Shown in pieces: positions 1 to 64,000 of a stretch of 64,000 bases of DNA. The first letter of the stretch is position 1. Every line of letters begins with the position of its first letter. Origin of the DNA: Lytechinus pictus (Eukaryota); NCBI RefSeq assembly GCF_037042905.1, contig NC_087258.1:23622001-23686000 (forward strand). The letters run 5' to 3'. The notes under the pieces are model-generated. The model did not search any database and was not told where the DNA came from. It saw only the letters and a program-made list of their open reading frames with translations. Position numbers and translations under genes: made by a program.

Positions 1-539
1 AAGCGAATTTCGATTACTTCTTGATTTTCGGTCAAAATCTTACGAATTAGCGTTGATATAGCATCGTGTTCGTTGGAGTTTGTAGAGTCTATCGCAACGT
101 GTACAAAGTCAATTGATTTCCGGGTTTCGGAGCGTCGCGTGAATATGCATGAAATTGCCGAGTCTCGATAATTTTCGATCGATACTGAAGCGATCCGATC
201 ACGAACCAAGACCATTTCCCGCGTTGACAATGTGACCGGATATTGTTATCGCTATCGATACTTTCGCACGCAGTCCGAAGGAATTATTTTGGCGACCACG
301 TAGTCATGACGTGATCTGCGCGATTGGCCAATCAGCGGTCTCCGATTCGCTGAGCCGAGACGGTCTATTCGTTGTACACAGTCTATGGACAATTTGCCAC
401 TGTGAAATATACAGTGTTGACGGGGGCGATTATGAGTTTTGCAGTCGCCCTCGTGTGAATGTTTTTAGCCCTTTTCCGGGGCTCTTTTTGGACTTTCCGG
501 GGCGAATTCGCCCGCCGCCCCCGTGTAATTTTTTGGTTG

Positions 540-972
540 GTACTTGGCCTATGAAAAGCTGGCTGCTGACCCATCTAAAATACATCTTCTTATAAAAATT
601 ATATCATATTAAAGCTTAGATCTTCAGCTTTATCATGATTTGAAAATCATTTGTGCCTAAACAGAAATTAAGTGTGAAAACAACAACTTTTGTTGCATGA
701 AAAAAAAATATTTTGTTTCATGTTTTAGATCAAAAGTTTTTCCTATATTACAACATTCTTTTAAAAATCCAAACACATGACCTAAAAGAATGATTCTTCT
801 TCTTTACATAGATACCAAAAACATGAAATTTGGTCAATATTTAGAGCAGCAATGGCCGAATAAAAAGAGGTGTTTTGGTTCGCACCAAGCTCATTAACTA
901 TGCAAAAACCCTCTTGTCATGAATATCACTTGGATAAAAGAAGCTACTTTTTCAGGGCTTGCGGACTGACTG
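540..972 (-). mobile_element. Terminal part of a non-autonomous DNA transposon, same family as 49730-50812
   Basis: 540-890 is an inverted near-copy of ~49815-50160. Ends in TIR GGGCTTGCGGACTGACTG. Confidence 0.75.
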
Positions 973-1532
973 TTTAATTTGATACCTTACTTAAAGAAAA
1001 CGGTCAATAAGTAACAAAGTTCTGTTTATTTGAAATAAGGCTTGAATTCCTATATTTTCATAAAATGAAGAGGTTTTACTGGATAGCTTTCAGACTTACT
1101 CGACACTCTGTTTTGTTGACCATTAGCCATGCATAAAGTCTTTTGTTAACTGTGCGATAGCTTAGGTGAGAAACCGGTGAAAACATGTGGTTCATGAAAT
1201 TATGGAAATATGAGCATTGTTTTGAAGAAGCATAGCTTTATTATTTCTTGACCATTTGCTGCGATTTAGCTATCAAATTAAAGAGCAGATATTGAACTTT
1301 TTAGGCATGTGATTTTCTTTATGAAATTTTGATACCCCCAGCCAAATGATTTTTTGCTATCCTTTCTTCAAATTGTTTTTACTCACTCATGCATGGATGA
1401 GAAATCTCGAATGTTATACCATCTGAAAGAAGAGATTCTAAGCTTAACAATAATAGATCATTAGTCTCTTGTATTTGTGATTAAGTTATAAATCATTGCT
1501 AAACCTCGGTTTCGTTTTTGTGGGACGCACTG
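973..1532. mobile_element. Right part of a Tc1/mariner-type MITE
   Basis: Ends ...TTTTTGTGGGACGCACTG followed by TA, a typical CAGTG terminus with TA target. Confidence 0.5.
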
Positions 1533-1555
1533 TATATTGCAATACATTTCAATAC

Positions 1556-4500
1556 CTGCTTTAGGCTTTGTCTAAACCTCTGTCCCGTGGTATGTCTGTA
1601 GATTTGATGAACTATGTTGGCGCTGCATAGATCCCTTGGTGTTCGGGCAGGAATCAAGGAGTCCTCACTCCCTCTGATGATGATGTCACCAATTGAGTCA
1701 TCTCTTGCTTTCTCCTCTGCATCCTTATCCTGCTCAACAAGGAAGACAGAGTGGAATTATTCATTAACACAATTTTCATGTCTTTAAATCACACTTTTTT
1801 ATACAATTTACTTGAAAATCTGTCATTTTAAAGGTGAATTCTATTTCTACCCATAAGCGTTAGTAAGTGATATTATTGAATGGAGGAAATTAGAAACTAG
1901 CATAGCTCTTGAGAATCTTTGCATAGATCAATCAGATGTGGGGAAAAAAATATGGTGATTTAGACATATACAGGAATAATTGATTAGGCCTGCCAAGAAG
2001 ATCATGTCAAATTAGGCATTTTAGGTGATTTTTAGAACTTGTGATAATAGCTTTACAATTGATACCATTGCAAAGAGGAACTCTTCCAGATCTTTCCTTT
2101 CTTGAAATTTTGACAAATCTGTACCTTCTTGATTTTGAGTGTCGGTAATCAGGTAATGCTTGTCTCATTTTCATCTATTTGTAAAAAAAACAAACTTGTT
2201 GCTATCTATATCTTGAATAGTTTCCCTCGACTCCTTTACTTAATCAGACTTTCGGCATCATATGGGCTATTCCACGGTTACTCACGTTACATTTGGAGAC
2301 ACCTTGACTCATACTTGGAGCTGTAACTCCATTATTATTGATAGGAACTAAACATCTCTTTATCACAACATAGTACGCAGTCTGACTATCCTTTGTATAA
2401 AAACAAAACTTGGGAAATTTCATTATGCTCCTGGCAAATCTTTGAAATGTGTCGGTTACTCATGTTACATGATTTGGACATGCATAAAATGAAAAGTGGA
2501 CATAAGTGAAAAGTGTCTTCATGCAAGGCTTTTATGAAAGTTGATTATATCCATTTCAAAGAAGTATATTAGGGAGACAAATTTGTATATAATTAAAAAA
2601 ATAAAGAACACATGGTTTTTACAAGGGGTGTAGATAAAGTGGTTACTCACGTTACGGTTCAGATGGGCTATATGTACAAATAGGGTGTCTGAAGCCACAC
2701 TGAAAAGTGTCAGCATAAAACAGGCTGATTTAGGGGAAAATATGGCACATTTTTTCGGGGAAGTTCAGGCTACTAGAAAAATGTGATCTGAATTGATTAT
2801 TAACTTGTGTTTGGCATGTATGGAAAGAGAAAATTCAGGGGCTTCTTTTGACAGTAAGGACAAGTTTATATGATTATTTTAAATAAGGATTTAGAGATAA
2901 ATTGCAAACCCTTATTTTTGTGTGTGTTGAGATTGCCATTTCTCCATGCGTTTTCTATGGGAAAATGAAATTTCTGTTTTGCACAATTTTTTTCACTTTG
3001 TCGCAATTTTTCATTGTGATCTGGTTTCCAAATCTTTATAAAAATCATACCATCAGATAGAGCATAAAAAATCCTATTGGACTCTTAATGGACAAGTTTT
3101 TGGCATTAATAATACATTTATAACAGCTCTCGGAAGCTAAAAATTTGGATTTGTGTGTGTCCATTTCTTAACTACACAGTCTATGGCAGAGAAATGCTGA
3201 AAATTTACCTAATTTCATTCTTCTTTTTTGCAGCCAATAATTGGATTTTTTTCAAAAAAAAAAAGTGTTACATTTCTGTCAGTCTGAAGGTCATTTCTCT
3301 TCAAATTCACAAAGAAAATGTGATATTTTCTTGAAATAAGAAAAATAATTTTTTTCTCCAGACACCCTAGTAGTACAAAGACACATTGAACTAATGTCCA
3401 CCAACCTATGGAATTGCCCATATACTAATAGAGTGTTGCAAGAAACTATGTATTTGCAAGTATAATTAGGTCCCCAAAATCATCTTGCATTTATTAATTG
3501 CAAATATTGGAACAACTGCAGAATACCCGGACACTGCGTTACCTTATCGTTGGAGAGCCAACGCACAACGATGTACTTAAGCTATCAAATCAGAAAATCA
3601 GCTATAATAAATAATTGAATGATTTACAACTTACAAGTATTTTTTGAATAGATTCTAAGTGTTCAGACTGCACTGTAACGCTAACGATGCGAGCGCGCGC
3701 GATTAGTATGTAGACCAACAGTGTCCGCGATGCCAACGATGTGTATATTTTCGTAGTACGTGTAGGCCAACACAGTCCGCGATGCTAGCGGTGCGTTGGT
3801 GTCCGTAGTACAGGCCAACACTGCCCGCGATGCCAACGATCTATATATATATCTGTGTGCATCTGTAGTATGTAGGCCGACATTGCCCGCGATGCCAACG
3901 ATGTGTATATTTTCGTAGTACGTGTAGGCCAACATAGTCCGCGATGGTAGCGGTGTGTTGGTGTCTGTAGTCGGTACAGGCCAACACTGCCCTCGATGCC
4001 AATGATCTATATCTGTGTTCTGTAGTATGTAGACCAACAGTGTCCGCGATGCCAACGATGTGTATATTTCCGTAGTATGTGTAGACCAACATTGCCCGCG
4101 ATGCCAACGATGTGTTGGTGTCTGTAGTACAGGCCAACATTGCCCTCGATGCCAACGATGCGATCATATCTGTAGTTGCCTATGTAAACCAACATTGCCC
4201 GCCATGGCAACGATGTGTTGGTGTCTGTAGTACATGCCAACAGTGCCCGCGATGCCAACGATGCGATCATATCTGTAGTTTCCTATGTAGACCAACATTG
4301 CCCGCGATGCCAACGATGTGTTGGTGTCTGTACTGTAGAGTACAGGCTAACATTGCCCTCGATGCCAACGATGTGAATGTATCTTTAGTAGGTATAGGCC
4401 AACAGCGCCCGCGATGCCAACGATGTGTTGGTGCCTGTAGTAGATGCCAACAGTGCCAACGATGCCAACAATGTAAATGTATCTTTAGTACGTATAGGCC

Positions 4501-7500
4501 AACAGCGCCGGCCAGGATGCCAACGATGTGTTGGTGTCTGTAGTATAGGCCAACCTTGCCCGCGATGCCAACGATGTGAATGTATCTTTTGTATGTATAG
4601 GCCAACAGCGCCCGCGATGCCAACGATGTGTTGGTGCCTGTAGTAGATGCCAACAGTGCCAACGATGCCAACAATGTAAATGTATCTTTAGTACGTATAG
4701 GCCAACAGCGCCGGCCAGGATGCCAACGATGTGTTGGTGTCTGTAGTACAGGCCAACCTTGCCATCGATGCCAACGATGTGAATGTATCTTTAGTAAGTA
4801 TAGGCCAACTTTGCCGGCGATGCCAACGATGTGAACGTATGTTTAGTATGTATATACCAACAGCGCCCGCGATGCCAACGATGTGTTGGTGCCTGTAGTA
4901 GATGCCAACAGTGCCAACGATGTGAATGTATCTTACATAGGCCAACATTGCCGGCGATGCCAACGATGTGAATATGCCTGTAGTAGAGGCCAACATTGCC
5001 GGCGATGCCAACGATGTGAATATGCCTGTAGTAGAGGCCAACATTGCCGGCGATGCCAACGATGTGAATGTATCTTTAGTAAGTATAGGCCAACTTTGCC
5101 GGCGATGCCAACGATGTGAATGTATGTTTAGTATGTATATACCAACAGCGCCCGCGATGCCAACGATGTGTTGGTGCCTGTAGTAGATGCCAACAGTGCC
5201 AACGATGTGAATGTATCTTACATAGGCCAACATTGCCGGCGATGCCAACGATGTGAATATGCCTGTTGTAGAGGCCAACATTGCCGGCGATGNNNNNNNN
5301 NNNNNNNNNNNNNNNNNNNNNNNNNNNNNNNNNNNNNNNNNNNNNNNNNNNNNNNNNNNNNNNNNNNNNNNNNNNNNNNNNNNNNNNNNNNNNNNNNNNN
5401 NNNNNNNNNNNNNNNNNNNNNNNNNNNNNNNNNNNNNNNNNNNNNNNNNNNNNNNNNNNNNNNNNNNNNNNNNNNNNNATTGAATTCAATTCCCATTGAA
5501 TTCCTTCAATGGGAATTAAAACTTTATTTCATATTTTAATGAAGAAAAAATGAAAATATTTCATGTATAAAAAATACAAAAGAAATAGAGAGTGAATGAC
5601 ATCGATCACCTCACTAACCAGGATATGCATATATTAAACTGTTTTGTGAAACCATACTTTGAAACGCTTGCCAACGATGTTTTGAATGTTGCATTGCACG
5701 GTCACATCGTTGGTCGTTGGCTAGCGGTGCACCCAACGATGTATAGCAATAGCTAGTAGTAGTAGGTAATTTAAAAGAGTGTATTAATCTTGTACTATTG
5801 CACCTTCACATCGTGGGTCGTTGGTTAGCCAACGATGTTTTAAATGTTACATGGCACCGTCACATCGTTGGTCGTTGGCTAGCGGCGCACCCAACGATGT
5901 ATATAGCTCTAGTAGGTAATTTAAAAGAGTGTATTAATCTTATTTTATAATATAACAGTTTCACATCGTGGGTCGTTGGTTAGCCAACGATGTTTTGAAT
6001 ATTATATTGCACCGTCCGTACCGTCACAACGTGGGTCGTTGGCTAGCAGCGCACCCAACGATGTTTAATTATAGCTCTAGTAGTAGTCAAAGGGCAAAGG
6101 TCATTACGTATGGCCTGGATGCATTGCTCGTACGTACCGTCATACGTACGTACGTACGTAGTATAGTAGTAGTAGTAGTACCAGTAATGCATGTACGTAT
6201 ATAATAGTATGGATATATCTCACTCACACAACATGCGAGGTTAGTATACTAACCTCGCACAACACATGTGATTTCATAGTGCATTTTGACGTTTTCATTC
6301 ATCACACGAATGTGAGGGACTAAACTACGCCAAACCTTTCAATATTTGTCCACTATGTTAATCTTGATCGTATTTTTTATGTTTATTTGAAAAAGGAATT
6401 ATAAATTATTTATTAAAGTGTTTTTATCGCTTACCTCCAAATCTCAACCAGGATACTTCGCTCGGTCCGTCCTTAGTCATCCTTCGTACTGCAGTGGAAA
6501 TTACGCAAACAACAATCGAAATGCGAAATTTTCCTATCGAACATTCTCGATTCAAGTCGTCGGCGCATAATAGGAAATTGTACCAAAAATCAACATAGTT
6601 CTCTATTTATTCAAACAATTTTTTCTGGGGTGCACTTGACCTTTAAGAGATTTTCCAATGAAAATATTACATGGAACTTGGAAATACAAATCATAATTTG
6701 GTTGAACAAAATGTTTTCTGTTAAAGTATAAAACAGAAGAGGAACATATCCTTCACGTATTTTTATATCCAAAATATGTTGCCTTAGTATGGAATAATCA
6801 CAATGACATAAAATGAAAATGGGTAAAGTACCTTCCTAATGATCATTGAGATTTCGCCTATGGAATCATTGTTTAATAATTTTCAAAGCTTTAAATAGAT
6901 GAAAATGTTCATTGAGAAAATATACATATATATATATATGAACAAAATGATAATGTCCCGATTGTTTCGCATTACGTGTGTTAGATTGCGGGCGTTTGTG
7001 TGTGTGTGTAGGAAGCAAGATATTCGTGTTAATGTTTGCACAAAAAAGGAGAGGGAAAGGGAAAGGAAAAGGGGAGGGGGAAAGGTAGAGGAGAGAGAGG
7101 GAAAAGGAGACCATAAAATAGAAAGAAAACAAAGGAAAGGAAGAGGGGAAGGGAGAGAGAAAGAAAAATGGAAATAGCGAGAAAAGAGTAGGGGAGGGAG
7201 AAAGGAAAGAAAAGAAGGGAAAGGAAAAAGGGAGAAAGGGAATGGAGGGGGCGGGAAAGGAAAGGAGAGACAATAAAAGACAGATCAGGGGAGGGGGAAA
7301 AGTAGAGGAGAGAGAGGGAAAAGGAGGCCATAAAATATATATAGGTCTCCTCATCATGGTTATAAAAAGTGCTCAGAATGTTTTATTTTCAAGTCCTTGT
7401 ATCAGAATTTTCAGCTCGGGCAGCTCTATCGCATTTTGATTACTATCCTGTTGATTTATTTACTTGAACAAAATATTTAAAATGTCCAGCTTTTAGAACA

Positions 7501-8643
7501 GATATCAAAAAAAGGTATTCACCTTTGATCATAGATGAGGAAGAAGAAAAAAGTGCAAAAAAATAGGAAACAAACTAACGAATTAATGGGACATAATTTT
7601 TCTTCATTTCAAGGCGACTCTTGACTTTACATTTCATCATCGCTGATGGCGCTACAAATAATAGAAAATACCGCTTGACAGCAAAAAAAAAAAACAGAAA
7701 GAGGAAAATAATGCTGAGCGTCTAAAATGCAGCTAGCAGTACAACCTGCAGAACCGTAAACAAACATCTTGTGAATAATATCGCGCGCCCTCTTTAAGCA
7801 AAAGTTTACAACCACAATGACCCTGCGGTATCTACGTGAAGATCACGAGAAAATGCTTTTTTTTTCTTAAAAACACACCAAAGAGAAGACAAGAAACGAT
7901 CCATATGGTTCGGTAAGTGTCATAGCACAATTAGAAACATTATTTTAAAAGAAATGGCATAGTTATTTTAGTAAAAAGGGTGTGAAAAATTCGCGTGCAC
8001 CATGTGCATATGAATCCTTCGCACGCGAGATGCATTGATCCCATGAGTGGGATATATCTAGGCTATATACCATTGAATTAGTATATAGCTATAGGTCTTG
8101 ACATCGTTGTGTTGGCTGACCAACGATTGGGTAGTGAGCAGTGTCGGGGTATTCTGCAGTTAAGCCCAAATATTTGTCATTGATTGACCGTACACGTCTT
8201 CTTTTTGTAATTGTATCAACAAACAACAAGTATAAATTGATTTGACTTTGTCAAAATTGATATATCCCTTCAATCATCATTCAATGTAAATTAGCTCCTG
8301 AATTTTGCAACTGATTCCAAATATTTTACTGTAACATCCCCTAAGATGTTATTCCAGGCTTCGTTGAGAGTAAGCATACGTTAGTAAATTATTTTTACTC
8401 TCTAGAAGCCTCCTGGCTAGTCATGCCATGGTTGTCGTATTGTTTCTCCCTCCCGATCCCGGCTCCCTGGAGCGACACCGCGCGCCGCGATCCACTCACC
8501 ACAGTTCTGCTTCTGGCTCTGCTGCTGGATCTGGATCGAGTTTTGGAAACTTTTTCTTTCGGGAGTTTCGCGACATCTCCGACAGTTGTCACAATGCATC
8601 CCTTAGATCCATCTTTCTTTTTCCTTGACATAGACGGTGCCAT
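1556..8643 (-). CDS. DDB2: DNA damage-binding protein 2 (DDB2)-like, 5' part: exon 1 8643-8500, exon 2 1729-1556; continues beyond the left edge
   Basis: Exon 1 MAPSMSRKKK...RARSRTV ends at a consensus phase-0 donor GTG|GTGAGT. Exon 2 (CAG acceptor, CAG|GTATT donor, phase 0/0) is open: DKDAEEK...DLCSANIVHQIYRHTTGQRFRQSLKQ, which resembles the DDB1-binding helix-loop-helix of vertebrate DDB2 (recalled as SILHYIYKSSLGQSIHAQLRQ in fish). A basic, low-complexity N-terminus starting MAP also fits. The WD40 exons are outside the window. Confidence 0.65.
2264..3419. mobile_element. Non-autonomous DNA transposon, Sola-like (GGG termini, 4-bp TSD)
   Basis: TIR GGGCTATTCCA / TGGAATTGCCC; TSD ATAT at 2260-2263 and 3420-3423; internal repeated motif GGTTACTCA(C/T)GTTAC. 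Confidence 0.7.
3705..5292. repeat. Tandem satellite, ~35-55-bp units with core GCGATGCCAACGATGTG
   Basis: Dozens of units with higher-order block duplications. The array runs into an assembly gap; related units in both orientations occur at 5665-6065. Confidence 0.95.
5293..5478. other. Assembly gap
   Basis: N run. Confidence 1.
7040..7335 (+). repeat. Polypurine (GA-rich) low-complexity tract
   Basis: Almost pure G/A, with an internal ~50-bp duplication. Confidence 0.85.
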
Positions 8644-9150
8644 TTTAAGCGATTCAGGGATCACAAATTTCATCAAAATCTAGCTTCGCCTCTGACACAT
8701 CTCAGTGCGGTGGCAGTACATTTGAAGTACGTCCACGTGCTTATATTTCATAAGCTCATGTCAGCTGTTTGATGTTTACAAAATAGGACTTGCGTAACAT
8801 TTTTCCCGCGATATGGTCCATATCGAGAAGTGGAACTGTCTCCAATGAATTTTTATATGCAATAATGTTTTGATGCACTATGATAAATTAAATATTTATA
8901 TATTAAAAAGTAATAATTTGTTTATTTCATTTACAGTTAAAGTGTTAAATATTGTTAAAAGTTTTTATCGTCTTTACAAACTCGGCAAATGGGTACGTGC
9001 AAGAAAACCGGAAGTAAATCAGACTGACCTGGGAGTTCCATCCAGGTCAAGGTGTACAGTGCATGCAGGACAGAACTTGATTGCAGTTCCTCTTCGAATA
9101 CCCACCTCTTTTACTCACCTGTACGACTGTATTTCATCTCAAAAGACAAA
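8644..9150. promoter_or_regulatory. Bidirectional promoter region between DDB2-like (-) and TPI (+)
   Basis: 507 bp separate the divergent ATGs. Contains ETS/GABP-type ACCGGAAGT (9007-9015), E2F-type TTTCCCGC (8802-8809), E-box CACGTG (~8734) and forkhead-type TGTTTAC (~8773). Confidence 0.55.
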
Positions 9151-17133
<7,983 letters not shown>

Positions 17134-17229
17134 TGCTGTCGTCATACACTATCAATATTATAGTGCATGATAGTATAGATTATATTGTTACATTTTATAG
17201 GTACTTGGAAATTCCCTTGTGAGCATTGC

Positions 17230-17235
17230 AATAAA
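17230..17235 (+). promoter_or_regulatory. Candidate polyadenylation signal of TPI
   Basis: AATAAA about 100 nt after the TAA stop at 17133. Confidence 0.4.
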
Positions 17236-17381
17236 ATGAGATTTGAATTCATATCTACAGTTAAGCTCACTCAAATAATATCCTTGTGGATATAAAGATG
17301 CTATTTTGCAAAATGGATTTTTCGCAAACCAACTCTGTTAAAAATTCCCAGTATTTGGTTAGGAAGTAAGTTGATAACCGG

Positions 17382-17560
17382 GTAGGTGTTTTATAAAGCT
17401 GTTCGTAAGTTAAGAGCGACTTTACGAACAACTGGTGATCCTTTCTTGTGGTAAAAATATACACACCTGACTTTCATTGGTCTCGATTTAGTTCCTAAGA
17501 AAAGGTCACCAGCCGTTCGTAAAGTCGCTTGTAAGTTACAAAGAGCTTTATGAAACACGT
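17382..17560. mobile_element. PIF/Harbinger-like MITE, second copy of the 14826 family
   Basis: Same TIR sequence as 14826-14997. Confidence 0.7.
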
Positions 17561-17775
17561 AGCAGGATATCATGTGACTGAAATGTTTATGGTATTGAGT
17601 CTGATGATAATAGTAATGCTATTAGTGTGACCCGATGTGATTTAGCCCACTTTATGGTATAACGAGCTATTTCATGGTGATTTGCTACATACCACCGATA
17701 GTGCTACTTTTGATCTGCTGCCAATGTTGTGGGAAATGGGCCCAGCCATCATTCAAATTTTCATGAATATGACCA

Positions 17776-17933
17776 GGGGAGCGTTTCATGAAAGGACTTG
17801 TCGGACGTTTTATCTGACAAGTCCCACTTTATCCGACAGTTACCATAGTAACAGTACCTCTCAGCCAATCAACATCAGAGAAAGATGTCAGATCTGACAA
17901 CTTGTCGGATGAAAATGTTGATGAAACACTCCC
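17776..17933. mobile_element. PIF/Harbinger-like MITE
   Basis: TIR GGGAGCGTTTCAT / ATGAAACACTCCC with CAG TSD; relatives at ~21061-21221, ~35120-35268 and ~57108-57267. Confidence 0.7.
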
Positions 17934-20183
17934 CAGGCTTTCCTCTTTCACACATGCTGCTTTGATGACAATCATTCATATTTCTATATACTGCCCTCTA
18001 TTTTTGAGAATAGTGTAATGCATTGTTTAAATGTCCCACAATACAGCATCAGCAGTTTGATACTTGCCTGAGGATTTTTCACTCGGAATTAAAAAAAAAT
18101 TAATTCAACCAGAATTGTATTTAGTAGAGTGATATCAGTAGAGAACACCTCTCACTCATCAAATTCAAACTTGTTTATTTTAATTTCCAATAAAATAAAA
18201 TAAAATGAAATGAAATGAAATAAAATGTTAGTACAATAAACAATGCCATTTGCATATAATGATAAAATCATACAAACAATATCAATCAAGTTGTGTATGT
18301 ATTAGTCTCTTCATGGATGGAACCTGGGATAGTTCTCTCCTCTGATTTTAGTGCAGAGGAAACTTTTCAGATCAGTGTGGTTGACCTTTGACCTCTTAGC
18401 CTCAGCTTGTACAGGAGACGCTTTACATGTTGATACATGTGGCACCACCATTGCTCTATAATCCACTCTGACATTGGGCCACTGTTGAAATATCAGTATT
18501 ATCCAGGCCTTAAATTTCAATATTTCTAGGAAAAGTTCACTCTTTTTATATTGGGTACATATATAACAGCACAAAGGGGACACAATAAAAAAAAAAGGAC
18601 ACAAGAAATATCCATGCCAATGAGAGGAAAATTTAGGCCAGCCTGTGATGACAATTGTGAGAAAAAGATATATACTTAATTATTATCATACTGACATACT
18701 CCTTGCATTTGATCAGAAAATTGTTCCAGGTTTTGATATAATCTCTTGAAAAGACCTTGTTTGCTGGCTGAGAATTTTAATATTCCACCGTCCATATTCT
18801 GTATGTCAATCAGACATGGTTCAGAGTGATATTGAAAAGCTACTGAAATGAATACATTTTATGGTAAAGGATCATGATTGATTCAGTTACATATTTGTGG
18901 CTGTTTTCACAACTCAAGTTTGTGAAAGGGTGTTACGATGTCTTATTATCAAAAAGGTTATTTTGAAAAGTTAGACTTGCGAAACAGTGCTATGTGGCTC
19001 TGTTGTGCTGAAGTCTTTATGTCCTTAAACAATTTATATATTGCTTGAAAGATCATTTATCATGAGTTTGTGTTTTGGTGTTGTGTAGTGTATCTGCAAA
19101 GCAGTGATAGAACAATGTTTGAATACTAATTGGGCAAACCCAGCTGGGAAAGACCAGACAATCAGAGAGATAAAAGCAATTGATACCACCCGTCATATTT
19201 GAATAACTCTTCTACACCCAAGTTTAAATCCACCTTGGAAAGGAAACATAGCTATTTAAAAAGTATTTTGAATGGGTTGGTGCTACGATTGCCAGCATTT
19301 TTTTTCCTTGCCTTTTCTGTCTTCTTTAAAGAGTGCATAGTGACTAATTTGGCAGTGATATGGCAGCTATATAAAGTATGTTGGTATTATTATTAATGGT
19401 GTTTTGAAAGTTTCCGTTGGTAAAGACAGGTGAGGTTTTCAAATCATTCAATAATCAGAGTTATCCCAGTCCACGAATGAATTTGTCTTTGCCAGAAAGT
19501 GGAGCCATGTTCAGGAATAACTCAATAATTCAGGATTTGAATAATACAAAAATATTATTTAAAGTAAGCTAGTACTGCAAAAATCATTTGATGATTTGAA
19601 TTCTTATTGGACCATAATATTGTTAAGTCATGGAGCTACTATCTGATAGTAGCTCCATGATTAAGTGTTAAGTTTCCAGTAAATCGTGTATCAAATATAA
19701 TACCATACTCTCCAAGGTCTATCTTATACAATTATTGTAAATGCTGTGAATCCAAAAAAGGCCATAGTCTTGGCTGCCCAATTGTCATATTATGTAATAT
19801 GGTTTGCATTATGTTTCGAAATTCCGTTTGGGGTTAAGTTCATAAAAGGCTTTGTGATCGCATGTATGCTAAGTTAACAGCATGGAATAGTGCCAGAAGG
19901 TAGTAACTTTGTGTTTGATAATGTCGTGTTTGATTGCCAAACCCTTAGCTATGACCCTTTTCCACTTTTTAATAGCTGTAAATATAATCTAGTGACTTTT
20001 GAAAGTACATCCGACAGACGGGAAGCTTTATACGAGACCTAAGAAAGGCTCGACTTGGAGGGAATGGATTATTTCTGTGTCTGGTTTCAGCGTATCCTTG
20101 CCTGAATAAAATCAACCATAGTGTTTATTATCAATATAACGATGAATATTATGTATTTATATGTATAGTAAACTGAATGTTCA

Positions 20184-20487
20184 AGAGAGAGAGGAGAGAG
20201 ATGGAGAGGGAGAGAGAGAGAGGGAGAGAGAGAGATGGGAAGAAGGAGAAGAAGAAAGAGAGAGAGAGAGGGGGTATAAAGTACAACTTAAAAAGTCACA
20301 CTTTTATGGGCCATCCATTCCCTCGTTGCATAAAATTGTTTTCTAATCAATTTACTGTTTCTATAGACATACTCTTTTTTCCTGCTTTAAAAGTTATCCT
20401 CTCCAGGTGTATACATCAATCGGCAGTAGTAGTAGTAGGCGTAGTAGTAGTTGTAGTAGTAGTAGGCGTAGTAGTAGTTGTAGCAGC
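20184..20487 (+). repeat. (GA)n and (GTA)n microsatellites next to an assembly gap
   Basis: Directly visible. Confidence 0.9.
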
Positions 20488-20749
20488 NNNNNNNNNNNNN
20501 NNNNNNNNNNNNNNNNNNNNNNNNNNNNNNNNNNNNNNNNNNNNNNNNNNNNNNNNNNNNNNNNNNNNNNNNNNNNNNNNNNNNNNNNNNNNNNNNNNNN
20601 NNNNNNNNNNNNNNNNNNNNNNNNNNNNNNNNNNNNNNNNNNNNNNNNNNNNNNNNNNNNNNNNNNNNNNNNNNNNNNNNNNNNNNNNNNNNNNNNNNNN
20701 NNNNNNNNNNNNNNNNNNNNNNNNNNNNNNNNNNNNNNNNNNNNNNNNN
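20488..20749. other. Assembly gap
   Basis: N run. Confidence 1.
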
Positions 20750-23151
20750 TAGTATTTACTACGTATCAAAAAGCATATGCAGTATATAAGCCGTATAACT
20801 TACGATAGATTACCCATTCAGCACGAATGGTACAGTCATGTTGGTCTTCCGTGGGCTCCAACAGGGATTAAAAAAAGGAAACAAACATGTCCAATCATTA
20901 AAATATAAATTCTAAGAATAAAAATGCAATTAACACAAAACATTACGTTAACCTTGACAATGAAATGTCAAGAATTCATACATAAAATCATAAACATATA
21001 CCTTATCTTTAAGAACATAAATAAAAGTAATAAAAGTAATCGACACAAAACACAAAAAAGTGGGGAGCATTTCATCAAGTTTTTTATGTCCAATAAGTTG
21101 TCGGATCTGACAACTGTCCTTGATTTTGATGAGCGAAGGAGCACTGTTACTCTGGAAACTGTCGAATAACACAGAACTTGTCGATTAAAACATCTAACAA
21201 ATTCTTTCATGAAACGCTCCTCTGGTCACAAATCCAGGGGACCGGAGACCCCCAACTTAAGACCAAAGTTTAGTGTTTTTCGTTTTTGGTGCGGCACAGA
21301 TGTATTATATCATGTGATAATTCGAGTACCCCCCCCCCCCGGGGACACAAAACAAAACGCAATCTGAAGTGGCAATGGTTTCGTATCAAAGATCACCAAG
21401 AGGTAGTCGTTTCCATATTTTTTCTTTTTCTTGACAAATATCGTTAAAAACTATTAAATCTTCAGAAATATTCGTGCTATCATGACGAAAGTAGTATGAT
21501 AACAGGATGCGTATCTTGTTCTTACCATAAAAGACCATGATGGTATCATTATCATCCAATGCAATCAAAGGAGCTTTTGTTTAAAAAGAATAAAACTTGG
21601 AACAAAATTTATGCCAAAATTTGATGTTCATCTAGGATTAAGAATAATTCATAGTATTTGTACATATTATTCAAAATATTGAGCATTATAATGGTAATTT
21701 AGCAAGCATATTTTGTTTCAGTCATCCTAATCTACATCTCCAAATGGAACTGTTCTTTGCAATTATATTTGCATAGTAGCCATATAAAATAATTTGGCTT
21801 AATCTTATTTAAACATTTGCCCAATCTGGATTTAACGATAGTTTAAAAAGCTTGAAAACTTCTTGTAAAAACTAAAAATAATTCAATTCTTTTATTTTCC
21901 ACTTTAAATTTGTCATTTATATTAATGATACAGATAACAAAATAGTATCATAATTTATATTGAAATCACATTTAAAGGATATGCAAACATAATAACATAT
22001 ATATTACAATAAACAATTATCAAAACAATTGAAACCTATTGTTTGTATAGCGGAGGTATGGTTAATTTTACCTTTTTGATCCATGGAAACTACACATAGA
22101 TCATGTAGAGATACCAAAATACATGTGAAGTTTTGACTCCGACTACAACCCCTGGTACAAACACGCACACACACACTCTCACACACACCCTCATACACAC
22201 ACGTTTTAAACATCTGTCAGTGAATATACACTGGTTCTTTTCAGTTTTCAGTCAAAATGATAGAAAACTCGAGATTTGATACAAAATCTCTCAAAGGCCA
22301 AAGCTCAGAGACAAGATCTCATGCAAGACCAACGTAGATAATTGAAAGATTGACATTTATAATGCCCCCATCACTCACATGGAAACGTGAGAAGAAACAA
22401 TCAGGGACAGTTTGCAAGAAGCATTGCGTTTAAATATATCTCCAAAGAATTAATCGTAATTCCTAAATAAGAGCGTATGATTGGCTCAAACTCAAGTTAC
22501 ATTTGATTCCTGGTGTTACGTTTGATTGCAACGTACTCCTCCTGCGACGGGCTAAGAACATGCAGAATGTGTAAAATACCTTAACCAAACATCTCTAGGG
22601 CGGGTCCCGTAAAAGGACTGGGTCAGGGGCATATTTTGGTGGGTTAAGAAAAGCCTTTAAAGTTCTCGCATCAGGGTCCTGGGAACTACTGTTCCAATTT
22701 GACAAGCCCCCCCCCCAAAAAAAAAAGGGGGGGGGGGGTTGCTACAAAATGGATGTCAGTTTGGTCCAGGAAAATTGACAAGCCAAAAGGAATAAAAGGG
22801 GAATCTCGATACAAAGTGAAACTGATTTTGATTAATTTTCTGCTATATAGCATACCCAACAGATTTCTAGGGGTTCTGCCTATGATGAATAGTAATACGT
22901 ACAGCACCCCCTAGGTAGATCTAGATCTTTGGGGGACTTCTGCACCCCAGCACCCCCACTTCCCAGGGCCATGTCTCTCATGGCATACCATCGCGAATTT
23001 GCTAGCTGCGCGGCGAATGATTACACCAGCAATCACAATGGAAAATAAAAAATGAAGTTATGACATAATACTGTCTAGAGTTTTGGCATCTTTGGTAAAG
23101 GCCGGGATTCAGTCTTGTCGCACCCCCTCACTTTATCGCCAAAATCCATCT

Positions 23152-23160
23152 CTATATATA
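23152..23160 (+). promoter_or_regulatory. Candidate TATA box of the ZP-domain gene
   Basis: CTATATATA in a GC-richer patch about 180 bp upstream of the ATG. Confidence 0.3.
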
Positions 23161-23336
23161 CGCCAGCTGAGAGCCTGCGCGCGGAACCTCAAAAAGCCTC
23201 CATGCTTGGGGACTGCCTGAAACTCTAGAACTTGCAAAACATTAGAGCAAGGAGTTATTTGGTGAAAGCTTGGCGAAAATATCTCTCAGTAGTTGGTCAG
23301 AGATTGTGTCTATTATAGTTTGGAGCCAGCATCGAC

Positions 23337-26300
23337 ATGATAGAAGGCCTGAATATGGTTCGTCTTCCCTGGTTGGTCTTTATTCTGCAAGGTAAGGATA
23401 TGTCCATTTATACTTTCAAGTAAGACGTAATTAAGAACAGCATTTCTTTCCAGAACCTGACCTAGAACTTTGTGTGGTTTGTTTTGGCTTCATTTTCCGT
23501 ATCAAAATGAAAGCAATACTAATCTTCCAAAAATGTTTTCAACTTCTTATTCTTATTGTAAGTTTGAATGTAATTCAATCCCAATAAATATCATGGAACA
23601 TTGTAGTAATTCAGGAAAAAACAAATTGAAATTGCAGACCATTACTCTTGATTCGAGAAGTAAAACGTGACATTCATAAATGGTTTATTTCCTTTATGCA
23701 TCGAACCCTGGTTACAGCCACAGAAAACTATAACTTTCAAATTTCGAAAATTTCTTAAAGGTCAAGTCCACCCCAGAATAATGTTGATTTGAATAAATAG
23801 AGAAAAATCAACCAAGCATAACACTGAAAATTTCATCAAAACCGGATGTGTGTGTATTTGAGTTTTGTCAGACGTGTATCAATCAGATATGATTATTTAC
23901 GTCTGGGACCGACCTTTAACGTCACCATCCGAAAGACGTGACCAGGGCTCGAACCTCTGCATCAATTTGTAACTTCCCCGCATAGCTTGGATTACAGGCG
24001 CACGCCACAACGCCCAGTTGTAAAATAAGGAAGTTTTTACATTTGAAAGTTTCGCTTTTTTCACAACAGTTATATGCACAACCAAGTGATAATTAATAGA
24101 GTCAATGATGTCCCTCACTCACTATTCGTTTTGCTTTTTATTGTTTGAATTATACAATATATTTTTTACGATGTTACAATAAGTACCAACTTGACTGAAC
24201 CATAAAATGTTATAAATCTACATGTTCAGGGAGGCACAAATCTTTGTTTTCACATGACAATGAGGAGAAAATGAAAATATTTATTTTCGTAAAATACAAA
24301 AGAAATAGTGAGTGGGTGACGTCATCATTCAACTCATTTGCATACCAACCATGATGTGCATATAACTGTTTTGTGAAATTCAGTGAAACAAAACTAAATA
24401 TCATAACTTTCCTATTTTACATCCGATTTTGATGAAATTTTCAGTGTACAGTTATGCTCGTTGGATTTTTCTCTTTGTATTCGAATCAATTTTTTTTGCT
24501 GTGGTGGACTTGCCTTTATAAGCAATCATTCAGCTTATGATTAAGGAAAATTCCACGATATAGTCTGCTATATACAGGTTTGCTCGAACATCATTATGCA
24601 AACTTGGAAGCTGAAAACCCCCACCCCAGTATTAAAGGAACCACCGACGACGCCAAAGGCCGAAAAAAACTGTTTTCTACTGTTTTTGTGATGTGTTACC
24701 CCCCCCCCTCCCCCTCCCTCTCCCCGTGCGTGCTGGGACATGATCGTATCTTCATTGCTGGTATGCTTTACGATTGTTTCTCCTGTCTTTCTCAGGTTTC
24801 CTGCTAAATGTAAGTTCTTCAAGTGCAGAAGAAGGTAAGTGCAAACTGTCAATGTAACTTACTGTGTAAGCAGGGCTGGGGGATACAGGGTCTGGGGCAA
24901 AAGTGATTATCGCGTCCCATTCTTCATTACCTTTCATCAAATTAAACTATCAATTTAATTTCTTTTGTTATTCCCCTTTTTTTTACCTTACCATCTCTCC
25001 CTCTCCTCTCTCTTTCTCCACTTGTCACTTTTGACCCTGTTCATGCAGCCCCTGAAAGTTGGGGCTAGACCCAAGGACTTTATCCCCTCTGTATAAACTG
25101 CTGATTAGGCAGCTAAGTTGGCTAAAAGAAGTAGATCTCGATGCATTAATAGGGCCTACCTGGGAGGGATGTTTGTCAGTGGGTGTGCGTGTGAATGTAC
25201 GAGAAATGAATCTGGGTTAAGGGTGGGTGGTTGTGACAGGTCGAGGGTGGGTCCTATATGGGTGGGTGGGTCTGTAGTGGCTGAGTGTGAGTGGGTGGTG
25301 GGTGTGAGAGATGGGAGGGTGCGCTGTATATGGATGGCTTAAGGGTGGGTATGATAGGTCTAGGGTGGGTCTGTAGTGGCTGAGTGTGAGTGGGTGGTGG
25401 TGTGAGAGATGATCGAGGGTGCGCTGTTTATGGATGGGTTAAGGATGGGTGAGTATGATAGGTCTAGGGTTGGTCCAATATGGGTAGGTGGGTTTGTAGT
25501 GGCTCAGTGTGTGATAGATCGAGGGTGGGGCTAGGATGGGTGAGTGTGATAGATATGAGGGTAGGTTTAGGGTGGGTAGGTGTGAGAGATGGGAGGGTGT
25601 GCAGTGTATCGGTGGGTTAAGGGTGGGTGCATGATAGATCGAGGTTGGGTCCAATATGGGTGGTCTTGAGTGGGTGAATGTGATAGATATGAGGATAGGT
25701 TTAGGGTGGGTGTGAGAGATGGGAGGGTGAGCAGTATGTGGGTGGGTTGAGGGTGGGTATGATAGATCGAGGGTGGGTCCTATGTGGGTGGTCTTGAGTG
25801 GGTGAGTATGATAGATATGAGGGTGGGTTTAGTGTGGGTGGGTGTGAGAGATAGGAGGGTGTGCAGTGTATGGATAGGTTAAGGGTGGGTGAGTATGATA
25901 GGTCGAGGGAGTCTATGGTGGGTGAGTGTGATATATATGAGTGTGGGTGGGTGTGAGAGATGGGAGGGTGTGCTGTATATGGGTGGCTTTGTAGTGGCTC
26001 AGCGTGATAGATCGATGGTGGTGCTGGGCGAGTGAGTGTGATAGATATGAGGATGGGTGGGTGTGAGAGTATGTGCAGTATATGGTTGGGTTAAGGGTGG
26101 GTGAGTATGATAGAGCGAGAGTGGGTCTACATGGGTGAGTGCGATAGATATGAGGGTAGGCTGGGTGAGTGTGAGAAATTTATTGTTCTAAGAATGTTGT
26201 CATAAATCAAGATGTCTTGTACGTATTCGAAAAAAAAAAAGACTAGGCGACTAGGATATTTCAGTACATCCTTCATAAATTTGAAAATATTCAGATAGGA

Positions 26301-29300
26301 CGCATATGCTTCATCTTAATATATTAGCTATCTAGAGCTATTGTTTTTCTTTACTCCCTGGTAAATCTACAGAACGAATAGCAATTGTATCGACGAATAC
26401 AAGATTTTATCTCTCAAAGGGACCAAGCTACAACTTCAATCAGTTACCCATATCTGTCGGGAGCCCAGGAGGACTTGACTTTGATGGGGACATCGATATG
26501 ATATTTTGGACAGATTCCAACTCTAGAACGATAAAACGAGCAAAACTTGATGACACACGATCGACTCGCGTTATTTCTACTGAGAGTGGTAAGGAAATGT
26601 AATATGCTCCTGTATAGCAATGGCAATATTGTAATGATCTTGTAAATGGTATAAATGTATAAGGTGTAGTAAACCAGTAATATCAGTTAAGCGAATCCTG
26701 CGAGAGAAAAAAAATGGATCTTGATAAAGGGAACACATTCTCCTGGTCTTTACCCTTATTCGAAAAATCCTCGCGCAGTAACATACTGATAAAGTTAGTA
26801 GAATTCAGTTTAAAATATCCAATCCCCGAATTATGTCCATACAATTTACGTTGCCACGTATATAAGTGTACTTAGAGAACAAGTCCACCCTAACAAAAAA
26901 TATTTGAATAAAAAGAGACAAACCCAACAAGCACAACACTGAAAATTTCATCAAAATCAGATGTAATATAAGAAAGTTATGACATTTTAAAAATCGTTTT
27001 ATTAAAAAAATCCCGAAACAGTTATATGCTTATCCTGGCCGGTGTGCAAACGAGGGGACTAATAACGTCACGCACTCACTATTTATTTTGGATTTTAATT
27101 TATGCGTATTTTCTCCTTATTGTCCTGTGAAACAGAGTTTTATTCCTCCCTGAACATGTCGAGTTAAAGGGGAATACAGCCTTGGCCATTGAATGATGTG
27201 TTGGGAAGGTGTAAAATAAATCAAACAGAATGGTGAAAGTTTGAAAGAAATCGGACAAGCAATAAGAAAGTTATAGCTGCTTTAAAATTGAGATCACTAA
27301 TACTATGTAGATTTCAAATTGGCAAATGGGTAAGTAAATTATGACAAGGGGCAAGGACAACTTTCCCATAGGCCATGTACGTTATTATCAGGGATTTGTG
27401 GTTTTCTCCTAAAGTACCCATTCCCCTGGGGCAGTAATCTAAATATAACCCAGGTAGTATATCGTTTTATGTCCTCATGAAAGAAAAATATAATTTGAAA
27501 TAAAACTTTTGGGAAAAATGACATTTTAGCCATAATATGTATTGGAATACATGGAATAGTAGTCCTTGCCTTACATCACTATGACATCCCATATGCGGCC
27601 AATTTGAAGTCTCCATGGGTATAGTGATTACCAATATTTACAACTTTTAAAAATTCATAACTTTCTTGTTTGTCCAATATTGTTCAAACTTTCACCTATC
27701 AACTTGTCTGATTTTTCTTTTTCTTATAAAAACAAGTTTTTATTTGGGTTGGATTCCCCTTTAACATTCTTTTAACATATCATGGTTCAGTAAAGTTGGT
27801 CCTGATGTCACATCATCATCGAATCTATCATTTTCATGTTACAGATTTGTGAATATAACTCTTTTGTGAAAAATATGCGATACTTTAAAATGTCATAACT
27901 TTCTTATTTCACATCCGATTCTGATGAATAATTCAGCGTTACGCTTGTTGGCTTTCAATTTCAAGTTCAATTTCAATTTATTTACCATCTTTAATAATAA
28001 GTGCACATAAAAATCTGACATGAAATACAAATACATATTGTTTAAAGATAGAGGGATACCCGTAATAAGCACAGTGCTTGTAAGCAGGGTCCCAACATAA
28101 ACATTTGAGGTAAACATTATAATACAAATTATACATTATAACATAATACAAATTATACATTAAAACACATATGTAACAATAAACACACACACACACACAC
28201 ATATGCATATACATAAATTAGAGAGAGAGAAACAGAAAGAGAAGGGGAGACAGTGTAGATGGAAGAGATAGAAAGAAAAGAGTCATGATAAAAACCATTC
28301 ACAATTAAAGAAAAGAGAATTTAACATCGTATAGATAATACATTGTAACTCAGTATGAATTCATTTTAGTAAAGTACTGTCTTTTTTAAGAGAGTTTGAA
28401 TTTGGAAAGTGTTGAACTTTGTTGAGTAATGTGGTCATGGCTATTCCACAATTTGATATATTGCACACGGAATGAATTTAAGACCATGGAAGAGGAATCC
28501 TTGGGTTGATAAAATAATTTACATTGACGCGTGTTATAATCATATACTGTTGAGTTAAGAGTAAACATATTATCAAATATCTTTGGCAAAATCCCAGATT
28601 TGTATTTATACATGAAAATAAGGGAATCCATAAAAATGAGATCAATGATTCAAATCAACGTTTTTTGGCGTGGACTTGACCTTTAAAAAATCTTAATATC
28701 TTCTTTCTAGACCCAGGAGCAATCGCAATTGACGAGAATGAAAATCTGATATTTTGGACCCACTACGTCTTGAATCGCTATAAAAGGACAATTGAAAGAG
28801 TCACATACGATGGCCGCGAAAAGACTATAATCATTGAAGGAGATCGATACTTGTCTGTTCACTCCATTGTGTTGGACAAAATCACAAGGTATGTTACAGG
28901 TCTTTGAAATATTTTATATGATCAGCCTCAAGTAGATCCTGATATTTATTTCCCAGCTAGAAAGAACACATGCACAATTCCCAAGAATGTTCTGTAATCT
29001 GATTGGTCCAAATCGGATCACATGATATACAGCGAATTGCAATATTGCATCCAAAATGCACTATCCTGTACTCTGACGTCATACAAAATTTACTATCTTG
29101 CACTCTGACGTCGGAGTGCAGGATAATGCGAAGTCTGGAATTATCTAGAATTTAGATCAAATATAGCATTGGGGCAACTCAGTAACATGTAGGGGGGGGG
29201 GGTGCATAAAACAAACAATGCACGCATTCTTGTGCATAGAGGACCTAAATAATGAGCACTGTCCTGCGGACCTCTGTGCGGTATATCCATTGGCTCTTCG

Positions 29301-32300
29301 CGCACATAGTTCATTATTTGGCCCTGCATGCACGCGCTCACGTAAAGTATTTGTATATTGTTAACAGACAGAGAGTTCACATAGTATGTATGTGAAGATG
29401 TGTTGCACAGTGTTGAAGTGGTTAATTTATTAGTGTGGAGATATAATTTCACGTCGTGGACACCTCGGCAGTGGACATGTTCACAGCTGCATTGAAGTGT
29501 GTTCACAGTGTGCTCACAGTGTAGACTAAGGGAAAATGTGAGTCACCCTATTAAAATATATCACACGTATAACAGCGTGGATGTGGATTTCTCTTTGTGT
29601 TTCACACTGCGAACAGACTGAACACACAGTAAACACACTGTGCACACACAGTAAACACATTGTGAACACACAGTGCACACACTTTGAACATACTGTAAAC
29701 GCAAATTGAACACCCTGTGAACCAGTGTTGTAGATTGTAGTCAAGGCTCAAACCTCCAAGGCCAAGGCCTTAATACCCAAGGCTAAGGCTTTAATACTAA
29801 AGGCCAAGGCCAAGGCCAAGACCAAGGCCTGAAAACCTCAAGGCCGAGGCCAAGGCCAAGGCATTTCAAATGATATGGAACAATGAGCCAACAATGCTTA
29901 GGCGGCAGACATGGTACACAGGGCAAACTGTATAAAAGGTGTGAGCGAGCAAAATTTTGACCCTTGTACATGTAAAACAAAAATAGTTTCATGACAGATT
30001 TAGACATAATATTTAAATAATAATGAAGTTACTTTTGTACATTTAATACATTATTTTTCTAGGCGATTTACATTGTAATAATTATCATTACCACGGTCAT
30101 CTGATCCTGGCATGCCCATTCTCAACGAATGTATTTCTCCACTCCCCGTGACAGGGGCAGCAGAACATATTTTGTTTAGGGGTGGGGTCAAAGCCAAAAA
30201 GGGCACTTATATGTCAAAATTGACATTTTGGTGCAAGCAGACATTTCGTGAAATAAGACATGAAAATTAAACATTCCGAGCTGTTTTTAACCAAACAATT
30301 AACGCGAGCGCGAACTAAAATAAGAAAAGGAAGCTGTTAAAGACTGCATTTAGTCACTCATAAATAGGATTCATAACTCACCAATCAAAATAATGCGAGC
30401 GCAAGTTGAAATTTTCAGATGCTGACCTGAAAATTAGTCATTTTTAGGGCTTTTGTCAGTTTTCATGTTTTTTCTGCTTACAACCACTATAATTTCAATT
30501 ATCATGTATCTTCTAGTCTTTTTTTACATCAAAAACTGGAATAAAGAATACTAACAAATTGAAGTTATATTCAAAAGAATACAAAATAAATGGGGCGCAC
30601 CCCATACCCTTATTGGGGGAGGATAAAACTTAATTATTTCTTGAAACAGTAAAATAGAGTTCTCTTTTATTACACAAAAACAAATTCGCTGTTTATTTCC
30701 TTAAAACTGTATTGAAATGAAATTCACTGTCAAACCATAGGATTGAAAAGAAAAAAAATGACTTTGTTTTGTCAATCTGAGACACTAGACCTAACACAAA
30801 ATTATATACAATTTAGAAAAGATGTAAGTCCTGCCCATCAACATATTAATTAATTTTGCAGTATATTCTGCCTAACCGACCAAATGTGTCACCCCCGTCC
30901 TTTCTTACGCTCTCACATGTTTATCCCCCTTCTCCTCTCTCTCTCTCTCTCTCTTCCCATTCCTTTTTTCTCACCTGTTTAAAAAATATCAGAACCCTGC
31001 CCCCCCCCCCAAAAAAAAAAAAAAAAAAAAAGAGAGAGAGAGAGGAAGTTCCACCACAAAGCATAGACTTAGAAAAGGAAAAAAGGAGATGAAAAAGAGT
31101 AAATGTGATATTATTTTCTAAACATATTGTCACAATCTATCACAAAATTAGCTTTTCTTATAGTAAGAGGGGTGAAAAATTTTGCTTGCTCGTTCGTATT
31201 CAACTTTTTTTGGCAGAAATTTTGAATTTTGCTCTATATGCCATGCTTGGCCGCTCAAAATTTTTGACTCATCATGCCATTGACAAAGCCCATTTTGGAT
31301 ATGACAAATTTGGAGATTGTGTTCAAGTTAACCAAATCTTTTCAGAATATCATTAAAGGTCAAGTCCACCCCAGAAAAATGTTAATTTGAATAAATAGAG
31401 AAAAATCAAACAAGCATTATGCTGAAAATTTCATCAAAATCGGATGTAAAATAAGAAAGTTATGACATTTTAAAGTTTCGCTTATTTTTGATAAAACAGT
31501 GATATGCACAACTCAGTGACATGCAAATGAGGCAGTCGATTATGTCCCTCACTCACTATTTTTTTGGGTTTTTATTGTTTGAATTATACAATTTTTCAGT
31601 TTTTACATATTTGACAATATAAGGACCAACTTGATTGAACCATATAGTATTAAACAATGCTAATTGCACTTGTTCAGGGAGGAATTAATCGTTGTTTCAC
31701 ACGACAACAGGGAGAAAATTTGAATATCTCATATTTCACATAATAAAATATAAAAGAAATAGTGAGTGATGTCATCAGTCTCCTCATTTGCATACCGACA
31801 AGGATGTGAATATAACTCTTTTTTGGGGAAATTAAGCGAAACTTTAAAATGTCATAACTTTCTTATTTTACATCCGATTTTGATGCAATTTTCAGCATAA
31901 TGCTTGTTTGATTTTTCTCTATTTATTCAAATTAACATTTTTCTGGGGTGGACTTGACCTTTAATGATATTCTGAAAAGATTTGGTAAACTTGAACACAA
32001 TCTCCAATTTTGTCATATCCAAATGGGCTTTGTCAATGGCATGATGAGTCAAAAAATGTTAGCAGCCAAGCATGGCATATAGAGCAAAATTCAAAATTTC
32101 TGCCAAAAAAAGTTGAATACGAACGAGCAAGCAAAATGACATTTTCAGTGTTATGCTTGTTGGATTTTTCTCCTTTTATTCGAATCAACTTTTTGCTGGG
32201 GTGGACTTGTCCTTTAAGACTTAAAACATTCTTGTTGACCAAAGAAAATAATATGAGGAAAATCCTAATGGAATAGAAATCAACCTTGTTATCATTCTTC

Positions 32301-35300
32301 AGAATTAGCTATGAAAATTGTCGAAATTGCTGTCAGATCTGTCAGAATTATTTCTGTCATCAAATGACTATAATCTTTATCATAATAATATTACGATCAT
32401 TATTATCATTATCATTATTGTCATTATCATTATTAGTCATGATTACAACACATAAATAATGTTTTTTTTCATCACTGCTGTTTTCTTTGTAACCTAATGG
32501 GATGATAATTCTTAATAATGGTGATAATTACAATTGATGGCACTGCTAGTACACTAAATACTGCTGCTGCTGCTACTGCTACGTATTGTTGACTGGTAAA
32601 ATCGACCATTAGTGTAATTAAATATACAGAAAAATCTATTACGTATATTTATATTTATTAAGTACAAAATATAAAATGCCTTGAAATTTCAAGGCTCAAA
32701 ATCCTCAGGCCAAGGCTTTGAAAACGTAGGCCTTAAGGCCAAGGCCGAGGCACTACAATACAGGCCAAGGCACTACAACACAGCTGTGAACACGTTGTGA
32801 ACACCTTTTAAACACTCTGTGAATTCACTGTGAACACGATGTGGGACACACTCTGTGACATGTGTTTTTCCAATAGTTATAACTCAATGATGAATTTACT
32901 GTTGCCCCCGCAGAGGCATGCAGAGGCTTTAAGGTACGTGATGGTATATAGTCGTGGTGGTGATCATGATGGAAAGGACGAAATAAGATAAAAGTAGAAG
33001 AAGATTAAGAAGAGGAAGAAGAAGCAGAAGCAGAAGGAGAATAGAGAAATACAGAAAAAGATAGATTGACAAGAGTGTAGTTCATTAAAAATTTGAGTGA
33101 AATATGAGTCATGAAGTAGAAGATAGTGTTAACGTGTTTCATGAAATATTTTACAAATATATTCTGTATTTTTCCTTCATGAAAGCTTTTCGTGTTGCCC
33201 CTAGAAACTTCTAAATTTCAATAGATTCTTTGATAATTAGAATAAAAACAATACTACTATGTAGTGATTTTGGAAATTGGGTGATAGTCAAAACATGGGC
33301 GCAAGATCTATGAAATGCTAAATTGCTGGTTTTTTTAAACCTTATTTTGGTTTACCTGCAGTACTGATGCTAGATTTTATACCACTTAACTACCATTTAT
33401 CATTGTTTATAATCAAGCTGTAATTTGAACTGACAAAGAGTTAATATATGCATGTAAGAATATCATATACAAAATTGGATTTCCTTTTGTGTTTTATTTA
33501 TAATTCAAATTAACACAGGACACTTTACTGGACACAAGGAAGGGCTGTTCGAAGTTGTTCATATGAGGGATTGAATAAGAGAACACTGTTTACTTTATCT
33601 TCAAATATTGGAGATTTGGCCCTCAACGTGGACGGTTAGTATCTTTACCAGTATACATCTAAAATAAATCTAAATCTAAATAGAGCCTCGTTGATCTGGC
33701 GATGCACAGCGGCTGCCAGGCCCACAATCAATTGGGCAAAGCAAAATTTTGGAGTATTTCATTTCATGACTATTTCGAACAATAGAATATGGATTTCCAG
33801 TTTCATTTTTTTATAAAAGCAAAAACAAGATATAACAAATGTGACCGAGGTAGGGATAGTGTAAGCAAGAAGCTCATTGACTATCCTTTTCGTTTCCTTT
33901 CAATCATTCCGACAGGAGGTATATTGTTCTTCTGTGAAGGCTCTTTTGTGAAGACGTATGATTTGATCTCTGGTGGATCGCAAGTAACGAGTTACGAGCG
34001 ACTGTCTTCTTCTACTTGCAGGAGTTTGTCATGGTTTGAAGGTGATTTATACATGGCCTCTGGTCGTCCCACTTTCAGCATCAAGGATGGTGACACGGAT
34101 AGCGTGTCACAGGTTGCTGTAAGTCCGTCACGTCCTTCTACGTCGAAAATCGTCGTCGGCAGGAGATCAGCCCAAGGTATTATATGCATGATATGATCGA
34201 AGAATTATTCTGACTGGACATAATTTTTACGGCGAACTGGTAATAATGACACCCAATTAGGAAAGGTTACTGACAATAAAGCGTGGACCATCTACTACAG
34301 ATTAACTAAGAATGACAGTCTTTCTTTGATCACATCATTATGTGCATGTTGATTGAGAACATGAATTTATCGCAACATGTCCGTTATGTCATGACAAAAC
34401 ATCACACACAAAAGGACCTTTAACATTTCGTCTCATTTTTTCCGCTCAGATGTGATTGCCGCAAGATTACCTAGGTTTTTTCACCATGATACAGGAACAG
34501 CCAAAAGTGTATGCGACTTGAAATTGATCATTACAGAAGTACGAAAATACTGATCATGCACGCATCTGACCCAACCTAACTTTAGAAAATGCACATTCTT
34601 GAATTACTGTTCGATTACTCATACTCCAGGAAAGGAATTGTCTTTTAAATAAACATGACGATCACTGCTTTTGTTATAGCCGAAATTACAGCTCTCTCTT
34701 TGAGACTACTTTTATATTCCATGGGAAATTGCATAAAATTCATGCTTAAACCAGAACTGCACATGATTTCGCTTGATCATTGTTGATTGTCTGTTGCTTC
34801 ATTTGCGCTTGCATTTTGTGAATTTCGGAAAGTTCAAATAATAAATCGTGATCATGGGCACCCCTTGGGGTTCCAATGACATAATTTGATTTGCAATCTG
34901 CACGTTAAGCCAAACATAAAACCTAACCTAAAATATAAGATGAAATCATAATGCTTGTCTTTAGATTATTCTGAACAAAAATCCCAGCCCTAACACTATA
35001 CCCTCTTGAATATTAAGACCGGAGCCATATTGTCGCAGGAGCATATGTCGTGTCATCTCTCTTGAAAATACAAGGCCAATTTTATTTATAATTAATTTGC
35101 GGTAGTTATTCAGCGTTTTGGGCCCCGTGGCATAAAGGTTACTATCATGGTATAACTTTGCCATCCAGTGGTAAGTACCATGGTAACGCTGATCAACAGC
35201 AAATCAGAATGCAAGTGACCATTGCATGGCAAAGTTACTATAATATTAACCTTTATGCAACGGGGTCCTGGAATTGATTACAGATCTTGGAGGCGGAAGG

Positions 35301-38300
35301 TGCGACTTCGATAGCATCAAATGTCAATGGCGATTCGAAAACTCCAAGTCGAACGACTTGGACTGGATAAAATGGGGCCCCGAACAGGCCACTAGGAACA
35401 GAACAGGACCGAATAAGACGGATCGCACTGCACTGAGCCAAAGTAAGTCAGAATAACACGAACAAATATCCTGCCGTGATTAAAATTTAAGGACTGGATA
35501 AACTGGGCATCTAACCTAAAATGGGTTAGTGACTCTAGTTGGTCGCATAAGAGCCCCTTTATATTATTTATATTGTTTACTCTTATAATTGAATATTTTC
35601 GCCGCAAAGAAACACCTTTTCAGTAACGTATTGGAAAAAAGATTATAATACACTCTAAAAACACTGAGTAAAACTTTACCCACTATTAGGTGGGAACATG
35701 CATGTTTGCTGGGTATTTGTTTTTACCCCATATTGGGTTATTTCAAGGCAACATTGCGTTAAATTGACTCCATACTGGGTATCTTTTTACCCAACCAGCA
35801 TGTTCCCATTTTACCAAATATTGGGTAAACCTTTTTTAGAGTGTACAGGTTATCGCCTCCCCCCAAAAGATATAAAATTGTCCACATGCTGTGAGATCAG
35901 TCCCCATTTGAAATTACTTCATCTTTATCAAATTCTATCACTACCTACACATGTCTAATAATCACAATAAGCAATTCGTAGAGACACATAATGTCATATA
36001 AAACGGTCTCTATGCGTGAAGAATTGTTTTCTACAGGGATAATATATGTGTTTCTTAAAAAGATATGTTTTTAACACAGATCTGAATCTTGTTGAAATTT
36101 TATTGATCTTAAATTATGAAGCAGATTGTTCCAGAATTTTGGAGCCATTTCCCCAAAAGCTCTATCACCAAAAGTCTTGGACTTTACTCGTATTTCAGAG
36201 AGAAGTTCCTTTGAACGAAGATTTCGACTGGGTTGATATTTTCAGAATAAATCAACAGCGCAATGCATTCTGTCTTTCTCATCTTATTTCTTAGTTGGTC
36301 AATACATGCTTCTGAACACGAGCGGTTCTGGTCACTTACCTGGCGATTTGGCGTTTCTCATCAGTGAACCTGTCGACGCCTCTGGCCCAACACCCAAATG
36401 CGTCCAATTCTGGTACTACATGCATGACGTCATCAACAGTTCCCTCACGGTCCTCTTCGAACAGGTTCTAAACGAGACCACTGGTGAGACCAAGCTTACT
36501 CCTCTATGGTCTGCGTTTGGCAGCCAGCCAAAGGAGTGGGTCGGTGCAGAGTTCGAAGTTTGGACAAGGGGAGTCGGACGCGTTCATATCAGTGCGGTAG
36601 TGGGTGATCCTGCGTTGAACATCATTGGTATCGATGACGTTTACTTTGGAGAATGTCATCAGGGTAAGAGTCGCATAATTCCAAATAACTTTGTGACATC
36701 ATTATTATAGACCCGTGAATTTTTAAAGGGGATTTTAAGTAATTGTTAGAGGTCATACTAGAATTATAATTATCTTACTGACGAAAATGGTCGCGCTCGC
36801 AAATAAGCTTTGTCAATCACACCTGAATAGGGATATTTTGACAACTTTATGAAAGACATGAAATGAATAGGTACTTCACAAATCAAATAATGGGAACGCT
36901 CAGTGCAAGTTGCAAAAAATGAGATATTTAGATCACGAAACGAGACATTTTTCAGAGAACTTGAAAAAAAATTGTAAATCAAACAATATAATGAAAGGTC
37001 GATGTCCGATCTAAAATATGTTTTGTTTATTGAAGTCAAGATATTTTAAACTCCATTTTAGCTTCTTGAGCAAGATCTGTATTTCATCGTACAGGCAATG
37101 CACGCGCGAAGCGCGAGCGATTTTTTTTTCTAGTAACTTGAAAGCTTTTTTATTTTCCAAGTCTTCTCACTATTTATACTCACTCATTTTCCTCCTCTTT
37201 TCTTTTTTTCTTTCTTTCCCCCTTTTTTTTTTCTTTTTGTTCTTACTTGGCAGCCCCCCCGGGGGATAGTATACCCCCGTAGATCCGCCACTGGCAGTTT
37301 CGTCCGACGTTTGAGATCTGAAGAAATATCGCAAACATGTCGTTTGTCCAGAGATACAGACGAAACTGCTGTTTCCATTCACCGACCCTCGACAAAGACT
37401 TCATTATCTTGGACATATTGAAGGGCATTTGACAATATGTTCTCTACGTTTCAGAAAGTGTCTGTTGCTAAAACTTTCCTGATCATTCCTGCTGCCATTA
37501 GGATCACCATTTTCTCCTCTGACAGATTCCGGGCTGGTGTGTGAAGACTCGTCAATGACTGTTTACCTGGATAAAGCGAGGCTTGGAATCTCCAGCCACG
37601 ATAAGGTCTTATTCAAGAACTCTCTCTGTCAAGGGGATGAGTATGATGCATACACGGTTGCCATAACGACGCCATATAATGGATGTGGTACAACAGTCAC
37701 CGTAAGTACATAGAGGGCTATTCCTGAATCTTTGGTTTTTTTAATATAAAGTAAAGAAAAACTGTGTTTGGCACCATGCTGAAACATGGACTCTGATTCT
37801 AAGAGATCGGAAGCATTCGAGATGTGGATATGGCGACGCATGCTTAAAATGAAGTGGTCAGGGAGACTGTCAAATGCAGGAGAAACACAAAGCCTCCTGA
37901 ACACATAGACATAAAAAAGCATTGGTCACATATTAGGACATGCGTGATATGATTGAGGGCTGTGGGTGGATGGGAAAATAATACTTGAAGGCCAAAGAAC
38001 ATAGAAGTTGGACATGATCAGAAATGGTCACAAACTAAATCAAAAGCTCAAGACGGCGAGTAAACAATGGAAATGATGGACCTTTTCAATTATGGAAATG
38101 TCACACTGACATAACACTAAAGCTTGATGATGACTGAAAAACAGTACTCTGTATGCGTTTTATTTTTGTACTGATTTACCATTGTTATTATCCTTTTGTA
38201 GAAACCAGGTCGAAGAGACGAAAACTTCACATTCACGGTTGTTTCATCCGTTTAAAGATTCACATAATGAATACTCGGACAAATATTAGATACGTGGAAC

Positions 38301-41300
38301 ACATACAGAGTAGTAATTTCACCTTCTCCTAATTATTCATTGGCATCTATTTTCAGGAGAGTGATGACGTCATTATTTTCTCAAACGAAGTAAAGGTGAT
38401 GATTCAGTCGGACCTCCGCAGCTCCGGTGTGTCTATCCGGATAAACTGTTCGTTGAGTCGGACCTATCACGTGGCAATGACGTACTTGGCGCATGCGTGG
38501 ATCAGGTATATCAAGGAGGACGGCTACGGCAATTTCTCTGTTCGCATTCGTCAATATACGAATGTGAATTTCGAAGATGCATATCCAGGCAATTCCTTCC
38601 CTCAACAGGTGGGCACATTCGAAATAGAATTTCAATTTCTCATCCCGAATATAAAGAAAAATTTCTCATGTGATGGGTGTCTTCTTGCATTGTCGTATTT
38701 CAAGCTGAAAATGGTTTAAGAAAGAACTGTGATTATTAAATCCTTTGTCAATTAAGGTAATTTCATGAATAATGAATTTTCACTACAAAGTGACATTTTG
38801 GAGGAATGTAGCCAAATGATACGGGAAGTTCACTTTGACGCTTCTGAAAATAACGGAATGCAACATAATTCCATTTTTCTGGTATTGACATATCACTCAC
38901 CTGAAATCCAATCACGGCGGAGCAATTAATTATGGAAAACCCGGGTAGTGCACTATGTAATGCGTGGGTGTACACATTGAGTGATCGTTGGTATGTCGGC
39001 ATTTAAAATTCATTGAGGGTCTTTTCACACGTGAATCTTGAATTATCATTGTAATGATGATTGCTATTGTAATCGTGACTGTGATTAGCGTTTGTGATTT
39101 GTTCTAGTTTGGTGCTAAATATTCGTCATTAGTTATTTGTCTCTGGAATCATCATTCAAATTACGATTTTTTTTAATGGGTGAAAGGGCGGTTAGTGTGT
39201 TCTACACTGGGCTTCCAGCAACACCTATTTTGAAATTTTTGAACCAACTCGGTTCTAGATTAGTTCTAGATTAAGATTCAGGTAATGTTTGTAAATCATT
39301 TCATATTCTAATTTCTCTTGTGATTAGACGATTTCTTTATTATTTTATTCTGTCATTTGAAACTAATCCCCTCCGTAGGTTGACATAGATAATATGATTT
39401 ACATGGCAACAGAAATGGTCGCCATAGTAGATGTTGTGGATACCATACAAAATACCCGTTGCTGGGCAACGCCTTCACCCGATCCTTTGGACGCTATCAA
39501 CCGTGATATCATAAGCGACGGGTAAAAAATGAATTTCATATCTCATGTGTCATCTTTACTATTATTATTACTATCATCATCATTATTATTATTAGTGGCA
39601 GTAGTAGTCGTAGTTTAAGTAATAGTGGTAAAAGTAGCATTGTTACTATTGTTATTATTATAATTATTATCAATTTCCAATTATCATGGCTACCACTATC
39701 ATAAACATCGTAATTATCATTTTTATCAATAGAACTTCTATAATTACTTGCTATCGGTATACTATTTTTGCCATCAGAATCAAAATCATGATTTCGGTTC
39801 ATGTTACCATTCTTCTTCTTACTATTATATTGACTTAATTGATATCTGACACAGCCATTTTCTTATGCATTCAAGTTTACAAAAAAAAAATAGTTAAAGC
39901 AATCTGCGAAAATGAAACAAAAGGTAAAAAGAGTGTAATCTAACATCAAATTATTGCAAAAGGGTTGCCATCACGATAAAAAGATGTGGTTGATAGAACA
40001 AATCGATTTTATATGATTTTCTTTGCATAATGACATTTAGATAATCACTGTGCTGTCAAATAGGATATATGATTGGCAAAAAATATTTATAGTGTAAAAG
40101 AAATGTACAAAAACATTTATCATGTACAAGAAATATGCGAAAATATGCAATATCAATGTATGTGTAGGCTTACAAGAATAATTTTATTATTGAACATCTA
40201 CACCGGCAACCATAGACTAGGTATATTAATAAGTGTGAAAGTTTCCTCTAGAAAAGATAGGAATAAACCATCACTTTCATTTCAGCCGTGGTTTGGTTTT
40301 AGTATTAATGCGCATTATTTTGGAGATACCATAAAAATGATACTGGATGATGTATGGTGTCTTTAATTTCTTAATCAGCTGTCCCATTGGAGATGACATC
40401 GAAGTCTACTCTCTTTTAAGACACGGTCTTCAGGCTTTCTCATTCAAAGCGTTTGCCTTTTCTTCGGACAAAAATCTGGTAAGATATTCCATTACATGCT
40501 ATACCTATAGTCACAGAGTTGACAATAATGCATGGTTTAATTGTTATTTCGTCGATAAATTTCAAAGAACAAATTGATTCGTTATTTTTTTATAATGCAA
40601 AATGTTTATGAAGCGCAGGACTGATGTAGCGTTAATTTAAAATGATTTTCTTTTTTTTATATGACTCTTGCGGAAAAAAAATCAAGAGTATTGCCTTTCC
40701 ATAGCATGACACGGTTCTTTTATTGAAAATCACCAAAATACGCTTTTCCCTCAAAATAATCAGCATAATTTAGGTCACAGAAATGATATACATAAAAATA
40801 CAATCCACGAATAATTTTGTGAAGAATTGCTTTCAAAGTGTAACAAAGTCTCCCGTAAGCAAATAATTGATTAATTAAAATCTTGAAAAGATTTGATTTC
40901 CAAATGCCATTATAAAGCACTAGCCTGTTGGGTGCTGTCATTTCATTCCACGTAATTAATAGATTCTCATAATTAATTATCTATTATGTTGATCTATATT
41001 TCTACCCTTGTTCGTTCGTAGATCTATGTTCATTGTGACATCATCATCTGTCACGATTCCAACCAATTGGCGTGCAGCTCAAATTGTAGCCATTCTCGCC
41101 CAGGACGAGAAACTCGCGATACGCGAAATTCTGGGTTTGGCCCATACACAGTTTCTCGGGGACCTTTCATTTTTAAGACGGCTCGGACTCATCAGAATTG
41201 TAAGTCGATCGAAAAACCGAACATATACCATCAATATTATAATAATAATAATATTTATAACAACAACAACAACAACAACAACAATAATAATATTAATTGT

Positions 41301-41674
41301 ATGAAGCATTGTAAATTTTGGTACTTCATTATTATCATTCTTTGGCATTTCTGTTGAGCCATTTTTCAAAATTATCGGTAATATTCAAACGCGCATATTT
41401 TGTTTAATAAATTGTACGGTCCTAAATACCTTTACGATCGCCGTAGGATTAGTAGTAATAAATGGTATGGAATCGTTCGTACGGTGTTCGTAAAGGCTTT
41501 TGTGACCGTAGCATAATATATGCCTTCGAGAATTTATATTTTTTTTCTATTGCAGATGGCGCCCCCGTGAACATCTTTCTACTTTCAGCACTCGTCTGCA
41601 TCACCGCTCTCTTCCTGGCAACTGTTTTCATGGTGGCCTTCATCTACGCGCGAATGAAAAGGGGGACGGCATAA
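23337..41674 (+). CDS. YWTD beta-propeller + MAM + ZP-domain type I membrane protein, 786 aa; exons 23337-23391, 24796-24834, 26373-26588, 28711-28888, 33519-33634, 33916-34176, 35284-35442, 36295-36663, 37526-37701, 38357-38608, 39379-39521, 40379-40478, 41022-41199, 41556-41674
   Basis: 14 GT-AG exons join without stops (2361 nt). Signal peptide (MIEGLNMVRLPWLVFILQGFLLNVSSSSA). LDLR class B repeats (GLDFD..IFWTD, IAID..IFWTH, IVLD..LYWTQ). MAM (CDFDSIKCQW..LDW..TGP, CVQFWYYM, IGIDDV). ZP-N/ZP-C (VCEDSSMTV, GCGT, RCWATPS, DGCP, FSFKAFAF, IYVHCDIIIC). Furin-like RETR, EHP VSRGPFIF, TM helix and short basic tail. An alternative start at 23355 is possible. Confidence 0.9.
23759..24515. mobile_element. 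TTAA MITE (TIR AGGTCAAGTCCACCCCAGA), interrupted by a SINE
   Basis: TTAA plus ~130-bp TIRs; other members at 26876-28682 and 31357-32213, fragments at ~5520-5660 and 6600-6645. Confidence 0.85.
23849..24019 (-). mobile_element. SINE with 7SL(Alu-domain)-like head, B box, Deu/Nin-like core and (CA)n tail, copy 1
   Basis: Minus strand reads AACTGGGCGTTGTGGCGTGCGCCTGTAATCCAAGCTATGCGGGG...GGTTCGAGCCC...GTCTTTCGGATGGTGACGTTAAA...ACACACAC. It cleanly interrupts the host MITE sequence GGATGT|AAAATAAG. Confidence 0.8.
25170..26176 (+). repeat. G/T-rich degenerate minisatellite (GGGTGGGT / TGATAGAT units)
   Basis: ~1 kb of ~25-35-bp degenerate units with strong strand asymmetry. Confidence 0.9.
26876..28682. 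mobile_element. TTAA MITE carrying a nested TTAA MITE (27168-27760) and a LINE 3' fragment
   Basis: Outer TIRs belong to the AGGTCAAGTCCACCC family. Inner element AGGGGAATACAGCC...GGTTGGATTCCCCT has TTAA TSDs at 27164-27167 and 27761-27764. Confidence 0.8.
27953..28635 (-). mobile_element. CR1/L2-group LINE 3' fragment
   Basis: ORF2 C-terminus-like IFMYKY..LP..F..MF..N...YNTR...KLWNS...FK, followed by a 3'UTR, AATAAA and an (AATTGA)n tail. Confidence 0.75.
29723..32783. mobile_element. hAT-type non-autonomous element with (AAGGCC)n subterminal repeats, hosting further insertions
   Basis: Termini CAGTGTTGTAG / CTACAACACAG; 8-bp TSD CTGTGAAC (29715-29722, 32784-32791); inserted in a GTGAACAC-repeat element. 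Confidence 0.75.
31357..32213. mobile_element. TTAA MITE with a duplicated right end and an inverted copy of its left flank
   Basis: TIR ends at both 31960 and 32213; 31965-32137 is the reverse complement of 31179-31352. Confidence 0.85.
35651..35843. mobile_element. MITE with CACTCTAAAAA termini and TA TSD (CACTA/EnSpm-like)
   Basis: TA|CACTCTAAAAA ... TTTTTAGAGTG|TA with internal TTTACCC/GGGTA repeats. Confidence 0.7.
37760..38135 (+). mobile_element. Degraded RTE-like LINE 3' fragment
   Basis: Residual AETWTL ... EAFEMWIWRRMLKMKW and a (TGA)n tail. Confidence 0.6.
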
Positions 41675-41884
41675 TTAATTGATCACATGATAATATCATG
41701 TCACGTGAATGTGTTTCTGCTACCAAATCACGTGACACGGATCGATATTAATATTAGATTCAGACGGGTTCTAAATCAGTATTTACAATGTATCACAGCT
41801 TGAGGAGAACACCTGCGTACGCACGTCTTCATGTCAATGAACGCTGTCTCGGGCGACCTTCCTGAAATTTATATTTTTTGTGAT

Positions 41885-42183
41885 CTTGGCTTTCAGTCAG
41901 CACCGGGGTCAGCACCACCTGTACTCTGGAATAAACTGCGTAATAATCTGAGGGCCAATGTACTTCCACCTTTGTCAAATCTTTAAAAAACATACTTGTT
42001 CTCATGTTAGATTTTTTTTGTTTAGGAAAGGTATATTACAATGTTACTTTTTCATTTAGTATTTATGTATGTTATTCCAGGTATACCTGTATTAGACTTA
42101 ATTACCTCTTTTGTAAAGCGCATAGAGATTCTGTAGAATATTATGCGCTTTATAACCATCTATTATTATTATTATTATTATTA
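41885..42183 (+). mobile_element. Degraded L2-like LINE 3' end
   Basis: LWNKL remnant, TGTAAAGCGCATAGAG...ATGCGCTTTATAA 3' motif and a (TAT)n tail. Confidence 0.5.
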
Positions 42184-42446
42184 ATCATATCGACAATATA
42201 CCATACTTTGTTGCAGTGCATATTAAAGCACAAGAATAAAATGTAAGTCTAGATCATCGTTGTGATCTCATAAAAGGAAAAGGGAAACACATGAGTAAAG
42301 AGAAGGAACATAGGCACTATTAATTTTTTACATGATGGATGAATTGGTATATCTTTTTTTAAAAGGCTCTTAAAGTACTAATGTTTGACGAGGTAATAAC
42401 TCTGCTGCGATCGCGTGCATGGCCCGTATTCTGAACTCGGGTTTAA

Positions 42447-43381
42447 GGACGTTCCACAGTTAAAATGAAATCCATGTCATTTTCACCAAACTTCGCACAT
42501 AGATAATTTAGAACTTGAATATTCGAAATATGCAAAAATTAACATAGGTCCATGTGCTTGATTTTTTGCTATAGAACTTCAAAGTTCACCCAACTGGATG
42601 TTCTTACGAATTGCGCATTCAAAAGAATTTGGCATTTTTAAACTTCGCAAGATCACTACAATGAGTTTAAACCTCTATTACTCAGTCAAAATACATGAAA
42701 AAGTCATCAAATTTCGCACGTGAGTTAATAATGGTATCGTTAGAATGGAGAATCTATTTATAGTGCTATTTGTTTGCAATTTTAAGTCTAACAGCACTGT
42801 CGGTTCCTAAAAATGGCGTTAAACATAACAAAAACCCAATCTCAAAAATGTGAAATTTTAATAACAAACTACAAAAGTACAATAAATGCTGCACTTTATT
42901 CAAAATCCATGTCATTTTCACCAAAATTTTCAAAGTTGTAGAGAAAGGTATACCGAAGAGGTGCAAACATTGAAAAATAGGGGTTAATGTGCTTGTTTTC
43001 AAACTATCAGCATTTTAATTAGAGCAAATGTGCTTTTTAAAACACCAAAAATGTGCCAAATGCTTTGTATCTATGTGAAGAAAAAATCAAACCACTCTAC
43101 CATTTATTCCAACTCGGGGTCATATTCGTGATTTTTGGCAGCACTGAAGAGTAAAGTATTTTGAAATTGCAGAGATATTTTTTTTAATGGTCCATGGAAT
43201 AATAAAAGTTTTTTAGCTTCATAAAATAACGCATCGGATCTGTAGTTAGAGTGCAGATGATGAGAAAAATCAGTTCATATCCACATCTAATTAATCACCT
43301 GTTCATCCATTGTGACGTCAGCGCGCAGAGTGTAAAATATGCGCAGATCATAATGCGCACTAACATAACTGTGGAACGTCC
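42447..43381 (-). mobile_element. 935-bp TTAA element, copy 2 (inverted), nested inside a Harbinger-like MITE (~42420-43673)
   Basis: Same TIR, TSD and length as 12984-13918, and collinear on the reverse strand. Host MITE termini are GGCCCGTATTCTGAA ... TCAGAATACCGTCCC. Confidence 0.88.
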
Positions 43382-43688
43382 TTAAATTAAACCGTGGTTT
43401 AACGTTGTGGTTTAACTATGGAGAGCCAATTGGGGCACAAAATCCCTAACGGTACCCATCAAATTTGTTAACTCACATGACACCCAAATTGTTCGTAATT
43501 GTTTGTGAATGATAAATTAAGCATTGTGAAGTATTTTTCTTCATTATGACAGCAAAGTAATGAACATGGGAAATATATAATAAAAACATAATTTGGAATA
43601 TTTGGCTCCCATAATTTTAGCACAGAGTTAGACCATGGTCTATTTATTGAACCTGACATCAGAATACCGTCCCATGTGTTTGAATTTT

Positions 43689-43973
43689 TAATAATAATAA
43701 TATAGGATATTTATATTGCGCACATATCCACCATGTCCACCTTGTTAGGTGCTCAAGGCGCTCCTATATTACCCGGCTAAGCTAGGCGTTCATAGCGCAC
43801 ACAGCTTTCTAAGGAATTACTTCCTACCGGTACCCATTTACCTCACCTGGGTTGAGTGCAGCACACTGTGGATCAGTTTCTTGCTGAAGGAAATTACGCC
43901 ATGGCTGGGATTCGAACCCACGACCCTCTGTTTCAAAGTCCGAAGACTAATCCACTGGGCCACAACGCTCCAC
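43689..43973 (-). mobile_element. tRNA-derived SINE
   Basis: A box TGGCCCAGTGG, B box GGTTCGAATCC, (TAT)n tail; nearly identical to 56654-56933. Confidence 0.9.
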
Positions 43974-43979
43974 GTTTAT

Positions 43980-44143
43980 AGACGTGTATCAATCAGATAT
44001 GAGTATTTACATGTGGGACCGATCCCTATCGTCACCATTTGAAAGACTAAACCCAGGGTTCGAACCTCGAACCTTTGCATCAATTTGTAACAGGCCGGGT
44101 AACAGGTAGCTTGGATGACAGGCACACGCCACAACGCCCAGTT
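43980..44143 (-). mobile_element. 7SL-like-headed SINE, copy 2
   Basis: Same 5' end (AACTGGGCGTTGTGGCGTGTGCCTGTCATCCAAGCTAC) and body as 23849-24019, diverged; a 3' fragment also lies at ~48560-48675. Confidence 0.75.
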
Positions 44144-46413
44144 AAATCGATCTATTAGCTTACAAGTCATGTGGAATCATAATTATGTTGATATGGCTAA
44201 ATGTATAGTGGCTGCTTCTCCAGCAAGCAGAATTTCGAATTCATCTTGTACCAACAATTATTTTTCATATTGCATCTTTCTTTTAGCATGATAATGTGTT
44301 TTCTCTTTGGACCTTGAGTCACTTAATTAAGTTTACACCAAACTGTAGAGTATAATTATACACTATTTTATACAGTAGGTACTTGCTTGTTTTTGTGTTC
44401 GTAGTTTTGAACTAAAATACTGGTTTCCCCAAATGAATACATCAATTTTTTTTATAAAAAGAATGATAGAAATTCAAATGTCCCAGGTCTGCATAAATAG
44501 GTTCTATTTAGCTACTTGTACACGTTCAATTCAATATTGTAAAAAGTATTCCCCATCTCGATTATCAATATCAATCGTTATGCTTAGCTTTATACGACAT
44601 GCGTTGACTTGTATAATTCAAATTTTCATACCGTACCTATGATTATCTTCATTAAAGAAATCAATGATTATATCGTGTGTTTCGATGTAGGCTTTAATTT
44701 ATTGTAATGATAATAATGTAGCCACAAATCTGCCCCCTTTTAAGGATCTCTTCAAGTTATCAATGTCAAGTCTTATTTATAGGAACTTATATTGCATTGA
44801 CTGTAGAGCGCTGCAATGTATTTCTTATATATCAAAGATTCCATTAACTTCCAGGTTTATGTAACTATACTGACTCCAGATTTCTGTATGAAAACTCTTT
44901 TATACTTTTATTTCCACACGGACCTACTGAGTAGTAGGTCCATGATTGAAAGTAGTGCAGAATTTTTGAGCGTTCGTAAAGTTTGTAAAAAAGGTGATAA
45001 TTACCATGATTATTCAACCGCGTTAAGTGAGGACGTTTTGTCAACGCTTTATGGTAAATATTGTTGAAAACCGGCCATAAGTGAATAAGCAATATAACAC
45101 ACACCCACACACACCAAACCTCCACACCCACGACCACGACACACCGTCTAAACACCCACACCCTCATACTCGAAGACACAACTGACCTCGACGATCAAAA
45201 CAAATACCGACGCGTACCATCGCGCCTACATACGCACACATACACACACCCTCTCACACACACACACACACACACACCCACCCTTGTACTGACACCTATT
45301 TACATCTCGCACACACAGCATTTTGGCTGTGTCATTATGATTGATCCGAGCCACCAATCGAATGTTCACCGACCGTCAACAAATCAGACGAGCCAAGTTC
45401 TTATTTCGTTCGCAATCGATAATGGGATCGAATCGAAACAGGCACTGTCGTCTGATGGAACAAGTTGGAGCGGTGATGAAGTATTTCTGCCATGAGTAAG
45501 GCCTGTGTGAAGACGAGAATACCGGGACGTTGTCGGTAGCCCATGTCAGTTTCTTTAGGTCGAATTTTAAAAACACTTCGCTTTCCCTTTCATTAATCTG
45601 AATTCTGAATCTGAACTCTTCTGAGTTGTTCGGCGTTATTTTATGAAGGTGTATTGGAATATATACGTACATACACAAGCAATTGTCACGGGATAAAATA
45701 TGCATTAAGGAAATTCAAGAGGTAAGTTGACACTTGGTAACCTGATTTAATACTTGTTCGCTCTCACACTGTTTAGTTTAGAATTAAAGGGCATATTTTG
45801 GGGGCACAAAACTTATTATATTATAAATTTTAGATGTATCATGATTATTCAGTTCCAATGCTCACAACTGCAACACTCGCTGTAAGCCCTTTTGTCGAGT
45901 GATTTTTTCTCTTAATTATTCATTATACTAGGTATTATTATAATTAGGATTTTATTTATCTATTTTATTTATTCATTCATTCATTTATTCCTTTTTCATT
46001 AATATATATACATTAAACATTTCTGATTTTATTACTAACCAAATAGAATCTCTTGATTCCTTCATATATGTGAGAAAGATCAACTTGCCATTAATAATTT
46101 TCTTTAAGCTGGAGAGGGATATCATATTTTTTGTACATGCTTTGTTTTGGTATATGCTTGTTATAAGTACTACTAAGAAATGACATACATTTATTTGATG
46201 TTAAAACATGAAAGTTCAATCCAAAAAAGATTATATTTTTACTTTTTTTTTGTTCATAGTGAAAATAACTTACTTTACACAGATTTATAATGAGGCTAAG
46301 AATTTGGAAGCAACAAACGAGCGTTGATATACAGCATAAGCCCGTATAAAGTTTGAACGACATCATGTGATTCTTGGTCATTTTCTTTCCATCTAGATTT
46401 ATTAAAACCTCTC

Positions 46414-47226
46414 ATGACCACGGAACTCAGAACCAGTTCGACCAGGAAACACGGCATGGCATCATCGCGGCGTCTCACGAGCAACTTCCCAAGCGGGCAC
46501 GACCGTTATCAGTCTCTCCAACAGGTCAGTAGTAGGATCCTCAGCCGAGCTGGAACACTGAACAGCATGGAGGAACGGGAGCTTAACAGAAAGAGGCGAC
46601 AGTTAGAGTACAAGGAGGGTCTCAAGGAAGCCCACTACCAGTCCGTCAAGAAACGACTATGTGATAACCTCAAAGATCATGTATTATACAAGCGAGCATT
46701 GCGGAACAGTCTTAAGAAGAAGTCCAGGTCGGAAGTCGATCTGCGGACATCCGTTGACGTCGATCAGAGCAAAGGGGGAACTGATGGTGGTGAAGACGAC
46801 GACGACGATGATGAGGGGAGTATGTTTGGACGTTACTACGGACGGACCCACCCACGATTTGCAGAAGCCATGTTGGATCTTGAATATAAGATGAGACATG
46901 GTGAGAAAGAAAAGACGAAAAAACTCCTGGAGATATCTAGGAATGAAAGCGACATCCTCATCGATCGTAAACTCACCACGGATCAGATCTTGAAAGCGAA
47001 TCATCTGCCGCTGTCGGAGAGGTTAAGGGTTACAAATACGGAGAAGTTCCAGTCCATTATCAACAGAACACGCGCCATCTATGTTTTGAACAAAATGCGA
47101 AACAAGATAGCAGAAAGGAAAGAAAAGGAGAAGGGACTACGGATTCGCAAGAGTTCGAAGGGTGAATTTTGTACAAAAAATTCTAAGACGGATATTTCAT
47201 TGGATACGGACTTACTGATTGAATAG
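46414..47226 (+). CDS. Uncharacterised 270-aa basic/coiled-coil protein with an acidic patch; single coding exon, probable non-coding exon 1 ending at 45721
   Basis: 813-bp ORF with coding-like GC content in AT-rich flanks. Acceptor TTTTCTTTCCATCTAG at 46396 lies 17 nt before the ATG, and a consensus donor GAG|GTAAGT is at 45721/45722. No family recognised. Confidence 0.75.
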   Translation: MTTELRTSSTRKHGMASSRRLTSNFPSGHDRYQSLQQVSSRILSRAGTLNSMEERELNRKRRQLEYKEGLKEAHYQSVKKRLCDNLKDHVLYKRALRNSLKKKSRSEVDLRTSVDVDQSKGGTDGGEDDDDDDEGSMFGRYYGRTHPRFAEAMLDLEYKMRHGEKEKTKKLLEISRNESDILIDRKLTTDQILKANHLPLSERLRVTNTEKFQSIINRTRAIYVLNKMRNKIAERKEKEKGLRIRKSSKGEFCTKNSKTDISLDTDLLIE

Positions 47227-49729
47227 ACATGACTACACATGTAGATAATGAATTAACTCAATGACAAATCCAGAGGGTAGAACAGTTTTTGAAGAAGATT
47301 TGTAGCTAAATTATTAACTATTTCTGGAACATATTACACACAATTCTCCCGTTTTCATCATACCGTTATTCACTTTAAAGCCATTTTCCGTTTGTTTTGG
47401 TGATTTTACCAAGTTATTAAATGTTTCTATCAATAATAATTGAATGTTCTTGGCGAACCTGAACATTACTCTTGGTTCAGACTTGGTAATATGTAACAGG
47501 AAATAACATATACAAATTCGCCTAATATATAAAGGCAGTCACAAAATTTATTTATCTTAACCATTTCTTGTTATACTTTAATTTCAATTGAGAGAAAATA
47601 TACAGGTTATCAGGATATCAGGAGAAAACTGACAACTCCCAAATTCCTTCTGACATGTTGGAACAGGCAATATTTGAATAATATGGGAATTGCACAGTAA
47701 ACTAATTATTTTTGTCTTCAAATTTGGCTACCAGGGTACTGTCATTAAATTGTAGTCCTTCTCCTTCTTCTTCATCTTCTTCTTCTTTTATTCTCCTCAT
47801 CCTCCTTCATCTCCTTGTTCTTCTTTTTTTCTTCTTCTCCTTTTTAAATCTTTTCCCTTTTCTTCGTCTTGTTATCATCATTAATAGATCATTTATATTA
47901 TTTGAATCATGTTTATCCAATAAGTCCAAAGTATTTCAAAAGAAAAAAGTATACAAGTACACACGTTTACAAGTATTTCATATCCTTTTCTGGTTTAGAA
48001 ATATCTTAGTCAAGGTGATTATATGCAAAAACATGTTTTGTGTAATTTACTAGAGAATAAATTGAAAGTCTCTTATCTTTAAACGAATTTATTTATTTTT
48101 TAACCGAACAATGTAGAGCAAAAAGAACAAATGTTTTTTAAGTTGATATAATTGAAGTATACGGAGCAAAATTTGTTTGAATCGGGGTTTGAAGATGATG
48201 TAAGTTTTTTTTTGCTGTTTTGGATTGTAGTTCAGTTCGCAAGAGTTACCTATTTCATATTTGTTATTTGCTTTCAACATGTTCAATACTGAAAAAAAAC
48301 CTCAAAATTGTATCTCATGATAATTTTCAAATAAAATACGCAGTATACATTTTAACAGGATAGGTTTGGAAAAAAAGACAATTTTATCGACTCAATGATG
48401 ATGATGAGAGAGAGAGAGGGGGGGGGGGGGTAGAGAGTGTGTGTTTGTGAAGTGGAGGGACGGAGAGAGAGGGAGAGGGAGAAAAGGGAGAAAGAGAGAT
48501 GTAGGGTAGAAATTAAGGAAATAAGAGGGGAAGTGATAGGAGATAATTGTTATTTATTGTGTTTGTGCGTATGTGTGCGTGTGTAATCGAATCTTTACAG
48601 GGTCATACCAATCAGCTGTAATCATGTACGTCTGGGACCGATCTTTGTTAAATTCAACATCCGAAATACGTGACACAGTGTCCAAATTAATTTCCCATGA
48701 TGATTTCAGAGTGTTATTAATTTTGCAACAAAACTCATACATACATCATGTACAGGTAGGCTTACTTCTTTCCATAAAGGCGAGCTTGGAAGAAGAATCA
48801 AACAATTTTTTTTTTATTATCGTGCAATTTCCTTCCGTTTTTCCCCCGTTTTTACTGTAGGCATACTAATGTCAATATCTTTTAATACCGCAGACTGGAC
48901 ATGAGGCCTCGGTTGGTATCACTAAAGAGAGAAAATCAATCCTCGATAATTATTTCTTAGCTCTATGAGGTTTGTTTCTCTCGTCTTCCTCTTGTAAGTT
49001 CTTCTAGCTGGAAAGTTACAATGGCAGAGGTTAACCACTACAAGCTTGAAACGATCGATCGAACTAACAATCGATATCACGCATTGTCTGCCCCTTCGAC
49101 ATACATTGTTAAAGCATATCAATGGAGTGGCAGAAATCAGCGAAATCTTTTAATTGAAGTGATATTACGTTTTTAAAATCGAACATCCCCTGCTTCATTT
49201 CAAATGCCGAAATTGATTGAGAAATAATACATCATGGAAAGTTGTTGTTTTATTCTACTTTGTTGCTATTTTCACGTGTTTATTTAATTACAGATATATC
49301 TAAGGCTTGGTATTACCTTATTAAGCAAAAACATTCGATTCTCACTCCCCTGGGAGGGGAAAAGGATAGGTCTCAGAATGACATTTCATTTACTAAACAT
49401 CTATTAAAATATGTACATCAACAAGATGAAAATGATATTGAATATACAAACCAGTGACGTAACAAAATTGTGAGGGAGTCAGTCAGCCTTTTGAGGGAAA
49501 TATATACATTTTTATATAAATATATAAAAAATCGATCTCTTTAGTAAAAAATCTAATTTAGTGATAAATTTTGACATATTATTAACAAATAATTTTGTGT
49601 TTCGCCTCTTTTTTTTTCTTTTTAGTTGTGAAACTTTTGAGATATAGTTTATTAAAAAATGTTCTACCAAGAACTAACACTATTGGATTTACAACTGATT
49701 AAGTGCATTAGTTATTTCTTGCTGCAAAC

Positions 49730-50812
49730 CAGTCAGTCGGCAAGCCCTCAAAAAGTGGCTTCTTTTATCCAAGTGATATTCATGACTAGAGTGTTTTTGC
49801 ATTGTTAATGAGCTTGGTGCGGACAAAAACACCTCTTTTTATTCGGCCATTGCTGCTCTAAATATTAACCAAACTTCATGTTTTTTGTGTTTTTATAAAG
49901 AAGAAAAATCACACTTCCAGGTCATGTGTTTGGATTTTTAAAAAGATGTTGTAATATAGGGGAAACTTTTGATCTAAAACATGAAACAAAATAATTATTT
50001 TCATGCAACAAAAGTTGTCGTTTTCACACTTAATTTCTGTTTGAGCACAAATTATTTTTAGAGCATGATAAAGCTGAAGATCTAAGCTTTAATATGATAT
50101 AATTTTTATAAGAACAGGTATTTTAGATGGGTCAGCAGCCAGCTTTTCATAGCCCAAGTATATTTAGCAGCTCAAAAACAAGAATACTGTACTCTGATTG
50201 GTCATAGAGACCACACACCCACGCAAATTCCAATGTTCCCCACACTAGGCCTCTGCAAGGTCACACTCACCATGTGGTAATCTCTTAAAATTACCCGCGC
50301 CTGTTGTTTTGAAAACATTATTCAGCCAATCAGAACTCTAGATTTTATGCTACTCAGAAATTTCAGAAATCTCGTCTTGCATCTTGATGGAAAAGGCTGG
50401 CTGCTGACCCATCTAAAAGGTGTCACATATCACGAGTGACACTGTATGAAAGTAGAGAGTTTGAGCTTTCTGATGATATAAATAATGTTTGTACCCAAAA
50501 CACAAAATCTTGCACAATTTTCAAGAGAAAACAGAGGAAGAAAACTCTGTTTGAGGCCTCTTTTCAGGCCTGAAATTCACCTATACACTGTATTTATCAA
50601 AATATTTTATTCAAAAGAAATAACCAGTATAAATGAGTAACGTTGACTCTTTCCTATGGTACAAAAATAATCAATTCTACTCGTGGAAAAAATGGTTAAA
50701 TTCTTTGAGAAAAAATTATCACAATTAACGAGATTTTGTAGGGATATGAATTCAGCCACGAGAGGACTTGGATAAATCTTGCTCATTAACATAGGGGCTT
50801 GCAGACTGACTG
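49730..50812 (+). mobile_element. Non-autonomous DNA transposon with CAGTCAGTC TIRs and 4-bp TSD
   Basis: CAGTCAGTCGGCAAGCCC ... GGGCTTGCAGACTGACTG; TSD AAAC (49726-49729, 50813-50816); nested in a TTAA MITE remnant ending at ~51113. Confidence 0.8.
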
Positions 50813-51231
50813 AAACTTATTTCGTCATTATGGAGACACATCATTTACACATTTATGAAAAGATGAAACAATTATGATTTCATGTAATACTGTATAAGAA
50901 AAAGGAAAGTGGGAATGTGACAACATCAGCCCACCTAATGAATATTCATGAAGACATGCCTAGAATAATATTTCACCGTAATAATGCAATTCTTTAAAAT
51001 TCAATAACTTCGTTATTTGTTAACCAATTTTGCTTAAATTTTCAGCATTTTGCTCTATGACTTTTTCTCTATTTATTTAGATATGAATATCTTCAGCCCG
51101 GAGCATCCCTTTAATATCCTATTTGTATCAGTTGTGTCACGCATGGCCGAATTAATTGATGTTGAAGACAACAGATGCAGATATTACTTTTTCTAAGTTT
51201 TTGAAAACTCGATGAAAGGGCAGAGGCAGAT

Positions 51232-51515
51232 GTAATAACAATAATAATATATAGCATTTATGAGGCGCCGATTTATCTAGTTTCCTATTCAATGGCGCAC
51301 TATATATTTCCCCGGCTGTACCTCCAGCTGCTAAAGGCGCTTGGTGCATTCAAGGAATTAATCCTGCCTGGTACCCATTCACCTCACCTGGGTTGAGCGC
51401 AGCACAATATGGATACATTTCTTGCTGAAGGAAAATACGCAGTGACTGAGATTCGAACACACGCCCCTCTCATTGAAAGACGAGCTTCGTAACCACTAGA
51501 CCACGATGCCCCCAC
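51232..51515 (-). mobile_element. Older tRNA-derived SINE sharing the same core
   Basis: Shares GGTACCCATT.ACCTCACCTGGGTTGAG and a B box; different tail. Confidence 0.75.
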
Positions 51516-51549
51516 CCATTAATGTAAATACTTTAATCGATGCCCGAGT

Positions 51550-51965
51550 TGGCAACAATCTTTTGATTGGACCCTTTTTCTTCCAAGGGACTCATAAATG
51601 GACGAATGTACTTGCAGATGATTAACGAGGAGATCGTACCATCACAGTTGGACCAACATTTTGAGAGACAGGTTCGAGAAGTGTACAGGCATCTTTGATG
51701 GATTCAGGATGGCGCTCCTGCCCATCGTTCCAAAATCATTAGTGATAGACTCAGAGAACTCTTTGGACATCGAGTTCTGTTGCCCTCAACCATGACGTAG
51801 ATCATTGCCATCAAGATCGCATGACCTCATGCCCTGTGATTATTTTCTTTGGGGACACTTACAAAGAAGTTGTTCGCAACTCCTCTCCAAGATCCTGATG
51901 ATTTGCAGGGCCGAATTCGACATGAGGTGGATGCTTTGTGCAATGATCCAGCGGTGGTGAGACCA
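51550..51965 (+). pseudogene. Decayed Tc1/mariner transposase fragment (DD41D-type spacing)
   Basis: IGPFFFQG...YLQMINE...WIQDGAPAH...(W)PSRSHDLMPCDYFLWGH, with frameshifts and stops. Confidence 0.8.
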
Positions 51966-53928
51966 TGCACGGACCGTGGTGAGACGAACTGTTCAACTTC
52001 TTCCACGCTGCAGGCTTTGTATGCAAGTTAAAGGAGATGAGGACATGGAGGTGTGGGTGAATATGACATTAACCTTTTAATCGTCATTTCAGAGGACTGC
52101 CTTGAACCATCATTCAAAAAATTACTTTGAAAACCTCAAAGACATGAAGAAAATGAAAAAGACAAAAAATAAGAACATTGTCGGGCGGCCGCGCGTAAAG
52201 AACGGAGGGGGGGGGGGGGGGACGGGATAGCGTATGTTTATGAAATCTATAAGCTTGTTAAATTTCATGCAATAACTGTTGCGATTAGGTAGAGGAGGGA
52301 ACACTTTTTTTCATTTCTTAAAAATCATATACCTCCCCATTCCAACCACAGTTAGAACAATCTTCATATTTTCTTACTTCTTTATTTTTGAACTTTTTTA
52401 AAACTTCTCCATACCCGATTCTTTTTTTCTTTGGCATTCTTTTCTTGGTATTTTCATAATATAAATCTTAAAAAAAGAACAGATCATCCCGAAATACTAT
52501 AGTAATCATAAGTGGGAAAGGGGAAATAATTAATAAAAACGGGAAATGATGTCGGGGAAAGGGTAAAAAGAGACAAGGGAAAGAGGGTGTGGAATGGAAG
52601 CTTTAAAAAATGCTAGGGTGGAGGCGAATTAAAAAATGAAAAAAGGAAAAAGACAAAAAAAAAGTACTTAGAAGTAAGAACGTTATATTGCCGGTCTGCT
52701 GTGGATAAAAGTAAAGAACAGCAAGAATGAACATGGAGGCGTATGCAATATGAAGTCTATTAATAGTCTTGCTAAATTTGATGTAATAAAAGTCGCGATC
52801 CACTATTTTCCCCCTGATTCTTAGGGACGGAAGTGAATATTTTTTTTAATATTTTCCTATAAATCATTTATCTCCCTATTCTAACCCCAGTTAGATCTTA
52901 TTGTTTCTTACTTCTTTATTACTGCATTTGATTTTCCAAGCGCTGGCTAGGCATGAAGGCTGAAAAGATTTTCAGCCTTTCCTATTCACTCTTAGCCTTA
53001 GGTAGTCCTTTATAAATTTTAACAAAACAAGTTGCAAATACGAATAATAATCATACAAAACCCTTACCTTCACATTCCTTTTAATTCTAGCTCTTATTTC
53101 TCAATACAATCTCATTTTTATATCACAATCATCCTTACCCTTAACTTTCTCTCCCGCTGTTTAATTGTCTATCTTTATCAGTGGGCGTAACAGCCGGCGG
53201 GGATGGGCGGGGAGTACTCTGCCCATGGCGGATTTCGCAGGGATAATCATGATAATAAAAACCCCCAGGGAAATGTTATTAAGGGAGAAAGAAATGGAAG
53301 AAAAGAGAAAAGAGGGGCCGGGAAGAAAGAAAATGTTAAAGAGAAACAAGGAAGGAAGGACATAATAGAAGGAAAAACTGAAGATAAGAGGGGAAAGTAA
53401 ATCAATATCATCTTAAAGTACCAATACATGAGTGAAAAGGGGAAATATCAAAATTTGACAAATTGGAATAGGAAAGGATGGAGGGAAAGGGAACGACAAA
53501 AGTTAGGAAAGTAAGGTTATGAAATAAATTGATCAATTATTCTTCAAATCAATTCACAATGCATATTTCGATTCCTCTTCCTTTTCTTAATTTTCTCTTC
53601 GAGACTGCCCTGATGAAAAAAAAAACCCAAGCAGTTCTGATTGTAAAAAACTCTTTCAGAATGATTTCAGCATTAATTTACAAAGTAATTGCAAATAATT
53701 ATCATACAGGTAGCGCCCGTGGAATTTTCCACGGGCTCTGCTAGTGTGTTAATAATACTCCATGACTCGACCTCCTTCCCTCTTATTCGTTCTCGGTTGG
53801 CTATGTTATACAATGTAGGATCATACAAGTTCCCGTATTTCTACAGAAAAAGGTATTCAACGGGTCTCGAACTGAACAATATTTCATATTTCGACTCCTA
53901 TGCTACTACTTCTTCTACCACTCTTGCT

Positions 53929-54131
53929 NNNNNNNNNNNNNNNNNNNNNNNNNNNNNNNNNNNNNNNNNNNNNNNNNNNNNNNNNNNNNNNNNNNNNNNN
54001 NNNNNNNNNNNNNNNNNNNNNNNNNNNNNNNNNNNNNNNNNNNNNNNNNNNNNNNNNNNNNNNNNNNNNNNNNNNNNNNNNNNNNNNNNNNNNNNNNNNN
54101 NNNNNNNNNNNNNNNNNNNNNNNNNNNNNNN
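53929..54131. other. Assembly gap
   Basis: N run. Confidence 1.
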
Positions 54132-54160
54132 AAATCTCTCCCAAAAGGTAGGGGGGGACA

Positions 54161-56287
54161 CAGGGGCGGATCCAGCCTTCGCCAATAGGGGGGGGGGGGC
54201 GGTGGAAAGTTGTTTCAGCCATAATTTCCCCGATCGGCAGCTCGAAGATGATTTTTTTTTTCTTTGAAGGGGTAGTCCTCATTAATCACTTCTTAGCTTT
54301 ATTCTTATAAATTAATATATAATATCATAATCCTTATTTAGATGATGCGAGCGCGAAGCGCGAGCAAATTTTTTTTGAAAATTTTATGTATTTTTCCTAA
54401 AATTTGAACATTCTGGGCAATGTTTGTTATCCTGAAAAAGATGTGTACGCAACTTAATTATTACTACGAACGCAAAGCACGAGCACAATTGAACTGATGG
54501 AAAAGATACCTGTTAAAGTAGCATTTAACTATCAAATAATGCGAGCGCGAAGCGCGAGCAATTTATTTTTACTTTTTCACCTAAAGAATGGAAATTCTAA
54601 GCACTTTTTGTAACTCAAGCAGAATAGGTATAGTAGTAAACAATTGATGCAAGCGGAAAATTTCGAGATTTAGTCCTATAATATTTACTGAAACGAGACA
54701 CTCTATTCATGTTTTGTAAATCATGAAAAGGATGAGTATTAATAATGCTAGCGCAAAGCGCGAGCAGAAAATTTTTATATACGTTTTGAACTGTTACCTG
54801 TTGAAAAGGTAACTGTTAAGGACTGCTTGCACTTAGCCATGAAGGCGTTACAAATTTCAACAATAAAAAAAATGCGGGGGCGAAACGCGAGCTGAAAATT
54901 TTTGAACTTTCTAAAGAAAGAATGGCAAATTTTAATCAGTTTTTGTAATCGTGAACAGGATAGCTTTATAATTTAATAATTGATGAGAGCGGGAAGCGCG
55001 AGCAGAAAAAAAAATCGAGATTTAGACCTAAAAATGGGCCACTCTGTTCATGTTTTGTAAATCATGAAAAGGATGAGTAATATGGGGTCTTCCTACATTA
55101 ATAATGCGAGCACAAAGCGCGAGCAGAAAAATTTTGATATTGTGATCTGAAACTGGATAATGATTTGAATAGAGAACAAGTTGAGTATCTGAATAAACAT
55201 GCGCGCGCGTGTTTCATATTTAGACCTAGAATCTAGGCATTCTAAATACATCTTTAATCATGAAAATCATGAAACTTTGATATTCCGATCTGAAAAAAGA
55301 GTCAATTTCAGCTTTATATTTTAAGCACTTTGTAGAAAAATTGTAAGGTGGATATGGATCGCACTTAAAAAAGAGCTGATATTTTCATTATCATTACTCT
55401 GAGCTTTGACATAGGACCGGGACATCCTTACGACATGTCATCATATAAAAATGATGACTATCTTCCTATTCCTCTTGCTAAGCGAGATGAAACAAAAGGG
55501 ACAATTTGATTATTAAATTAATATCATATTTATTAATGCCTAATGAGGGAGCGAAATCTGATATTATGGCATAAAAACTGGACATTTTACTTTTGTAATT
55601 ATGAATAGGATGCATAAGTTAATATATTTTTAACCGTTAATGCGAGCGCAAATCGGGAGCAAATTTTTTTGATAAACTGTCATGAAAAGGGGATTTTAAG
55701 TATAGTTTGTTGTATAATCAATATTGAAACATATATAACTCGCCAATCAAAATGCCAGCGTGCAGCGCGCTAGCTGATACGTCTTAACAATCAGACCTGA
55801 AAAGGGATATTTTGAAAACTTTATGAAAAATAATAGGTACCTGATAAATCAAAATTTGCGAGATCGCAGCGCAAGCAGCAAATGTTAATATTCAGACCAT
55901 AAAACTGACATTTTTACAGAGCACTTTTTAAAAATCAATTTGTAAATCACACAAAATAATGAAAGTTCGATTTCCGAGGTGAAATATGTTTTGTATATTG
56001 ACTTCTAAACTTGACATTCGAGTTCTATATTGAGCGAGATATGTAAGTCATCTAACAGGCAATGCGAGCGCGAAGCGCGATCGAAAATCTTATTTAGTGG
56101 CACGAAAGATTCTTTCTATTTTCCAAGTCTTCCTCTCATTTTATTTTATGCACTCGTCGTCCTTCACTTCTTTTTCTCCTCTCTATTCCCTCTATTCCTT
56201 CTTTCTTTCCATTTTTTTCTTTTTTTTTGCTCCGCCAAGAGGGGGGGGGGGGGGGGATGGGCCCCTCGGCCCCCTGGTCCGCCTACG
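54161..56287 (+). mobile_element. ~2.1-kb non-autonomous TIR element with an internal ~110-120-bp tandem array
   Basis: Termini CAGGGGCGGATCCAG / CTGGTCCGCCTACG; repeated AATGCGAGCGCGAAGCGCGAGCAGAAAATTTT units. Relatives at ~30150-30440, ~36900-37293 and ~63520-63830. Confidence 0.75.
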
Positions 56288-56653
56288 GGGACAAGGGGCG
56301 GGAAAATTTGACAAGCAAAAAAAAGGTTATCATCCCAAAAGTAAGGTCATCTCGTCCCAAAATACATGTTTTATTTCGATTTAGAATGATGTATTTCTTA
56401 CCATCATAAAAGACCAAAAATAGTAGGGGGGACATTTGATATTGTGTCCCCCCTACTATTTTGAGTAGGGGGGACACGTCCCCCCTGCCCCCCCTGGGAT
56501 TTCCGCCCATGACTTCTACTACTACCACGAGCATCACGAGCATCACGAGTGCGAATAAAGTCCCTTGTGGTTGGGGTGTAGCTCTAGGGTCCAGATGCTC
56601 TCCCATGTTATCTCAGGCTTATTTTTTTCATATGATGGCTCTATAATGGCTCT

Positions 56654-56933
56654 GTGGAGCGTTGTGGCCCAGTGGATTAGTCTTCGGACTTTGAAACAGA
56701 GGGTCGTGGGTTCGAATCCCAGCCATGGCGTAATTTCCTTCGGCAAGAAACTGATCCACAATGTGCTGCACTCAACCCAGGTGAGGTAAATGGGTACCGG
56801 TAGGAAGTAATTCCTTAAAAAGCTGTGTGCGCTATGAACGCCTAGCTTAGCCGGGTAATATAGGAGCGCCTTGAGCACCTAACAAGGTGGATATGTGCGC
56901 AATATAAATACCCTATATTATTATTATTATTAT
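56654..56933 (+). mobile_element. tRNA-derived SINE
   Basis: tRNA-like head with A/B boxes, core CTCAACCCAGGTGAGGTAAATGGGTACC, L2-like tail with (TAT)n. Confidence 0.9.
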
Positions 56934-58523
56934 AAGTAAATAACAATTCAATGAATCAAATCATACATTTTGGCTTAATCAAACTTCTTTTCATATATCA
57001 TTATTCATGCATGCATATAAATTGATAAGCGTCTACAAAACATACATTTTTGCGATATTTTTATTCGCATCATAAATTGACATTTACATATCCATCTTGT
57101 CTCATCTGGGACCTGTTTTAAGGACTTGCACGTAACTTTTCCAAAATGGTAACTACCATGGTAACAGGGCTCAGCAGCCAATCATAATCAAAGTTTCCAT
57201 GGTAGTTGCCCTAATCATGATAATGGCAAAGTTACAACAGTTGCAAGTCCTTTATGAAACGGGCCCCTGATGGTGATCTCTGGAGTAAGATTGCTTAAAG
57301 TTGGTTATCAGCAATTTAACTGCTTTCTCTAATTATTTCACATGGTATTCCTAGAAACCAAAAATGAAGGAATTTCCTCAATTTTTACATTCTAATGATA
57401 TATAGTCGTCAATTCATGTCATGTCATGTACTATCAATTCTTTGGTATATGCAACGTAGGAGGGCCTAGGAGGGATGATGCTATCTAGATATAGCTCGCG
57501 CCCGCTAAATTAACAAGATTGCGCACATCTTTGACGCTCTACTTACCTTGAAATCGGCTTGGATATGAAGATTTAATTCCAGTTTTTAAAAAGGTGTTTA
57601 GGCGGGAGAAAAATAATTTTTATAAGGGGAAGAAAATACATCTAAAGCGGGAGACACAGAGCCTGGGCGGGAGATATTAAATCTCAAGCGGGAGAACGGG
57701 AGATTTTGGGAAAATGGGCTTTCGGCGGGAGATCTCCCGCCGAAAGCGGGAGAGTTGGAGTCTCTGCTTCTACTACTACTACTATACTAGTCTACTATTA
57801 CTTCTACTTCTACTGTTGTAGTCATTGTAGCTTATCCAGTACTGTGTGCGCCTCACTGGCGACTGACTGGAATACTCCCCAGGGAGTGGAGGATGTGCAC
57901 ACATTGTGTGCGGGAATGACTGATTGAATCCTATGATCGGGATAATAATATATCTGTAAAGCGTTTAGACACGTCGTTCCGATGTATTAAGCGCTATATA
58001 AAAGCGGATTATTATTATTACTGCTAAAACTAATAATGATTTTCTAAACAATTAAATGATGATGATTATAATAACTATAATGATAATCCTAATAAGAATA
58101 ACAATACAAATGATGATAGTCCAGTCATTCACCATTGGTACACGAAACCCTTTATTATCACTCAACCTTTTTACAGTGCTCAAATGCTATTTCCTACCAC
58201 CGGTAGACATGCAAACCTGTGTAGAGAGTGGCATTATTGTTGAAGAAAAATGTCTTGTCAGAGACATCAGTACCGCGGTGGGTATCGAACCCAAGAACTC
58301 GAGGTTCAAAGTGTGGGTTATCGACTGTTCTTTTACACCTCTATAATGGCAGCCCCCACCATGATCTAGCTAGGAATTCCGGTGGGTGATGCAAAACTGT
58401 ACTTTTTCAATTATGTACTCGGTTGTATTTGTTAAGATCTATTTTTTATTTGTTTATATTTGTTGTTGTTTATATATATATATATATGACGATATTAAAT
58501 TCCGCGTGTTGGTCATAGATGAG

Positions 58524-58902
58524 ATAAAAGAGGCGAAGTGGTAATGCATTGTACTTAGTTCCAACAGAGTTTATTTTGAAGTCCAAATTTTCGACGTTAA
58601 ACACACGTCTTCTTCAGGGATACAATAGAGCTCACAGTGACAAGAATTGAAATAATAACATTTATGATTATGGTAGTCATGGAACCGCGCACAAATGCAA
58701 ATGCACAAACGCGTAGGTGATGCTGTTTTGTGCGCGGTTCCATGACTACCATGCATAATCATGAATGTTATTATTTCAATTCTTGTCACTGTGAGCTTTA
58801 TTGTATCCCTGAAGAAGACGTGTGTTTAACGTCGAAAATTTGGACTTCAAAATAAACTCTGTTGGAACTAATTACAATACATTACCATTTCGCCTCTTTT
58901 AT
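58524..58902. mobile_element. Palindromic (inverted pseudo-LTR) Penelope-like element remnant
   Basis: ~172-bp arms (58524-58695, 58727-58902) around a 31-bp spacer; each arm has CCTGAAGAAGAC..GTCGAAA..AATAAA; (TA)n tracts on both sides. Confidence 0.7.
58806..58845 (+). ncRNA. Minimal type I hammerhead ribozyme motif (mirror copy on minus strand at 58581-58620)
   Basis: UCC-CUGAAGA-A-GACGU(loop)ACGUC-GAAA-AUUU-GGA: both conserved core boxes, 5-bp stem II, very short palindromic stem III and 3-bp stem I. Confidence 0.55.
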
Positions 58903-59788
58903 ACAAATATACATATATATATATATATATCCAAAGGAACTGTTGCTTGGCTAGCGCCATGAGTGTCTGTGGACGGTGTGTGCGCTCAATAACATTTCAC
59001 AATTATTATCATTATTATCCTAGGGTTATTTATTCTTTTTCTTATAGTTTGGGCTTAGATTGTTTTGTAGTTGATTCATTCATATCTTTAGAGATACAAA
59101 CAAGTCCCTTTTGAAAGACGGAAAGGTCTTGACCTTACTTAAAATTACTATTTAGGCAGGCTTAATTCACTCAAATTTGAATAGATATAGAATGCTGATG
59201 TACATGTACATCATAAATATAAAAGATACCACTTAATAGGCTTACATGGATATCACTTGGTCATTGCGTTTCTGTTGAATATGGATTAAAAAATAAATCC
59301 TGCTTTACACTTGTTTTGCCATCACTGATATCAAGTCAACTCATGCCATCATATTTTGTAAAGACATCTTGTCCGTCCAACTCGAACAATTAGTGTTTAA
59401 TTGCGTGCTATCGGAGGATGCTTTTGTATTGGAAGAGGGGAAAGAGATAGAGAGGGAAAGGGGATGAATGGAAAGGGGGAATAGAGAGATAAAGAAAGAG
59501 AGATTAAACGTAAGTCATCATGCTGGATCTTTACGCAACTATCCATTCGCAGAGCGCTATAAAGGCGCTTGATATGTAATTTAGTTTCCTCTTCAAAAAG
59601 TGAATGTCGCCTGATAAGCTTGGTCAATGACAATGCTCATGAAAGACTCGAACGACGCGTTCCTGTGTTTTAAATAAACACTAAATTTATCCAGATTACC
59701 ATTACGTGTACTAACACTATCAATTCTTCGATCAATCAGTTTGTGAAAATTAATTGAATCCGTTTAAGACAAAAGAAAAGTGTGAATA

Positions 59789-60167
59789 ATGGATGTGGAA
59801 CAATTAAAGAAGGTAAATATGTCTTTGATGATGAGAGAATCTACTACTCAACTCCTGGGGGAAGATGATCCCACGCCGGGTCCATGGTTCGAGACTCATA
59901 CCGTAACAACGCTCGCCACGAAAACCCTAGAAGTATCTTCCCTTTCTAATTTCGAAGAGAATTACGATTTCAACGTCGAATCTACGACTAGACACGAAGA
60001 CGGCGACGTCGCTTCCGTCTCCGCTGGTAATGCCACTTTTGAAGTCCCTTTCTTCGTTTCTTTGCTGATATTTGGTGGTATCGGGAACTTGATGGTCATT
60101 GCGGTATACACGAGGAAGAAATACAAGAGTTCTAATGCCGCTTTGCATATACTGAACCTCGCCGCTG
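59789..60167 (+). CDS. Class A (rhodopsin-like) GPCR, first coding exon (N-terminus, TM1, ICL1, start of TM2); remainder not seen in window
   Basis: Ser/Thr-rich N-terminus with N-glycosylation sequons (NMS, NAT), TM1 FFVSLLIFGGIGNLMVIAVY (GN motif), basic ICL1, ILNLAA followed by phase-1 donor G|GTAAGT just before the expected D2.50. TATAAA at 59558. Confidence 0.85.
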
Positions 60168-61379
60168 GTAAGTAACCACTCCTGTACCCAACCCCTGTCG
60201 TTTGCCTGCACCCCGAATGTTTTCACCCAAAAAGTAGATATCAAAACATGATATATAATTATTGTCTAAAACATTCTATATCTCTTAGCCACGTTAATTT
60301 ATTAAGTTTACAAATCAGAAATTTTCACTAATCACCAGTAATGAAAATAAACGAAGGTTCAGCTGTCAACATGGACAAAGGAAAAACAAAACAAAAGTGG
60401 CCCAACGATGGAACTTTGGTTACCCCTCACCAGTTTAATGTCAAAGTTAACGTTAGTCATTATATGAAAACAATTAGTTCACGTGGCTGTATAGGCCTGT
60501 AAGTAATTTCTGATCCACAGCAGAGCTTATTAAACCAGTTTGTAGAGTGGCAATGTATAAGTTGATCATCAATGTCACATACAGAATTCAACTCGGAACT
60601 GACCGAAAAGGTTGAAAAACTTACTGAAATCCCCACTGGACATACATTAAATCTTTTTGTTTTTCCATAATTCGCTCGATTTTTCCATTTCATCTTTCCA
60701 CAAATCCAAGACGTTACAAAACTTTGATATAAATAAACTTAAAAGCCTTACACAAATACGAAATATAAATAGGATTATTAATTAATATGCCACATGAAGT
60801 ATAGGTCCTAAATAAAATGGAAATGTGGAAGAAACCATAAAAATGAACTTAACTATCAATTTTTGCTAGTTGATTTCATCACATCTATTTCTTCTTTTCT
60901 ATTTATACAATATTGATTTCATGTGATTTGTATAATTCACTTACACTCAGAACTCCTTTATGAAATTTCGCCTGTTTTTATTCATTTATTCAAATATATT
61001 TAATCAGGATAACAAGATCTGACATTAAAAACAAAAATACATATAAATCAATAATCTATTTAAAATGATATAAAAATCACAGTAATATTTGAAAATCTGT
61101 GCATAAAGTGTTTCAATGCAATACAAGAAAATTAACAATACGCTATATAAAGAAATAAAGTAAATGTAATTAAATTCAAGTAATTATGAACGAACTAAAG
61201 TACACAATTTATAATGAATATCTTTGTTTAGTACGAAGTACCTCTGTTTAATTTACGGCCTCGTAACGGCCGGCCCGATCCCCATAGGCCTACTCGCAGT
61301 GGCACCGCTTCTGTTGGTTCACATATGCAAACCACGCTCCCACACCTGCGCGCCCATCAATGAAAGACTTTCTTCTATA

Positions 61380-63464
61380 GGGCGATTCCACACTAGAACT
61401 TCAAAAATATCATAAATTTCAACATGCTTTCAATAAGTCATAAGTAGTGTAATATTTGACTATGATACCTAAATTTTATGAAAATTATGGGTTTTAACCA
61501 AAAGTGAAGTCAGATATAGTTTTTGTGGGGGGAAACAATGGAATTTTCGATTTTCAATAATTCTGCTAATTATATAGTCAAGTACAAACACTGCCTGAAA
61601 CGATTATTGGAAAAGCACGAGAAGATTGAAAATATTGCAGGTCAATGGAATAATGTATCATTGATGGTTCCAAATAATATCTACATTTTCATGATCCATA
61701 ATAGGGGCAGCCTGATTTTTCTGAACCTATTTTTGGCAATGTCCTGTACGACACATGAAAATGCAAAAGTTTTTCCTACAATTTTATTTTTGATGGTGCA
61801 ATTTCACAATATCACTTTCTCTATCTTTGACCCATGGGTGATCGATTTATCCCATTAGGATCTAATTACTGCCCTTATTTTTTCAATAATTGTCCTATTA
61901 AAAGTTGTCCCGTACGACACACAATATATGCTGCATTTAATTGCAGGATTTGGATTCAGAAACTATAAATAGTAGGCCTATTTTCATTTAAGTAATTGAT
62001 TTGACATAAAGTGAACTGAAAAAGTACTTTTTTATCTCCATAGAACATGAAATAGGTGATTCTAACCATTTTAATTGACTTAATGTAGGCGTATTCTTTT
62101 GTGAATCCCTTCAGTTAAACTGGTGATTTTCACTGGTCAGAGCAGGTTAATTTCTTTGTCATTGAGCATGAAAACAAAACCGTTATAATTGATTCACCCT
62201 AGCCTGAGAGATGACTTCCTCTTGCATGCTAATGTGAAATTATTACAAGATGTAAAAAAAAAATATTTACATATCAATCATCTATTTGGACTTCCCTTGA
62301 TGATCACTATTTTTGTTATATACAGTATTGAAAATCCTTACTTTTTTCAAGTTGTAAAAAAAAATCTGGAAAACAAGACAAACCATGTTGTTAAAAAAAA
62401 TCTGGAAAATAAAACAAACCATATGGTTTCATGAAATGCAGAATGGTTTGAAAAAGTAGAATCGCATTTCTTTAGAAAAAATATTTTTGTGGAATTACAA
62501 GTGACAGTTGTGACATATATCTTTATATATACATTTTATATGAAAAATCATAACATTTTAGCCCCATAATTTACAAAAACAGTTTAATTCATTCATTGTT
62601 TAAATAGTGTTTTTCAGCTCGCAAAAAATGATGTGAGCCATTGTACATTTCCCATCATGAAAAAAATGATAACATATTGCTCCCGATTGTATATATTGAG
62701 GTTACTTAATTATATTGTTCTGAATGACTACTTATTAAAAGGCTTTTTATTAAAAAGGAAGAATTTAGGGGCAATGCTCCCCTTCTGATTGATAAAAAGT
62801 TCATTGTTTTATTCAGGCTGTCCAGTACAACACGCAAGTGCCTGTTCAACACACAAGTGTCCCATACGACACACAAGTGTACCGTACGACACATTTTGTT
62901 TATGATATATTGACATAAATATTCAGCCAATAGCGGTTTCTAACATAATGAATGTCTTTAGTTTGATAGGATTATCATTATCATCAGCCAAATAAAGTGA
63001 TTGAAGAAGTCAAAGAGACATAAAGTAAGAAAATTTGGCTTCAATTTAGAGATGTCCCGTACGACACATTTTGAGTGTCCCGTACGCCACAATGTTCTTG
63101 AAAATTGTAATTTGCTTTATTTATTCATGAATGTTTATTTTGCTTTCTTTCATAGATGTGCTGTTCTTGGGTAATTGAATATCAATTTGAGTTCAGTTTC
63201 TATGAAAATTATCTGTCCAACTCACAGACTTTAGAATACAAACTTGAGGTGTCTAAAAAAGTCACCTTTTCTGCGTCCGTACGACCCATTACTATTTTAA
63301 ATCTGTATTAAACAGGATGTGAATTTCATGTTAAGTCTTGGTTTTCCTAACACTCTGGTAGTACTTGATGATCACCTTTAGTTACTGGAATATTTTTTGT
63401 TTTTCTTGTCAAAAAACTGTCAAATGTTCTCTAAATGTCCCGTACCACACGTATGGAATCACCC
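61380..63464. mobile_element. 2.1-kb non-autonomous DNA transposon, Sola-like, in GPCR intron 1
   Basis: TIR GGGCGATTCCA / TGGAATCACCC; TSD TATA (61376-61379, 63465-63468); about 8 dispersed GTCCCGTACGACAC motifs. Confidence 0.75.
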
Positions 63465-64000
63465 TATAATACATTGGGTTTCCTGCATTCCAGTAGGTCG
63501 TAAGACGATATCTAAAAAATTGCTTAAAATGTCCAGTTTTCAGGCCTAAATATCAACAAATTTCGCGCTCTCATTAATATCATCCTTTTCATGATAAACA
63601 AAACATGAATAGAGTGTCCAGTTTTTTAGGTCTAAATCCCTTTTTCCCCGCTCACGCATTGCGCTCGCATTAATTGTTCGGTTATATATCTATCCTGTTA
63701 ATGATTACAAAAGGTGTCAATTTTTTTCGATCAGAATGTCAACAAATTTTGAGCTGGAGCTTCGCGCTCGCATTATTTGATTATAGAAACATGTATCGTT
63801 TTCATGGGTAACTACGAACAGCCGTTAACAGGCCCAACGTATATTAAAACTTTATGTAAAAAAAATTAAAAAAATTCAGTTGGGGTTTATATGAGGTTAT
63901 TATTTATTTATGTTTTGTGACAAATATGCTAGGAAGTGACTGTTAGGACTACCCATTTAAAGAGACAAATACAAATCAACTTGGATTGATTGATTGATAA

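Follow-up and report, generated by a model that had tools for sequence, protein, structure and literature searches.

The window, a 64,000-nt stretch of the genome of the sea urchin Lytechinus pictus, contains one full copy and one older, partial copy of a 7SL-headed SINE, together with an unrelated tRNA-derived SINE and an old diverged fragment (Table 1). Copy 1 measures 173 bp with the (CA)5 tail and an additional A at the 5' end included; its 5' end lies at 24019 (or 24018) and its 3' end at 23847. The first-pass annotation had placed the element at 23849-24019; an element does lie there, and its 3' limit was off by 2 nt, because the (CA)n tail runs 2 nt past 23849. Both flanks of copy 1 consist of repeat sequence, and these flanking sequences are contiguous in another copy of the repeat (C18:24830629-24830851), which represents an empty site for copy 1 with an overlap of 0-1 bp and corroborates the sharp borders described earlier. 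Copy 2 begins at 44143 with AACTGGGCG, as copy 1 does, and its B-box region is duplicated; its tail is missing from about 43980 on, the point at which the tRNA-derived SINE adjoins. It had been described as a second full copy sharing the 5' end of the first; the shared end stands, and the copy itself is older and 3'-truncated. The old fragment shows ~80% identity to positions 78-143 of the 7SL-headed SINE, and a genome search found no other genomic copies of its upstream part.

Table 1. Features of the 7SL-headed SINE and related elements in the window
Feature	Position	Strand	Basis
7SL-headed SINE, full copy (copy 1), youngest subfamily	23847..24019	-	direct reading; 35 identical copies; flanks joined elsewhere
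Head, host 7SL RNA nt 1 to ~48 (SRP Alu 5' domain)	23972..24018	-	RF00017; identity to L007
A-box-like segment TGGCGTGCGCC, from 7SL gene (candidate)	23997..24007	-	direct reading
Linker TACAAATTGATGCAGA	23956..23971	-	alignment to seven host 7SL genes; 7SL homology stops
Pol III B box GGTTCGAGCCC	23945..23955	-	direct reading
Core hairpin GGTCAC-GTCTTTCGGATG-GTGAC GTTAAA	23915..23943	-	local alignment to tRNA-SINE in L110
3' stem-loop AGACGUAAAU-AAUCAUAUCUGAUU-GAUACACGUCU	23870..23904	-	predicted in MFE and centroid folds
Tail GACAAAACTCAAATA(CA)n	23847..23869	-	survey of 96 copies
Second, older 7SL-headed SINE copy (copy 2)	43980..44143	-	~80% identity; RF00017, 20.2 bits
Unrelated tRNA-derived SINE adjoining copy 2	43780..43972	-	weak tRNA-type Rfam match at 43897-43967; reading
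Old diverged fragment, same core, degenerate (CA)n-like tail, without 7SL head	48606..48674	-	sequence comparison

Analysis of the head with the Rfam Metazoa_SRP model (RF00017) resulted in a local match to model positions 1-44 (29.6 bits, E 3.6e-6), and other genomic copies scored about 32-35 bits against the same model. A 'helix 5' pairing drawn by the covariance model was rejected, as it had been forced onto sequence unrelated to 7SL. The host genome has seven 7SL genes, and the first 31 nt of the head are identical (31/31) to one of them, paralog L007 (the C12 paralog). Alignment of all seven genes revealed that the ACT, GCTG and GGAAGT variants of the head are common only with L007; the match to this paralog runs on via GCTG and GGAAGT to 7SL position ~48, divergence sets in after GGAAGT, and comparison with the seven genes found no 7SL sequence past position ~48 in the element. 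By BLAST against the same genes, element positions 2-38 alone matched. The 5' ends of copies fall 1-2 nt or less from 7SL +1, and the head aligned no better to host tRNA or 5S sequences than to 7SL. The model match and the 31/31 identity bear out the 7SL-derived head proposed in the first-pass annotation, and since the head is identical to a paralog of the host's own, an origin independent of Alu and B1, also proposed there, is upheld. Judged by sequence, the element shares with SINE1 elements a 5' head homologous to 7SL/SRP RNA, and it does not retain both the 5' and the 3' Alu-domain segments of 7SL; deletion of the S domain and a structure uniform over the sampled copies exclude a plain 7SL retrocopy.

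Within the head lie helices 2-4, the UGUAAU turn and loops L2 and L1.2; of these, the turn (CCUGUAAUCC), both loops and helices 3 and 4 were recognised through homology, and direct reading confirmed the GGGCGU/GCGCCU helix and the UGUA turn, as well as the (CA)n tail, all three of which had been pointed out before. An ACU/AGU pairing in helix 2 was considered as a SINE-specific compensatory change and rejected, since L007, the source paralog, already has this pairing, which differs from that of most 7SL paralogs, and the SINE inherited it. The head is predicted to fold as two hairpins. Against shuffled sequences, fold stability gave z-scores of -0.38 for the element as a whole and +0.26 for its head; the folds are no stabler than those of shuffles (z about 0), so that the structural assignment rests on 7SL homology and not on thermodynamics.

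The candidate A-box-like segment occupies the position of the A box in 7SL and Alu, which in 7SL lies at positions 6-15 (PMC7245038). About 50 nt downstream of this retained region, GGTTCGAGCCC agrees with the B-box consensus GGTTCGANNCC, and the added B box of the first reading is borne out by the sequence at 23955-23945. By inspection the T-arm around it has 3 base pairs only, and older subfamilies show a 7-bp duplication at the B box (GGTTCGAGGTTCGAGCCC). Downstream of the terminator, six of the host's seven 7SL genes carry a GGTTCGAGTCC box, which suggested a source for the B-box segment of the SINE. When compared with the SINE, the flanks of 7SL genes gave scores of 3-10 and an unrelated tRNA-SINE gave 9 (only nine controls), and derivation of the B-box segment from the downstream flank of a 7SL gene is not supported by these sequence scores.

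The core gave a local alignment of 21/24 with a host tRNA-derived SINE (in L110), and none of 500 shuffles attained this score. The tRNA-derived SINE bearing this CTCGGATAGGACGTTAAATGGAGGCCCCGTGT core is present in at least 567 copies in the genome (567 occurrences of the core), and the 24-nt motif held in common reads CGTC..TCGGATGG(T)GACGTTAAA; unlike the 7SL-headed element, it has a recognisable tRNA-like head carrying A and B boxes of its own, its body is far longer and its tail is rich in A/T, and it lacks the 3' stem-loop and the (CA)n. The core of the 7SL-headed element may be of the Nin/Deu type, and the shared sequence would fit a conserved SINE body of that kind. An approximate Deu/Nin-DC pattern gave 0 matches in the genome; the matches to a degenerate core pattern seem to be largely, perhaps entirely, mutated copies of the 7SL-headed family, and a literature search with core sequence strings returned primers alone. 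At the 3' terminus of the element, the stem-loop, presumably the structure recognised by the reverse transcriptase of a partner LINE, is followed by AAACTCAAATA(CA)n, with about 3 to about 13 CA repeats per copy among the 96 copies surveyed.

A 33-nt head pattern allowing two mismatches or fewer had 1,191 genomic matches versus 0 for its reversed control, and near-exact patterns for the body and the tail had 1,418 and 1,305 matches, respectively, the reversed controls again giving 0. The family comprises about 1,200-1,400 near-exact copies, with matches on every large contig, so that the copy-number check proposed earlier yields over 1,200 near-exact copies and not just the two in the window. 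Thirty-five other genomic copies are 100% identical to copy 1 over 169-171 bp. The junction between 7SL and TACAAATTG is identical in every sampled copy, and diagnostic subfamily changes are spread through many copies. Target duplications measure 0-14 bp, reaching 5-14 bp in many copies (e.g. L011, L018, L038, L075 and L008), and 5'-truncated copies bearing target duplications were also found (L046 and L088). Tandem arrays and marked insertion hot spots occur among the copies; at the hot spot CTCTTCTTGCAC^TTCACTAGG, one 3' junction is common to 17 independent insertions, and 116 such sites are empty. The family thus displays the hallmarks of retroposition, namely dispersed multiple copies, target duplications, a variable tail and 5' truncations, and dozens of identical copies together with nucleotide-precise hot spots suggest ongoing activity.

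We consider it highly probable (roughly nine chances in ten) that these copies constitute a composite 7SL-headed SINE family which was born independently in a sea-urchin lineage, was active until very recently and may be so now. In it, the 47-48 nt at the 5' end of a single host 7SL paralog would have been fused to a linker holding a canonical B box, to the core that host tRNA-derived SINEs also possess, to a 3' stem-loop and to a (CA)n tail. Guided by the A-box-like element from 7SL and by the acquired B box some 50 nt further on, RNA polymerase III would start at the 7SL start nucleotide, at ACUGGGCG; since the element is without an internal T4 terminator, transcription would end in flanking T-runs. 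The head would then fold as the SRP Alu 5' domain and recruit SRP9/14, which would bring the SINE RNA to ribosomes translating a LINE; the LINE reverse transcriptase would recognise the 3' stem-loop and the (CA)n tail, and the RNA would be copied into nicked DNA via target-primed reverse transcription with a strong site preference.

We infer both Pol III transcription of the family and SRP9/14 binding by the head RNA from sequence features. In run listings the sequence occurs in libraries guessed to be RNA, with none recorded as RNA among the indexed runs, and presence in a library is ambiguous, as copies embedded in Pol II transcripts would look alike. The host genome has an SRP14 exon; an exon-wise Pfam search of the genome detected no SRP9, a result that is uninformative for a small intron-split gene. 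For human Alu, a 5' domain of 46 nt has been reported to be both required and enough for SRP9/14 association and for retrotransposition (PMC11760393).

As the element has no 3' strand of the Alu domain, SRP9/14 binding could be weaker or irrelevant and the head could be a promoter only. It would then be a Pol III promoter and start-site module whose 7SL A-box region acts together with the acquired B box; SRP9/14 would play no part in mobilisation, and the LINE would read the 3' stem-loop and (CA)n alone, in the way of ordinary tRNA-derived SINEs. The length retained speaks against such a head, since about 25 nt would suffice for a promoter, and the piece kept reaches precisely to the 3' edge of the Alu 5' domain (7SL nt ~48), its 47-48 nt comparing with the 46 nt of the minimal SRP9/14-binding and retrotransposition domain of Alu (PMC11760393). 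The acquired canonical B box is what selection for a promoter would predict, and the absence of the 3' half of the Alu domain is consistent with it. Also in favour of a promoter-only head, the H4 loop region varies among subfamilies, and stringent-type LINEs read 3' tails and need no ribosome docking (PMC7245038). Against it, the U-turn and the two loops do not vary between the oldest and the youngest of the subfamilies sampled. Weighing these points, we hold a head serving solely as a promoter to be unlikely, if far from negligible.

Independent births of 7SL SINEs are described as extremely rare, those known being from supraprimates, hagfish and shrew mole, all of them vertebrates (PMC13023118, PMC7245038). 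The rarity asserted in the first-pass annotation, which named Euarchontoglires and hagfish, agrees with both sources, the 7SL-derived SINE of the shrew mole (Urop) having been added in 2026 (PMC13023118). Like the sea-urchin element, SINE1-1_EBu of the hagfish Eptatretus burgeri (Ebu1-1; Kojima 2020, PMC7245038) is a composite of an independently born 7SL head, outside placental mammals, and parts of other retroposons; both have a microsatellite-type tail and an actual or presumed mobilisation by a stringent non-L1 LINE, and their copy numbers are alike in the low thousands (2,363 in hagfish). They differ in that Ebu1-1 keeps 5' and 3' parts of 7SL with an internal S-domain deletion, whereas the sea-urchin element keeps nt 1 to ~48, and in that the hagfish tail is a bipartite RTE tail with (AAC)n (PMC13023118) where the sea urchin has a stem-loop and (CA)n; of the two, only the sea-urchin element has acquired a canonical B box and carries a SINE core domain.

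Alu, B1, FLAM, pB1 and Urop also have a head from the 7SL 5' end with the A-box region, helices 3 and 4 and the U-turn, and their 5' end likewise equals 7SL +1. In contrast to the sea-urchin element, they carry a central deletion of ~183 nt with the 7SL 3' end kept (PMC13023118), have poly(A) tails and use L1 without a 3' recognition sequence, and their B box evolved from 7SL, whereas the tRNA-type B box of the sea urchin was joined on; relative to this group the sea-urchin element is both invertebrate and monomeric. Every described SINE1 (Alu, B1, Tu, Urop and Ebu1-1) keeps a 7SL 3' segment, which the sea-urchin element is without. The Tu types of tree shrew and GarnAlu of bushbaby (PMC7245038) similarly combine 7SL and tRNA-SINE modules in one element, but they trace back to the one SINE1 ancestor of Euarchontoglires and contain an entire Alu-like monomer, whereas the sea-urchin element has the 5' domain only, taken from a host 7SL gene. 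In extent, the 7SL nt 1-47/48 of the sea urchin come close to the minimal 46-nt Alu 5' domain of Moldovan, Yin & Moran (PMC11760393), although the latter is an engineered human construct with a Pol II promoter and L1 mobilisation and the former a natural element of Pol III type with another LINE system.

A family that is real and 7SL-derived could nevertheless be catalogued already in Repbase or Dfam, perhaps as SINE2 or unclassified and maybe with its 7SL origin unrecognised, as many sea-urchin SINE families have entered Repbase Reports since 2005 (references in PMC4758252). The Repbase curator Kojima, however, stated in 2020 that well-defined SINE1 were confined to Euarchontoglires and hagfish (PMC7245038), the 2026 paper gives no earlier 7SL SINE outside supraprimates and hagfish (PMC13023118), and full-text literature searches returned no report of a 7SL SINE in a sea urchin or other echinoderm. 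More generally, in the open literature we found no report of a 7SL SINE outside a few mammals and hagfish. Previous cataloguing seems to us improbable.

That the element is a tRNA-derived SINE (SINE2) whose head resembles 7SL by chance or convergence is very hard to sustain: its B box is of tRNA type, its core is common to a tRNA-derived SINE and its start (GGGCGTTGTGG) is superficially like that of the neighbouring tRNA-SINE (GGAGCGTTGTGG), but ARAGORN found no tRNA in the window, no tRNA model matched the element at E up to 10, and the SRP-model match, the 31-nt identity to a host 7SL gene and the paralog-specific variants shared across 48 nt all argue for 7SL, and these tests refute a tRNA-derived head. 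Repeated independent template-switch chimeras, in which LINE or SINE RNA was joined to 7SL RNA in the manner of U6-L1 without any self-propagating family, can be dismissed almost entirely: chimeric small-RNA retrocopies are known (PMC7245038), but here the 7SL breakpoint and linker are the same in every sampled copy, diagnostic changes have propagated over many copies, and the 7SL part sits at the 5' end of the element, whereas a template switch copies 7SL from its 3' end and the 7SL 3' part would be expected too.

If the composite 7SL-headed family is as we propose, it may represent, at somewhat less than even odds, the first invertebrate 7SL SINE and the fourth independent birth of such an element (after Euarchontoglires, hagfish and shrew mole), pared to the ~47-nt Alu 5' domain that work on human Alu singles out as the minimal SRP9/14-binding retrotransposition module. 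Docking to ribosomes through SRP9/14 would then be a general route to a LINE reverse transcriptase, one that works even when the LINE is non-L1 and stringent, recognises tails and prefers certain sites. An echinoderm case would widen 7SL SINE births to invertebrate deuterostomes and would introduce a new architecture, in which the 7SL 5' domain alone is combined with an acquired canonical B box, a conserved core and a stem-loop plus (CA)n tail. Since the 7SL piece kept is about the 46-nt domain found sufficient (PMC11760393), the family would be a natural replicate of that experiment, and a test case for whether SRP9/14 docking helps SINEs dependent on LINEs that recognise specific 3' structures. 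Sea urchins are a classical embryological model, so that transcription, SRP9/14 binding and new insertions are directly testable. Without recognition, annotation will mistake the family for Alu-like contamination or for a tRNA-SINE.

A LINE sharing the 3' tail, for which the first-pass annotation had suggested looking, was sought through pattern searches and at hot-spot sites, and none with a matching 3' end was found. The matches to tail, body and head are similar in number (1,305, 1,418 and 1,191), and hence no excess of tail-only elements was seen. Nor was a LINE found at the 40 places with an exact body or tail and without an exact head, all of which proved to be SINE copies, either from other subfamilies or truncated at the 5' end and preceded by unrelated sequence. 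A pattern forcing mismatches upstream of the tail gave one match, which was a SINE copy with a 2-bp insertion and not a LINE. L094 and L110, considered as a second family with the same tail, were rejected as such, being a tRNA-derived SINE nested in the tail of a 7SL-headed SINE. Separately, about 150 reverse-transcriptase loci, with open frames of up to about 1,300 aa, stand among the matches listed in the genome. Each (CA)n-adjacent element at two insertion hot spots proved to be a 7SL-headed SINE.

The first-pass annotation had proposed an Alu-like SINE in the window, and this observation of a 7SL-headed element was confirmed overall. Scanned against Rfam with a permissive cut-off, copy 1 matched Metazoa_SRP best (E 3.6e-6, 29.6 bits; model positions 1-44), and helix 3 in full and the head's UGUAAU turn align to the model; copy 2 matched it as well (20.2 bits). 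A tRNA-derived head is dismissed, as tRNA-clan models gave no match on the element and ARAGORN predicted no tRNA anywhere in the window. Seven full-length 7SL genes are present in the host genome (272-283 bits with the same model), six of which start ACCGGGCG...CCAGCTAC(T)TTGGAGGTCGGGG, and the seventh, L007 on contig C12, starts ACTGGGCGTTGTGGCGTGCGCCTGTAATCCAGCTGCTTTGGAAGTCGGGG. Counted from base 2, the SINE is identical to L007 at 31/31 positions, and it carries all three L007-specific states (ACT, GCTG and GGAAGT); the reading in older SINE subfamilies is ...CCAAGCTGTGGGGAAGT. By this sequence comparison the head derives from the host animal's own 7SL gene, and we give the 7SL-SINE interpretation a probability of about 0.9. 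Homology ends directly past GGAAGT, at 7SL position ~48, where the gene continues into CGGGGTTGG and the SINE into TACAAATTG, and comparison with the host 7SL genes found no 7SL 3′ segment in the SINE, indicating that the head corresponds to the full SRP Alu 5′ domain and to that alone. It comprises helices 3 and 4, the closure of helix 2, both loops and the U-turn. A SINE-specific compensatory change for the helix-2 ACU/AGU pair was rejected because the pair, which differs from most paralogs, is already in L007 and was inherited.

Coordinates of the 7SL-headed SINE, its parts and associated features
Feature	Location	Strand	Remark
7SL-headed SINE copy 1	window 24019-23847	minus	173 bp, 5′ AACTGGGCG... 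to end of (CA)5 run
Linker TACAAATTGATGCAGA	window 23971-23956	minus	
B box GGTTCGAGCCC	window 23955-23945	minus	fits GGTTCGANNCC
Hairpin GGTCAC/GTGAC around GTCTTTCGGATG, then GTTAAA	window 23943-23915	minus	
3′ stem-loop	window 23904-23870	minus	predicted fold
Tail GACAAAACTCAAATA(CA)n	window 23869-23847	minus	
7SL-headed SINE copy 2	window 44143 to ~43980	minus	~80% identical, duplicated B-box region
Old fragment, same core, without head	window 48674-48606	minus	
tRNA-derived SINE family GGAGCGTTGTGGCCCAGTGGATTAGTC...GGGTTCGAATCCCAGCC...	window 43780-43972; ~56708; ~20082	minus; plus; minus	
Host 7SL genes with downstream B box	L001:1798-1870, L005, L006 (C10), L003, L004, L002 (C1)		
Host 7SL gene without downstream B box	L007 (C12)		
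SINE copies upstream of C10 7SL genes	L001:1289-1459 and 876-1046; L005:1293-1463; L006:1314-1463		
Hot spot 1, occupied sites, e.g.	C1:1208421, C7:599618, C20:16084740		loci L096-L108
Hot spot 1, empty sites, e.g.	C2:16068126/16068374		

Downstream of the head, the internal Pol III-type B box and the (CA)n tail were both recovered as previously proposed, and a 7SL A-box-like TGGCGTGCGCC lies ~50 nt upstream of the B box. The core CGTCTTTCGGATGGTGACGTTAAA matches a host tRNA-derived SINE (CGTCCCTCGGATGG-GACGTTAAA) at 21/24 positions, a score reached by 0/500 shuffles, and the tRNA-SINE core was counted at ≥567 sites in the host genome, so the body holds a core common to host SINE2 elements. 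Its suggested identity with the published Nin-DC/Deu domain was not confirmed by genome pattern searches or a literature string search, and predicted folding energies of the element and of the head were no better than those of shuffled sequences. At L110 (C15:5832212-5832704, minus), a ~400-bp tRNA-derived SINE (head GGTGTTGGCTCAGTCGGTAACGCG...GGTTCGAGTCC, core CTCGGAT(A/G)GGACGTTAAATGGAGGCCCCGTGT, A/T-rich tail; at least 567 sites genome-wide) is nested in the tail of a 7SL-headed copy, and its core is the one common to the 7SL-headed family.

Copy 1 proved 2 nt longer at its tail, to 23847, than first annotated, the element itself standing. Its flanks are repeats on both sides, each with >1,000 first-look candidates in the host genome, and they are directly contiguous at C18:24830629-24830851, which bears out the sharp borders and shows that copy 1 inserted cleanly into another repeat, duplicating 0-1 bp. 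Copy 2 has the same nine bases at its 5′ end at 44143 and is truncated at ~43980 by the adjoining, unrelated tRNA-derived SINE at 43780-43972.

Near-exact pattern counts over the 812-Mb genome (≤2 mismatches; reversed-pattern controls, 0) gave 1,191 matches for the head (33 nt), 1,418 for the body (33 nt) and 1,305 for the tail (31 nt), showing that copies are not limited to the window, and a covariance-model first look pointed to as many as ~6,000 candidates. The 7SL-headed SINE is thus a large, young retroposon family, 35 other copies being 100% identical to copy 1 over 169-171 bp. Among 96 sampled copies, the 7SL-linker junction is invariant, full-length copies start A-ACTGGG, ACTGGG or CTGGG, 1-2 nt from 7SL +1, the (CA)n tails have ~3 to ~13 repeats, and target duplications measure 0 to 14 bp (clear at L011, L018, L038, L075, L008, L059 and L074). 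5′ truncation is frequent in this sample and recurrent at GTCTTTCGG, and the truncated copies L046 and L088 have their own target duplications. Subfamilies are distinguished by the helix-4 loop (GCTGTGGGG, GCTATGTGGGG or GCTATGCGGGG) and by a 7-bp duplication of the B-box region, and head-to-tail arrays exist, such as six units of unequal age at C18:3952125-3953138. The complete body and tail occur in sequencing libraries under three organism codes (A, B, C), which does not prove dated phylogenetic spread, and in libraries guessed to be RNA, which does not prove Pol III transcripts. At L068 (C1:22736300-22744435), copies recur at a ~2.5-kb period, with four exact body matches (C1:22736811, 22739348, 22741879 and 22744403), indicating a SINE copy embedded in a larger tandem repeat unit.

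Insertion is strongly site-preferential. At hot spot 1 (CTCTTCTTGCAC^TTCACTAGGTGGTACGTAC), which is empty 116 times in the genome, 17 copies have one common 3′ junction, (CA)n|CACTTCACTAGGTGGTACGTAC, and differ in 5′ junction, truncation point and subfamily, indicating independent insertions; another, unrelated element that ends in (AAG)n is inserted at the identical nucleotide (L109, L097, L089). For hot spot 2 (CGGCCTGCA^AAAGAACCGATC) there are eight or nine occupied sites. A fixed 3′ and variable 5′ junction would fit target-primed reverse transcription in which the first nick has a sequence preference, and the bottom-strand end (...AAGTG-3′) of hot spot 1 might base-pair with the (CA)n tail. 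The repeat containing hot spot 1 usually comes in inverted pairs with a few hundred bp between the two members, resembling foldback-element or MITE arms. At hot spot 2, L090 (C2:47763949-47764531) has an inverted partial SINE tail (GTGTGTATTTGAGTTTTGTC) fused to AAAACTCAAAT and continuing into (GT)n and (AC)n, which looks like a twin-priming or template-jump product. Two copies with different 5′ truncations (L082 and L084; C2:45738370 and C2:53140517) lie at the same position of a repeat with TATAAATAGCGGAGTTTCGCAGTGAT^CTCGTCACTTCG, which looks like the TATA box and transcription start of a multicopy gene.

Alongside the observed anatomy, origin, amplification and retroposition hallmarks of the SINE, a mechanism can be proposed. 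Pol III would transcribe it from the 7SL A-box region and the acquired B box, starting at 7SL +1 and, as the SINE has no T4 run within it, ending in flanking T-runs. The head would fold as an Alu 5′ domain and bind SRP9/14, bringing the RNA to ribosomes translating a LINE, whose stringent-type reverse transcriptase would recognise the 3′ stem-loop and (CA)n tail. The chief alternative gives the head a promoter role alone. The SRP9/14-dependent mechanism is plausible, since a 46-nt 5′ Alu domain was reported to be both required and enough for association with SRP9/14 and for retrotransposition (PMC11760393), and the host genome has an SRP14 exon. Pattern matches for the tail, body, head and hot-spot sites in the genome did not reveal a partner LINE.

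Described 7SL SINEs (Alu, B1, Tu, shrew-mole Urop and hagfish Ebu1-1) all retain both 7SL ends around a central deletion of ~183 nt (PMC13023118, PMC7245038), whereas the sea-urchin family retains the 5′ domain only, joined to a tRNA-type B box and a SINE core, and its tail is not poly(A). Judged from the sequence of its head, it is a SINE1 by origin, although known SINE1 members have both Alu-domain halves and it does not. Both Kojima (2020; PMC7245038) and a 2026 BMC Biology paper (PMC13023118) restrict the known 7SL SINEs to supraprimates and hagfish, and our full-text searches turned up no report of one in a sea urchin or echinoderm. Possibly the family is already deposited in Repbase, Dfam or SINEBase under another label; it is likely to be an invertebrate SINE1 that evolved independently, has a new architecture and had not been described.

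The surroundings of the host 7SL genes have features of their own. In 6/7 genes a tRNA-type B box (GGTTCGAGTCC/T) lies 15-45 nt downstream of the T-run terminator, with GGTGTC and then another T-run beyond it. This layout is reminiscent of yeast U6, which has a downstream B box. Candidate explanations are a TFIIIC site lying outside the sea-urchin 7SL genes and a conserved remnant of some other element. An old 7SL-headed copy (80-88% identity) precedes each of three tandem 7SL genes on contig C10 (7.91-7.92 Mb), in the same orientation as the gene and ending ~35 bp upstream of +1, with a second copy further upstream at L001. These copies are probably one old insertion duplicated along with the gene unit.
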